Origin: a virus | Lineage: Duplodnaviria; Heunggongvirae; Uroviricota; Caudoviricetes | Length of the DNA stretch: 24,322 nt | Strand: one strand, 5' to 3' | IMG/VR virus record: IMGVR_UViG_651703075_000001 | Coordinates: 64,001-88,322 of that record | Shown: positions 1 to 24,322 of the stretch, in pieces | Layout of the letters: each line of letters opens with the position of its first letter | How positions within the stretch are numbered: the first letter of the stretch is position 1 | Translations under genes and position numbers: made by a program | Notes under the pieces: model-generated | What the model was told of the DNA's origin: nothing | The model's input: the letters and a program-made list of their open reading frames with translations, nothing else | The model's database searches: none

Positions 1-150
1 GACATCCTCCCTCTTCTCCGGGCTCACGGGTTCAGCCCCGCCCAGTGTTGGGATGAATTTCTTCGGGTGTGGTGGTGGTGGGAAAACAGCTACCGCCAGG
101 ACATGGAGAGCCGTTTTAAGCTTATGGAAGGCAGCTTGAAGCATGAGTGA
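1..150 (+). CDS. 3' end of hypothetical protein (partial)
   Basis: Frame 1 is open from base 1 (DILPLLRAHGF...WWWWENSY...KHE) to TGA 148-150 and overlaps the next ATG at 143. Confidence 0.7.
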   Translation, partial: DILPLLRAHGFSPAQCWDEFLRVWWWWENSYRQDMESRFKLMEGSLKHE

Positions 151-388
151 CATTTACCAGGTTTACAAAACGATTGGCAAAAACTGTGCCAGCAACGAAT
201 CCCCGGCCCTGCTGTACCCTACGGACGTTATATGTGGGTGGCGGCAGGCCGGAGGACTCTGGTTTTCTGACTGTGGCCTGGAATGGGGTTTCATTGAAGA
301 CGGCCCTCAAGAAAATGGAATGAACTACTGCCCTAAGTGCGGTAAGACGCTACTATCAAAAGGAGGGGAGGAGAATGCAGGAAATTAA
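143..388 (+). CDS. small Zn-ribbon-like hypothetical phage protein
   Basis: 81 aa; Cys motifs including CPKCG; overlaps both neighbours. Confidence 0.75.
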   Translation: MSDIYQVYKTIGKNCASNESPALLYPTDVICGWRQAGGLWFSDCGLEWGFIEDGPQENGMNYCPKCGKTLLSKGGEENAGN

Positions 389-689
389 ACTGAGCGACGC
401 CATAGTGCAGGGTATGGGCAAGGCGCTTTCTACAGGAAAGCTCAGCGCTATGTGTTTCCATTTGATGGAACTCCTACCCCACGAACACCCTGTTCAGGAG
501 GAATTCCACTGCTGGCTGGAGACTTATCTACAGACGAAAGGCCGTGATTACTCCTTTGTTCGGACCATGCTTGAAGTTCATTTCGAGGAGCTTAACCCGG
601 ACATCTTCCTTACCCGGCAAGCTCTTGGCCATCTGTGGTGCAACTTCTATGTGTGGGCCGTCTTCGACATGAAGCGAAAAGGTCTTTGA
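375..689 (+). CDS. hypothetical protein
   Basis: RBS GGAGGAG before ATG 375; 104 aa. Confidence 0.75.
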   Translation: MQEIKLSDAIVQGMGKALSTGKLSAMCFHLMELLPHEHPVQEEFHCWLETYLQTKGRDYSFVRTMLEVHFEELNPDIFLTRQALGHLWCNFYVWAVFDMKRKGL

Positions 690-717
690 CTTAAAATTAC
701 ATGCCTGGGAGGAGTAT

Positions 718-906
718 ATGAGCGAACGACTTCGGAGACTGGAAGCTGAGTATTCACGTGTTGAACGTGAATGGGGTGGCCTGGCCAGGTATGAGCTGGA
801 GATGCTCAGGATAAAAATCGATTCTGAAAGAAGAATCAGTGAGCGTAACTCGTATCTGTCAATCTTTGGATGTGGGAACGCATTCCACGGAAGGAAGTAC
901 GACTAG
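718..906 (+). CDS. hypothetical protein
   Basis: RBS GGAGGAG; 62 aa. Confidence 0.7.
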   Translation: MSERLRRLEAEYSRVEREWGGLARYELEMLRIKIDSERRISERNSYLSIFGCGNAFHGRKYD

Positions 907-941
907 CTTAACATGCCAGACGTTAACGTGTGCTGGAGGGG

Positions 942-970
942 TTGACACCAGGTAGCCCCTCCGGTACCTT
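942..970 (+). promoter_or_regulatory. sigma70-type promoter inside inverted repeat 933-964
   Basis: TTGACA(942-947)-N17-TACCTT(965-970); arms CTGGAGGGG / CCCCTCCGG. Confidence 0.75.
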
Positions 971-1000
971 GTTTTCTTGACTTTAACTGAGGAGATTCCA

Positions 1001-1390
1001 ATGAAAACTTATGAAGCTTCTGTGTTGTTCGATGCCAGTCTGGCAGGCTCTTTATCTGTTGAGGCCAACAGTGTTCAAGAGGCCATCAACCTGCTAGAAG
1101 ACAAGGTGGGTTACCACTCCCCAACCTTGTGCTACCAGTGTGCCGGCCACCTGGACCTTGGGGACATGACGGGTATGGTGGTATACTGCGAGGACGAAGA
1201 GGTAGCAGACACCACCTACGCCGGTGAGGTCATACGCACGCTGAACAAGAAGGTGAAAACCCTGGAAGAGGACCTCAGCAAGGCATACAAGCTGCTGAGT
1301 GAAATCCGTCCCAGCATCCCTCAGGATGTCCTGAAGCTGTGGTGTGAAGACCGAGATACCATTCTCTCTGGCCTGAGGAGTGCTGAATGA
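1001..1390 (+). CDS. hypothetical protein (C-terminal coiled coil)
   Basis: RBS GAGGAG before ATG 1001, preferred over TTG 977. Confidence 0.75.
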   Translation: MKTYEASVLFDASLAGSLSVEANSVQEAINLLEDKVGYHSPTLCYQCAGHLDLGDMTGMVVYCEDEEVADTTYAGEVIRTLNKKVKTLEEDLSKAYKLLSEIRPSIPQDVLKLWCEDRDTILSGLRSAE

Positions 1391-2880
1391 TGGAAAACCG
1401 TAATGGGACCACTGAAACAGCTTGCCCGAAGTGCGGAGGCTCTGGTCACGCGGATTCTGGAGGTGTTCAATCTTGGGGTGAGCCTATCTCCATCCCCTGT
1501 GATTGCCTAACCGAGCAGGAAGAGTTCCTGGCATGGGCCAATGAGGAATACGAGGTTGAAGAGGGCTACGAGTTGAACGAAAGCAACCCCGCCGTAATGG
1601 AAAACAAGAAAGGCTGGATGGCCCGTGCCGCCCTGCCCAAGCGTTCTAAATTCCGCCAACACCTGGATGAGTGCGCCGACGAGGTTGATACTTGGCCCTC
1701 TTATAAGCGTGAAGCCCTGAAGAACCCCTCCCCGAAGTGCTCGACCTGCCACGATCAAGGCGAGGTGTTCATCGGCCCCGGAAAGGTCGAATCGCACATG
1801 CTGGAAGAGCCGGAACCGATCTACGCACCGTGCCCTGACTGCGAGCAACCCTCCCCGTTGCAGTCCGAGCAGGCAGAGGCGGAGCGGCCGGAGGTAATCA
1901 GGGTTCCGTCATGTGAGAACAGTTATGGCTTCGGATATGTGGACGGAAGCTGCCATGTTGATTTGCGGAAGTACCGCAATCACCTTGAAGACATCCTTGA
2001 TTCGCTCCCGAACGATGAACCACTGATGACCGTCTCCCAGCACGAGCGCATCGTCGAGGCTCTCCGGTTCGAACGCCAGCAGATGGACCGCGCTTTCACT
2101 ACGTGCATCAACGAGCGCGACGCAGCCCTGGCTGAAGTCGAGCGCCTGATTGGCGTCTGCGCCTCTCTGGACAGCGAGATGCGCGATATGGAGAACAAGC
2201 GGGATGCGATAATCGCCATGCGAGATGCCGCCCTGGCCAGGGTCGCAGAACTGGAGAAGCCAGACCCTGACTACACACAACACCCGCAGATCGTAGGCTA
2301 CGCTCGTAAGAAAGAGTTGGAGCCTTTGTTGGACCCGTGTCAACCTGATGGCAGCCACATTTACATAGGTTTGGACCATCCGTCGCTCTGGGCAGAGGAA
2401 CCTCCGTATGAATTCCTTACTCCGCTATACACGGCCCCTGTAGCCAAGGCTCAGCACAGCGTGCCCGATGGGTGGCGCGACATGCTGGCCGAGCTGCAAT
2501 GGCACTACGAGCCGTATGACGATCACTACCACCGTGACCAGGGCTTCTATTGCCCGGTCTGTGGCGGTGAGAAGGACGAAGGGCACAAGCAGGGTTGCAG
2601 CCTGGCCAAGTTGCTTGCTACCGTACCCTCCGACGATCAGCACAGCGTGCCGGAGGAGTTCAGCTTCGAGTATCGCCACCTCAATGGCGAGTGCCACACG
2701 GTAACGGTAAGCCGGGAGCAGGTGATCAATGAGATGCCCGACTTCCTGTTCGAAGCGCTGTGCAGCAAGTTCTGCAACTGCGAGCCGGTGGGCGAGACGA
2801 ACGTTGTCGAGTGTTGCTGCGACGAGTACGCGGAGGAATTCAAACTAATCGCCGCCACGCCCGGCAAGGAGGTGGTGTAA
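1387..2880 (+). CDS. mosaic multi-module phage protein with several Zn-binding Cys motifs and a coiled coil
   Basis: 497 aa; CPKCGG..CDC, CSTC..CPDC, CPVCGG, CxxxCNC..CCC; repeated RDAALA and QHSVP linkers. Confidence 0.8.
   Translation: MMENRNGTTETACPKCGGSGHADSGGVQSWGEPISIPCDCLTEQEEFLAWANEEYEVEEGYELNESNPAVMENKKGWMARAALPKRSKFRQHLDECADEVDTWPSYKREALKNPSPKCSTCHDQGEVFIGPGKVESHMLEEPEPIYAPCPDCEQPSPLQSEQAEAERPEVIRVPSCENSYGFGYVDGSCHVDLRKYRNHLEDILDSLPNDEPLMTVSQHERIVEALRFERQQMDRAFTTCINERDAALAEVERLIGVCASLDSEMRDMENKRDAIIAMRDAALARVAELEKPDPDYTQHPQIVGYARKKELEPLLDPCQPDGSHIYIGLDHPSLWAEEPPYEFLTPLYTAPVAKAQHSVPDGWRDMLAELQWHYEPYDDHYHRDQGFYCPVCGGEKDEGHKQGCSLAKLLATVPSDDQHSVPEEFSFEYRHLNGECHTVTVSREQVINEMPDFLFEALCSKFCNCEPVGETNVVECCCDEYAEEFKLIAATPGKEVV
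2451..2651 (+). repeat. 15-bp exact direct repeat TCAGCACAGCGTGCC (2451-2465, 2637-2651)
   Basis: Copies are 186 bp apart, in frame, both encode QHSVP and flank a 62-aa Zn-finger-like module. Confidence 0.9.
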
Positions 2881-3125
2881 TGGGAATCTGGATGGAAGTT
2901 AGGTGTGAGGACCGGTCCGAGGAGTGGTCCGAAGGTCACGGCTATTTCCCGCACAGGTGTTGGTCTCACGAAAATGAAGGACCAATGGGAGAAGCTCCTG
3001 AAACAAGGGAAGGAGTGATTAACACGTACAGACACCTGGAGGAGGAAGCCCGGTCCCTGGGGTGGGTAAGGTTCCGTCACGGGTGGGTCTGCCCCTATTG
3101 CAAGAACCTCAGGCCTAAGGTATAG
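2880..3125 (+). CDS. hypothetical protein with C-terminal CPYC
   Basis: TAATG overlap with the upstream stop; RBS AAGGAGG; 81 aa. Confidence 0.75.
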   Translation: MGIWMEVRCEDRSEEWSEGHGYFPHRCWSHENEGPMGEAPETREGVINTYRHLEEEARSLGWVRFRHGWVCPYCKNLRPKV

Positions 3126-3168
3126 TTGGCTTATCTGTCGGACCATCCACTCGTAAGGAGGATTAAGA

Positions 3169-3708
3169 ATGAACATTGATTGGAGTAAGGCACCTAAGGG
3201 TGCAACGCACTGGGAGCCAACAAGCCAGAAATTTGTCGGAGGATGGATGAAGAAAGAGGGTTCCTCCTGGTTTTGGTGGCGCAACATGACTCAGACTTGG
3301 AATCCCTCTTATCTCGGTGACCCGTCTCGGCTGGAAACATTCCAGCCCCTACCGCAGAAGACTTGGGACGGCCAGGGCCTGCCTCCCGTTGGGACGGTTT
3401 GCGAGGCAATCCACGAAGACATCAACTCAGGCAAGCCGGTAAAGGCCGAGATACTGAAGCACCACGACAACGGTCTGTCGGTCGCGTTCTTCTGGGTCGA
3501 CGCACCTGTCGAAGCCGAAGGAAATCTGTACTGGGCCCAACGTTTCCGCCCTCTGCGCACGCCCGAGCAGATTGCCGACGAACAGCGTCGTAAGGACATT
3601 ATTGAGTTGGCTAACGTCATCCGCGATGCTGGTGATGGAAACGATTACGTGCTAGCAGAGGCCCTGCATGACGCAGGCTATCGTAAGAAGGAGTCTGATG
3701 ATGACTAA
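3169..3708 (+). CDS. Pseudomonas phage protein of the IDWSKAPxGATH...WDGxGLPPVGTVCE type
   Basis: RBS AAGGAGG; motifs I recognise from Pseudomonas (pro)phage hypotheticals. Confidence 0.8.
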   Translation: MNIDWSKAPKGATHWEPTSQKFVGGWMKKEGSSWFWWRNMTQTWNPSYLGDPSRLETFQPLPQKTWDGQGLPPVGTVCEAIHEDINSGKPVKAEILKHHDNGLSVAFFWVDAPVEAEGNLYWAQRFRPLRTPEQIADEQRRKDIIELANVIRDAGDGNDYVLAEALHDAGYRKKESDDD

Positions 3709-4030
3709 CATGAGAGAAGAGTTTGAAGACCGCTTCCCGATTCCTGAAGGCATCGAGTGGCGTAATACCGACTACTTCCCGGTGCAGACCGATAACGTGC
3801 ACGTCTACGTGGCGCTGGCAGGAGCGGCTGCAAGGTACTCGGCGATGTGGCAAGCCTGGCAAGCCAGCCGAGCGGCTCTAAAGGTACAGTTGCCGGACGA
3901 CGGGATCGAGGACTGCCAGCGAGACTGGCCAAACTCCTGCCGAGACAATTTCGATACCGGTTACTGCTATGCAACTGACCGGATCATTCAAGCCCTCCAG
4001 AAAGCCGGAATCGAGGTGGAACATGGCTAA
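3701..4030 (+). CDS. hypothetical phage protein (REEFE...AWQAWQASRAAL type)
   Basis: RBS AAGGAG; start at ATG 3698 or 3701; overlaps the upstream stop. Confidence 0.75.
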   Translation: MTNMREEFEDRFPIPEGIEWRNTDYFPVQTDNVHVYVALAGAAARYSAMWQAWQASRAALKVQLPDDGIEDCQRDWPNSCRDNFDTGYCYATDRIIQALQKAGIEVEHG

Positions 4031-4217
4031 TCAATACCTCAGACCCGAACAGATGGTAGAGCCTGGCTACTACTGGTGGTTGCCAGAATATCTGAGCACT
4101 AGCCCAGAGAAGCAAGAGAACTGGCAGATAATCTGTTGGCATCCTTTAGACACGTCCAGGGAGCGTGTCGGGGTATTCGTCGGACCTTTGACTCCACCTA
4201 CGGAGACCAAGTTATGA
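4023..4217 (+). CDS. hypothetical protein (PGYYWW motif)
   Basis: RBS GAGGTGG; ATG 4023; 64 aa; overlaps both neighbours. Confidence 0.7.
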   Translation: MANQYLRPEQMVEPGYYWWLPEYLSTSPEKQENWQIICWHPLDTSRERVGVFVGPLTPPTETKL

Positions 4218-4933
4218 CCGATCACGCAAAGCTGAGGAGGCTGGCTAAGGCGGCAACTCCTGGGGAGTGGCATGCCGTGTGGGAGGAAGGGGATGACGCA
4301 GCATGGGCGAACCTCTTCCCGGTAATTTATGCAGAGGGCGGAGAGACAGTGATCGGAAACGAAGGTTTCTACTCCGACCTGGACCAGGATAAAGCTAACG
4401 CTCAATTCTGCGCAGCAGCCAACCCCAAGACGCTCCTCGCCCTCCTGGACGAGATCGACGGGATGCGCTCCAGGCTGGAGATAGACGAACGCACGCCTCA
4501 CGACGGAATCGCCTGCCGGGACGAGACTATCAAGGTGCTGGACGAGAAATGCGACAGGCTCAAAGCGGAGAACGAGGCGCTGCGCAGGTTCGCTGCCGAG
4601 GTGTATCAAGTGCTCGGCGCTCTGGACGCCCCGGAGAACGTTCTGGACAACGCTTCAGATGCGGCCAATGGAGTTCCACTGCGACATGAAACGCTACTGC
4701 CCTTCTTCGCTGACGACCATGAGTCCATGCGCAAGGACGCCGTGCGCTACCGGTGGCTGCGAGAGCGAGACCTAGAAACGATCAGACAAGGCGGCGTATT
4801 CGCCGGGATGACCCCGGAGAACATCGTACTCAACCAGGAAGACCTAGACGCTGCAATCGACGAACAGGAGCGCCTCAGCAGCCTCATGGTGAGCGAGCAA
4901 GAGGGAGGTAATGATGTCAGCAATCATCAGTGA
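4214..4933 (+). CDS. Ead/Ea22-like family protein
   Basis: N-terminal LRRLAKAATPGEW...NAQFCAAANPKTLLALLDE signature, followed by a coiled coil. Confidence 0.8.
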   Translation: MTDHAKLRRLAKAATPGEWHAVWEEGDDAAWANLFPVIYAEGGETVIGNEGFYSDLDQDKANAQFCAAANPKTLLALLDEIDGMRSRLEIDERTPHDGIACRDETIKVLDEKCDRLKAENEALRRFAAEVYQVLGALDAPENVLDNASDAANGVPLRHETLLPFFADDHESMRKDAVRYRWLRERDLETIRQGGVFAGMTPENIVLNQEDLDAAIDEQERLSSLMVSEQEGGNDVSNHQ

Positions 4934-5414
4934 GTGCGGTAAATATCGGTACCGCCTGGATCGAGACTGTTCGCCACCCTTTGAGGGTAGCAAGGTGTAC
5001 GCCTACTTCGGTGTTAACCCCAGCACGGCGGATGCCAGTACAGACGATGCTACCGTCCGAAAGTGGCGAGGCTTCACCGAGAGAAATGGAGGCCACAAGT
5101 TCATTGTAGGGAACGTCTTCTGCTATCGGGCCACCGACGTGAAAGAGCTGAGAAAAGTGGACGACCCGTTCGGACCTGAAAGCGTGGATTACTTCCAGTC
5201 CATCCTGGCCGAAGCTGACATCCTGGTGCCGTGCTGGGGGAGCCTGTCAAAGCTGCCCAAGCACCTTCGTGGGTGCCCTCCTCAACTCCTCCAGTGGATG
5301 CTCCGCTCTAGTAAGCCCGTCATGTGCTTCGGGCTCACCCAATGTGACCAACCAAAACACCCCCTTATGCTGGGGTACGACACTCCTTTGCAGGAGCTTG
5401 TAGGGAGCTGGTGA
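4911..5414 (+). CDS. DUF1643 domain protein
   Basis: SECGKYRYRL, NPSTADA.TDDATVRK, N.F.YRATD, PCWG and PKHPL motifs. Confidence 0.85.
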   Translation: MMSAIISECGKYRYRLDRDCSPPFEGSKVYAYFGVNPSTADASTDDATVRKWRGFTERNGGHKFIVGNVFCYRATDVKELRKVDDPFGPESVDYFQSILAEADILVPCWGSLSKLPKHLRGCPPQLLQWMLRSSKPVMCFGLTQCDQPKHPLMLGYDTPLQELVGSW

Positions 5415-5445
5415 CTCTTTTCACCTCGACTTAAAGCCCCGGGCC

Positions 5446-5474
5446 TTGACAGGTCTGGGGCTTTGTCGTATCTT
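5446..5474 (+). promoter_or_regulatory. sigma70-type promoter whose -35 box is the loop of a 13-bp hairpin (5433-5464)
   Basis: TTGACA-N17-TATCTT; AAAGCCCCGGGCC-TTGACA-GGTCTGGGGCTTT. Confidence 0.8.
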
Positions 5475-5497
5475 TCTTTCAACAAACAGGAGGTGGT

Positions 5498-5755
5498 ATG
5501 AACGGTTCTAGAAAATTTCACAGCCCCGATGGTCCAGCCTTCTTCCCGGGTGAAATATGGGTAAGTTGCGAGGGGTTTGAGGTTGAGATTTTGAAGGTTG
5601 AGCGGTACGGTGCCGACAAGTGGGATGTTGACGTTTACTACATCCAGTGTCGGTGGAAAAATGCAGATGATGCTGTATTTGTGAAGGATGCTTGGAATTT
5701 CCAAGTGAGATATGAACATCACGCAGATAGGAGGGTACATGAAAAAATTCTCTGA
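5498..5755 (+). CDS. hypothetical protein
   Basis: RBS AGGAGGT; 85 aa. Confidence 0.75.
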   Translation: MNGSRKFHSPDGPAFFPGEIWVSCEGFEVEILKVERYGADKWDVDVYYIQCRWKNADDAVFVKDAWNFQVRYEHHADRRVHEKIL

Positions 5756-5888
5756 GACTTACTACTCTTGGACGGGGGCAGCCAGCCGGGCAAAAGTCCT
5801 TACTGACCTGGGTTGGATTGTCTCTCTTCACAGGGAGAAGGTTGAAGGTTCTACCAGTCTTGTTTGGAAATTGGAGGCAACGCGATGA
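5739..5888 (+). CDS. small hypothetical protein (49 aa, MKKFSETYYSWTG...), absent from the ORF track
   Basis: RBS GGAGGG; fills the gap; ATGA overlap with the next gene. Confidence 0.65.
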   Translation: MKKFSETYYSWTGAASRAKVLTDLGWIVSLHREKVEGSTSLVWKLEATR

Positions 5889-6253
5889 GTGAGAAAGGAA
5901 TGATCCTGGCAAAGTACACTGGCCTTCTGTGTGGGGTTAAAGTCCTACAACATCAAGGAGACAAGGTTCGGGTCAAGGTTGTCGATGAAAAGCGTCCTAA
6001 GTGGGTTGACCTGTCTTCTGGCTCCTACAAGCTATTCAACGACACGGAAGAAGCAATTCAGTGGATAGAAGCCCTGAATGATGAAAGTGAATCCCATATG
6101 CGAGAATACTTCGAAAATGGATGCCTCTGCATCCTGCGGGACAAGACCATGGAGAAAGCTCCAGCCTCTATGCCCGATGAAGACGCTGTGAAGTTCTATA
6201 TGGATAATTGCAAATGCAGTCGTCACCCTGATCACGGATTCCGGAAAGGTTAG
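5885..6253 (+). CDS. hypothetical protein
   Basis: RBS GGAGG; ATGA coupling; 122 aa. Confidence 0.75.
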   Translation: MSEKGMILAKYTGLLCGVKVLQHQGDKVRVKVVDEKRPKWVDLSSGSYKLFNDTEEAIQWIEALNDESESHMREYFENGCLCILRDKTMEKAPASMPDEDAVKFYMDNCKCSRHPDHGFRKG

Positions 6254-6260
6254 TCGGTCG

Positions 6261-6524
6261 ATGAAAGGTGTCCATGAGAAATTGTCCGTAGACGTTTGGG
6301 GGAAGGTAGTGGCATACGTCTCCAACCTTCGTAAATCCAGCCCCCTGCTTGAAGAGTTGGTTGTACTCGACCATCCAGGCTTTAATCCTCAAGAAAGACG
6401 TACACTGAATTCCCGGAGAAAAGCGTATCACCACCTGGTCGCCCTGTTCAAGGATTTACGCCAGGGTGTTAACCATTCCAAGGCAAAACGTCTCCATCGC
6501 ATAGCCTCGATGCTATCGAAGTGA
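6261..6524 (+). CDS. hypothetical protein
   Basis: 87 aa; last gene of the + block, followed by a terminator. Confidence 0.65.
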   Translation: MKGVHEKLSVDVWGKVVAYVSNLRKSSPLLEELVVLDHPGFNPQERRTLNSRRKAYHHLVALFKDLRQGVNHSKAKRLHRIASMLSK

Positions 6525-6528
6525 CCCC

Positions 6529-6556
6529 AAAGGCAGCTATTTAGCTGCCTTTTTTA
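6529..6556 (+). terminator. intrinsic terminator, possibly bidirectional
   Basis: AAAGGCAGCTA-TT-TAGCTGCCTTT followed by a T-tract. Confidence 0.85.
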
Positions 6557-6566
6557 TTGCCCTTTT

Positions 6567-6656
6567 TCAGCCCTGCTTTGATCCTCGTCCCACATTTCCG
6601 TACAAACTGTAGTCCCCTTCACGTCTTTTGAGAAGACTTCTTTTGATCCTGTACAT
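6567..6656 (-). CDS. candidate 29-aa basic peptide MYRIKRSLLKRREGDYSLYGNVGRGSKQG
   Basis: RBS AGGAGG 5 nt upstream; has its own promoter; lies between two terminators. Confidence 0.5.
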   Translation of the reverse strand: MYRIKRSLLKRREGDYSLYGNVGRGSKQG

Positions 6657-6675
6657 ACCCCCCCTCCTACTGCGA

Positions 6676-6704
6676 AGTCTATTGTGTAAGTTTGGCATTT
6701 TCAA
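6676..6704 (-). promoter_or_regulatory. sigma70-type promoter for the mini-unit
   Basis: TTGAAA-N17-TAGACT on the minus strand. Confidence 0.55.
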
Positions 6705-6734
6705 ACCGGTCCTGCCCTTCATCTTTCTTTCATG

Positions 6735-6772
6735 CAAAAGAAAACCCCGCCAACTTCCGTCAGCGGGGTTTC
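6735..6772 (-). terminator. intrinsic terminator of the minus-strand block
   Basis: AAACCCCGCTGAC-GGAA-GTTGGCGGGGTTT followed by TCTTTT. Confidence 0.85.
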
Positions 6773-6793
6773 GTTCAACCCGGGTATTCGACC

Positions 6794-7024
6794 CTAGGTG
6801 TTACTCTCAGAGCCTGTGCAAAGATACTCATCAGGCGCTGTCCAGTCGTCTTTCAACCTGGAGACTGTCAAAGGAACGCAGCACTCTTTACGGAAGCAGG
6901 AAGTCTCACACCTGTGATGACACCTCCCTCCGTCCAGGCAGCGAGTTCCCAGAATTTCATCTTCCCCTACCAGAATACCGCACTCAGCTTTCAAGTCGGC
7001 GGCCTTAATACGATTAAGCTCCAT
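6794..7024 (-). CDS. Cys-rich hypothetical protein
   Basis: ATG 7024 with GGAGA RBS (alternative TTG start at 7102); CxxxxxCxxxCxxxCxxxxCC. Confidence 0.65.
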   Translation of the reverse strand: MELNRIKAADLKAECGILVGEDEILGTRCLDGGRCHHRCETSCFRKECCVPLTVSRLKDDWTAPDEYLCTGSESNT

Positions 7025-7098
7025 TTTCACCCATCTCCTTCTCTCTTGCCGTTTCAAACCTGGAGGGAAAGATATTACATCCTCCGCGTTTTCTTCCG

Positions 7099-7377
7099 TC
7101 AAAACGGAAGCTCCCACTTGATGAGGCTTTCCAGGGCTACCTCGATATCCTTAGCCCTCAAAGGGTCTTCGTGGCCTTCAACGGGAAATGTTGCCTCAAC
7201 TTTTACTGCATCAATGAGACAAGCTCCTGGAACCTTCCGTACTACTGTTGGGACCACGATGGAGACGATCTCACACGCCGGGGCATAGCTATAGACCTCG
7301 AACTCCTCTGAAGCCCCTTCATACTCATTCCCTTCGGGAGTCCACCGCTTCCATACAACGTTGACGACAATCTTCAT
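7099..7377 (-). CDS. hypothetical protein
   Basis: 92 aa; RBS GAGGTGG; coupled to the upstream stop. Confidence 0.75.
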   Translation of the reverse strand: MKIVVNVVWKRWTPEGNEYEGASEEFEVYSYAPACEIVSIVVPTVVRKVPGACLIDAVKVEATFPVEGHEDPLRAKDIEVALESLIKWELPF

Positions 7378-7553
7378 TCATTCCACCTCGTACCACCATG
7401 ATCTTTTCTTTCCAGCATCTGCTTCTCTTGGGCTTCCTGGAACTTAGACTCATCCCAGGAAGACTTAGTGTCAACCAGGATTGACGCCAGAATACCCAGG
7501 ATTGCCAGGACGATCATCGCCTCTGTCAGGGTGAACCCTTTTTCCTTTTTCAT
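7374..7553 (-). CDS. 59-aa type IV prepilin-like protein (class III signal peptide, N-terminal methylation motif), absent from the ORF track
   Basis: MKKEKG|FTLTEAMIVLAILGILASILVD...; RBS AAGGAGG; ATGA overlaps on both sides. Confidence 0.85.
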   Translation of the reverse strand: MKKEKGFTLTEAMIVLAILGILASILVDTKSSWDESKFQEAQEKQMLERKDHGGTRWNE

Positions 7554-8125
7554 TCAGCCTCCTTGCCCTGGACAAGCAAGGTATTGGCTTGACGTTCCAT
7601 CTCGGCGATGTGAAGGCGCTGGAAGCCGTTCTGAGTTTCCATGGGAGAGAGCAGTACCTGGTTTGCCGGGTAACCTTCCTCCGGGGTTTCTTTGGTGTCA
7701 GGCTGAGGAAGGTAGCGGCGCCGCTCCAGCTCCTCGAACAGGACAGCCATATCTTTGTCCATCTCTCGGGTACAGGTGATCACACCGTTGATTTTCCAAC
7801 CCACACCACCACCGTGTATGGAAGTGACACTGACAGTGAAAGGGTCATGTTTGTTGCTCATTTGGGTCTCCTGAAGGTGGATGGAAAGAACATCTTGTTG
7901 CAGAGCGTCCAGGTAGGTGCGGACCTCTTTGTTTCGGTTGGCATGGCTGTCCAGGTGGCTCAGATGTACATAGCTTGCAGGGCCCAGCCGTGCAGCCCTG
8001 TCCGAAACCAGGTTGAACAGCTTGAGGGTATCTCGCTTGAGATTTCCCGACAGAACTATCCAGGAAGGCTCAAACTGAGGGCCGTCTGCATGATCGGTGT
8101 ACAGGTCTACGGTCAGAGTGCTCAT
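7550..8125 (-). CDS. hypothetical protein
   Basis: 191 aa within the tightly packed operon. Confidence 0.75.
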   Translation of the reverse strand: MSTLTVDLYTDHADGPQFEPSWIVLSGNLKRDTLKLFNLVSDRAARLGPASYVHLSHLDSHANRNKEVRTYLDALQQDVLSIHLQETQMSNKHDPFTVSVTSIHGGGVGWKINGVITCTREMDKDMAVLFEELERRRYLPQPDTKETPEEGYPANQVLLSPMETQNGFQRLHIAEMERQANTLLVQGKEAE

Positions 8126-8126
8126 G

Positions 8127-8354
8127 TCATACCCCGTTGTTAACCAGGTAGGTCACCAGTTCAGTCCGGAGCTGGATAGTGCTGGGATGACCCTGAAGGG
8201 TCCAATCATCGTACTGCCCAGCCTTCTCTTTCAGGAAGCTATACATGGCTTCCTTTAGGTAGCCCTCGTCGCCAGTAAATTGCCGCTGGCAGAAGACTTT
8301 CATGCCCCGGACAGTATCTTGCTCCAGGATGAGGGTGATCGGTCGGCTTTTCAT
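8127..8354 (-). CDS. hypothetical protein
   Basis: RBS GAGGAGA; 75 aa. Confidence 0.7.
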   Translation of the reverse strand: MKSRPITLILEQDTVRGMKVFCQRQFTGDEGYLKEAMYSFLKEKAGQYDDWTLQGHPSTIQLRTELVTYLVNNGV

Positions 8355-8686
8355 AGTATCTCTCCTCTTTCACGGGCTTCAGCCTCAACGTCGTCCGTCA
8401 AGACTTTCTGAAATTCCATCGTACACTGGTAGACCATCTCATTCAAGATTCTCTTGTTGAGCCTCTTGCGACGGTTCTCGTGTTCCAGCACCTGGCACGC
8501 TTTTGGACGTTTTGGAAGCTTGCCTACCAGGCAGTCGTACTGCTCCGCAGTCAGCACCCTACTTACCTGGACACTTCCAAAACCGTTTCCAGGGTCGGTC
8601 ATAACTTCCAAATAGGAGACGTAAGCTAGACCATGAAACGTCTCTTCCAGGCTGTTCAGCTTCAACTCCGTCACGGCTAGTCCCAT
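8351..8686 (-). CDS. hypothetical protein
   Basis: 111 aa; overlaps neighbours. Confidence 0.7.
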   Translation of the reverse strand: MGLAVTELKLNSLEETFHGLAYVSYLEVMTDPGNGFGSVQVSRVLTAEQYDCLVGKLPKRPKACQVLEHENRRKRLNKRILNEMVYQCTMEFQKVLTDDVEAEARERGEIL

Positions 8687-9105
8687 AGCTTATACGACCT
8701 CACTGTCCCGCCCGAGTAAATATCCAGTGCCTTTGCTGCCTCAACAGCCTCCTCAGCGCTGGCCCCTGCCATCATGGCTCCCAGGGCGAACTGAGTGCCT
8801 GACCCAGCAGCCCGTGGCCTTTCAAGGTTCACCTTTTCGGAGTAGATGCCGCCGTCCCAGGAGATAAAGTGAAGACCATCTGCATCGAGAACCAGACCGG
8901 AAACCTTCAGCTCCTGGTCTTCCATTCCGTCGCCGTTCACATAAGCCTCAGCGAGAACTTTCCAGTCGCATACCGCCCCTGACAGCCAGAAAACAATGCC
9001 ATCCACTTCTAGCCGTTTTTCAGCGTCCTCGTCGGTGATTACCCCTCCCTGGGTGATCCTTCCATCGGTTGCAATGATCCCATCCTTGTAAGCGATGGTG
9101 GTCAT
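8677..9105 (-). CDS. HslV/proteasome-beta-like Ntn-hydrolase peptidase
   Basis: Starts M-TTIA..DG.I..DGRIT; has AGSG..FALGAM and A...DIYSGG motifs; ATG 9105 coupled to the upstream TGA. Confidence 0.8.
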   Translation of the reverse strand: MTTIAYKDGIIATDGRITQGGVITDEDAEKRLEVDGIVFWLSGAVCDWKVLAEAYVNGDGMEDQELKVSGLVLDADGLHFISWDGGIYSEKVNLERPRAAGSGTQFALGAMMAGASAEEAVEAAKALDIYSGGTVRSYKLWD

Positions 9106-9308
9106 GCGCGTCCTACCTTCTTCAGGTACAGACGAATGAGCGGGTAGCTGACAGGCAGCAGCCCAACGAGGATGACCACCCGGGCAGTCCACCAAGCCAG
9201 AAGAACAGCAGCATCCCAGACTTCAGCTCCGAGGCATGCCAAGTCCTCCCGGTTGAAGGGCGCTTGAAAGTGAAGCTTCAGTTGTTCCATTTTGGACATC
9301 TTTTTCAT
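9102..9308 (-). CDS. small putative membrane protein
   Basis: RBS GGAGGA; hydrophobic stretch AAVLLAWWTARVVILVGLLPVSYPLI. Confidence 0.65.
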   Translation of the reverse strand: MKKMSKMEQLKLHFQAPFNREDLACLGAEVWDAAVLLAWWTARVVILVGLLPVSYPLIRLYLKKVGRA

Positions 9309-9316
9309 GATTCCTC

Positions 9317-9505
9317 CTATGGGCAGCAGCGGGGAGAGCCCCCGCAGTAGAATTCACCTTCCTGGCAGTGTCCGAAGTAGTTGGGATACCCTGACCTGCC
9401 GCAATCCCCCGCACAGTCTACTTCGTCTACCATTCCGTTTTGTATTTCATTTTCCCACAACACCTCTCGAAGGTGTAAGGGTACTTTTTGCCAGTCAAAT
9501 CCCAT
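9317..9505 (-). CDS. Cys-rich hypothetical protein
   Basis: 62 aa; six Cys in the C-terminal half, ends RCCP. Confidence 0.65.
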   Translation of the reverse strand: MGFDWQKVPLHLREVLWENEIQNGMVDEVDCAGDCGRSGYPNYFGHCQEGEFYCGGSPRCCP

Positions 9506-9773
9506 TATAGCTTACCGAGTGGGCTGAGGACAGGTCCCAGATAAGGCAATCTTTCAGAACCAGCTCCGTCCGTTCGGGCCCATCTAATGGAACCAGTGCG
9601 GTCATCGAAGTACCGTCAGAGTAGGAATCTTTCACATGACCGAAACCTCCCTTGAAGAGGTATGTACGGTAAATCAGGTCATCATCGAACCCTTCCACCC
9701 CTTTCAAGTACAGCACGACACTGATCCCACGCTCCAGGTTTGAGATTGCCTCCTCGAAATTCACCTGCTTCAT
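9495..9773 (-). CDS. hypothetical protein
   Basis: RBS AAGGAGGG; 92 aa. Confidence 0.75.
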   Translation of the reverse strand: MKQVNFEEAISNLERGISVVLYLKGVEGFDDDLIYRTYLFKGGFGHVKDSYSDGTSMTALVPLDGPERTELVLKDCLIWDLSSAHSVSYNGI

Positions 9774-11332
9774 TCTCCCTCCTTCGCTTCAAGCCACATG
9801 GCACGGGTTTCCACCATGATATTGTCCAGGGTTGTATTCCCGTATAGGTGCTTCTTGCAGCGGGTGGCAGCAACGTACAGGAGATTCTGCTCCATCTCGT
9901 TCAAACCTACCCACCGCTTCTTGTCATCATACCCACTCGGATAGTCGTCAGCCAGGACAACCACATCAAACTCCCGACCTTTGGACTTGTGTGCAGTCGT
10001 CAGTACGATGTCTGCCGAGGGATCATTCTCATGGTCACGGAGGGCCTTGAAAATCTTCCACTGGTCATCCCCTTCGATGATCCGGCACACCCTGCCCAGT
10101 TCGCCCGGGCTCTCTGCGTATTCGTCCCGGAACTCTTGCCAAGAAGTGTAGCACAGTATGTTTTCGTGCTTCACCTTCTTCTCGTCACCCTGGTACAGGG
10201 CGGTAGCACTCTCCAACAGACGGATAAAGTCTCGGGTGTCAATCTCCAGTCGGACACTCTTGCCTTGGCCAATCAGGTTTACAGCATCCCACACCAAGGC
10301 AGCGTTGGTCCGATAGAGCCGGGCATGCTGCTCCGGAATTTCAGGCACCCCTTCGGCGTCACCGTCCGCCAGGAAGCCGTTGCTCTCCCATACCTTCGAT
10401 TCCAGCTTTTCCCACCCGTGAAGGGCTTGGGCTTTGCTGTTCTGTAGGATGATGTTCGCCACTTCAGCCACCTTCTCACCGAAACGGAAGCTGGTGGTGA
10501 GCTTGCACTCTGGGGCCTTAATCTTGGCCATAGCGTTCACGCTGCCACGGAAGCTGTAAATCTGCTGCCGAGGGTCACCGACCATGACCAGCAGGGAGTC
10601 CTGCTGACGCAGAACGATGTCCAGGACGCAATCGTTGGTGTCTTGGGCCTCGTCCAGATAGATCACCTTGTACTGGCTGAGGTCAGGCTTGGAGAGCTGG
10701 TACAGCTTCAGGTAGGTGTCGTGGTTGATCAGCGTCTGCTCGTTCGGGTCAATACGCTTCTTCCACAAGGCCTTTGCATATCGGAGAACCAGGGCCTCAT
10801 AGTAGGGGAGGTCTACACGGTCCTTCTCGGAAAGCTTTGCCAGGGGCATGTAGCTGATGTGCTTGACCTCAAGCTCCTCGTCTGCCGAATACTCGAATCG
10901 GTTCACCGTATCGCGGATCGCCTGGCCAATGCTGGAAGCCGTGACGGTGACCCCCATGTCCGATTCCATGCTGGCGATCTTGAAGTAGCGGGCAATCTCT
11001 GCCCCGGTCCCCAGGACGTTGACGTAGCCCCCTTTAGGGCGGCGAAGTTTCTCACTGAGCTTGGCCCCGAACACCCCGTATGCCAGGCCGTGGGTCGTCT
11101 TCTTTACCACCCACTGCGGGAACTTGTTCTTGGCCTCTTCTGCCATGGACTTGTTGAAGGCCAGGTACAGGGAGGTAACCTGGAGGCGTTGAGAGACCAG
11201 GCTCATGGTGGTGGTCTTCGCTGCACCGGCCCCCGCATTGATTTTCAGGCGGCGATTCGGACGTTGCTCTGCTGCCAGTTCTTCGGCAGCTTCCATGATG
11301 TCCCACTGCTCACTGGTCGGGGTGAAACTCAT
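9770..11332 (-). CDS. superfamily 1 (UvrD/Rep-like) DNA helicase
   Basis: AGAGAAKT, IYLDEAQD, VGDPRQQIYSFRGS, SFRFG, TAHKSKGREF, YVAATR; ATG 11332 with GGAGA RBS. Confidence 0.92.
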   Translation of the reverse strand: MSFTPTSEQWDIMEAAEELAAEQRPNRRLKINAGAGAAKTTTMSLVSQRLQVTSLYLAFNKSMAEEAKNKFPQWVVKKTTHGLAYGVFGAKLSEKLRRPKGGYVNVLGTGAEIARYFKIASMESDMGVTVTASSIGQAIRDTVNRFEYSADEELEVKHISYMPLAKLSEKDRVDLPYYEALVLRYAKALWKKRIDPNEQTLINHDTYLKLYQLSKPDLSQYKVIYLDEAQDTNDCVLDIVLRQQDSLLVMVGDPRQQIYSFRGSVNAMAKIKAPECKLTTSFRFGEKVAEVANIILQNSKAQALHGWEKLESKVWESNGFLADGDAEGVPEIPEQHARLYRTNAALVWDAVNLIGQGKSVRLEIDTRDFIRLLESATALYQGDEKKVKHENILCYTSWQEFRDEYAESPGELGRVCRIIEGDDQWKIFKALRDHENDPSADIVLTTAHKSKGREFDVVVLADDYPSGYDDKKRWVGLNEMEQNLLYVAATRCKKHLYGNTTLDNIMVETRAMWLEAKEGE

Positions 11333-11795
11333 AAAAATTCTCCTTAAATTCACAAAGCTTGGGGTATGCCAACAAGGCCGCCTTCATGTACCGACTGGCT
11401 TGCCTGTCGTCGATGAGGAGCAGTTTACGGACTTCCTCTGTGGAAATCAAGGGGAGGAAGGTAAATATTTTACGCAGAGCCGATTTCGACAGAGGCACCT
11501 GTCTGTAGTTGCCTGTCGTCCCGCTCACACCCTCCTTACCCCCGGCGCTGGACCGGTACCAATCCAGGTTGGCAACCCCGTGGAAGATGTTGTCCATCTC
11601 CAACGGCCAGGGATCATCCCTCTCAAACGCGATGAACGAGAACAAGGGCATCAGTTGGTTTTCCAACTGGCGCCCCTTCTTGTTCCCCTTGCGTTCTTTG
11701 TCAGCCCTGAGCCGATTAGCCCGCTTAATCAGCTCATTTGCCCGGGCTTCTATTCGGGAATAGTCCCGTATCGGTCCTCCATTCTCTTGATCCAT
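11310..11795 (-). CDS. conserved hypothetical phage protein, possible C-terminal HTH-like helices
   Basis: Long ORF between the helicase and SLOG genes; start uncertain (11795 or 11807). Confidence 0.65.
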   Translation of the reverse strand: MDQENGGPIRDYSRIEARANELIKRANRLRADKERKGNKKGRQLENQLMPLFSFIAFERDDPWPLEMDNIFHGVANLDWYRSSAGGKEGVSGTTGNYRQVPLSKSALRKIFTFLPLISTEEVRKLLLIDDRQASRYMKAALLAYPKLCEFKENFYEFHPDQ

Positions 11796-12352
11796 TCTGT
11801 TGCCCAACCTCTCGATTCCTCGTTGTGAAGGTTCGTCACCCGAACGCCGTGCGCCTTAGCCAGCTTGACGGCGGTGTTTGTGCCTCCCTGGACACTTCCG
11901 TCCTTGTTCGGAATAGCGAAGCATATTAGGAACTCACTGGGAGTCTCCAGATCATCCCCCAGCACCTGGAAGACATTCCTGGTGTGGAGCTTCTTCGCTC
12001 CGATGCTGAGATGTTCCCATGCAGGATGGAACTGCTGGGCAATCTGTTGGGCTCTGACTCCCAGATCGTAGGGGATGTGGGACAGGGATACTACTGCACC
12101 ATAGGCATCCCCGTGGTGCAGCCTGTCATAGAAACCGTTCCACGGGATGTAGATTCGCCCCTTAGAAGTGCCATCTCCGTCCCACACTTGATGCTTCCAC
12201 CAGCCTTCCTCAAAGGCTTGGTCTGCCCCTGGGGCTCCGCCTGTACGGAGGGTAATCCCAGCGGCGGATAGGTAGTACCCTAGCTTGACCATGATGTCAG
12301 TAATATACCCAGGAGTCTCCCTTGACCCCACACCTGTATAGAACAGACTCAT
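11750..12352 (-). CDS. DprA/Smf-like SLOG-fold (Rossmann) protein
   Basis: YTGVGSRETP, LRTGGAPGADQAFE, HTRNVFQVLG, GGTNTAVKLA. Confidence 0.8.
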   Translation of the reverse strand: MSLFYTGVGSRETPGYITDIMVKLGYYLSAAGITLRTGGAPGADQAFEEGWWKHQVWDGDGTSKGRIYIPWNGFYDRLHHGDAYGAVVSLSHIPYDLGVRAQQIAQQFHPAWEHLSIGAKKLHTRNVFQVLGDDLETPSEFLICFAIPNKDGSVQGGTNTAVKLAKAHGVRVTNLHNEESRGWATEWIKRMEDRYGTIPE

Positions 12353-12597
12353 GTGGTTACCTCGAACCCTTTAGATTCCAGGAAGGACGTGATGTCGTAT
12401 ACCTCCATCTCTCCCAAAATGTCCCGGGGATGGATATTAGAAATGACGTAATCCAAGATATCATCATCATCCAGTTGATCCAGAAGAGCATCTACCGTAG
12501 ACTTTACACCTGATAGCTCGACAGTCACTTCAGGCCCGGAATACGGATTGTACGTTGCTTCAACCTCGACCTTCTTAGCTTCGATCACCAGTTCCAT
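12349..12597 (-). CDS. acidic hypothetical protein
   Basis: RBS AGGAGGA; 82 aa. Confidence 0.75.
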   Translation of the reverse strand: MELVIEAKKVEVEATYNPYSGPEVTVELSGVKSTVDALLDQLDDDDILDYVISNIHPRDILGEMEVYDITSFLESKGFEVTT

Positions 12598-12606
12598 ACT
12601 TCCTCC

Positions 12607-13170
12607 TTATGATTTGTAGTACACGTGACGCTCTATTCTGAGCGTCTTTTTCATGGTTTTCGTCCAGCGTGGCATGTATTTCACCTTCGCGGGGTTCAGG
12701 TAGTGATCCGCCCCTCCCGTGGGGTCTTTGGACAGCCCTTTTAAAGCCCTCCAGGCTACTACCTTAGATTGATCCCACTGGGCCTTCTCCTGGATTCCTG
12801 CCTTTCGGCTTCCATCACAAGTGTACGAGAACTGGCAACGGAAGTACACCACTCCTGGAACTGTTGAAGGCCATCGGTCTGGGTTGTTCACCCTGTTGAT
12901 GATGACGTGGGCTACACCTTCCTTCCCTCTCCAGCTCTCACCCCGGGCTTCGAAGTAGATCGCCTCTGCCAGGGTTCTACAAGACTTCTGACGCTCGCAC
13001 AATACCTTGTAGGTTTCTCTTTTCTGGACTTCATCCAGAGGTTGACTGCTGAGGACCGCTCGTTTCTCAAGAAGATGGAAGCGAGAAGTCTCAATGCCTA
13101 CCATGATCTCGAACAGTAGTCCGGACGCGGCCAATAGAGTGCTCAGACAGAGCGCTTCTAGGGTCTTCAT
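12607..13170 (-). CDS. SleB-like cell wall hydrolase (Hydrolase_2) with N-terminal signal/anchor
   Basis: LAEAIYFEARGE, VAHVIINRV, CQFS, TGGADHY, I..HVYY; hydrophobic N-terminus. Confidence 0.9.
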   Translation of the reverse strand: MKTLEALCLSTLLAASGLLFEIMVGIETSRFHLLEKRAVLSSQPLDEVQKRETYKVLCERQKSCRTLAEAIYFEARGESWRGKEGVAHVIINRVNNPDRWPSTVPGVVYFRCQFSYTCDGSRKAGIQEKAQWDQSKVVAWRALKGLSKDPTGGADHYLNPAKVKYMPRWTKTMKKTLRIERHVYYKS

Positions 13171-13222
13171 TCGGGCTCCTTTCTGTCAGGTGGGTGGCAT
13201 GCCGGCATTGCGCCGGCACGAA

Positions 13223-13723
13223 TTACAGGAACGAGGCCAGGCCGTTCCGGAACACAGGGAAGGCGGTACTCAGGAATTCCCGGCTGAAGTTTTCTTGGCA
13301 GAACTTCACTTCATGCTTATAGCAGAAGATGACGAAGTTTGCTTGCTTGCTCTTCCGAGTTCGAGTCAGGAACACTCGTTTGACGATCTTCGTAGCCTGG
13401 CTCAACTGGAAGCCGTAAGGGGTCAGCTCCAGGCCTTTCAGTTTGGGATGAGAAGGGGCCAAGGTGCCGCTGCCTCGACCAGTTTCCAGCCACAAGCTCT
13501 TCGGCTCGTTGTGAAGATCGACTGCGGTCTGGAAAGACAGCGTTTGGAGGCCCTTACTCTTCAGCTCGGGAATGCTCGTATAGAAACTACCCGTCTCTGC
13601 CAGGAAGCCATAGCCCAGGCTGCCCATGAAACGGATCAGGCTGTCCATTTGAATCCATGCAGTGTTCTTGGCGGTCGCCGAGTCGAAAGTTGTACGATGG
13701 GTGAATCGCAACAGCATTTTCAT
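13223..13723 (-). CDS. hypothetical protein
   Basis: ATG 13723 with RBS AAGGAG, downstream of a promoter; 166 aa. Confidence 0.7.
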   Translation of the reverse strand: MKMLLRFTHRTTFDSATAKNTAWIQMDSLIRFMGSLGYGFLAETGSFYTSIPELKSKGLQTLSFQTAVDLHNEPKSLWLETGRGSGTLAPSHPKLKGLELTPYGFQLSQATKIVKRVFLTRTRKSKQANFVIFCYKHEVKFCQENFSREFLSTAFPVFRNGLASFL

Positions 13724-13751
13724 AGTAAACTCCTTCTGTGAACTGGAGGCC

Positions 13752-13780
13752 AGTATGCCTGGCCTCCTTGGGGTTGTCAA
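13752..13780 (-). promoter_or_regulatory. sigma70-type promoter with the -10 box in a perfect 9-bp inverted repeat
   Basis: TTGACA-N17-CATACT; GGAGGCCAG-N5-CTGGCCTCC (13745-13767); -35 box centred in GGTTGACAACC. Confidence 0.8.
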
Positions 13781-13782
13781 CC

Positions 13783-15054
13783 TCAGTCTACGGGATTTCC
13801 GTTTTCGTCCATTTCACGCCAGCACAGGCCGACTGGGAACTGGGGAACCAGGGTCTTCTTGAAACGGCCTTGGTATTTCACCTTCAGATAACGCCCGATG
13901 TACTTCTCCGGATTGGCCAGTTGATCCCGGCGAGCCGCATGGTCTCCGAAGGTTGTATCGAAAATTCCCGTGGCGTATTGTCCACGACCGTCTGCTTTCT
14001 CCTTCACTTTGGGGCAGAAGACGCGGAGAACTGCGTTCCCGTCTTTGCCTTCCACCACGTCAACAACCTCAAACTCCTCGTCGAGGAATTTCTTGTACTT
14101 CTGGAGGTCGGAAGATCGCTGGGATGCTTCGTAAAGCCCCGTCATGTTCCGAAGCATGATGCCTTCGTACCCTTCCATGACCACCTTATCGTGGTACTTG
14201 TCTACATCCTCCCGGAAGAAGATTACGTCCTGATCCACTACAAACAGGGTGGGGTTCCCCATAAGGTCTGCGCTATAGACAATTCGACGAAGTGCGTCTA
14301 GACGCCAAGAGAATTGGGTATCAACGGTAACACCCAACGCTTTACAGCTCACTACATCGAAGATGTGGTATTGCAACGCCGGACGCAGAGCAGCTATGTG
14401 GATTGCCAGGTCCAAGGCGTCTTGGGCTTCCTGGAGTTCAAAATCATCGGAAAACTCGTCGTCCTCGTACTTCATAAGCTTCTTCTCAGCTTTCTCCACC
14501 TCTTTCAAGGTGTCAGTACGCTTAACTGCCGACTGGATGTCTTCCAGGGACTCACCGTGCAGGTAAATCTCACCATCAAAAATGTCTCCAATCTCCATGA
14601 TCTGGGCCAGAGCCTCGGCAACGTGTGGCAGGATGTACTGCTCCCCGCCCCGACTACGAAGCTCCACACGCCCATCTTCATGTCGAAGAGCCAGGCATCG
14701 GACACCATCCATCTTGGGGCTGTAGATGGCGGGGAAGGTGATGGACTTGGAGCGCTTCAGGTAATCCTCTGCCAGCATAGGAAGGATAGGAACATGGTCC
14801 AGATCACTCTTATCTTCTCGGTAACCTGCCTTGAATTGCTTCTCAACCTTGGAAGTGGCTTCCAGATGGGCCTGCTGCTCGCCAGTGGTCTCGTTTGCAC
14901 GGCCTACGTTCTTCGGCTTGGAGGTGGTCACCTTGACAGTCAGCTTCCCACCCTCCTTTCCATGCTCCACGAATACCTTGTCACCTTCACTCCAGCAGCT
15001 CCACTGCTTGAAGTTGCCGCCCTTGTCCTTTTGGTACATCGTCACTTTTTGCAT
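13783..15054 (-). CDS. lig: ATP-dependent DNA ligase
   Basis: KMDGVR motif I, FDGEIY, YHIFD, EGYEGIMLR, LQKYK, YQG...PQFP. Confidence 0.95.
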   Translation of the reverse strand: MQKVTMYQKDKGGNFKQWSCWSEGDKVFVEHGKEGGKLTVKVTTSKPKNVGRANETTGEQQAHLEATSKVEKQFKAGYREDKSDLDHVPILPMLAEDYLKRSKSITFPAIYSPKMDGVRCLALRHEDGRVELRSRGGEQYILPHVAEALAQIMEIGDIFDGEIYLHGESLEDIQSAVKRTDTLKEVEKAEKKLMKYEDDEFSDDFELQEAQDALDLAIHIAALRPALQYHIFDVVSCKALGVTVDTQFSWRLDALRRIVYSADLMGNPTLFVVDQDVIFFREDVDKYHDKVVMEGYEGIMLRNMTGLYEASQRSSDLQKYKKFLDEEFEVVDVVEGKDGNAVLRVFCPKVKEKADGRGQYATGIFDTTFGDHAARRDQLANPEKYIGRYLKVKYQGRFKKTLVPQFPVGLCWREMDENGNPVD

Positions 15055-15066
15055 AAACCCTCCTTA

Positions 15067-15339
15067 TTAACGAAATTCACCGTCTGAGCTTTTTACCAGA
15101 ATGGCAAACTCATCCACCTCGCCGAGCGCTTGTACTCCAAACTGCTCTTCATACGGGTTGCTTCCATGTTGGTCAGCAACATGCACAGTAGTCAGATACA
15201 GCTCATCCATGAAGGCTCCCAGGGGAGTTGTTGCCGCCACTGCGGATACCTTACCTACAAGAGCTGCAAGCATCTTTGTCTCTTCGTAAGATAGCTCAAG
15301 CAACACCCGTTCGCGTTTCTTACAGTCTTGTGCGTACAT
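15067..15339 (-). CDS. hypothetical protein
   Basis: RBS AGGAGA; 90 aa. Confidence 0.7.
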   Translation of the reverse strand: MYAQDCKKRERVLLELSYEETKMLAALVGKVSAVAATTPLGAFMDELYLTTVHVADQHGSNPYEEQFGVQALGEVDEFAILVKSSDGEFR

Positions 15340-15341
15340 GT

Positions 15342-15758
15342 TTAATCTCCTTTTGGCATGTGGATGACTTCAACCCCGTTCTTCAGCAGGTAATCAATGC
15401 CTGCCGTCAATCGGTACTGGTGGCGATAGTACACCCTCTTGATGCCTGCGTCAACAATGTCGTGAGCGCAGTATTCACACGGGGACATGGTGGCGAACAT
15501 CCAGGCACCCTGAGCACTCTCCTGGCTGCATGAGAGCCACAGTAGAGCGTTTTTCTCGGCGTGCCGTACCTCGGGCCTGGTAACCCCCTCCTCGTTCTCC
15601 AGAGGGCCTTCGAGGCCGCCTGGTAGGCCATTATACCCCTGACTGATGATTTTGTTTCCCTGGACAATGACTGCACCAACTTTTGCCCTAACACCTACAG
15701 AGCACTCAGCGAAGGACTCGGCGCAGCGCATGAAAGCCTCTTTATGCTTCTGCTTCAC
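15342..15758 (-). CDS. dCMP deaminase (ComEB/cytidine deaminase-like)
   Basis: HAEKN and SPCEYC Zn motifs; KVGAVIV..GYNG; GTG start. Confidence 0.92.
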   Translation of the reverse strand: MKQKHKEAFMRCAESFAECSVGVRAKVGAVIVQGNKIISQGYNGLPGGLEGPLENEEGVTRPEVRHAEKNALLWLSCSQESAQGAWMFATMSPCEYCAHDIVDAGIKRVYYRHQYRLTAGIDYLLKNGVEVIHMPKGD

Positions 15759-16192
15759 AGGGAGTACCCCTGTCTTTTCTCTGGGTATTCCAACACATAC
15801 CGGTTTTTAACCTGTACACCGTTGATGGCGTTGTACGAGTCGATGCACATGTCCAGAACCAGCTCAGCAAAGGATTTTGACAGGTCCATCCCTGTCAGGT
15901 CTTCGATATTTGGGCACCGACTTTTAAGTGCGACTGCCCCTTCGTAAATCTCCTGCTGAGCAATGATAGCTTTTTCTAGGTGTCCCTCGGGAATATGTAC
16001 GTCTGGGTCGGTAGGGTCCATAACCCACACCTCAGCCTTTCTCACGGTGTTTGGCCAGATAAGGTGGCAGTCCCGCCATTTGTTCGGATGCCAGGAGCAT
16101 AGGCGATCCAGAAGGGGCTGATACATCTTGACCTTTGGGCGGTAAACCGTCAGACCGTTGTTCAGTTTCTCTACCACAATCATTGTCTTCAT
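15755..16192 (-). CDS. hypothetical protein
   Basis: RBS GGAGGT; 145 aa. Confidence 0.75.
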   Translation of the reverse strand: MKTMIVVEKLNNGLTVYRPKVKMYQPLLDRLCSWHPNKWRDCHLIWPNTVRKAEVWVMDPTDPDVHIPEGHLEKAIIAQQEIYEGAVALKSRCPNIEDLTGMDLSKSFAELVLDMCIDSYNAINGVQVKNRYVLEYPEKRQGYSL

Positions 16193-16200
16193 AGCACCTC

Positions 16201-16467
16201 CTAGGATGGCTTGCGTTGGCCTTTTCTGGTTGCTGTCCCCCGGCAGGTGAGGTCTCCTTTGGCCTGCTGCATCTTGCTGGCCTTCACAGTGTACCGCCCC
16301 TTTCCGTACTCTTCGTCTACGAACGTCTGGGCCTTCATCCTATCTCGGGTGTGTACGAATACATAATCACCCATAGCGTTCTGGATGTACCAGGTAGCTG
16401 GCGGTGCGAAGTCCAACGCCGAGAAGTCCTGGAAGGTCACCACGGTAGTTCTTGGGGTACTGCTCAT
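16201..16467 (-). CDS. hypothetical protein with basic C-terminus
   Basis: RBS AAGGAG; first gene after the promoter at 16500-16528. Confidence 0.75.
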   Translation of the reverse strand: MSSTPRTTVVTFQDFSALDFAPPATWYIQNAMGDYVFVHTRDRMKAQTFVDEEYGKGRYTVKASKMQQAKGDLTCRGTATRKGQRKPS

Positions 16468-16499
16468 GTCTACTCCTTGCGGGATTACTTTGCAGGGGC

Positions 16500-16528
16500 A
16501 TCCTAACCCAATGCACCTGCAATGTCAA
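16500..16528 (-). promoter_or_regulatory. sigma70-type promoter with spacer and -10 box inside inverted repeat 16490-16522
   Basis: TTGACA-N17-TAGGAT; TTGCAGG-T-GCAT-N9-ATGC-C-CCTGCAA. Confidence 0.8.
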
Positions 16529-16542
16529 CTTATTTCAGGCGC

Positions 16543-16570
16543 AAAAAAGCCCGCCACACTGGGCGGGCTT
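16543..16570 (-). terminator. intrinsic terminator
   Basis: AAGCCCGCC-N6-GGCGGGCTT followed by TTTT on the minus strand. Confidence 0.85.
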
Positions 16571-16576
16571 GATTGA

Positions 16577-16975
16577 TCAGCTTTCCACTGCTTCTTCAGC
16601 AGGCTCAGAAGGAGCCTCTTGCTTGGGACGCTTCTCTTCCGGAACCACAACGCTGTACAGAGCCTGGAGCATCAGACCTACCTGGTCCTGTAGTTCGGCT
16701 TGCACCACGGCGTAGCGGCCATTCACTTCCATGTAGTCCTTGGAACGCAGGAAGGAGTCCACCTTGCGGATTTTCTTCCAATCGGTGCCATCTGCCGTCA
16801 TCACTCGGTCGAACTCTTTGGCCAGGGGTTCGAGGTTGACCACCTTCACAGCCTGGTACAGTCGATCCAGAGTATCTTCGTCCGGCATAATCGGCACGAG
16901 AACACTCATGAGGGCGTCATGTGCCATTTGCTTGAACAGGTCCTGGCGGTTCAGTTGAGTTGCTTTCTCAGTCAT
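16577..16975 (-). CDS. hypothetical protein
   Basis: RBS AGGAGAG; ATGA coupling; 132 aa. Confidence 0.8.
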   Translation of the reverse strand: MTEKATQLNRQDLFKQMAHDALMSVLVPIMPDEDTLDRLYQAVKVVNLEPLAKEFDRVMTADGTDWKKIRKVDSFLRSKDYMEVNGRYAVVQAELQDQVGLMLQALYSVVVPEEKRPKQEAPSEPAEEAVES

Positions 16976-17532
16976 TCATTCTCTCCTTTTTCAATTTGTT
17001 CTTGCTCAGCCTCATCCTGCTGCTTGGGTTTCGGCTTTGGCTGCCGCTTTTTACGTGCCGGTTTCTCAGTAGCCTGGGACTCGGCTTCAGGTTGTGACTC
17101 AACTTCAGGCTCGGAAGAACCGAAGTCGAACACAACGTTCTCATCTTGCCCCTTCTCCAGGACAGCCCAGTGCAGGCTGCTGGACAGCATGGACACACGG
17201 GAGGTGTCCAGGGTGTATCCTGCCAGAACCTGGGATTGGAATGCCAGCAGGAAATTCATGAGGTTGTAGTCTTTGACCTCAACGGCGTTCTCAGAGAGAC
17301 TCTTGACGGCCTCCGGGCTGGCGACTTCAGTAGGACCACACACTTCCTCGTGGAAGAGGGTGATGGTACGAACACCCGAAGCAGAGCTGACTACGGGGAA
17401 TCCAGCCAGGGTGTTCTCAACACGGTAGCCTTCAGCGATGGCATTTTCCACGGCTTGCAGGAAGCTGATGGGGTTTTGTTCGACTACACGGATACGCTTA
17501 CGATCCGCTGGATAAGCAGGTTTTACGGACAT
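16972..17532 (-). CDS. hypothetical protein with an internal duplicated domain and charged tail
   Basis: RBS AAGGAGG; first gene of the leftward block. Confidence 0.8.
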   Translation of the reverse strand: MSVKPAYPADRKRIRVVEQNPISFLQAVENAIAEGYRVENTLAGFPVVSSASGVRTITLFHEEVCGPTEVASPEAVKSLSENAVEVKDYNLMNFLLAFQSQVLAGYTLDTSRVSMLSSSLHWAVLEKGQDENVVFDFGSSEPEVESQPEAESQATEKPARKKRQPKPKPKQQDEAEQEQIEKGENE

Positions 17533-17561
17533 TTTTGATTCCTCCTTGGGATTGAGAGTAC

Positions 17562-17590
17562 ACTATACCACCATCTGAAGCAGAAGTCAA
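17562..17590 (-). promoter_or_regulatory. leftward sigma70 promoter
   Basis: TTGACT-N17-TATAGT on the minus strand. Confidence 0.85.
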
Positions 17591-17593
17591 GGC

Positions 17594-17622
17594 TTGACAA
17601 GCTAAAGAATTTATAGTAATAT
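17594..17622 (+). promoter_or_regulatory. rightward sigma70 promoter, back-to-back with the leftward one
   Basis: TTGACA-N17-TAATAT; the two -35 boxes form the palindrome GTCAAG-G-CTTGAC. Confidence 0.65.
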
Positions 17623-17725
17623 TATTAAATATATTATATATAATATACAAGGGAGGGAGTGGGCAAGTGCCCCCTCCCTTGTACTAAGTATATAATTAAT
17701 ATTAATTACTATAGGTTAATTTTTA
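17610..17725. other. AT-rich island with a central GC-rich bulged hairpin (17646-17683); candidate replication origin or control region
   Basis: Near-pure A/T runs flank TACAAGGGAGG-GAGT-GGGC-AAGT-GCCC-CCTCCCTTGTA. Confidence 0.45.
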
Positions 17726-17901
17726 TGAGATGTAAAGGCTGTAATAGGATAATTAAGTATCCTAGTAAGAATTCAGTATCAGGTAAGCATGAAGACCTCT
17801 GCTCCCTGTGTCAAGGCCGTGCCAAGATGGTAGGCCCTACTGAGAACTACGCATTCCCTCATGCGAAGCAGGGCTTGACACCAGTCCGTCAATGTGACTA
17901 G
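17725..17901 (+). CDS. small Zn-binding protein (CxxC...CxxC)
   Basis: MRCKGCN...LCSLCQ; 58 aa from ATG 17725. Confidence 0.7.
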   Translation: MRCKGCNRIIKYPSKNSVSGKHEDLCSLCQGRAKMVGPTENYAFPHAKQGLTPVRQCD

Positions 17902-17904
17902 GGA

Positions 17905-17934
17905 TTGACAAACACACCTACAGGATGCTATAGT
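17905..17934 (+). promoter_or_regulatory. sigma70 promoter with extended -10
   Basis: TTGACA-N18-TATAGT preceded by TGc. Confidence 0.75.
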
Positions 17935-18011
17935 ATCTATAGATACACCAGTTTAAGACCTGGGAGGGTTCCTCCTCCTTCCCCTCTCAGGCACCCAACC
18001 AAGGAGTAAGT

Positions 18012-18368
18012 ATGAGCAAGTTCGTAAAGGGCCAGAGTGGCAACCCTCGTGGTCGGCCCACCAAGGAAGCTCAGGCCCTCAAGGCTATGTCTGCCGGAGA
18101 GCTTGATCACATCCTCAAAAAGCTGAAGCCTGCCAGTGCCAAGGCTATTCAGCTCATGATCGACGAAATGACCAATGCGTCCCAGACATCTCCAGTACGT
18201 CTCAAGATGGCTGACAAGGTGTTCGCTGCCTACCTGGCAGCCCTCAGGGCACAGGCGTCCATTGACGCAGTAAAGAACAAGTCTGACGGTGTTCCTGAGC
18301 AGGAGGATGAACCTCAGGCCCAGGTCGTAGAATTCTCGCTCACTATGCCTGCCAAGAGAGGAGCATAG
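18012..18368 (+). CDS. DUF5681-type protein, probable terminase small subunit
   Basis: N-terminal FVKGQSGNPRGRP motif; helical body; upstream of terL; RBS AAGGAG. Confidence 0.7.
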   Translation: MSKFVKGQSGNPRGRPTKEAQALKAMSAGELDHILKKLKPASAKAIQLMIDEMTNASQTSPVRLKMADKVFAAYLAALRAQASIDAVKNKSDGVPEQEDEPQAQVVEFSLTMPAKRGA

Positions 18369-18369
18369 C

Positions 18370-18618
18370 ATGCAAGTCCCAGTAGAAGTAATGGACCGGG
18401 TGTTCCCGGAGTCAAGGGTGTATGTGGAATCAGTTCTGGCTGATTGCCAAACCCTGGAAGACCTGGTGAATCACAGGATCAGCCTAAGCCGTAAGATGGG
18501 CCTCAAGGTTCCAGGCTCTCCGGAGTACCGAGAGCTTTGGCTGGCTGAGCAAAGTATCCATGAGATTGAGGGCTATGTCCTCGGCTCTTGTGGTGTAGGG
18601 GCCTCCCAGCCCCACTAG
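18370..18618 (+). CDS. hypothetical protein
   Basis: RBS GAGGAG; 82 aa. Confidence 0.65.
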   Translation: MQVPVEVMDRVFPESRVYVESVLADCQTLEDLVNHRISLSRKMGLKVPGSPEYRELWLAEQSIHEIEGYVLGSCGVGASQPH

Positions 18619-18622
18619 GCGT

Positions 18623-18773
18623 TCCCGGAGCCGTATGGCGGGAGGGGTTGAAGGTTCACCACACGAACCCCCTACGCCCCGGAGGTTGCCGGGGTAGGTC
18701 CTCCAGGCTCTAAAGTCCTGGAGAAGTGTCAGCCGGACCTTTGAGGATGGGAGTCCACCGGCACTCTTGACAC
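18623..18773 (+). ncRNA. candidate structured RNA element (five consecutive hairpins)
   Basis: e.g. GGTTC/GAACC, CCTA..CCCCGG/CCGGGG.TAGG, CTCCAGG/CCTGGAG, GTGTCA..GCCGG/CCGGC..TGACAC; no plausible + strand ORF. Confidence 0.4.
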
Positions 18774-18795
18774 GGCGTACTGAACACGGTTTAAT
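18767..18795 (+). promoter_or_regulatory. sigma70 promoter
   Basis: TTGACA-N17-TTTAAT. Confidence 0.75.
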
Positions 18796-18822
18796 ACCCT
18801 CCACGAAGAAACAGGAGGTACC

Positions 18823-19125
18823 ATGAGAAACATGTTCGTTACGCCCCATGCCAGGAAACGCTTTCGTGAGCGGTTCCGGCTCCAGTTCCACCCCTCGGTC
18901 TTCGAGGACGGTAGAGACATCTACGTCATCCGGAAGCTTTTCGCTGAAGCGAAATACTGTGATTTTGAGCTTCGTATGCGGATAGGAAACTATAACGCGC
19001 TCTGCGTAAAGCACGGCAGGGTCGTAAGGGTTTCCAAGGTTCGGAATTTCGTATTCGTTCACGATGACTCGACGATCTACACAATCCTGAAGGAAGGGAT
19101 GGTTCTGTCAAACGTGAGGTTTTAG
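18823..19125 (+). CDS. hypothetical protein with TxHAxxRxxER motif (DUF4258/RelE-like RNase fold possible)
   Basis: RBS AGGAGG; MFVTPHARKRFRERF and C-terminal FVFVHD...TI. Confidence 0.75.
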   Translation: MRNMFVTPHARKRFRERFRLQFHPSVFEDGRDIYVIRKLFAEAKYCDFELRMRIGNYNALCVKHGRVVRVSKVRNFVFVHDDSTIYTILKEGMVLSNVRF

Positions 19126-19197
19126 GGTAGGGGTCTTGGCGACCAGGTTGGACTCCAAATTCAACCCAGCTCAGTTCGAATCTGAGACTGCCCGCCA
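19125..19197 (+). tRNA. non-canonical tRNA-Trp(CCA)-like RNA
   Basis: Acceptor GGGTAG/CTGCCC, G discriminator, encoded CCA; T-arm CTCAG-TTCGAAT-CTGAG; 7-bp anticodon stem with loop CTCCAAA; D arm GGTC-TTGGC-GACC. Confidence 0.7.
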
Positions 19198-19205
19198 AAA
19201 ATCTC

Positions 19206-19233
19206 TTGACTTTATCTGAAAATGTGGTAAAGT
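19206..19233 (+). promoter_or_regulatory. sigma70 promoter for the tRNA operon
   Basis: TTGACT-N16-TAAAGT with TGn extended -10. Confidence 0.65.
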
Positions 19234-19250
19234 GGATTTAAGAGATTCAG

Positions 19251-19390
19251 ATGTGGGACCGACGAAGCTGATGTGCAGAGGAGGTGATCCAGCATCTCCC
19301 GGACGGGTCCGGGTTACCAACCCGCTAATTTCATAGCCCGACAGCAAGGGTAGTTCCTGCGGGGCCAGGGTCCAAGTGACCCTCCTACAT
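19251..19390 (+). ncRNA. candidate structured leader RNA abutting tRNA-Asn
   Basis: Closing stem ATGTGGG/CCTACAT; hairpins GGAGGTG/CATCTCC, GGGTT/AACCC, AGGGTC/GACCCT. Confidence 0.5.
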
Positions 19391-19467
19391 TCCGTTCGGT
19401 CCCTCAAGGTGAGGGAGCTTGACTGTTAATCAAGACGTGCCTGGTTCGATTCCAGGGAGCGGAGCCA
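19391..19467 (+). tRNA. tRNA-Asn(GTT)
   Basis: Acceptor TCCGTTC/GAGCGGA, CTTGA-CTGTTAA-TCAAG, CCTGG-TTCGATT-CCAGG, GCCA end. Confidence 0.95.
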
Positions 19468-19524
19468 AAAGAGTAACCTCCACGCATAAGGCCTGGCACT
19501 GCGCACCAGGAGGTTAGTTTCAAC

Positions 19525-19612
19525 GGAGGGGTGGCAGAGCGGTTTAATGCACCGGACTGTAAATCCGGCGTCCGACCGGGCATCGCTGGTTCAAATCCAG
19601 CCCCCTCCACCA
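19525..19612 (+). tRNA. tRNA-Tyr(GTA)
   Basis: GGAGGGG/CCCCTCC acceptor, CCGGA-CTGTAAA-TCCGG, long variable arm, ACCA end. Confidence 0.97.
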
Positions 19613-19615
19613 AAT

Positions 19616-19736
19616 GCTGTGTAAGTTGGACTGTTGCAGTGAAGCGATAGGCTCCCCGGATCGTAAGCCGGTAACGTGGGGATAGAGGGCTCCCACCGCT
19701 GAGCAACAGGAGGTTCGATTCCTCAACACAGCCCCA
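19616..19736 (+). ncRNA. 121-nt tRNA-like RNA: acceptor stem, T-arm and CCA, with a large structured insert replacing the anticodon arm
   Basis: GCTGTGT/ACACAGC-C-CCA; GAGG-TTCGATT-CCTC; CTGTTGC/GCAACAG. Confidence 0.75.
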
Positions 19737-19813
19737 AAACTGCTCCAGGCAGTTCAGCTAGGCTAGGCTTGAGAGGTAGTAGCCCGTTTTTCCAAAACCT
19801 CTCACTTACAATC

Positions 19814-19890
19814 AGGCGTGTGGCGAAAAGGTTTAACGCACTGGACTTTGACTCCAGCATTTGTGGGTTCGAATCCCACCACGTCTGCCA
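19814..19890 (+). tRNA. tRNA-Gln(TTG)
   Basis: AGGCGTG/CACGTCT acceptor, CTGGA-CTTTGAC-TCCAG, GTGGG-TTCGAAT-CCCAC, GCCA end. Confidence 0.95.
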
Positions 19891-19949
19891 ATCTACCCGA
19901 TGCTAATTGGGTCTTGTCGCTCCGGGTCAGCGACTCAGAAGTGACCCTT

Positions 19950-19978
19950 AGCCCCGGCGATCTTCGCTGGGGCTTTTT
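19950..19978 (+). terminator. intrinsic terminator ending the tRNA operon
   Basis: AGCCCCGGCGA-TCT-TCGCTGGGGCT-TTTT. Confidence 0.85.
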
Positions 19979-20007
19979 ACTTTCTCAACCCGTAATGGAG
20001 GTTGCAA

Positions 20008-20826
20008 ATGACGTTCCAACCCACTCACGCACAAGCAAGCGTGATGTCTGACGATAAGCACAGTATCATCCTATACGCCTCCCATGCAGGCGGCGGTAAG
20101 TCCCACCTCGTAGCTAAGTGGCTCACCGAACCCATGCACGTGGAAGGATATCGAGGCTTGGCAGCCCGGAGAACCATTCCATACCTCACGGGCCCTGGAG
20201 GCCTGGCGCAACAGATAGTAGATGTTGACCCAACTCTGCGGTTCTTTCGAAGAGATTTGATGGTAAGGACTCCAGATCGCAGGTCCTCCATAGTTCTTCG
20301 AGGCATCTCAAACGAGGAAGCCCCTAGAAGCCTGGGAGGATTCGTATTTCAAAGGGCAGCGGTTGACGAAGCCAACCAGGTAGACAGCAGCGCTCTGACT
20401 TACCTGTTGAGCAGACTCAGGAACCCGCAGTGTCCTGAGGTAACTCCCCAGGTTTTGATGACATTCTCTCACGGAGACTATTCCAGCACATTCCTAGACG
20501 CCCTTGTGCGACCCTTCATTGAAAAAGAGGATAGCGCACGAGGACACGGCGGGGTAGGGAGGATTGATCCCAAGAAGAGTGGTCAGACAAGATGGCTCAC
20601 CTTTTTACGAGGGGTGCCGGTTGTCGCAAAGAACCCGGAGTCTCTGATAGACCTCTTGGAATGCCACACAGGGCAAGAGCCAGAAGAAGCCAACCTCATC
20701 CCGTACACCCTGTACTTCCAGCCGGACGTTCACCCGGTTGTGAAAGAACTCTACCCCGAGTACGAATCTCATCTGAAAACCCTCGCATCACCTTTAAGTG
20801 TTCAGATGACTGGCTACTGGGGGTGA
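20008..20826 (+). CDS. truncated terminase large subunit paralog (ATPase domain only)
   Basis: AGGGKS Walker A, GLAARRTIPYLTGPGGL, VDEANQ Walker B, YLLSRLRNP; collinear with the TerL N-terminus; RBS GGAGG before ATG 20008. Confidence 0.85.
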   Translation: MTFQPTHAQASVMSDDKHSIILYASHAGGGKSHLVAKWLTEPMHVEGYRGLAARRTIPYLTGPGGLAQQIVDVDPTLRFFRRDLMVRTPDRRSSIVLRGISNEEAPRSLGGFVFQRAAVDEANQVDSSALTYLLSRLRNPQCPEVTPQVLMTFSHGDYSSTFLDALVRPFIEKEDSARGHGGVGRIDPKKSGQTRWLTFLRGVPVVAKNPESLIDLLECHTGQEPEEANLIPYTLYFQPDVHPVVKELYPEYESHLKTLASPLSVQMTGYWG

Positions 20827-20831
20827 CGAAT

Positions 20832-20855
20832 AGCCCCGCATAGCGGGGCTTTTTT
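20832..20855 (+). terminator. intrinsic terminator
   Basis: AGCCCCGC-ATA-GCGGGGCT-TTTTT. Confidence 0.85.
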
Positions 20856-20898
20856 GTGCCCAGGGATTGGCCCCGGGCAATGCAACAAGGAGCCTACC

Positions 20899-21324
20899 AT
20901 GGCTTATGAAATGACCCCAGAGGATAAGGTCCTCTACGATGCAATCGCTCGAATCGGCGTCCTGGGAGCTATCCAGGCAGGCCTGATGAAGGCAGGGGAT
21001 GGTGGGGAGCCTGCACCGGCACCAACCGTAGATACCCTGGAAGGCGCTGGAGCCACTGGTAAGGCAGTGATGAAAGCTGCGGATGCTGCTACTGCACGAA
21101 CTGCTATTGGAGCAGGAACCTCGAACCTGGCCATCGGTACCAGTGCAAGCACTGCTAAAGCAGGCAACTGGAAACCTGCCTGGGCGGATGTCACCGGAGG
21201 CGATGCAGCCGTTTCTGCGGGTGTTAAGGCTAAGGTGAATTCCGTCGCAGCAGTGGCCGAAGACGCCGAGTTGGCAGCCGTCACTGCCAAGCTTAACGAA
21301 CTGTTAGCTGCCCTAAAGGCATAA
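20899..21324 (+). CDS. head fibre/decoration-like Ala/Gly-rich protein
   Basis: GTSNLAIGTSASTAKAGN and C-terminal AKLNELLAALK; RBS AAGGAG before ATG 20899. Confidence 0.7.
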   Translation: MAYEMTPEDKVLYDAIARIGVLGAIQAGLMKAGDGGEPAPAPTVDTLEGAGATGKAVMKAADAATARTAIGAGTSNLAIGTSASTAKAGNWKPAWADVTGGDAAVSAGVKAKVNSVAAVAEDAELAAVTAKLNELLAALKA

Positions 21325-21339
21325 ACAGGGACTGGGGGC

Positions 21340-21368
21340 TTGACAAAGTTAAGCCCCTAGCATATACT
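21340..21368 (+). promoter_or_regulatory. near-consensus sigma70 promoter for terL, -35 box inside a hairpin
   Basis: TTGACA-N17-TATACT; GGGGCTTGAC-AAA-GTTAAGCCCC. Confidence 0.85.
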
Positions 21369-21405
21369 GACCATATAAGCAAGAGAAACTTTGAGGGCTT
21401 GACAA

Positions 21406-22824
21406 ATGACTAAGACAGTCATCGGTCCTAAGTCTCCGAAGCAGGAAGCGTTTATCAACTCCACTGCGAACATCACCGTGTTCGGTGGAGCTGCCGGGGC
21501 TGGTAAATCCTACCTCGGAGTGATGGACTTTCTAAAGCATGTGAAGCACCCGATGTTCCGGGGCCTGATCACTCGACGGACCACTCCTCAGATTAAGGGC
21601 CCTGGCGGTATCTTGGATAACTGCCTTCAGTTGTACAAGCAGTTTGACAAGAATGTCAAATGGAAGGATAAGGACGGGAAATTCGTCTTCTCCTCGGGAG
21701 CTGAGATTCACCTTCGACACTTTGCCCACATCGACGATAAGGACAACTACCAGGGTCTGGAAATCAACGAATTTCTCGTTGACGAAGGACAGCAATACAC
21801 CCTGGAAATGTTGCTTTACTTGATGTCTCGTATGCGGGGTCCGAAGTGTCCAGAGGTTGAACCTCACATGAAGATCACCTGCAACCCCGATTATAACAGT
21901 CCGCTGCGTAAGTGGCTGACTTGGTACCTGGACCCTGAGACAGGTATCCCGCTCCCAGAAAGGGACGGAATCACTCGGTTCTTCACTATCCAAAACGGAG
22001 ACATGGAGTTCGCTGACACAGCGGAAGAGCTGATTGAAAAGTACAATCTGAAGTCTCCTCCCCTGACTTTCAAGTTCATTTCGGCAAACGTCTACGACAA
22101 CCCTGTCGTGATGGAGATCAACCCCCAGTACGTTGCCTGGCTTGAAGGTTTGAACAGGGTCGAGAAACTTCGACTGCTCCATGGTAGCTGGTTTGCCCGA
22201 GAAGAGGCAAGCGGCTACTTCAAGCGAGAATGGACTCCAATCATTCCGCTCAGGCCTACGGACACCGTGCGACAGGTAAGAGCCTGGGATATCAGCGGTA
22301 CGCTTCCGTCAGACTCCAACAAAGAGCCAGACTGGACAGCGGGTGTATTGATGAGCAAGGGCCGGAGCACGCTATACACAATCGAGGATGTGGTGAGAGA
22401 CCGCCGCCGTATTGGTGGGGTTTTTGAACTGATCCTTGAGACAGCAAGACACGACGGAGCTGACACTACGATCCTGATTCCACGTGATCCAGGAGCGGCA
22501 GGACAGCACCTTGCATGGGACTTTGTTCGCCGCCTGGCAGAGCACGGTTTCCATGCCAGGACCCGTCCAACCAACAAATCAAAGGTCACCCGGTTCGGTC
22601 CTTTTGCCAGTATGGCAGAGGCTGGAGGTGTTCAGGTAGTAGAAGGCCCCTGGAACGAGGCTTACCTGACGGAGCTGGAGGTGTTTGATGGAAGCCGGAA
22701 TGTTAAGGACGATCAGGTGGATGCCACCTCGGACGCCTACACTTATTTGGCATCCGACATCCACATTCCCAACTTCATCCCTCCGGACCTGACCCGACCA
22801 AACCCGCTGGCCATTGAACGATAG
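21406..22824 (+). CDS. terL: terminase large subunit
   Basis: GGAAGAGKS, VDEGQQ, TCNPD coupling motif; C-terminal nuclease with WDISG...DWTA and DDQVDATSDA. Confidence 0.95.
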   Translation: MTKTVIGPKSPKQEAFINSTANITVFGGAAGAGKSYLGVMDFLKHVKHPMFRGLITRRTTPQIKGPGGILDNCLQLYKQFDKNVKWKDKDGKFVFSSGAEIHLRHFAHIDDKDNYQGLEINEFLVDEGQQYTLEMLLYLMSRMRGPKCPEVEPHMKITCNPDYNSPLRKWLTWYLDPETGIPLPERDGITRFFTIQNGDMEFADTAEELIEKYNLKSPPLTFKFISANVYDNPVVMEINPQYVAWLEGLNRVEKLRLLHGSWFAREEASGYFKREWTPIIPLRPTDTVRQVRAWDISGTLPSDSNKEPDWTAGVLMSKGRSTLYTIEDVVRDRRRIGGVFELILETARHDGADTTILIPRDPGAAGQHLAWDFVRRLAEHGFHARTRPTNKSKVTRFGPFASMAEAGGVQVVEGPWNEAYLTELEVFDGSRNVKDDQVDATSDAYTYLASDIHIPNFIPPDLTRPNPLAIER

Positions 22825-22834
22825 GAGGCCCTTT

Positions 22835-24322
22835 GTGGCTCGGAGAAAGAGGAACGTCAGAAAGGCGGCAGAAGTGCCATCGGCCCCCCGCCTTCGGCTG
22901 GGCGAAATCGGACACACGGGCCTAAAGCAAAGCGGTGGTGCAATCTACGAGGAAACTCGGGCTGAGCTACGGTTCCCCGAGAACCTGAACACCTTCAAGG
23001 TGATGGCCCGAGACGCCACCATTGCAAGTGCCCTGGCATTGTTCGAATTGATGGTAAGCCGTGTAGAATGGAGTGTCAAGGGCGGTACAGAGCCTGACGC
23101 TGCCATGCAGGAGAAGGTTAAATTCCTCTCCCAGGTCATGCACGATATGGACCACACATGGTACGACTTCATCAAAGAGGTGACCAGTTGCTTCACTTAC
23201 GGCTTCTCGATCCATGAGAAGGTGTACCGGAAACGGACGTGGGCAAATGGCTCCAAGTACAATGACAACAAGATTGGCCTGAAGCGTCTCCCTGTCCGTT
23301 CTCAGGAGACCATCAGGAAGTGGCGGTTCAGCGAGGATGGTAGGGACTTCCTCGGTGCTGTGCAGTCTCCCAAACTGATCAGTGGGTGGGAGCAGCGGTA
23401 TGGAACCTATCTGAAGAACCTGCCCAACGGTGGTGATGAGATTTTCATCCCGAAAGAGAAGTTCCTGAACTTCCGTATCGACCCTCGTCGTGACAACCCC
23501 GAGGGCAATAGCCCTCTGAAAAACGTATACTTCGCCTGGAGTTACCGGACTGCCCTGGAAGAGCAGGAAGCCGTAGGCATTACCAGAGATATGAATGGTA
23601 TGCCTACCCTGTACATCCCCCCTCGGTACATGTCCCCGGACGCTTCCGACGAAGAGAAGGCGATCTACGAGTATTACAAGAACGCCATGCGGAACATCAC
23701 CATGAATGAGCAAACGTCGCTCATTCTTCCGCAACAGTTTGACCCGGAATCTCGCCTCCCGCTGTTCAAGTTCGAGTTGACTAGCAGCCAGGGCGGTAAG
23801 ATGTACGATACCGACGCAATCATCAAGCGTTGGGATAACAAGATTCTCCAGGTCCTGTTCGCAGATGTTCTGAAGATGGGCCAGGACAACGTTGGCTCCT
23901 ACAGCCTGGCTGGTGCTAAGACCAACCTGATGGCTATGGCCATTGAAGCACGTTTGCAGATGATCCGGGACGTGCTGAACAACGACCTGGTACCTCAGCT
24001 GTTCCGGTTAAACGGATATCGCCCCGATGAAGAGTTCCCCACCTTCGAGTTCGGCGACCTCGACGAGATTGACTTGGATGTTTACTCCAAGGCGATCCAG
24101 CGAATGATGTCCGTTGGTGGCCTAGAGTTTACTCGTGATGTGGCCAACCGAAACCGCAAGGCCATTGGCCTACCGGAGCTTCCTGCCACTCAGCCTATCG
24201 ACCGAGAGGCTCTGCCCTTGGCAAACGACAGCAAGGCGGGAGAGGGGATGAAGACGGCGGGTGAAGGGACTTCTAAGAGCCCCAGCGCCCGCGATGATTC
24301 AACCGCAAACCAGGATAACTGA
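22835..24322 (+). CDS. portal protein (DUF935/Mu gp29-like)
   Basis: Directly after terL; RBS AGGAGG before GTG 22835; NPEGNSPL, IIKRWDNKIL, GSYSLA motifs; ends with TGA at the window end. Confidence 0.85.
   Translation: MARRKRNVRKAAEVPSAPRLRLGEIGHTGLKQSGGAIYEETRAELRFPENLNTFKVMARDATIASALALFELMVSRVEWSVKGGTEPDAAMQEKVKFLSQVMHDMDHTWYDFIKEVTSCFTYGFSIHEKVYRKRTWANGSKYNDNKIGLKRLPVRSQETIRKWRFSEDGRDFLGAVQSPKLISGWEQRYGTYLKNLPNGGDEIFIPKEKFLNFRIDPRRDNPEGNSPLKNVYFAWSYRTALEEQEAVGITRDMNGMPTLYIPPRYMSPDASDEEKAIYEYYKNAMRNITMNEQTSLILPQQFDPESRLPLFKFELTSSQGGKMYDTDAIIKRWDNKILQVLFADVLKMGQDNVGSYSLAGAKTNLMAMAIEARLQMIRDVLNNDLVPQLFRLNGYRPDEEFPTFEFGDLDEIDLDVYSKAIQRMMSVGGLEFTRDVANRNRKAIGLPELPATQPIDREALPLANDSKAGEGMKTAGEGTSKSPSARDDSTANQDN

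What the first reader, a model, noticed from the sequence alone, without database searches (positions are those of the whole stretch)
7374..7553. Phage-encoded minimal type IV pilin mimic (missed by the ORF track)
Seen: 59 aa, MKKEKG-FTLTEAMIVLAILGILASILVDTKSSWDESKFQEAQEKQMLERKDHGGTRWNE, with a strong RBS and ATGA coupling on both sides. Established: P. aeruginosa PilA begins roughly [28 protein letters not shown]; prepilin peptidase PilD cleaves after Gly and methylates Phe+1, and Glu+5 is needed for assembly. All of these positions are retained, but the globular pilin head is absent. Phage inhibitors of pilus assembly (Tip and Aqs1 acting on PilB) are known, and FimU-like minor pilins have been reported in prophages. 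A headless pilin helix in a lytic myovirus is a different design. Inference: a dominant-negative subunit or PilD decoy that blocks type IV pili (excluding pilus-dependent competitor phages, stopping twitching) and possibly the PilD-dependent type II secretion pseudopili.
Basis: partly seen in the sequence, partly recalled or inferred. Interest (0 to 1): 0.85.

Follow-up and report, generated by a model that had tools for sequence, protein, structure and literature searches.

The report
Headless pilin stub of Pseudomonas phage
A lytic Pseudomonas phage carries a real 59-codon gene that encodes only the signal and stalk helix of a bacterial pilus subunit. It probably tampers with the host's pili, but this gene family and this idea are already in print and still untested.

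Summary
Window 7374-7553 (minus strand) is a real, expressed, conserved 59-aa gene in a KPP10/PAK_P3-like Nankokuvirus. It has a textbook prepilin (class III) signal (Pfam N_methyl, 38.5 bits against a cut-off of 21.2). Gly-1, Phe+1 and Glu+5 are invariant in all alleles. The predicted mature product is a single 53-residue helix with no globular head.

It was not "missed" in public records. PAK_P3 gp139 is annotated with a PulG note, and UniRef names it a prepilin-type cleavage/methylation protein. The idea is not new either. Sztanko et al. (Cell Rep 2026; preprint 2024) describe "truncated PilA, N-terminal 60 residues" in six non-temperate Pseudomonas phages. They propose incorporation into pili or inhibition of assembly as superinfection exclusion, without testing it. 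The scan has flagged this class on other genomes too.

- The gene is middle/late, not early, in PAK_P3 RNA-seq.
- The tail is an orphan under purifying selection.
- A 9-bp repeat lengthens the membrane helix in some alleles.
- Comparable pilin stubs of 43-90 aa occur in many unrelated phages.
- Nankokuviruses are themselves reported to depend on pili.

Function is still inferred. Interest is moderate to low.

The parts
7374..7553 (-). 59-aa mini-prepilin gene (homologue of PAK_P3 gp139 / PAK_P30139; PHROG 10597)
   Evidence: ORF list; Pfam N_methyl 38.5 bits; phrog_10597 E = 2e-44 over 59 of 59 positions; annotated in PAK_P3; dN/dS about 0.21; transcribed in PAK_P3.
7536..7553 (-). Leader peptide codons M1-G6 (MKKEKG), basic, ending in Gly-1; predicted PilD cleavage after G6
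   Evidence: In a profile search of the PDB, residue 7 aligns with residue 1 of mature pilins and pseudopilins (1oqw/5vxy, 2hi2, 5wda and others). G6 is invariant. Cleavage itself was not tested.
7473..7535 (-). Residues 7-27: F+1, E+5 and a 21-residue hydrophobic alpha1-N helix with Gly at mature position 14; Asp replaces the usual Pro22
   Evidence: Hydropathy up to 3.1 over residues 12-22; alignments to pilins; nearly invariant among alleles.
7497..7505 (-). 9-bp unit GCAATCCTG (Ala-Ile-Leu) inside the membrane helix; present once here, twice in Ab03, three times in Ab17
   Evidence: Allele DNA and translations; alignment A1.
7374..7472 (-). Residues 28-59 plus stop: 32-residue polar, charged helical tail (8 acidic, 6 basic) with invariant Trp33, Phe38 and C-terminal TRWNE; an orphan sequence
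   Evidence: Hydrophobic moment is at most 0.14 over the body of the tail and rises to 0.32 in its last residues. The helix is in the AF2 model. Tail dN/dS is 0.13-0.22. Of 1.84 billion representatives, only the Nankokuvirus cluster matches full length.
7558..7564 (-). Ribosome-binding site AAGGAGG, 4 nt upstream of the ATG
   Evidence: Read directly from the sequence.
7550..8125 (-). Upstream gene (191 aa, PAK_P3 gp140 homologue, unknown function); its TGA overlaps the mini-prepilin ATG
   Evidence: phrog_10851, unknown function; no Pfam hit.
7099..7377 (-). Downstream gene (92 aa, PAK_P3 gp138 homologue, unknown function); its ATG overlaps the mini-prepilin TGA
   Evidence: phrog_10165, unknown function.
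6741..6772 (-). Rho-independent terminator that closes the minus-strand transcription unit containing the gene
   Evidence: 14-bp stem plus T run. The equivalent site is annotated from RNA-seq in PAK_P3.

Best explanation
The gene encodes a headless type IV pilin, that is, a prepilin signal plus only the alpha1 stalk helix. Shown: the motif, its conservation, the single-helix model, transcription, and purifying selection. Inferred: the basic leader keeps the N-terminus in the cytoplasm and the hydrophobic helix inserts in the inner membrane. The host prepilin peptidase PilD then cuts after Gly6 and methylates Phe7, leaving a 53-residue membrane-anchored helix with Glu5 and a polar periplasmic tail. 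Because its N-terminal 21 residues look like those of real pilins, the peptide enters the type IV pilus assembly pathway, and possibly the type II secretion pseudopilus pathway. Lacking the globular domain that forms the outer layer of the filament, it stalls or weakens filament growth. In the second half of infection the cell then displays fewer working pili. The likely benefit is superinfection exclusion and protection of progeny, since pili are a receptor for many P. aeruginosa phages and reportedly for Nankokuviruses themselves.
For: Canonical class III signal: N_methyl 38.5 bits against a cut-off of 21.2. Residue 7 aligns with residue 1 of mature solved pilins, including P. aeruginosa PAK pilin and a T2SS GspG. 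G-1, F+1 and E+5 are invariant in all alleles, and the N-terminal 28 codons show almost no non-synonymous change. A buried Glu is costly in a plain anchor, so its conservation points to pilin-type interactions. The same signal and helix recur in unrelated virulent phages with non-homologous tails of 17-60 residues: Delftia PhiW-14 gp119 (44 aa), KVP40-like Vibrio phages (61 aa in F86; an 82-aa annotated CDS in 1.081.O), and Acinetobacter Acibel004 gp97 (107 aa). Among the 79 best IMG/VR loci, 21 ORFs are 80 aa or shorter. The shared function therefore sits in the N-terminal part. No neighbouring gene is shared among these phages, so the partner is a host component. Shutting down pili is an established theme in this genus: LSL4 PIT4 abolishes twitching, and LSL4 is stated to use pili as receptor. 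EPa24/26 are listed as needing 'T4P, LPS core'. Phage-made pilins are processed and assembled by host machinery in other systems: P-FimU and the SNJ2 pilins. Sztanko et al. proposed the same two mechanisms for this class. A pilin membrane helix alone can impair pili within 10 min in Caulobacter, so a middle/late gene in an 18-min cycle still has time to act.
Against: There is no experimental evidence for PilD processing, membrane insertion, or any effect on pili or secretion for this protein. Expression is middle/late and modest, whereas known exclusion proteins of virulent phages are early. Pro22 of type IVa pilins is replaced by Asp. Alleles with 3 or 6 extra residues between Glu5 and Gly14 are found in viable phages, which fits poorly with precise packing in a filament. 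The tail is conserved and must do something this model does not explain. The receptor table lists pili for every PAO1-active phage tested, including Pbunaviruses, so its pilus mutant result should be treated with caution. The N-terminal helix cannot tell pilus from secretion pseudopilus targets.
Confidence: 0.5

Rival explanations
1. The stub is incorporated into otherwise functional pili, or into the tip or priming complex, and changes their surface so that phages bind less well. Assembly is not blocked. This is the P-FimU-like 'replacement' mechanism.
For: P-FimU proteins are incorporated without loss of pilus function yet block tip-binding phages. Sztanko et al. list this as their first option for the truncated PilA family. 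SNJ2 viral pilins are assembled by host machinery. Geobacter PilA-N shows that a head-less alpha1 pilin can sit in a filament.
Against: Geobacter PilA-N needs a separate PilA-C partner, and no such partner is encoded nearby. A subunit without a globular domain leaves a gap in the outer layer. The helix-length polymorphism and Asp22 fit poorly with regular packing. Late, modest expression in an 18-min cycle gives little time to rebuild pili.
Confidence: 0.15
2. The class III signal is only a device to place a small periplasmic effector (the conserved polar tail) on the inner membrane with N-in, C-out topology. The target is unrelated to pili or secretion, for example an injection block, envelope enzyme control or lysis timing.
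For: The tail is under purifying selection with invariant Trp33, Phe38 and TRWNE, and it is unique to this genus. Expression is middle/late, in step with its operon neighbours. Helix length can vary, as expected for a mere anchor.
Against: A plain anchor does not need invariant G-1, F+1 and E+5. Other phages keep the same N-terminus with tails as short as 17 residues and of unrelated sequence. The tail is uniformly polar over most of its length, with no evident binding face.
Confidence: 0.15
3. The mature membrane helix mimics the inner-membrane pilin pool and acts as an intramembrane ligand of host sensors such as PilS or the Pil-Chp receptor, so that the cell behaves as if full of pilin.
For: In Caulobacter, 17 residues of the PilA membrane helix are enough to signal to the kinase PleC. 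They reduce pilus-phage susceptibility by 77% in 10 min. PilS is described as sensing PilA through its membrane segments (introduction; Kilmury and Burrows 2016, not held). Nankokuvirus LSL4 already targets PilS with PIT4.
Against: PAK_P3 infection massively alters and degrades host RNA, and the gene comes on late. Changing host transcription would therefore achieve little. Pro22 is absent here; from memory of Kilmury and Burrows 2016, this residue matters for the PilS interaction, but I could not check that.
Confidence: 0.1
4. It is a PilD decoy. It competes with prepilins and pseudopilins for the peptidase, so that unprocessed subunits accumulate.
For: It has a perfect substrate motif.
Against: PilD is catalytic, so a cleavable substrate does not titrate it. 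Transcript level is modest: about one sixth of the phage DNA polymerase per base and about 1/70 of the capsid gene at 13 min. Pilins already processed before infection would be unaffected.
Confidence: 0.07
5. It is a decaying remnant of a captured host pilin gene with no function.
For: It is small, and its function is unknown.
Against: It is present in all 34 Nankokuvirus records at 81-100% identity. dN/dS is 0.21. The RBS and translational coupling are intact. G+C is 48%, close to the window's 54%, so the composition does not stand out from the phage; P. aeruginosa is about 66% from general knowledge.
Confidence: 0.03

Closest known systems
Truncated P-PilA family ('N-terminal 60 residues of PilA') in six non-temperate Pseudomonas phages, noted by Sztanko et al., Cell Rep 2026 (PMC12952977; preprint 10.1101/2024.03.29.587342)
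   Same: Same description (about 60 aa, pilin N-terminus only, virulent Pseudomonas phages) and same hypotheses (incorporation, or block of assembly leading to exclusion). Almost certainly the same gene family. In 50,697 phage records, the only Pseudomonas phages matched by this ORF are the 34 Nankokuvirus records, and every Pseudomonas record shown for the Delftia stub query is a Nankokuvirus.
   Different: Their Table S3 is not held, so identity is inferred rather than checked. The paper gives one paragraph and no experiment. It assumes early expression by analogy with T4, whereas PAK_P3 RNA-seq shows middle/late expression.
P-FimU of F10-like P. aeruginosa prophages
   Same: A phage-encoded pilin-family protein with a class III signal that enters the host pilus machinery and protects against pilus-binding phages.
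   Different: P-FimU is a full-length minor pilin with a globular domain. It is made by prophages, is incorporated at the pilus tip, and leaves pilus function intact. Here there is no head, and the phage is strictly lytic.
Geobacter PilA-N (geopilin domain 1; PDB 9egp, 7tgg, 2m7g, 6vk9)
   Same: Closest solved structure by sequence (E = 3e-9 with the profile, aligned over residues 2-52). It is a natural type IVa-like pilin reduced to the alpha1 helix, about 61 residues when mature.
   Different: It is a cellular protein that works with a separate PilA-C partner. It keeps Pro22 and the aromatic residues. It is not a viral inhibitor.
Phage inhibitors of type IV pili: Tip/Aqs1 (PilB), Zip (PilZ), PfsE, and PIT4 of Nankokuvirus LSL4 (PilS/FleS kinase domains)
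   Same: Same presumed outcome, loss of functional pili and exclusion of pilus-dependent phages. PIT4 shows that this genus invests in pilus shutdown.
   Different: None of these is pilin-like. They bind cytoplasmic or platform components. PIT4 is an unrelated 131-aa early protein found only in LSL4.
Caulobacter PilA and its 17-residue CIP peptide
   Same: A 59-aa prepilin (45 aa mature) that is only a helix. Its membrane segment alone impairs pili and lowers susceptibility to a pilus phage within minutes.
   Different: It is a type IVc (Flp-type) pilin processed by CpaA and acts through the kinase PleC. It is a host protein, not a viral one.
Type IV pilins of the archaeal provirus SNJ2
   Same: Virus-encoded pilins that hijack the host secretion and assembly machinery.
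   Different: They are full pilins that build dominant functional filaments, in archaea and from a temperate virus.

Membership tests
Prepilin-type class III signal / N_methyl domain (PF07963) | HMM match above the curated threshold | tested here: met
   38.5 bits against a cut-off of 21.2, E = 7e-10, residues 1-26; 39 bits in the genome scan.
Prepilin-type class III signal / N_methyl domain (PF07963) | Short basic leader ending in Gly-1, then Phe+1 and Glu+5, then about 20 hydrophobic residues | tested here: met
   MKKEKG | FTLTE, then a 21-residue hydrophobic stretch. Invariant in all alleles. Residue 7 aligns to residue 1 of mature solved pilins.
Prepilin-type class III signal / N_methyl domain (PF07963) | Cleavage and N-methylation by the prepilin peptidase (PilD) | not testable with these tools
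   Needs mass spectrometry or a gel shift in wild type against a pilD mutant.
Type IVa pilin / T2SS pseudopilin (structural subunit) | Globular alpha-beta head domain packed on alpha1-C | tested here: not met
   The mature length of 53 residues is all one helix in the AF2 model. The tail is polar, with a hydrophobic moment of at most 0.14 over most of its length.
Type IVa pilin / T2SS pseudopilin (structural subunit) | C-terminal disulfide-bonded D-region (pilins) or Ca-binding loop (GspG) | tested here: not met
   There is no cysteine in any allele.
Type IVa pilin / T2SS pseudopilin (structural subunit) | Helix-breaking Gly14 and Pro22 in alpha1 | tested here: inconclusive
   Gly14 is present and invariant. 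Position 22 is Asp, not Pro. Alleles with +3 or +6 residues move Gly to position 17 or 20.
Type IVa pilin / T2SS pseudopilin (structural subunit) | Encoded with pilus or secretion machinery genes | tested here: not met
   It lies in a phage middle/late operon between orphan genes, downstream of a helicase and an HslV-like peptidase.
Truncated phage P-PilA (Sztanko et al.) | About 60-residue protein consisting of the PilA N-terminus only, encoded by non-temperate Pseudomonas phages | tested here: met
   59-65 aa in alleles. Found in 34 Nankokuvirus records, which are lytic phages. The accession list (Table S3) could not be checked.
Phage superinfection-exclusion proteins acting on type IV pili | Expression reduces pilus function and plating of pilus-dependent phages | not testable with these tools
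   No experiment on this protein was found in the held literature.

The most novel reading that the evidence does not exclude
The stub is a sub-stoichiometric chain terminator. Once cut by PilD it is loaded like a pilin, and a single copy at the base of a growing filament aborts extension of both type IV pili and the type II secretion pseudopilus. Its middle/late timing means its main job is to strip receptors from cells about to lyse, so that progeny are not wasted on them, rather than to exclude phages early. The many unrelated 43-90-aa stubs in other virulent phages would then be convergent versions of one general viral tool.
Probability: 0.3. Interest if true: 0.6.

Novelty: already known. 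Interest (0 to 1): 0.38.

Why it matters
If the stub really disables pili, it would be the smallest known inhibitor of type IV filaments. It would act from inside the assembly pathway rather than on the ATPase, which makes it a useful probe of how subunits are loaded and a template for anti-virulence peptides. It also bears on phage therapy. Nankokuviruses such as PAK_P3 and KPP10 are therapy candidates, and a gene that changes pili or secretion in infected P. aeruginosa affects cocktail design with pilus-dependent phages. The gene and the hypothesis are already published. What remains is the experiment, not the discovery.

Tried and rejected
Search for relatives of the tail. A HMMER profile search of 1.84 billion representatives found only the Nankokuvirus cluster matching full length. 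The other 6,797 hits match the N-terminal part only. The word-index search gave only 9 Nankokuvirus proteins. The ESM Atlas gave nothing above the noise level.

Search for a conserved partner gene. A BLASTP of the window's operon proteins against the neighbours of 79 viral mini-pilin loci found no shared neighbour.

Complex prediction with PilD.

Literature. Four early full-text searches found no paper on phage head-less pilins. The relevant paper was found only after notes from earlier scan reports named 'P-PilA / P-FimU'. Kilmury and Burrows 2016 (PilA-PilS) is not held. Table S3 of Sztanko et al. is not held. I found no receptor statement for PAK_P3 itself.

Ideas rejected:
- Holin or spanin. 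The gene is in the wrong operon, the tail is net acidic, and a 32-residue tail is too short to span the periplasm.
- Recent capture from the host. G+C is 48% against 54% for the window.
- A chance ORF on the opposite strand of 7468-7779(+). Conservation and dN/dS support the minus-strand frame.

I did not run a fold search on the model, because a single helix gives meaningless matches.

Full report
**What is there**

Its start overlaps the stop of the upstream 191-aa gene, and its stop overlaps the start of the downstream 92-aa gene. Both overlaps read ATGA. An AAGGAGG site lies 4 nt before the ATG.

The window is the last 24.3 kb of an 88,322-bp phage record. A 3-kb stretch around the gene is 99.7% identical to Pseudomonas phage PH826 and 98.0% to PAK_P3. 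All 34 matching records are P. aeruginosa phages; every record listed or opened is a myovirus-named phage (vB_PaeM) or is classified in Nankokuvirus. Earlier scan notes name the genome KPP10.

**Is it a real gene, and is the motif more than chance?**

- Pfam N_methyl (PF07963) matches residues 1-26 at 38.5 bits against a curated cut-off of 21.2, E = 7e-10. It is the only such match in the genome.
- The protein is the full-length type of PHROG 10597.
- It occurs in all 34 Nankokuvirus records at 81-100% identity.
- In eight distinct alleles, Gly-1, Phe+1, Glu+5, the hydrophobic core, Trp33, Phe38 and the C-terminal TRWNE are invariant.
- Pairwise dN/dS is about 0.21. The first 28 codons are almost free of non-synonymous change, and the tail stands at 0.13-0.22.
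- G+C is 48% against 54% for the window, so it is not a recent capture from a high-G+C host.
- PAK_P3 RNA-seq shows that it is transcribed.

The statement that it was "missed" is true only of the first stage's 60-aa ORF track. GenBank and RefSeq annotate it (PAK_P30139, YP_008857774.1, with a CDD note "pseudopilin PulG"). UniRef calls it a prepilin-type N-terminal cleavage/methylation domain protein.

**Anatomy**

The leader is MKKEKG. In a profile search of the PDB, residue 7 aligns with residue 1 of the mature chains of solved pilins and pseudopilins. These include P. aeruginosa PAK pilin (1oqw/5vxy), Neisseria pilins and a T2SS GspG (5wda). The predicted PilD site is therefore after Gly6.

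The mature product would be 53 residues: 21 hydrophobic residues with Glu5 and Gly14, then Asp in place of the usual Pro22, then a 32-residue polar tail with 8 acidic and 6 basic residues. The tail's hydrophobic moment is at most 0.14 over most of its length. AlphaFold2 gives one helix over residues 9-57, mean pLDDT 76. From general knowledge, 53 residues is about the length of the alpha1 helix of type IVa pilins, so this looks like a pilin reduced to its stalk.

The closest solved proteins by sequence are the Geobacter PilA-N "geopilin domain 1" chains, which are natural head-less pilins. They align over residues 2-52 at E = 3e-9. The tail has no other relatives. Of 1.84 billion representative proteins, only the Nankokuvirus cluster matches full length, and 6,797 others match the N-terminal part only.

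**An allele polymorphism**

A 9-bp unit, GCAATCCTG, inside the membrane helix is present once here and in PAK_P3, twice in Ab03 and three times in Ab17. It adds Ala-Ile-Leu once or twice between Glu5 and Gly14. The register between the N-terminal motif and the tail is therefore not strictly fixed. This fits a competitor, poison or anchor better than a precisely packed filament subunit.

**Context and timing**

The gene lies in a minus-strand unit that runs from a mapped promoter near the helicase gene, through an HslV-like peptidase and several orphan genes, to a strong terminator at 6741-6772. In the PAK_P3 S5 table, gp139 has 228/38/151 reads at 3.5 min and 2873/231/3132 at 13 min. That is log2 fold change 3.63, and the table classes it as late. 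The early block is gp74-gp112.

Per base at 13 min, its level is about one sixth that of the DNA polymerase gene and about 1/70 that of the capsid gene. PAK_P3 has a 12.3-min eclipse, and the paper gives 18 min for its fast growth cycle. So this is a middle/late, modestly expressed gene. That argues against titration of PilD and against an effect through host transcription.

**Relatives elsewhere**

The same signal-plus-helix with short, unrelated tails occurs in other virulent phages:
- Delftia PhiW-14 gp119, 44 aa.
- KVP40-like Vibrio phages, next to thymidylate synthase: 61 aa in F86, and an 82-aa annotated CDS in 1.081.O.
- Acinetobacter Acibel004 gp97, 107 aa.

Longer phage pilin-like ORFs are also annotated in cyanophages (123 aa, "pilin") and others. 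A scan of IMG/VR found 127 viral contigs with a relative. Among the 79 best ORFs, 21 are 80 aa or shorter and 11 are 81-110 aa. Short metagenomic examples sit among tiny overlapping ORFs.

None of the window's neighbouring genes has a homologue next to these stubs. The common function therefore lies in the N-terminal part, and the partner must be a host component.

**What is already published**

Leads from earlier reports of this scan pointed to Sztanko et al., Cell Rep 2026, with a 2024 preprint. That paper shows that prophage FimU mimics are incorporated into pili and block tip-binding phages. [quoted passage not shown] It proposes either incorporation into pili without phage-binding sites, or inhibition of assembly, as superinfection exclusion. 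No test is reported.

Their accession table is not held. However, the only Pseudomonas phages in 50,697 records matched by this ORF are the Nankokuviruses, and every Pseudomonas record shown for the Delftia stub query is one too. It is almost certainly this family.

**Other relevant papers**

- Nankokuvirus LSL4 encodes PIT4, an unrelated early 131-aa protein. It abolishes twitching by binding the kinase domains of PilS, FleS and PA2882. The paper states that LSL4 uses pili as receptor.
- Nankokuviruses EPa24 and EPa26 are listed as needing "T4P, LPS core". That table lists pili for every PAO1-active phage, which calls for caution.
- Aqs1/Tip, Zip and PfsE are non-pilin inhibitors of pili.
- In Caulobacter, 17 residues of the pilin membrane helix are enough to act on the kinase PleC. 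They cut pilus-phage susceptibility by 77% in 10 min.
- An archaeal provirus makes pilins that the host assembles.

**Best explanation (confidence about 0.5 for function; about 0.95 for identity as a class III mini-pilin)**

The protein inserts in the inner membrane and is cut and methylated by PilD. It then enters the pilus assembly pathway, and perhaps the T2SS pseudopilus pathway, through its pilin-like helix. Lacking a head, it stalls or weakens filament growth and so removes a phage receptor in the second half of infection. All steps after "has the motif" are inferred.

**Rivals**

- Incorporation without blocking assembly: 0.15.
- A membrane anchor for a tail with an unrelated periplasmic target: 0.15.
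- A mimic of the membrane pilin pool acting on sensors: 0.10.
- A PilD decoy: 0.07.
- A dead remnant: 0.03.

**Verdict**

This is a real and cleanly defined gene.

- the middle/late timing;
- the orphan but constrained tail;
- the Asp22 substitution;
- the helix-length repeat polymorphism;
- the alignment of the cleavage site to mature solved pilins;
- the absence of a conserved viral partner;
- the breadth of stubs across phage lineages;
- the link to reported pilus dependence and to PIT4 in the same genus.

The decisive work is experimental and straightforward.

Noticed in passing
L044, L045, L075, L092, L022, L033 (IMG/VR loci, match at about 3001-3250): A recurrent viral family of 70-82-aa prepilins. 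The tail is a small two-cysteine domain with the motif R/K-C-I-x-G-Y-K-F ... V-K-C instead of a full pilin head. It is distinct from the all-helical charged-tail type of this window.
   Followed up: no
L004:2501-2686 and L006:1498-1746 (Vibrio phages F86 and 1.081.O): In KVP40-like Vibrio phages the mini-prepilin (61 aa in F86; an 82-aa annotated CDS in 1.081.O) sits immediately upstream of thymidylate synthase. This again places it in a nucleotide-metabolism or replication block rather than an early block.
   Followed up: partly
window 8677-9195 (-): An HslV/proteasome-beta-like peptidase gene (phrog_1040, E = 2e-41; weak Pfam Proteasome hit) lies in the same minus-strand unit. The listed ORF starts at an upstream TTG, 30 codons before the start annotated in PAK_P3.
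   Followed up: no
window 9102-9308 (-): A 68-aa ORF with one hydrophobic, Trp-rich membrane segment is a second small membrane protein in the same operon (PAK_P3 gp144 homologue).
   Followed up: no
L007:1201-1398 and L010:1201-1389 (phages Ab17 and Ab03): The 9-bp tandem unit GCAATCCTG varies in copy number (1, 2 or 3) between otherwise near-identical alleles. This looks like replication slippage inside a coding membrane helix that is tolerated in viable phages.
   Followed up: partly
PMC12838167, Table 1 (read): The receptor table lists type IV pili as required by every PAO1-active phage tested, including Pbunaviruses that I recall (from general knowledge, not checked here) as being regarded as LPS-dependent. 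The pilus mutant used may therefore have a second defect. The pilus dependence of Nankokuviruses needs independent confirmation.
   Followed up: no
window 7099-7377 and 7550-8125 (-): The flanking genes differ in which allele pairs show high synonymous divergence. For gp138, dS is 0.97 against Epa16 but 0.12 against Ab06. For gp140, dS is 0.06 against Epa16 but 0.52 against Ab06. This indicates recombination breakpoints at or near the mini-prepilin gene.
   Followed up: no

What the first reader, a model, noticed from the sequence alone, without database searches (positions are those of the whole stretch)
18623..19978. The 'three-tRNA' locus may be a larger RNA toolkit
Seen: about 1.35 kb contains three canonical tRNAs interleaved with a non-canonical tRNA-Trp, a CCA-ended tRNA mimic, a structured leader, a five-hairpin element, structured spacers (19474-19516, 19769-19803) and one candidate RNase-fold gene, closed by a single terminator. 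Inference: a coordinated translation-protection or anti-defence RNA system that standard annotation under-calls.
Basis: inference. Interest (0 to 1): 0.7.

Follow-up and report, generated by a model that had tools for sequence, protein, structure and literature searches.

The report
Phage tRNA locus with extra RNAs
The "three-tRNA" region of this PAK_P3/KPP10-type Pseudomonas phage also holds a conserved odd-shaped tRNA-Trp-like gene, a tRNA-shaped small RNA with no anticodon, two further small RNAs and a toxin-fold protein gene; two of the RNAs are already published, and no function has been shown for any of the extras.

Summary
The window is a Nankokuvirus, 99.8% identical to PS24 and 99.4% to PAK_P3. 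ARAGORN finds tRNA-Asn, Tyr and Gln.

The extra elements are mostly real:
- **tRNA-Trp-like gene (19125-19197).** It has a reduced D arm. Relatives exist in at least five Pseudomonas phage lineages, with compensatory changes. No Nankokuvirus record seen annotates it.
- **tRNA mimic (19616-19736).** This is the published PAK_P3 sRNA2/ncRNA2. Its published ends fall on acceptor base +1 and on the discriminator plus CC. Ten of 32 pairs covary.
- **"Leader" (18623 onward).** It overlaps the published ncRNA1 (18556-18766).
- **"Five-hairpin element".** It folds no better than shuffles, but Nanopore cDNA contigs hint at an invariant ~89-nt RNA (19240-19328). That RNA carries a 15-nt complement of the 16S rRNA 3' end.
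- **Spacer hairpins.** Both show compensatory changes against distant phages.
- **100-aa ORF.** It is a real gene with a RelE/ParE/DUF4258-type fold, and its relatives sit inside phage tRNA clusters.

The best analogue is the T4 tRNA cluster with stable RNAs rnaC and rnaD. "Annotation under-calls this locus" is supported. "Anti-defence or translation-protection system" is untested inference. This scan noted a similar tRNA array with extra RNAs in another Pseudomonas phage (e1-5400030). Interest is moderate.

The parts
18556..18766 (+). ncRNA1 (PAK_P3 sRNA1/ncRNA1), ~210 nt. It is a processed RNA derived from the 3' end and 3' UTR of the 82-aa ORF.
   Evidence: Published boundaries are PAK_P3 85248-85458, northern-validated, with no TSS (PMC10914365). 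They map onto the window. A poly(A)-tailed contig end lies at 18766. The noncoding part has 3 variable sites in 148 nt within the genus. Folding z is -0.44. No homolog was found outside Nankokuvirus.
18767..18795 (+). Promoter P17 (TTGACA, 17-nt spacer, TTTAAT), driving the 100-aa ORF and probably the Trp-like RNA.
   Evidence: Annotated as 'putative promoter_17' in the PAK_P3 record. The hexamers were read from the sequence. The simple scan does not list it, because its -10 hexamer lacks A at position 2.
18823..19125 (+). 100-aa gene (PAK_P3 gp163, phrog_11136) with a RelE/ParE/DUF4258-type (BECR) fold. The family lives inside phage tRNA clusters.
   Evidence: - No Pfam hit; matches phrog_11136.
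- AF2 model with a 25-sequence alignment has pLDDT 94.9.
- VIA-align wide hits are almost all RelE, ParE, YoeB, HigB, BrnT, colicin D and CdiA-CT, Z 4-6.8. The Atlas top hit is a DUF4258 cluster, TM 0.64/0.72.
- 14 of 17 within-genus variable sites are at third codon positions (my count).
- Homologs lie in tRNA clusters in pf16 and 7 of 8 metagenomic loci.
- Expressed early and late, log2FC 1.26.
19125..19197 (+). Non-canonical tRNA-Trp(CCA)-like gene. It has a 6-bp acceptor stem plus a G.A mismatch, no 8/9 linker, a 4-bp D stem with a 5-nt loop, the anticodon loop CUCCAAA, a canonical T arm, G73 and an encoded CCA. Its first base is the G of the ORF's TAG stop codon.
   Evidence: - Found by ARAGORN at -ps80 only.
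- The MFE structure is a cloverleaf.
- Homologs in K8, KIL4, vB_PseuGesM_254, M5.1 and Boevelstad are unannotated; those in EPA1, EM and LPS-5 are annotated tRNA-Trp.
- Compensatory changes occur in the acceptor, anticodon and T stems.
- No substitutions among the five Nankokuvirus sequences compared, and the 83-nt stretch is 100% identical in 30 Nankokuvirus records.
19206..19233 (+). Promoter P18 (TTGACT, 16-nt spacer, TAAAGT, with TG extension); TSS near 19240.
   Evidence: Found by the promoter scan and annotated as 'putative promoter_18' in the PAK_P3 record. Nanopore cDNA contigs carry 5' adaptor-like sequence abutting 19240 (11 contigs) and 19244.
19240..19328 (+). It holds the 15-mer AGGAGGTGATCCAGC (19279-19293), complementary to the 3' end of Pseudomonas 16S rRNA, followed by mutually exclusive hairpins and a weak terminator-like hairpin.
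   Evidence: - 5' adaptor-like sequence at 19240 and poly(A) at 19328 (9 contigs) in Nanopore cDNA contigs. This is contig-level evidence, so a hint only.
- 0 of 89 variable sites within the genus.
- 19276-19339 is 81% identical to Pakpunavirus, where it sits just upstream of tRNA-Cys.
- The 15-mer is unique in the window; 0.05 matches with up to 2 mismatches are expected by chance.
- The 16S 3' end sequence was seen in many Pseudomonas genomes.
- Folding z is -0.09.
19391..19467 (+). tRNA-Asn (GUU).
   Evidence: ARAGORN. Rfam tRNA score is 26.9 bits, below the 29-bit cut-off.
19474..19516 (+). Spacer hairpin 8 nt upstream of tRNA-Tyr (8-bp stem, UAACCUCC with GGAGGUUA).
   Evidence: Present in the MFE, z -1.87. 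The 21-mer at 19502-19522 is 95% identical to the sequence just upstream of tRNA-Pro in Otagovirus M5.1, with one compensatory pair (C-G to G-C).
19525..19612 (+). tRNA-Tyr (GUA).
   Evidence: ARAGORN and Rfam, 64.3 bits. One cDNA contig has the 5' adaptor-like sequence at 19525, and one ends in ...UCCACCA plus poly(A).
19616..19736 (+). ncRNA2 (PAK_P3 sRNA2), a tRNA-shaped RNA without an anticodon arm. It has a 7-bp acceptor stem, an 8-nt unpaired D-like linker, a long P2/P3 helix ending in a junction with two main hairpins plus a 2-bp helix (one hairpin holds an invariant C-GUAA-G loop), a T arm, a C discriminator and CCA.
   Evidence: - Published ends 86307-86426 (~120 nt on northern blots, processed) map to 19616-19735. 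That is acceptor base +1 through discriminator plus CC.
- RNAalifold gives 32 pairs, 10 with compensatory changes.
- 98.4% of cells are paired and 0 of 500 shuffles reach the observed covariation; slid controls give 0-1 compensatory pairs.
- The covariance model finds it only in Nankokuvirus and Pakpunavirus.
- No other Rfam family lies within it at E<=10; the weak sX4 hit centred on tRNA-Tyr only clips its 5' end.
19771..19803 (+). Spacer hairpin 10 nt upstream of tRNA-Gln (7-bp stem, 19-nt nearly invariant loop). It lies in a 45-nt block (19756-19800) shared with Flaumdravirus KIL4.
   Evidence: The block is 91% identical to KIL4, where it follows an annotated promoter and precedes tRNA-Arg(ACG). 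Two stem pairs change on both sides (A-U to U-A, G-C to C-G). Folding z of the whole spacer is -0.97.
19814..19890 (+). tRNA-Gln (UUG).
   Evidence: ARAGORN and Rfam, 65.4 bits. Poly(A)-tailed contig ends lie at 19891.
19891..19981 (+). Trailer with two hairpins and the only intrinsic terminator of the locus (stem 19950-19974, then a T run).
   Evidence: Terminator scan. Folding z is -4.78, and 0 of 200 shuffles fold as well.

Best explanation
This is a compound tRNA and small-RNA locus of the kind known from the phage T4 tRNA region.

**Layout.** Two host-type promoters feed it, along with read-through from upstream.
- P17 makes an mRNA for a RelE/DUF4258-fold protein. That mRNA ends in a reduced-D-arm tRNA-Trp-like RNA.
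- P18 makes a leader small RNA followed by tRNA-Asn, tRNA-Tyr, ncRNA2 and tRNA-Gln.
- One terminator closes the locus.

**Processing (inferred).** The host tRNA-maturation enzymes probably cut out five tRNA-shaped RNAs: RNase P at 5' ends, and endonuclease plus 3' trimming to the CCA. Only RNA ends consistent with this were seen; the enzymes were not tested.

**ncRNA2 (inferred).** It most likely uses its acceptor/T-arm frame as a processing and stability scaffold for a conserved ~75-nt structured insert. That insert would be the working part.

**Trp-like RNA (inferred).** It is most likely a selected, possibly chargeable, tRNA-Trp variant.

**Shown here:** anatomy, conservation, covariation, and the match between published RNA ends and the tRNA-like ends.

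**Not shown:** the processing enzymes, the scaffold role, aminoacylation, and any downstream function.
For: - **Identity of the phage.** The window is a Nankokuvirus.
- **Five T-arm, acceptor and NCCA-A elements** can be read in the sequence.
- **ncRNA2 ends.** The published single-nucleotide ends of the northern-validated ncRNA2 fall on acceptor base +1 and on discriminator plus CC.
- **ncRNA2 structure.** 10 of 32 pairs are compensatory, 98.4% of cells are paired, and 0 of 500 shuffles reach this.
- **Trp-like family.** It covaries in three stems. The anticodon loop, G73 and U4-G69 are invariant across at least five phage lineages. Three Pakpunavirus records call it tRNA-Trp.
- **Within-genus variability.** Leader sRNA 0%, Trp-like no substitutions, ncRNA2 1.7%. 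Compare 2.6-5.2% for the canonical tRNAs, about 6% for the ORFs and 21% for the P17 region.
- **RNA ends in cDNA contigs.** 5' adaptor-like sequence at 19240; poly(A) at 19328, 19739, 19891 and 18766.
- **Expression.** sRNA1, sRNA2 and gp163 are expressed.
- **Analogue.** T4 rnaC lies in the T4 tRNA cluster and carries a T arm near its 3' end.
Against: - No experiment or tool result shows which enzymes process these RNAs.
- ncRNA2 homologs in Pakpunavirus, and in Ab04, lack an encoded CCA.
- Folding energies of ncRNA1, the leader and ncRNA2 are no better than shuffles.
- Covariation for ncRNA2 rests on about three independent lineages from two genera.
- The RNA-end evidence comes from assembled contigs, not raw reads.
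- RF00005 gives no match to the Trp-like gene at E<=10, and its accumulation as a discrete RNA was not shown.
Confidence: 0.7

Rival explanations
1. Relics and by-products. The non-canonical elements are decaying tRNA genes and structured spacer fragments. They accumulate only because they are excised with the real tRNAs and resist nucleases, and they have no function of their own.
For: - tRNA content in this clade changes quickly, from 3 to more than 20 genes.
- K8 carries unannotated T-arm/acceptor remnants where EPA1 has tRNA-Tyr and tRNA-Met.
- ncRNA2 has no anticodon, and its encoded CCA is not conserved.
- Folding z-scores are unremarkable.
Against: - Ten compensatory pairs occur in ncRNA2, including its non-tRNA insert.
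- The Trp-like gene covaries across genera while its anticodon loop stays invariant.
- These elements vary less within the genus than the canonical tRNAs and the neighbouring genes.
- ncRNA1 and ncRNA2 rank 18th and 24th among 86 late gene features by expression.
Confidence: 0.15
2. One reading: a tRNA-damage and counter-damage module.
- The phage tRNAs (Asn, Tyr, Gln, Trp-like) would replace host tRNAs that are cut during infection.
- The cutting would be done by a host anticodon nuclease or by the phage's own RelE-fold protein.
- ncRNA2 would act as a decoy or regulator.
For: - The ORF has the fold shared by RelE, colicin D/E5 and CdiA-CT tRNases. Its family tracks tRNA clusters in two unrelated phage lineages, and it is already expressed early.
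- PAK_P3 infection raises the host rtcBA RNA-repair operon about 80-fold.
- Only the Gln codon is used more often by the phage than by the host, so codon supply does not explain the tRNA set.
- From my own knowledge, not tested here: Asn and Tyr tRNAs are colicin E5 targets, and RtcR responds to damaged tRNA.
Against: - There is no sequence match to any nuclease family.
- The same fold includes non-nucleases such as ParE.
- No partner immunity gene is evident.
- Deleting host rtcB changed neither growth nor plating efficiency.
- No defence system has been tied to these phages.
Confidence: 0.15
3. Ribosome-directed regulators.
- The leader sRNA would pair through its 15-nt complement with the free 3' end of 16S rRNA.
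- It would act either as a sponge or as a sensor choosing between termination near 19328 and read-through into the tRNAs.
- ncRNA2 would occupy ribosomal tRNA sites, as Chevallereau et al. proposed.
For: - The 15-mer at 19279-19293 is unique in the window, invariant within the genus, and kept as 14 nt in Pakpunavirus.
- It matches the Pseudomonas 16S 3' end.
- It lies in a hairpin that overlaps two further mutually exclusive hairpins. The last of these is followed by a U-rich stretch where cDNA contigs end.
- ncRNA2 shares the T loop of host tRNAs.
Against: - The alternative hairpins were worked out by hand, and no covariation test was possible.
- Folding z is -0.09.
- Half of the 15-mer is sequestered in a stem.
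- It may simply be the remnant of a strong ribosome-binding site.
- There are no binding data.
Confidence: 0.1

Closest known systems
Bacteriophage T4 tRNA gene cluster with stable RNAs rnaC (species 1) and rnaD (species 2)
   Same: - Non-tRNA stable RNAs are encoded inside a phage tRNA cluster.
- From established knowledge of T4, they are co-transcribed and cut out with the tRNAs.
- rnaC (139 nt) carries a canonical T arm next to its 3' end.
- By my own reading of the unannotated T4 interval between tRNA-Arg and rnaC, the putative rnaD ends in CCA.
- Function has been unknown since the 1970s.
   Different: - There is no sequence homology. The ncRNA2 covariance model scores only 11.4 bits on rnaC, over the T-arm part, and the alignment fails outside the T arm.
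- The internal architecture differs.
- The host genus and the phage family differ.
PAK_P3 sRNA1/sRNA2 (Chevallereau 2016), also called ncRNA1/ncRNA2 (Putzeys 2024)
   Same: They are the same loci. ncRNA1 and ncRNA2 are identical between PAK_P3 and the window over their mapped lengths.
   Different: - The papers describe them as processed 3'-UTR-derived small RNAs and note only an 11-nt T-loop match.
- In the library searched I found no paper describing the acceptor stem, T arm and CCA frame, the covariation, or the fit of the ends to tRNA processing.
tmRNA tRNA-like domain
   Same: Both have an acceptor stem, an unpaired D-like loop, a long helix in place of the anticodon stem, a T arm and a CCA end.
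   Different: - ncRNA2 is 121 nt, and no tag reading frame or pseudoknot was looked for.
- Pair 3:70 is U-A, U-G or C-G, never G-U.
- ARAGORN finds no tmRNA even at a lowered threshold.
RelE/ParE/DUF4258 (BECR-fold) small toxins and tRNases, for the 100-aa ORF
   Same: - It has the same topology: N-terminal helices packed on an antiparallel sheet.
- VIA-align Z is 4-6.8 over 65-85 residues, and TM is 0.64/0.72 to a DUF4258 cluster.
- A conserved N-terminal H-A-x-x-R-F-x-x-R-F motif resembles, from memory, the DUF4258 signature.
   Different: - No profile match reaches significance.
- There is no adjacent antitoxin-like gene.
- The family is confined to phage tRNA clusters.

Membership tests
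Canonical bacterial tRNA (Rfam RF00005), for the Trp-like gene 19125-19197 | 7-bp acceptor stem, discriminator and CCA end | tested here: met
   Six pairs plus a G7.A66 mismatch in this phage, and 7 pairs in relatives. G73 and CCA are encoded.
Canonical bacterial tRNA (Rfam RF00005), for the Trp-like gene 19125-19197 | Two-nucleotide 8/9 linker and a D arm with a 7-11-nt loop | tested here: not met
   There is no 8/9 linker beyond the mismatched G7. The D stem has 4 bp and the loop is 5 nt (UUGGC).
Canonical bacterial tRNA (Rfam RF00005), for the Trp-like gene 19125-19197 | Anticodon arm with a 7-nt loop (U33, purine 37), and a T arm with the T-psi-C loop | tested here: met
   The anticodon loop is CUCCAAA and the T loop is UUCGAAU on a 5-bp stem. 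Both loops are invariant across the family, apart from U32 in the K8-type members.
Canonical bacterial tRNA (Rfam RF00005), for the Trp-like gene 19125-19197 | Covariance-model score at or above the gathering cut-off | tested here: not met
   No RF00005 match at E<=10 over 19125-19197. ARAGORN finds it only at -ps80.
Canonical bacterial tRNA (Rfam RF00005), for the Trp-like gene 19125-19197 | Aminoacylation and use in translation | not testable with these tools
   This needs acid-gel northern blots or tRNA-seq.
T4-type stable tRNA-like RNAs of phage tRNA clusters (rnaC/rnaD), for ncRNA2 | Encoded within a tRNA cluster and released as a discrete stable RNA by processing | tested here: met
   It lies between tRNA-Tyr and tRNA-Gln. 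It runs at ~120 nt on northern blots and has no TSS. Its ends map.
T4-type stable tRNA-like RNAs of phage tRNA clusters (rnaC/rnaD), for ncRNA2 | Sequence or structure homology to T4 rnaC | tested here: not met
   Model R1 scores 11.4 bits on the T-arm part only, and the MAFFT alignment fails elsewhere. ncRNA2 works like rnaC but is not a shown relative.
tmRNA, for ncRNA2 | G3-U70 alanine identity pair | tested here: not met
   Pair 3:70 is U-A, U-G or C-G, never G-U.
tmRNA, for ncRNA2 | Tag reading frame and pseudoknots | tested here: inconclusive
   ARAGORN tmRNA mode found nothing. I did not search separately for a tag reading frame or pseudoknots.
RelE/ParE/DUF4258 BECR-fold superfamily, for ORF 18823-19125 | Characteristic fold | tested here: met
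   The model has pLDDT 94.9. The top 40 VIA-align hits are nearly all from this superfamily, Z up to 6.8. Foldseek is weak, best E 0.05. Atlas gives TM 0.64/0.72 to a DUF4258 cluster.
RelE/ParE/DUF4258 BECR-fold superfamily, for ORF 18823-19125 | Profile match to a member family (for example PF14076) | tested here: not met
   No Pfam hit for the window protein. DUF4258 appears at E 0.27 in 1 of 25 relatives.
RelE/ParE/DUF4258 BECR-fold superfamily, for ORF 18823-19125 | RNase activity and a cognate antitoxin or immunity partner | not testable with these tools
   No adjacent partner ORF exists in the window. Small overlapping ORFs lie upstream in L005, L006 and L008 and were not examined.

The most novel reading that the evidence does not exclude
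The 100-aa RelE/DUF4258-fold protein is a phage tRNase. It would cut host tRNAs early in infection, which would explain the ~80-fold induction of the host rtcBA repair operon. The co-located phage tRNAs (Asn, Tyr, Gln and the reduced-D-arm Trp) would be resistant replacements. The anticodon-less ncRNA2 would act as a decoy or modulator of the same enzyme or of host tRNA-binding factors. Together these would form a self-contained 'cut and replace' translation-takeover cassette.
Probability: 0.12. Interest if true: 0.8.

Novelty: new variant of a known kind. Interest (0 to 1): 0.5.

Why it matters
PAK_P3/KPP10-type phages are phage-therapy candidates, and PAK_P3 is a transcriptomics model.

- **ncRNA2.** It is one of the most abundant late phage RNAs and has had no structural or mechanistic description. 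Seeing it as a tRNA-shaped RNA, with mapped ends that match tRNA processing, gives direct tests: RNase P dependence, charging, and binding partners.
- **Trp-like gene.** A conserved reduced-D-arm tRNA-Trp missed by standard tools changes the tRNA count for several Pseudomonas phage genera. It would also be a natural example of a minimal-D-arm tRNA in a bacterial system.
- **The ORF.** The link between a RelE-fold protein family and phage tRNA clusters, together with the published rtcBA induction, makes the question of why phages carry tRNAs testable in this system.

Tried and rejected
- **Rfam.** At gathering and at E<=10, only the three tRNAs and chance-level sRNA hits appear. There is no Y RNA, tmRNA or other family within ncRNA2, the leader or ncRNA1; a chance-level sX4 hit over tRNA-Tyr clips the 5' end of ncRNA2.
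- **ARAGORN.** tmRNA mode and intron mode give nothing sensible for ncRNA2.
- **Folding z-scores.** They are not informative for these elements.
- **ncRNA2 covariance model R1 on other genera.** On Flaumdravirus, Otagovirus, vB_PseuGesM_254, Boevelstad, T4-like metagenomic loci and T4 itself, it gives only weak hits to ordinary tRNAs.
- **IMG/VR scan with the conserved core of ncRNA2.** Of 25 loci, only 6 known Nankokuvirus or Pakpunavirus contigs are real members.
- **Homology of ncRNA2 to T4 rnaC.** Not supported.
- **The Trp-like gene as a copy of the canonical tRNA-Trp of pf16-type phages.** The sequences are unrelated.
- **Small ORF in the leader** (GTG at 19284). The changes against K8 are mostly at first codon positions (my reading), so it does not look coding.
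- **AF2 with an 11-sequence alignment.** pLDDT was 49.9 and the model was unusable.
- **Sequence searches for the ORF.** Pfam and the PDB gave nothing significant.
- **Supplementary tables of Putzeys 2024.** Not held, so I could not check whether the 19240-19328 RNA is one of their four PAK_P3 5'-UTR ncRNA candidates.
- **Depth figures from read laying.** They are per contig and cannot rank RNAs, so I used only the adaptor and poly(A) ends, as hints.
- **P. aeruginosa 16S.** It was not among the listed genome hits. The 3' end was confirmed in other Pseudomonas species and through primer use in P. aeruginosa papers.


Full report
**What the window is.** The 1.7 kb around the finding is 99.8% identical to Pseudomonas phage PS24 and 99.4% to PAK_P3. 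All 34 near matches are Nankokuvirus phages of P. aeruginosa. The window is the right end of an 88,322-bp phage record. The genus is described in print as carrying only three tRNAs: Asn, Tyr and Gln (PMC4309531).

**Canonical tRNAs and transcription signals.**
- ARAGORN finds tRNA-Asn at 19391-19467, tRNA-Tyr at 19525-19612 and tRNA-Gln at 19814-19890.
- Rfam confirms Tyr and Gln. Asn scores 26.9 bits, below the 29-bit cut-off.
- One intrinsic terminator lies on the + strand at 19950-19974, and a sigma-70-type promoter at 19206-19233.
- The PAK_P3 record annotates that promoter and another at 18767-18795. It also annotates two 'small non coding RNAs (RNA-Seq)' and two antisense RNAs.
- So the locus has at least two internal promoters. 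It is not a single unit.

**The tRNA-Trp-like gene (19125-19197).**
- ARAGORN reports it only at a lowered threshold, and the Rfam tRNA model gives nothing at E<=10.
- Its lowest-energy fold is a cloverleaf. It has six acceptor pairs plus a G.A mismatch, no 8/9 linker, a 4-bp D stem with a 5-nt UUGGC loop, the anticodon loop CUCCAAA, a standard T arm, G73 and an encoded CCA.
- Homologs occur at the matching place in the tRNA clusters of Pakpunavirus, Flaumdravirus KIL4, Otagovirus M5.1, vB_PseuGesM_254 and Boevelstad.
- They are unannotated there, except in three Pakpunavirus records that call them tRNA-Trp.
- Across these lineages, acceptor pairs 5-7, the anticodon stem and the T stem change by compensatory substitutions. 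The anticodon loop, G73 and a U4-G69 wobble never change.
- Among the five Nankokuvirus sequences compared the gene has no substitutions, and the 83-nt stretch is 100% identical in 30 Nankokuvirus records.
- Its first base is the last base of the TAG stop codon of the upstream ORF. An RNase P cut would therefore leave that mRNA without a complete stop codon. This last point is inference.

**The CCA-ended mimic (19616-19736) is PAK_P3 sRNA2/ncRNA2.**
- Chevallereau et al. found it abundant late in infection and noted only an 11-nt match to tRNA T loops.
- Putzeys et al. refined it to PAK_P3 86307-86426. It is about 120 nt on northern blots, has no TSS and is processed.
- Mapped onto the window, this is 19616-19735. 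It runs from the first G of the 7-bp acceptor stem to the discriminator plus CC. The final A cannot be told from the poly(A) tail added in that method.
- Six sequences from Nankokuvirus and Pakpunavirus give a consensus of 32 pairs. These form the acceptor stem, a long P2/P3 helix, two main hairpins plus a 2-bp helix, and the T arm.
- 98.4% of cells are paired and 10 pairs carry compensatory changes. None of 500 shuffles reaches this, and slid controls give 0-1.
- One hairpin holds an invariant C-GUAA-G loop (my reading).
- The Pakpunavirus copies lack an encoded CCA, as does Ab04.
- A covariance model finds the family only in these two genera.
- In the library searched, no paper holds both 'PAK_P3' and 'tRNA-like'.

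**ncRNA1 and the 'leader'.** It ends just before the -35 hexamer of P17. It is conserved within the genus, with 3 variable sites in 148 noncoding nt, against 21% in the adjacent promoter region. It folds no better than shuffles, and I found no homolog outside the genus.

**The 'five-hairpin element'.**
- Its folding energy is unremarkable, z -0.27.
- Contigs assembled from the PAK_P3 Nanopore cDNA runs carry a 5' adaptor-like sequence at 19240 (11 contigs; I read it as the cDNA adaptor) and poly(A) at 19328 (9 contigs).
- This suggests an ~89-nt primary transcript from P18. It is contig-level evidence and only a hint.
- The stretch has no variable site within the genus. Its core is 81% identical to a Pakpunavirus element just upstream of tRNA-Cys.
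- It contains AGGAGGTGATCCAGC at 19279-19293, which is unique in the window.
- That 15-mer is the exact complement of the last bases of Pseudomonas 16S rRNA...GCGGCTGGATCACCTCCTTA (primer use).
- By hand I see three overlapping, mutually exclusive hairpins. The last is followed by a U-rich stretch where the cDNA ends. This looks like an attenuator, but I could not test it.

**Spacers.**
- The hairpin at 19771-19803 lies in a 45-nt block that is 91% identical to KIL4. Two stem pairs there change on both sides and the 19-nt loop is nearly invariant.
- The hairpin at 19474-19516 shares 21 nt with Otagovirus M5.1 upstream of tRNA-Pro and shows one compensatory pair.
- Both sit 8-10 nt upstream of a tRNA 5' end.
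- Each rests on a single distant comparator.

**The ORF (18823-19125, PAK_P3 gp163).**
- 14 of its 17 within-genus variable sites are at third codon positions (my count), so it is a real gene.
- It has no Pfam or PDB sequence match.
- With a 25-sequence alignment the AF2 model reaches pLDDT 94.9.
- An exhaustive structural search returns almost only RelE, ParE, YoeB, HigB, BrnT, colicin D and CdiA-CT toxins, Z 4-6.8. Foldseek is weak, best E 0.05. The nearest Atlas cluster is DUF4258, TM 0.64/0.72.
- His9, Arg13 and Thr87 are invariant, and Arg17 is nearly so.
- Relatives at 30-66% identity lie inside tRNA clusters in 7 of 8 metagenomic loci, often within 100 nt of the next tRNA. The same holds in the T4-like P. 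putida phage pf16.
- gp163 is already highly expressed at 3.5 min.
- So 'RNase-fold gene' holds at the level of fold. Activity is unknown.

**Interpretation.**
- The anatomy matches the T4 tRNA region. There the stable RNAs rnaC and rnaD sit among the tRNAs, and rnaC carries a T arm near its 3' end.
- I found no homology between ncRNA2 and rnaC.
- I read ncRNA2 as a natural tRNA-scaffold RNA. The acceptor/T-arm frame would give precise excision and stable ends, and the conserved insert would be the effector. This is inference.
- The anti-defence reading has only circumstantial support: the fold of gp163, the published 80-fold rise of the host rtcBA operon, and a tRNA set that codon usage does not explain.
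- Against it, deleting host rtcB had no effect.

**Earlier notes of this scan.** They described the same sub-elements on this window, and a similar tRNA array with extra RNA cassettes in a T4-like Pseudomonas phage. I used them as leads only.

**Verdict.** The observation mostly holds. The claim that annotation under-calls the locus is right. The functional claim is open. Two of the RNAs are already published. The new points are these:
- the tRNA-shaped architecture and processing logic of ncRNA2;
- the conserved reduced-D-arm tRNA-Trp-like gene;
- the leader RNA with the 16S complement;
- the association of the ORF family with tRNA clusters.

Noticed in passing
window 20002-20826: A 274-aa ORF right after the terminator matches terminase large-subunit families over the ATPase part only: phrog_15848 (a 272-position profile, E 5e-195) and a weak Pfam Terminase_3 hit. 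Related phages K8 and EPA1 have a full 506-aa TerL at this place.
   Followed up: no
window 18012-18368: A 118-aa DUF5681 protein (GNPRGRP motif) is the gene that directly precedes the tRNA cluster in K8, KIL4 and vB_PseuGesM_254. In Nankokuvirus an 82-aa ORF, ncRNA1 and the 100-aa ORF lie between it and the tRNAs.
   Followed up: partly
L003 (phage K8) 2340-2500: Two unannotated T-arm, acceptor and CCA remnants lie between tRNA-Asp and tRNA-Cys, where phage EPA1 has annotated tRNA-Tyr and tRNA-Met. tRNA genes in this clade decay or diverge beyond what standard tools detect.
   Followed up: partly
window 19628-19757, minus strand (PAK_P3 as19), and 19958-20163, minus strand (as20): The PAK_P3 record annotates antisense RNAs opposite ncRNA2 and opposite the terminator and start of the TerL-like ORF. 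as19 is flagged late-only, while the published table puts as20 higher early. Opposite a very abundant structured RNA, as19 could be a library artefact.
   Followed up: no
window 19123-19125: The TAG stop codon of the 100-aa ORF shares its G with base +1 of the Trp-like RNA. An RNase P cut there would leave a non-stop mRNA.
   Followed up: partly
L005-L008, L016, L017 (metagenomic T4-like Pseudomonas-type phages): Their tRNA clusters hold long gaps without called tRNAs or genes, and YqeY-domain genes lie next to the clusters. Model R1 gives weak tRNA-frame hits in some gaps (for example L006 2513-2623 and L005 3489-3600). These may be other tRNA-like RNAs with inserts.
   Followed up: no
L011 (phage Boevelstad) 3410-3713: The tRNA locus tags skip tRNA0011 and tRNA0010 exactly where the unannotated Trp-like homolog lies (3501-3576).
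   Followed up: no

What the first reader, a model, noticed from the sequence alone, without database searches (positions are those of the whole stretch)
19125..19197. Non-canonical tRNA-Trp(CCA) likely missed by standard scanners
Seen: a canonical T-arm and encoded CCA, but a 6-bp acceptor plus G.A mismatch, no U8/A9 connector, a 4-bp D stem with a 5-nt TTGGC loop, a 7-bp anticodon stem (GGTTGGA/TTCAACC) and a 3-nt variable loop. Established: the CCA anticodon and G73 are major bacterial TrpRS identity elements, and both are kept; a short D loop, long anticodon stem and 3-nt variable loop recall tRNA-Pyl geometry. Inference: a functional redesigned tRNA (possibly resistant to anticodon nucleases, or altered in UGA read-through), or a TrpRS decoy.
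Basis: partly seen in the sequence, partly recalled or inferred. Interest (0 to 1): 0.75.

Follow-up and report, generated by a model that had tools for sequence, protein, structure and literature searches.

The report
Hidden compact tryptophan tRNA of phage
The PAK_P3/KPP10-type Pseudomonas phages, said to carry three tRNA genes, carry a fourth, unannotated one: a real, conserved tryptophan tRNA with a shrunken core that standard tRNA finders miss.

Summary
Window 19125-19197 (+) folds into the described cloverleaf. ARAGORN at default settings and the Rfam tRNA model both miss it, and none of 34 related GenBank genomes annotates it.

The window is a Nankokuvirus (PAK_P3/KPP10-like lytic Pseudomonas phage). 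The element is not a chance fold or a decaying relic:
- Homologues with the same architecture occur in Otagovirus M5.1-type phages, phage Boevelstad and uncultured phage contigs.
- A second sequence family sits in tRNA/tmRNA arrays of uncultured phage contigs.
- Across 22 distinct sequences the acceptor, anticodon and T stems keep pairing through many two-sided changes, and G73 is invariant.
- A covariance model built only from the second family finds the window copy at 59 bits (E about 1e-10).
- In the fetched tRNA arrays that hold the compact gene, ARAGORN calls no other tRNA-Trp.

Best reading: a working elongator tRNA-Trp with a compact core like tRNAPyl or mitochondrial tRNA-Ser(UCN). It is co-transcribed behind gp163, whose stop codon it overlaps by one base. 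Processing and charging are not shown.

Why tryptophan, and why this shape (nuclease evasion, altered decoding), remains open. This scan has noted compact-core phage tRNAs before on other DNA, but not this gene.

The parts
19125..19197 (+). Compact tRNA-Trp(CCA) gene, 73 nt including the encoded CCA
   Evidence: Sequence. MFE cloverleaf. A covariance model built from an independent family scores it 59 bits, E 1e-10. ARAGORN -ps90 calls it. Homologues show compensatory changes.
19125..19131 (+). Acceptor stem, 5' strand. It pairs with 19187-19193. G7.A66 is a mismatch in this phage and C-G in relatives.
19132..19144 (+). D arm: 4-bp stem and 5-nt loop holding GG. It starts directly after the acceptor stem, with no position 8/9.
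   Evidence: The same hairpin, with variable loops, occurs in 22 sequences.
19146..19166 (+). Anticodon arm: 7-bp stem and 7-nt loop. Anticodon CCA is at 19155-19157, with U33 and A37 A38.
   Evidence: Stem pairs covary.
19167..19169 (+). 3-nt variable loop
19170..19186 (+). T arm: 5-bp stem with G53-C61 and loop TTCGAAT
   Evidence: Two T-stem pairs change on both sides within family A.
19187..19197 (+). Acceptor stem 3' strand, discriminator G73 (19194) and encoded CCA (19195-19197)
   Evidence: G73 is invariant in 22 distinct sequences.
18823..19125 (+). Upstream gene (PAK_P3 gp163 homologue, phrog_11136, unknown function). The last G of its TAG stop codon is G1 of the tRNA.
19206..19233 (+). 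Promoter immediately downstream of the tRNA-Trp. It drives the leader and the annotated tRNAs Asn, Tyr and Gln, so the tRNA-Trp lies outside that unit.
   Evidence: Consensus scan. PAK_P3 'putative promoter_18'. Nanopore cDNA 5' adaptor junctions at 19240.

Best explanation
It is a phage-encoded elongator tRNA-Trp(CCA) with a compact core.

Inferred pathway:
- It is transcribed as the 3' part of the gp163 transcript.
- RNase P cuts it out at G1, one base inside the gp163 stop codon. The 3' end is trimmed back to the encoded CCA.
- Host TrpRS charges it through the kept identity elements: C34 C35 A36, G73, G2-C71 and G3-C70.
- It is used on the ribosome to read UGG.

The core is rebuilt in the manner of tRNAPyl and mitochondrial tRNA-Ser(UCN). 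The 8/9 connector is gone. The D loop is cut to 5 nt but keeps GG for the elbow contact with the canonical T loop. Two extra 5' nucleotides pair with the first two variable-loop positions, which lengthens the anticodon stem to 7 bp and leaves a 3-nt variable loop.

Shown here: the structure, its conservation and covariation, and its distribution in phages. Inferred, not shown: processing, charging, ribosomal use, and the selective reason. The most likely reason is to supply or replace tRNA-Trp when host tRNA is degraded or attacked during infection.
For: 1. The structure is as described and is not a chance fold.

2. Homologues limited to the 73-nt element occur in other phage genera at about 78% identity and in IMG/VR and metagenome contigs.

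3. Covariation:
- Family A (8 sequences including the window): 91% of cells paired, 6 pairs with two-sided changes, and 0 of 500 shuffles reach the covariation score. Slid registers drop to 34-47% paired.
- Family B (14 sequences): 98% paired, 14 pairs with two-sided changes, 0 of 500 shuffles.
- RNAalifold predicts the same cloverleaf on its own.

4. G73 was not part of any search pattern and is invariant in all 22 sequences. G2-C71 and G3-C70 are nearly invariant. These are bacterial Trp identity elements (PMC9976931).

5. A covariance model built only from family B scores the window copy at 59 bits, E 1e-10. Canonical tRNAs in the same loci score 40 bits or less.

6. Within Nankokuvirus there are no substitutions in 72 nt, against 5% variable columns in gp163 and 2.6-5.2% in the three annotated tRNAs.

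7. In the related arrays fetched, with 13-20 tRNAs each, ARAGORN calls no other tRNA-Trp. In other Otagovirus genomes the same slot holds an annotated, canonical-shaped tRNA-Trp.

8. Like the three annotated tRNAs, it encodes its CCA.

9. RNA-library contigs span the region without a break.
Against: No data here show a discrete 73-nt RNA, its 5' or 3' ends, or its aminoacylation. The read tool returned contigs only and listed no ends at 19125 or 19197. The published ONT-cappable-seq pipeline overlooks RNAs under about 80 nt.

The gene lies upstream of the tRNA-cluster promoter and has no promoter of its own.

The window copy has a G.A mismatch at 7-66 and lacks the minor Trp elements A1-U72 and G5-C68.

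The D stem sequence and the anticodon loop were fixed by my metagenome search pattern, so their constancy in those hits carries no information. For the anticodon loop, only the BLAST-derived homologues count.

No tRNA with a zero-nucleotide connector and a 7-bp anticodon stem has, to my knowledge, been shown to work with a bacterial TrpRS, EF-Tu and ribosome.
Confidence: 0.75

Rival explanations
1. It is a tRNA-like element that is not used in translation. It could be an RNase P / 3'-end processing signal for the gp163 transcript. Cutting at G1 would strip the last base of the stop codon and couple gp163 expression to processing. Alternatively it could be a decoy that soaks up TrpRS or a tRNA-Trp-directed nuclease.
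For: The tRNA starts on the last base of the gp163 stop codon and has no promoter of its own. The neighbouring sRNA2 shows that this phage makes at least one abundant tRNA-shaped RNA that lacks an anticodon arm. The core departs far from the canonical form.
Against: In Otagovirus, Boevelstad and metagenomic phages the same RNA sits inside ordinary tRNA arrays, some with their own promoter. It has no link to gp163 there, and ARAGORN finds no other tRNA-Trp in those arrays. The full anticodon loop with U33, CCA and A37 is kept in the BLAST-derived homologues from other genera, and G73 is invariant in all 22 compact sequences. A mere processing signal would not need either.
Confidence: 0.12
2. 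It is a working tRNA-Trp whose rebuilt D arm and anticodon stem change decoding. One example would be increased reading of UGA, as in the Hirsh D-arm suppressor or the 4-bp-anticodon-stem tRNA-Trp.
For: D-arm and anticodon-stem changes in tRNA-Trp(CCA) are known to raise UGA reading (PMC13092985). In the M5.1-type relatives the anticodon stem has only 4 standard pairs closed by two pyrimidine mismatches.
Against: The window copy has a fully paired 7-bp stem, the opposite of the short-stem design. TGA is the commonest stop codon of this phage, about 48% in a crude gene set, so strong read-through would be costly. No in-frame TGA requirement was seen in the ORF list.
Confidence: 0.08
3. It is a decaying remnant of an ancestral tRNA-Trp gene (a pseudogene), left when the KPP10-like lineage lost most of its tRNA array.
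For: KPP10-like phages keep only 3 annotated tRNAs against 11-13 in the sister genus (PMC4309531). The window copy has a 7-66 mismatch. The homologous genes in Pakpunavirus and PE09 have poorly paired D stems or acceptor mismatches.
Against: All four helices are intact and there are no substitutions across the genus. Compensatory changes separate it from relatives. The same design is maintained in a distant second family.
Confidence: 0.05

Closest known systems
tRNAPyl, especially the Methanomethylophilus alvus type (review PMC7609411)
   Same: No nucleotide between acceptor and D stem (M. alvus). A 4-5-nt D loop, a lengthened anticodon stem and a 3-nt variable loop. That is, the same way of compacting the tRNA core.
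   Different: tRNAPyl has anticodon CUA and is charged by PylRS. In the M. barkeri and D. hafniense forms described in the review it lacks G18G19 and the T-Psi-C motif. The phage RNA has anticodon CCA, G73, a canonical T loop and GG in the D loop. No sequence homology was seen.
Mammalian mitochondrial tRNA-Ser(UCN) ('type I' mt-tRNA; PMC7609411)
   Same: Short connector, small D loop, 6-bp anticodon stem and 3-nt variable loop, while keeping G18G19 and T-Psi-C. This is the nearest match in design.
   Different: It is organellar with serine identity. It keeps one connector nucleotide, where the phage tRNA has none. Its anticodon stem is 6 bp, against 7 bp in the window copy.
Canonical bacterial and phage tRNA-Trp(CCA), e.g. 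the annotated tRNA-Trp in the same genomic slot of Otagovirus phiPsa374, psageK4e and NoPa
   Same: Anticodon loop, G73, G2-C71 and G3-C70, T arm, encoded CCA, and position in the phage tRNA region.
   Different: The canonical forms have two connector nucleotides, a 9-nt D loop, a 5-position anticodon stem and a 5-nt variable loop, and scanners find them. The window form has lost 3-6 nt on the 5' side.
Phage tRNAs that escape tRNA-targeting defences (PMC10264068, PMC11555353)
   Same: A lytic phage keeps a small set of tRNAs that codon usage does not explain. Trp has one codon, so codon compensation cannot apply.
   Different: The published cases rest on changes in the anticodon loop. Here the loop is host-like and the body is what is rebuilt. 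No nuclease that targets tRNA-Trp is known in Pseudomonas. VapC toxins that cut tRNA-Trp are known in mycobacteria (PMC5175351).
Compact-core phage tRNAs noted earlier in this scan on other genomes (e1-1602341, e1-409268, e1-4091175; AI notes)
   Same: A shrunken D arm, a lengthened anticodon stem, conservation among phages, and failure of standard finders to call them.
   Different: They are in other genomes and mostly have other specificities. I did not check those notes, and none concerns Nankokuvirus.

Membership tests
tRNA (general cloverleaf; Rfam RF00005) | 7-bp acceptor stem, discriminator and 3' CCA | tested here: met
   Six pairs plus G.A in the window, and 7 pairs in most relatives. 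G73 and CCA are encoded.
tRNA (general cloverleaf; Rfam RF00005) | T arm: 5-bp stem with G53-C61 and a 7-nt loop T54 T55 C56 R57 A58 | tested here: met
   The loop is TTCGAAT, and the stem pairs covary.
tRNA (general cloverleaf; Rfam RF00005) | Anticodon arm with a 7-nt loop, U33 and purine 37 | tested here: met
   The loop is CUCCAAA. The stem is 7 bp instead of 5.
tRNA (general cloverleaf; Rfam RF00005) | U8/N9 connector and a D loop of 7-11 nt | tested here: not met
   No connector, and a 5-nt D loop. GG is kept in the loop.
tRNA (general cloverleaf; Rfam RF00005) | Score at or above the family's gathering threshold (29 bits) | tested here: not met
   No RF00005 match at this site even at E<=10.
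Bacterial tRNA-Trp identity set | Anticodon C34 C35 A36 and discriminator G73 (major determinants) | tested here: met
   G73 is invariant in 22 sequences. Identity set from PMC9976931.
Bacterial tRNA-Trp identity set | G2-C71, G3-C70 and G4-C69 (strong in B. subtilis); A1-U72 and G5-C68 (minor) | tested here: inconclusive
   G2-C71 and G3-C70 are present. Position 4-69 is U.G, 1-72 is G-C and 5-68 is A-U in the window.
Bacterial tRNA-Trp identity set | Aminoacylation by TrpRS | not testable with these tools
   Needs an in vitro charging assay or an acid-urea northern.
Compact-core tRNAs (tRNAPyl / mt-tRNA-Ser(UCN) design) | Connector of 0-1 nt, D loop of 5 nt or fewer, anticodon stem of 6 bp or more, variable loop of 3 nt or fewer | tested here: met
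   The window values are 0 nt, 5 nt, 7 bp and 3 nt. In family B the sixth anticodon-stem pair holds in 14 of 14 sequences and the seventh in 9 of 14, with G-C, A-U and G-U variants.
tRNAPyl | CUA anticodon | tested here: not met
   The anticodon is CCA, the T loop is canonical and GG is present. This is a resemblance in design only.

The most novel reading that the evidence does not exclude
Phages maintain a distinct lineage of compact-core tRNA-Trp. With the pattern used, it was absent from one genome for each of 185,579 bacterial and archaeal species. Its rebuilt body could be an adaptation specific to tryptophan tRNA. It might let the phage tRNA escape a host factor that recognises the body of tRNA-Trp, such as a nuclease or another tRNA-directed defence, or it might tune decoding. 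The unusually fast turnover of alleles at the tRNA-Trp slot in Otagovirus would then be the trace of an arms race.
Probability: 0.25. Interest if true: 0.8.

Novelty: new variant of a known kind. Interest (0 to 1): 0.6.

Why it matters
PAK_P3 and KPP10 are model and therapeutic phages, and papers and GenBank records state that they have three tRNAs. A fourth gene, for an amino acid with a single codon, cannot be explained by codon compensation. It points instead to tRNA supply or protection during infection.

More generally, it is a natural tRNA from a bacterial system that presumably works with an ordinary TrpRS, EF-Tu and ribosome. It has no 8/9 connector, a 5-nt D loop and a 6-7-bp anticodon stem. 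If charging is confirmed, it widens the known structural tolerance of bacterial translation. It would also offer a compact scaffold of interest for orthogonal tRNA design.

It also shows that default tRNA finders undercount phage tRNAs.

Tried and rejected
- One IMG/VR pattern scan used a wrong spacing (16 instead of 15 nt between the anticodon loop and the T loop). It returned only an unrelated canonical tRNA-Trp.
- The genome-contig scan gave one hit, which is not a tRNA.
- Reads: only assembled contigs of the RNA runs were available. No 5' or 3' ends were listed at 19125 or 19197. The local rise in contig depth over the candidate in one nanopore run (57 upstream, then 190, 663 and 216) cannot be used as a measure of expression.
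- The supplement of the ONT-cappable-seq paper is not held.
- ARAGORN at relaxed thresholds finds the gene, but I do not count this as evidence, because it makes about 2 false calls per random genome at that setting.
- ARAGORN's own drawing uses a 4-nt connector and a 3-nt D loop. I rejected it because that pairing is impossible in family B, whereas the GGTC/GACC hairpin fits all sequences.
- The idea that gp163 is a small RNase acting with the tRNA found no support: no Pfam family at E<=1, and a PHROG of unknown function.
- UGA recoding was rejected: TGA is the commonest stop codon.
- A scan for the same architecture with any anticodon in all fetched loci gave 22 Trp and no genuine others. 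The loci were chosen with Trp patterns, and earlier notes of this scan report compact tRNAs of other specificities elsewhere. I therefore do not claim the design is specific to Trp in general.

Full report
**What the window is.** The 2-kb stretch around the finding is 99-99.8% identical to Pseudomonas phages vB_PaeM_PS24, PAK_P3, PAK_P5 and many others of the genus Nankokuvirus (KPP10-like lytic myoviruses). The whole genome held for the window is 88,322 bp at 54.8% G+C. In PAK_P3 coordinates the finding lies between gene PAK_P30163 and 'putative promoter_18'. That promoter precedes the annotated tRNAs. The literature states that KPP10-like phages carry only three tRNAs: Asn, Tyr and Gln (PMC4309531).

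**The observation.**
- The acceptor stem has six pairs plus G7.A66.
- There is no connector nucleotide.
- The D arm is a 4-bp stem with a 5-nt loop.
- A single A follows.
- The anticodon stem has 7 bp and the loop reads CUCCAAA.
- The variable loop has 3 nt.
- The T arm is canonical, and G73 and CCA are encoded.

RNAfold gives this cloverleaf as the minimum-energy and centroid structure, holding 63% of the ensemble. The energy itself is not unusual for the composition (z = -1.48). Scored as a pure architecture, meaning stem lengths and pairing only, it occurs once in the real genome. It occurs in none of 30 simulated genomes.

**Scanners miss it.** ARAGORN with default settings and the Rfam tRNA model both miss it, the latter even at E<=10. 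None of 34 GenBank genomes that hold the sequence annotates it. With thresholds lowered to 90%, ARAGORN calls tRNA-Trp(cca) at exactly 19125-19197. That setting makes about two false calls per random genome, so it is not evidence by itself.

**Relatives.** A sensitive BLASTN of the element plus 65-nt flanks found matches of about 78% identity confined to the element itself. They lie in Otagovirus phages M5.1, REC and COT4 and in Pseudomonas phage Boevelstad, unannotated in all. Pattern scans added copies from IMG/VR and from metagenome contigs.

After removing duplicates there are 22 distinct sequences with this architecture.
- Family A has 70 nt before the CCA. It holds the window and the M5.1 type.
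- Family B has 69 nt and a different D loop and variable loop. It sits in contigs with many tRNAs, a tmRNA and a CUA-anticodon tRNA, a content I read as that of large uncultured phages.

The same pattern found no real match in one genome for each of 185,579 bacterial and archaeal species. The pattern fixes the D stem and the anticodon loop, so this is a limited test.

**Covariation.**
- Family A: 91% of cells form standard pairs, and six pairs have changes on both sides. These include acceptor 6-67, two T-stem pairs and the outermost pair of the long anticodon stem, which is G-C in most and A-U in one. No shuffle of 500 reaches the covariation score, and slid registers fall to 34-47% paired.
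- Family B: 98% paired, 14 pairs with two-sided changes, 0 of 500 shuffles.
- RNAalifold predicts the same cloverleaf, with the acceptor stem abutting the D stem, in both families.

The length of the anticodon stem differs among the groups. It is 7 standard pairs in the window. In the M5.1 type it is 4 pairs plus two pyrimidine mismatches closed by a covarying pair. In family B it is 6 pairs, with a seventh in 9 of 14 sequences.

G73 was not part of any pattern and is invariant. G2-C71 and G3-C70 are nearly so. With the CCA anticodon, these are the bacterial tryptophan identity elements (PMC9976931).

A covariance model built from family B alone finds the window copy at 59 bits (E about 1e-10). 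Ordinary tRNAs in the same loci score 40 bits or less, and canonical tRNA-Trp genes about 27-32 bits.

Within Nankokuvirus the element has no substitution in 72 nt. gp163 shows 5% variable columns and the three annotated tRNAs 2.6-5.2%. The expected count is only about three, so this is modest support.

**Context in other phages.** In the fetched arrays of M5.1, Boevelstad and the related metagenomic phages, ARAGORN finds 13-20 tRNAs and no tRNA-Trp. The compact gene fills that place. In other Otagovirus genomes the same slot holds other tRNA-Trp alleles. The slot lies after the same upstream gene and a conserved sigma-70-like promoter.
- phiPsa374, psageK4e and NoPa carry a canonical-shaped allele that scanners call.
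- PE09 and UNO-G1W1 carry different forms.

Between phages whose neighbouring gene is 90-93% identical, the tRNA bodies are only 70-75% identical. Pakpunavirus and Flaumdravirus carry further, mostly unannotated, versions with poorly paired D stems. The tRNA-Trp locus is therefore unusually changeable in this group of Pseudomonas myoviruses. I read this as cassette replacement or diversifying selection, which is an inference.

**How it most likely works.** The gene has no promoter of its own. The only consensus promoter in the region starts 9 nt after its CCA, and the only terminator lies past tRNA-Gln. It must therefore be made from the gp163 transcript. RNA-library contigs run through gp163, the element and the downstream leader without a break.

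G1 is the last base of the gp163 TAG stop codon. RNase P cleavage would therefore leave the mRNA ending in UA. This could tie gp163 expression to tRNA release. It is a point for experiment, not a finding.

The 3' side of the molecule has the normal 10 nt between the anticodon loop and the T stem. The 5' side is 3-6 nt short: the connector is lost and the D loop cut, partly offset by two extra nucleotides that pair with variable-loop positions. This is the compensation seen in tRNAPyl, including the M. alvus form with no connector, and in mitochondrial tRNA-Ser(UCN). The latter, like this RNA, keeps GG in the D loop and the T-Psi-C loop (PMC7609411).

I conclude it is a working tRNA-Trp. Charging and use in translation are inferred.

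**Why a tRNA-Trp.** Tryptophan has one codon, and TGG is used at an ordinary 16.6 per 1000 codons. Codon compensation therefore fails as an explanation. PAK_P3 infection degrades host RNA on a large scale and induces the host RtcB RNA-repair operon (PMC4933390). Phage tRNAs are known to replace tRNAs cut by host defences (PMC10264068, PMC11555353). Toxins that cut the tRNA-Trp anticodon loop exist, for example VapC29 and VapC37 of mycobacteria (PMC5175351). A supply or escape role is thus plausible but untested. Altered UGA reading is less likely for the window copy, given its long stem and the phage's frequent TGA stops.

**Novelty.** I found no paper describing this gene or a compact tRNA-Trp class in phages. 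Earlier AI notes of this scan report compact-core phage tRNAs on other genomes, so the design is recurrent in the scan's own records. I rate it a new variant of a known kind: a real tRNA of unusual, previously precedented design, unannotated in a well-studied phage genus.

Noticed in passing
window 19240-19328 (+): Nanopore cDNA contigs carry 5' adaptor junctions at 19240, 7 nt after the promoter at 19206-19233, and poly(A)-tailed 3' ends at 19328. Contig depth here is the highest in the region. This suggests an abundant leader RNA of about 89 nt upstream of tRNA-Asn. The scan's note e1-5430447 describes structure here.
   Followed up: partly
window 19616-19736 (+): A 121-nt RNA with a 7-bp acceptor stem, a T arm, discriminator C and encoded CCA, but no normal anticodon arm. 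It equals PAK_P3 sRNA2/ncRNA2 (86307-86426 in PAK_P3). Nanopore contigs show a tailed 3' end at 19736-19739. Another agent has already followed it up (e1-5430448).
   Followed up: partly
window 19391-19467 (+): tRNA-Asn(GUU) has G8 G9 instead of U8. It scores only 26.9 bits with Rfam RF00005, below the gathering score of 29, and PAK_P3's RefSeq record omits it. tRNA annotation in this genus is therefore uneven for two genes, not one.
   Followed up: partly
L003 1445-1577; L005 1414-1548; L006 2943-3079; L129 334-469: In Otagovirus a conserved sigma-70-like promoter (TTGACG, 17 nt, TATAAG) sits about 20 nt upstream of the tRNA-Trp slot. It is 73-92% conserved, while the tRNA behind it exists in at least four very different alleles: canonical, PE09 type, UNO-G1W1 type and compact M5.1 type.
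   Followed up: partly
L126 405-481, L127 405-481, L128 402-479: Pakpunavirus phages (Zigelbrucke, CP-p-PA-22062; K8, C2-10_Ab1 and PA10 by BLAST) and Flaumdravirus KIL1 carry a tRNA-Trp(CCA)-like gene with good acceptor, anticodon and T arms but a poorly paired D stem. ARAGORN misses it and most records do not annotate it.
   Followed up: partly
L004 1420-1494 and 1634-1710: Phage Boevelstad: ARAGORN finds tRNA-Gln(UUG) and tRNA-Arg(ACG) flanking the compact tRNA-Trp. Both are absent from the GenBank feature table.
   Followed up: no
L161 7292-7362 (-); L177 2774-2848 (+): The phage contigs that hold family-B compact tRNA-Trp also encode a tmRNA and a CUA-anticodon tRNA. The one in L161 scores 40 bits with the compact tRNA-Trp model, and its MFE fold shows an 8-bp acceptor stem. 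Possible amber-codon recoding in these phages was not examined.
   Followed up: no
L134 397-2540 (-): A 5.9-kb IMG/VR contig carries 16 tRNAs in 2.1 kb. It includes a third sequence type of the compact tRNA-Trp, with an A1-U72 acceptor like E. coli trpT and no encoded CCA. ARAGORN does call this one, with the anticodon at position 32.
   Followed up: partly

What the first reader, a model, noticed from the sequence alone, without database searches (positions are those of the whole stretch)
20008..20826. Second, ATPase-only terminase paralog upstream of the intact TerL
Seen: motif-by-motif collinearity with TerL (AGGGKS vs AAGAGKS; RGLAARRTIPYLTGPGGL vs RGLITRRTTPQIKGPGGI; VDEANQ vs VDEGQQ; YLLSRLRNPQCPEVTPQVLMTFSHGD vs YLMSRMRGPKCPEVEPHMKITCNPD). 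It stops before the nuclease domain and has a degenerate coupling motif (TFSH for TxNP), yet is an intact, diverged ORF with its own RBS and terminator. Established: several Avs (antiviral STAND) sensors are triggered by binding large terminase. Inference: a decoy or antagonist of terminase-sensing immunity, or a regulatory subunit of the packaging motor.
Basis: partly seen in the sequence, partly recalled or inferred. Interest (0 to 1): 0.75.

Follow-up and report, generated by a model that had tools for sequence, protein, structure and literature searches.

The report
Extra ATPase-only terminase copy in KPP10-like phages
Pseudomonas phage KPP10 and all its close relatives carry, just upstream of their normal DNA-packaging enzyme, a second, intact and selected gene that copies only that enzyme's ATP-binding half; the gene was already noted in print in 2015, its job is still unknown, and it evolves as fast as host-interaction genes.

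Summary
ORF 20008-20826 (+) encodes a 272-aa protein collinear with residues 8-262 of the phage's own TerL (21406-22824): BLASTP 28% identity, E 4e-22; profile-profile probability 99.9%. The AF2 model (pLDDT 90) matches TerL ATPase domains. It ends one residue after the GxW hinge, so it has no nuclease domain. Walker A, Walker B/catalytic Glu and the invariant arginines are kept. The TCNP motif, invariant in 42 TerLs, reads TFSHG.

The window is phage KPP10 (Nankokuvirus) and the gene is PAK_P3 gp164. The ORF is uninterrupted in 33 of 34 Nankokuvirus records and absent from the sister genus Pakpunavirus. It is not a pseudogene: dN/dS is 0.14 at dS about 0.95 with no indels, and published RNA-seq shows late transcription. 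Its dN is about 75 times that of TerL, and among late genes only the tail fibre and its assembly protein diverge more.

It is not new. Henry et al. 2015 listed it as "Terminase?" and RefSeq calls it terminase large subunit. A standalone TerL-ATPase-like protein, T4 vs.8, is also described, and it activates EcAvs2 rather than blocking it. This scan has found nuclease-less terminase ATPase paralogs before on other DNA (P1-like phages, a megaphage, uncultured phages).

Function is unresolved: TerL look-alike in phage-host conflict (about 0.35) or packaging accessory (about 0.3).

The parts
19950..19974 (+). Intrinsic terminator closing the tRNA-Asn/Tyr/Gln cluster, 33 nt before the paralog's start. 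No sigma70-like promoter lies between it and the ATG.
19997..20001 (+). Shine-Dalgarno GGAGG, 6 nt upstream of the ATG.
   Evidence: read directly
20008..20826 (+). CDS of the 272-aa TerL ATPase-domain-only paralog (KPP10_1, PAK_P3 gp164, phrog_15848).
20083..20103 (+). Walker A / P-loop codons H26-A-G-G-G-K31-S32, identical in all alleles.
20365..20370 (+). Walker B Asp120 and catalytic Glu121, kept in all alleles. E121 is invariant in the 48-sequence alignment.
20461..20475 (+). T152-F-S-H-G156, which replaces the TCNP (motif III, coupling) element whose N-P is invariant in 42 TerLs. The replacement is conserved in both paralog alleles.
20832..20850 (+). Intrinsic terminator (8-bp GC-rich stem plus T-run) 5 nt after the stop codon.
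20899..21324 (+). Context: head-fibre-like virion protein (phrog_1954). Like the paralog it is specific to Nankokuvirus and absent from Pakpunavirus. It was found in PAK_P3 virions by mass spectrometry.
21340..21368 (+). Context: strong sigma70-like promoter (TTGACA-17-TATACT) immediately before TerL.
21406..22824 (+). Context: intact full-length TerL (472 aa; Terminase_6N plus Terminase_6C), the template of the paralog.

Best explanation
SHOWN. This is a real, late-transcribed accessory gene of KPP10/PAK_P3-like phages (genus Nankokuvirus). It encodes a complete TerL ATPase domain (nucleotide-binding core plus lid, ending at the hinge) and nothing else. It keeps the ATP-binding and hydrolysis residues: the P-loop Lys, the Walker B Asp-Glu, and invariant Arg54, Arg136 and Arg138. 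It has lost the TCNP motif III, the invariant Asn of the DNP motif, the nuclease domain and the TerL C-terminus. It is compatible with a duplication of the resident TerL's 5' half followed by very fast divergence. It is under purifying selection, yet it is one of the fastest-evolving genes of the late region, and its allele type is uncoupled from the TerL, portal and terminal-repeat types.

INFERRED. The protein can load ATP and perhaps hydrolyse it. It cannot cut DNA, and it probably cannot couple hydrolysis to DNA translocation or sit on the portal as TerL does. The most likely role is an ATP-loaded look-alike of the TerL ATPase domain. It would bind a variable partner that otherwise engages TerL, such as a host terminase-directed immune sensor or inhibitor, or a competing mobile element's factor. 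In that role it would modulate what happens to TerL, not pump DNA itself.
For: Homology and fold; AF2 pLDDT 90.2; Foldseek top PDB hits are the P74-26, Sf6, D6E, HK97 and T4 TerL ATPase domains; BFVD full-length TerLs match at TMq 0.80-0.83 over all 272 residues.

Catalytic set kept and motif III lost.

Accessory status: the gene is present in all 34 Nankokuvirus records. Pakpunavirus K8 goes straight from the tRNA array to TerL. Only 3 clusters appear among 5.8e9 proteins. An exhaustive phmmer of 1.84e9 representatives finds no relative closer than full-length TerLs at E >= 3.8e-13.

Selection: KPP10 vs LSL4/Ab03 gives dN 0.13, dS 0.95, omega 0.14 with no indels. TerL in the same pairs gives dN 0-0.0018, omega <= 0.01.

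Conflict-like evolution: LSL4 is 99-100% identical to KPP10 in the flanks and 100% identical in TerL protein, but 78% (nt) in this gene. Among the late-region genes compared between KPP10 and Ab03, only the tail fibre and its assembly protein have higher dN. In the KPP10 vs LSL4 scan, the paralog and a tail-fibre gene are the two most divergent late cassettes.

No co-variation: the paralog allele does not track the terminal-repeat region, TerL or portal.

Late expression: PAK_P3 gp164 has log2FC 6.4 late vs early (PMC4933390 suppl.). It was not among the virion proteins found by MS, whereas the adjacent head fibre was.

Background: the TerL ATPase domain is a direct target of Avs2, Avs3 and Upx (PMC13601566).
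Against: No binding or phenotype data exist for this protein. Published assays show that isolated TerL ATPase domains and T4 vs.8 activate EcAvs2 and Upx rather than block them, so an extra ATPase domain could be a liability rather than a shield. In PAK_P3 the paralog's mRNA is about 6-fold less dense than TerL's late in infection. At 3.5 min it is about 40-fold lower in counts, so it does not precede TerL. Strict retention of the catalytic Glu and the arginines suggests real enzymology, which a passive mimic would not obviously need. High dS may partly reflect old alleles moved by recombination rather than an arms race. Small terminases also evolve fast, so the rate alone does not exclude a packaging role.
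Confidence: 0.35

Rival explanations
1. Packaging accessory. The paralog works with the terminase itself, either as an ATP-dependent regulatory or initiation subunit or as a functional stand-in for the missing small terminase. This is what Henry et al. 2015 proposed.
For: It is the first protein gene of the packaging/structural block, 580 nt upstream of TerL, and is expressed late with it. The full nucleotide-site residue set, including the invariant arginines, is kept in both alleles at dS about 1. No TerS is recognisable among neighbouring ORFs or, according to the authors, anywhere in either genus. TerS proteins are typically fast-evolving (general knowledge).
Against: The sister genus, which has a 60%-identical TerL and also has terminal repeats, lacks it. 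TerL is 100% identical between phages whose paralogs differ at 21% of residues. The allele does not track the terminal-repeat sequence in LSL4. Motif III is lost. The protein has the ASCE ATPase fold rather than a TerS-type fold. It is insulated between two terminators and has lower mRNA than TerL.
Confidence: 0.3
2. An ATPase re-used for a job unrelated to TerL's partners, for example nucleic-acid remodelling linked to the adjacent tRNA/sRNA cluster, or to replication or recombination.
For: The catalytic residues are intact. The gene sits directly after the tRNA/sRNA operon, apparently with no promoter of its own, so it would be transcribed by read-through. Weaker Foldseek hits include the helicase-like ATPase domains of NAT10/TmcA, RecD and PhoH2, E 1e-4 to 1e-5.
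Against: The similarity to TerL is collinear over the whole domain, lid included, and is far stronger than to any other ATPase. No extra domain that could bind a new substrate is present.
Confidence: 0.1
3. A decaying or functionless duplicate (pseudogene or passenger).
For: One deposited record annotates only its last 60 codons. The protein fails Pfam's terminase thresholds. Motif III is degenerate.
Against: The ORF is uninterrupted in 33 of 34 records, and the 34th is cut by the record start. There are 76 non-synonymous against 105 synonymous differences, no indel, omega 0.14. Functional motifs are invariant between alleles. The AF2 model is confident. It is transcribed late.
Confidence: 0.03

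Closest known systems
ATPase domain of the phage's own large terminase TerL (window 21406-22824; Pfam Terminase_6N, phrog_979; solved analogues P74-26, Sf6 gp2, D6E, HK97, T4 gp17)
   Same: Same fold over all 272 residues. Same order of motifs. P-loop, Walker B Asp-Glu, the invariant arginines and the G-x-W hinge are all kept.
   Different: No nuclease domain and no C-terminal tail. TCNP is replaced by TFSHG and DNP by VHP. Only 28% identical. The stem branch is 2.98 substitutions per site, against 0.2-0.8 for TerLs. dN is about 75 times that of TerL. It scores below the Pfam cut-offs.
T4 vs.8 (phrog_1488), a standalone TerL-ATPase-like protein reported by Evans et al. 2026 (PMC13601566)
   Same: A phage-encoded, nuclease-less protein with a TerL-ATPase-like fold and Walker A/B motifs, present alongside an intact TerL, with unknown function.
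   Different: No detectable sequence similarity to the KPP10 protein, so the origin is independent. vs.8 is 219 aa and lies in a non-structural gene region of T4. vs.8 has been shown to be toxic with EcAvs2; nothing comparable has been tested for the KPP10 protein.
Family 201 'Terminase?' of Henry et al. 2015 (KPP10_1, PAK_P30165 in the old numbering, now gp164); RefSeq 'terminase large subunit'
   Same: It is this very gene. Its terminase-like sequence and its HHpred similarity to the Sf6 and T4 terminases were reported, and a small-terminase role was suggested.
   Different: The paper does not describe the domain boundary, the motif III loss, the selection regime or the cassette-like divergence. 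All of these were established here.
Nuclease-less TerL/PacB ATPase paralogs noted earlier in this scan (P1-like 'dead PacB' paralogs, a megaphage copy, mini-copies beside terL in uncultured phages)
   Same: A second, selected, nuclease-less copy of the terminase ATPase next to or near an intact terminase. Some are also swapped between very different versions in near-identical backbones (unverified notes).
   Different: According to those notes, the P1-like and megaphage copies have lost P-loop or catalytic residues and some gained extra domains. The KPP10 protein keeps the catalytic set and has no added domain. Homology between these families was not tested here.
Small terminase TerS
   Same: Position next to TerL in the packaging module, fast evolution, and the authors' proposal.
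   Different: ASCE ATPase fold of 272 aa rather than a small oligomeric DNA-binding protein. No TerS family hit.

Membership tests
TerL ATPase domain (Terminase_6N-type clade) | Significant sequence/profile homology, collinear over the whole ATPase domain | tested here: met
   BLASTP E 4e-22. phrog_979 E 1.2e-23. hhalign probability 99.9%, E 3.5e-33, over residues 2-266.
TerL ATPase domain (Terminase_6N-type clade) | Pfam curated gathering threshold for a terminase N-terminal family | tested here: not met
   Only Terminase_3 at 13.9 bits against a cut-off of 23.2, and no Terminase_6N hit. No NCBIfam hit.
TerL ATPase domain (Terminase_6N-type clade) | ASCE fold with lid subdomain, matching solved TerL ATPase domains | tested here: met
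   AF2 pLDDT 90.2. Foldseek PDB hits 7ks4, 4iei, 5oe8, 6z6d and 2o0h at probability 1.0. BFVD TerLs at TMq 0.80-0.83.
TerL ATPase domain (Terminase_6N-type clade) | Walker A GxxGxGK[ST], Walker B hhhhDE with catalytic Glu, and the invariant arginines | tested here: met
   G28, G30, K31, S32, R54, D120, E121, R136 and R138 are retained in all alleles.
TerL ATPase domain (Terminase_6N-type clade) | Motif III / C-motif TCNP (N-P invariant in 42 TerLs) and Asn of the DNP motif | tested here: not met
   TFSHG replaces TCNP and VHP replaces DNP in every allele.
Functional large terminase (TerL holoenzyme subunit) | C-terminal RNase H-like nuclease domain | tested here: not met
   The protein stops one residue after the hinge Trp. 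The only nuclease domain in the genome is TerL's.
Functional large terminase (TerL holoenzyme subunit) | ATP hydrolysis coupled to DNA translocation on the portal | not testable with these tools
Small terminase (TerS) | Small oligomeric DNA-binding protein of a TerS family | tested here: not met
   No TerS Pfam or PHROG hit, and the fold is an ASCE ATPase.
T4 vs.8-like proteins (phrog_1488) | Sequence membership | tested here: not met
   BLASTP finds no significant alignment. vs.8 hits phrog_1488, which the KPP10 protein does not hit.
Anti-defence decoy or inhibitor of terminase sensors (Avs1-3, Upx) | Binds the sensor and blocks activation by TerL | not testable with these tools
There is no PADLOC hit. 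The literature shows ATPase-only proteins activating EcAvs2 and Upx.
Pseudogene | Frameshifts or stops in relatives, and dN/dS near 1 | tested here: not met
   Uninterrupted in 33 of 34 records, the 34th being cut by the record start. omega 0.14-0.20.

The most novel reading that the evidence does not exclude
The paralog is an ATP-loaded molecular mimic of the TerL ATPase domain that the phage uses against terminase-directed immunity (Avs1-3/Upx-type sensors) or against terminase-hijacking satellites. It would occupy the sensor or inhibitor non-productively or divert it. If so, it would be the first counter-defence protein derived by duplication from the very protein that the host senses. Its two deeply diverged alleles would then reflect matching to different host sensor variants.
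Probability: 0.15. Interest if true: 0.8.

Novelty: already known. Interest (0 to 1): 0.4.

Why it matters
Large terminase is one of the few near-universal phage proteins that bacterial immune sensors read directly, and the ATPase half alone is enough to be recognised. Nuclease-less ATPase copies of terminase now turn up in several unrelated phage groups: T4 vs.8, P1-like phages, megaphages and this genus. None has a known function. The KPP10/PAK_P3 copy is a good test case for three reasons. It keeps a seemingly working ATP site. It exists as two old alleles in otherwise near-identical phages. It also belongs to a well-studied therapeutic model phage with published transcriptomes. Finding out whether it helps packaging, triggers immunity or blunts it would show what this recurring class of genes does. 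It would also matter for predicting the host range of therapeutic Pseudomonas phages. As a sequence observation it is not new.

Tried and rejected
1. Single-sequence AF2 of the paralog gave pLDDT 32.7 and was useless. It was repeated with a 48-row alignment.
No statement on binding is made.
4. The ONT-cappable-seq paper has no supplement held as text, so no mapped TSS or TTS for this gene could be read.
5. phmmer against PDB sequences gave nothing for either protein. Fold search was needed.
6. The maximum-likelihood tree could not place the paralog: its stem is 2.98 substitutions per site and it falls in a polytomy. The AU test does not reject it as sister to the resident TerL (p 0.57; the constrained tree is 1.8 lnL better). 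An in-lineage duplication is therefore allowed but not proven.
7. Pseudogene reading: rejected.
8. A second split terminase, with a nuclease half elsewhere: rejected.
9. Homology to T4 vs.8: rejected.
10. Co-variation of the paralog allele with the terminal-repeat sequence, as a TerS-like recognition test: not seen in the one informative recombinant, LSL4. This is weak evidence because the actual cut or recognition site is unknown.
11. PADLOC and NCBIfam: no hits.
12. The automated ORF set contains some spurious antisense ORFs (omega > 1). These were ignored when ranking.

Full report
WHAT THE WINDOW IS. The window is bases 64001-88322 of an 88,322-bp virus record. Its nearest public relatives are PAK_P3/KPP10-like Pseudomonas aeruginosa myoviruses of the genus Nankokuvirus, at up to 99.7% identity over 3.7 kb. 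Around the finding the + strand reads as follows:
- three small ORFs of unknown function
- a promoter-like site at 19206-19233
- tRNA-Asn, tRNA-Tyr and tRNA-Gln at 19391-19890
- a terminator at 19950-19974
- the ORF of the finding at 20008-20826
- a terminator at 20832-20850
- a head-fibre-like virion protein gene at 20899-21324
- a strong sigma70-like promoter at 21340-21368
- TerL at 21406-22824
- the portal gene

CHECK OF THE OBSERVATION. The 272-aa product aligns with the window's own 472-aa TerL at 28% identity, E 4e-22, covering TerL residues 8-249. A profile of the three known paralog variants matches a profile of 42 TerLs with probability 99.9% (E 3.5e-33), paralog 2-266 on TerL profile 10-254. 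A single-sequence fold failed. With a 48-row alignment AF2 gives pLDDT 90.2 and pTM 0.89. The model's best PDB matches are the ATPase domains or full chains of the P74-26, Sf6, D6E, HK97 and T4 large terminases. In BFVD, full-length TerLs match the entire 272 residues at TMq 0.80-0.83. The protein ends one residue after the G-x-W (G269, W271) that is nearly invariant in TerLs and precedes the nuclease domain. Pfam places TerL's nuclease domain at 293-446. The genome holds no second nuclease domain.

ACTIVE-SITE ANATOMY. In the 48-sequence alignment the only invariant columns are R54, E121 and R138. G28, G30, K31, D120 and R136 are at least 90% conserved. The paralog keeps all of these in both allele classes. 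The exception is motif III. The N-P of TCNP is invariant in 42 TerLs, as is the Asn of a downstream DNP motif. The paralog has TFSHG and VHP at these places, and the replacements are themselves conserved between alleles. From general knowledge of ASCE translocases and of T4 gp17 C-motif mutants, which was not tested here, this motif links hydrolysis to movement. My inference is that the protein can load ATP and perhaps hydrolyse it, but is not a translocating or DNA-cutting subunit.

DISTRIBUTION. tblastn finds the gene in 34 of 34 Nankokuvirus records. In 33 it is an uninterrupted 1-272 match at 78.7-100% identity. The 34th record merely starts inside the gene. One deposited annotation (Ab03) calls only the last 60 codons, although the ORF is whole. 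In every other phage the only match is that phage's own TerL, at about 28% identity. The sister genus Pakpunavirus (K8) runs from its tRNA array straight into TerL, with neither the paralog nor the head-fibre gene. Its TerL is 60% identical to KPP10's. Among 5.8 billion clustered proteins there are only three clusters of this family. An exhaustive phmmer of 1.84 billion representatives finds nothing between the family itself and ordinary full-length TerLs at E >= 3.8e-13. PHROGs already holds the family as phrog_15848, labelled 'terminase large subunit'.

ORIGIN. In a maximum-likelihood tree of ATPase domains the paralog clade sits on a stem of 2.98 substitutions per site, and its position is unresolved. 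An AU test does not reject it as sister to the resident Nankokuvirus TerL (p 0.57; the constrained tree is slightly better). A duplication of the resident TerL's 5' half after the split from Pakpunavirus, followed by very fast divergence, is therefore allowed but not shown.

SELECTION AND POPULATION PATTERN. There are two allele classes. Type A occurs in KPP10, PAK_P3 and the RP and Epa phages. Type B occurs in the Ab03 group and in LSL4. Between them there are 76 non-synonymous and 105 synonymous differences and no indel (dN 0.133, dS 0.95, omega 0.14). Within classes omega is 0.20-0.25. For TerL the same pairs give dN 0-0.0018 and omega <= 0.01, and the KPP10 and LSL4 TerL proteins are identical. 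Sliding identity shows that the divergence is confined to the ORF. The flanks are 99-100% identical in LSL4 and 94-100% in Ab03, while the gene drops to 64-89%, lowest in its 3' half. The lid half (residues 161-272) is 69% identical with synonymous sites near saturation, whereas the core half is 87% identical. Genome-wide, KPP10 and LSL4 are 95.8% identical. In the late region the two most divergent cassettes are this gene and a tail-fibre gene. LSL4 is a KPP10-like backbone with several Ab03-like patches, of which this gene is one. Among the KPP10 vs Ab03 orthologues of the late region, only the tail fibre (dN 0.235) and its assembly protein (0.333) exceed the paralog (0.136). Typical structural genes have dN 0-0.02. 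LSL4's terminal-repeat region is KPP10-like although its paralog is Ab03-like. The gene is therefore constrained, so it is not a pseudogene. It nevertheless behaves like a swappable, fast-evolving host-interaction gene, and its type is uncoupled from the TerL, portal and genome-end types.

EXPRESSION. In published PAK_P3 RNA-seq the orthologue gp164 (96% identical) is classed as a late gene, with log2 fold change 6.4. Normalised counts are about 25,000-55,000 at 13 min, against 288,000-583,000 for TerL, which is roughly 6-fold less per nucleotide. At 3.5 min it has 240-680 counts against 12,000-28,000 for TerL. An early antisense RNA (as_20) covers its start (PMC4933390 supplement; annotation). 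No sigma70-like promoter lies between the upstream terminator and the ATG, so transcription probably reads through from the tRNA unit or uses an unrecognised late promoter. In PAK_P3 virion mass spectrometry the neighbouring head-fibre protein was detected, and this protein is not among those reported (PMC4309531).

WHAT WAS ALREADY KNOWN. Henry et al. 2015 (PMC4309531, S1 Text and family table) list this gene as family 201, 'Terminase?'. They note its distant similarity to terminases and its HHpred similarity to the Sf6 and T4 terminases, and they suggest it might act as the small terminase. RefSeq and some submitters label it 'terminase large subunit'. Evans et al. 2026 (PMC13601566) show that TerL ATPase domains alone activate EcAvs2 and Upx. 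They also show that T4 vs.8, a standalone TerL-ATPase-like protein, is toxic with EcAvs2. vs.8 is not detectably related in sequence to the KPP10 protein. Earlier notes of this scan describe nuclease-less terminase ATPase paralogs in P1-like phages, a megaphage and uncultured phages. Those notes are unverified leads. The Atlas also holds sizeable clusters of 220-280-aa terminase N-terminal-domain proteins. The entity, and the kind it belongs to, are thus not new. What is added here is the exact domain boundary, the intact catalytic set with a lost motif III, the selection regime and the cassette-like divergence.

HOW IT MOST LIKELY WORKS. Shown: this is an intact, late-transcribed, selected, genus-specific, ATPase-domain-only TerL paralog. 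Inferred: it binds ATP but does not pump or cut DNA. I rank a 'TerL look-alike acting at a conflict interface' first, at about 0.35. The reasons are that the gene is dispensable for the shared packaging design, that it evolves like the tail fibre, that it is uncoupled from TerL, and that the TerL ATPase domain is a documented immune target. The published trigger behaviour of ATPase-only proteins and the paralog's later and lower transcription count against a simple shield. A packaging accessory or TerS-like role comes second, at about 0.3. It is favoured by position, timing and the retained catalytic residues. It is disfavoured by absence from the sister genus and by the lack of co-variation with TerL or the terminal repeat. 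An unrelated ATPase role (about 0.1) and a decaying duplicate (about 0.03) follow. The remainder is unassigned.

VERDICT. Novelty is low because the gene and the kind are in print. Interest is moderate because the function of this recurring class is unknown and is directly testable in a model therapeutic phage.

Noticed in passing
L004 2845-3024 (Ab03 ORF55) versus L004 2206-3024: The Ab03 GenBank record annotates only the last 60 codons of the paralog although the 272-codon ORF is intact. phrog_33771 (59 positions, matching residues 214-272) looks like a family built from such truncated calls.
   Followed up: partly
window 21340-21368: There is a near-consensus sigma70 promoter (TTGACA-17-TATACT) directly before TerL. 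In PAK_P3 RNA-seq, TerL already has 12,000-28,000 normalised counts at 3.5 min, unlike its neighbours, and antisense RNAs are annotated over TerL in related records.
   Followed up: partly
window 20899-21324: The head-fibre-like gene (phrog_1954) is, like the paralog, specific to Nankokuvirus. Together they form a two-gene insertion between the tRNAs and TerL relative to Pakpunavirus. It shows dS 0.74 but dN/dS 0.03 against Ab03.
   Followed up: partly
L010/L011 (LSL4 whole genome) versus genome G000 and Ab03: LSL4 is a KPP10/PAK_P3-like backbone carrying Ab03-like patches. These are the ligase region (2.7-3.4 kb), the paralog (8.7-9.6 kb), baseplate wedge and tail-fibre N-terminus (26.8-29.8 kb) and several early genes.
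   Followed up: partly
P0009: A 4306-aa metagenomic protein matches residues 71-124 of the paralog in 12 separate stretches (E 3.7e-9). It could be a repeated module or a compositional artefact.
   Followed up: no
window 20008-20160, minus strand (PAK_P3 as_20, 86650-86850 of KC862299): A published early-specific antisense RNA starts about 150 nt inside the paralog and runs across its start codon to the upstream terminator.
   Followed up: no
phrog_9526 and phrog_9453: TerL of this clade matches one PHROG with its N-terminal half (3-264) and another with its C-terminal half (261-458). Some related phages may therefore carry or annotate TerL as two separate ORFs (split, intron-bearing or frameshifted).
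   Followed up: no
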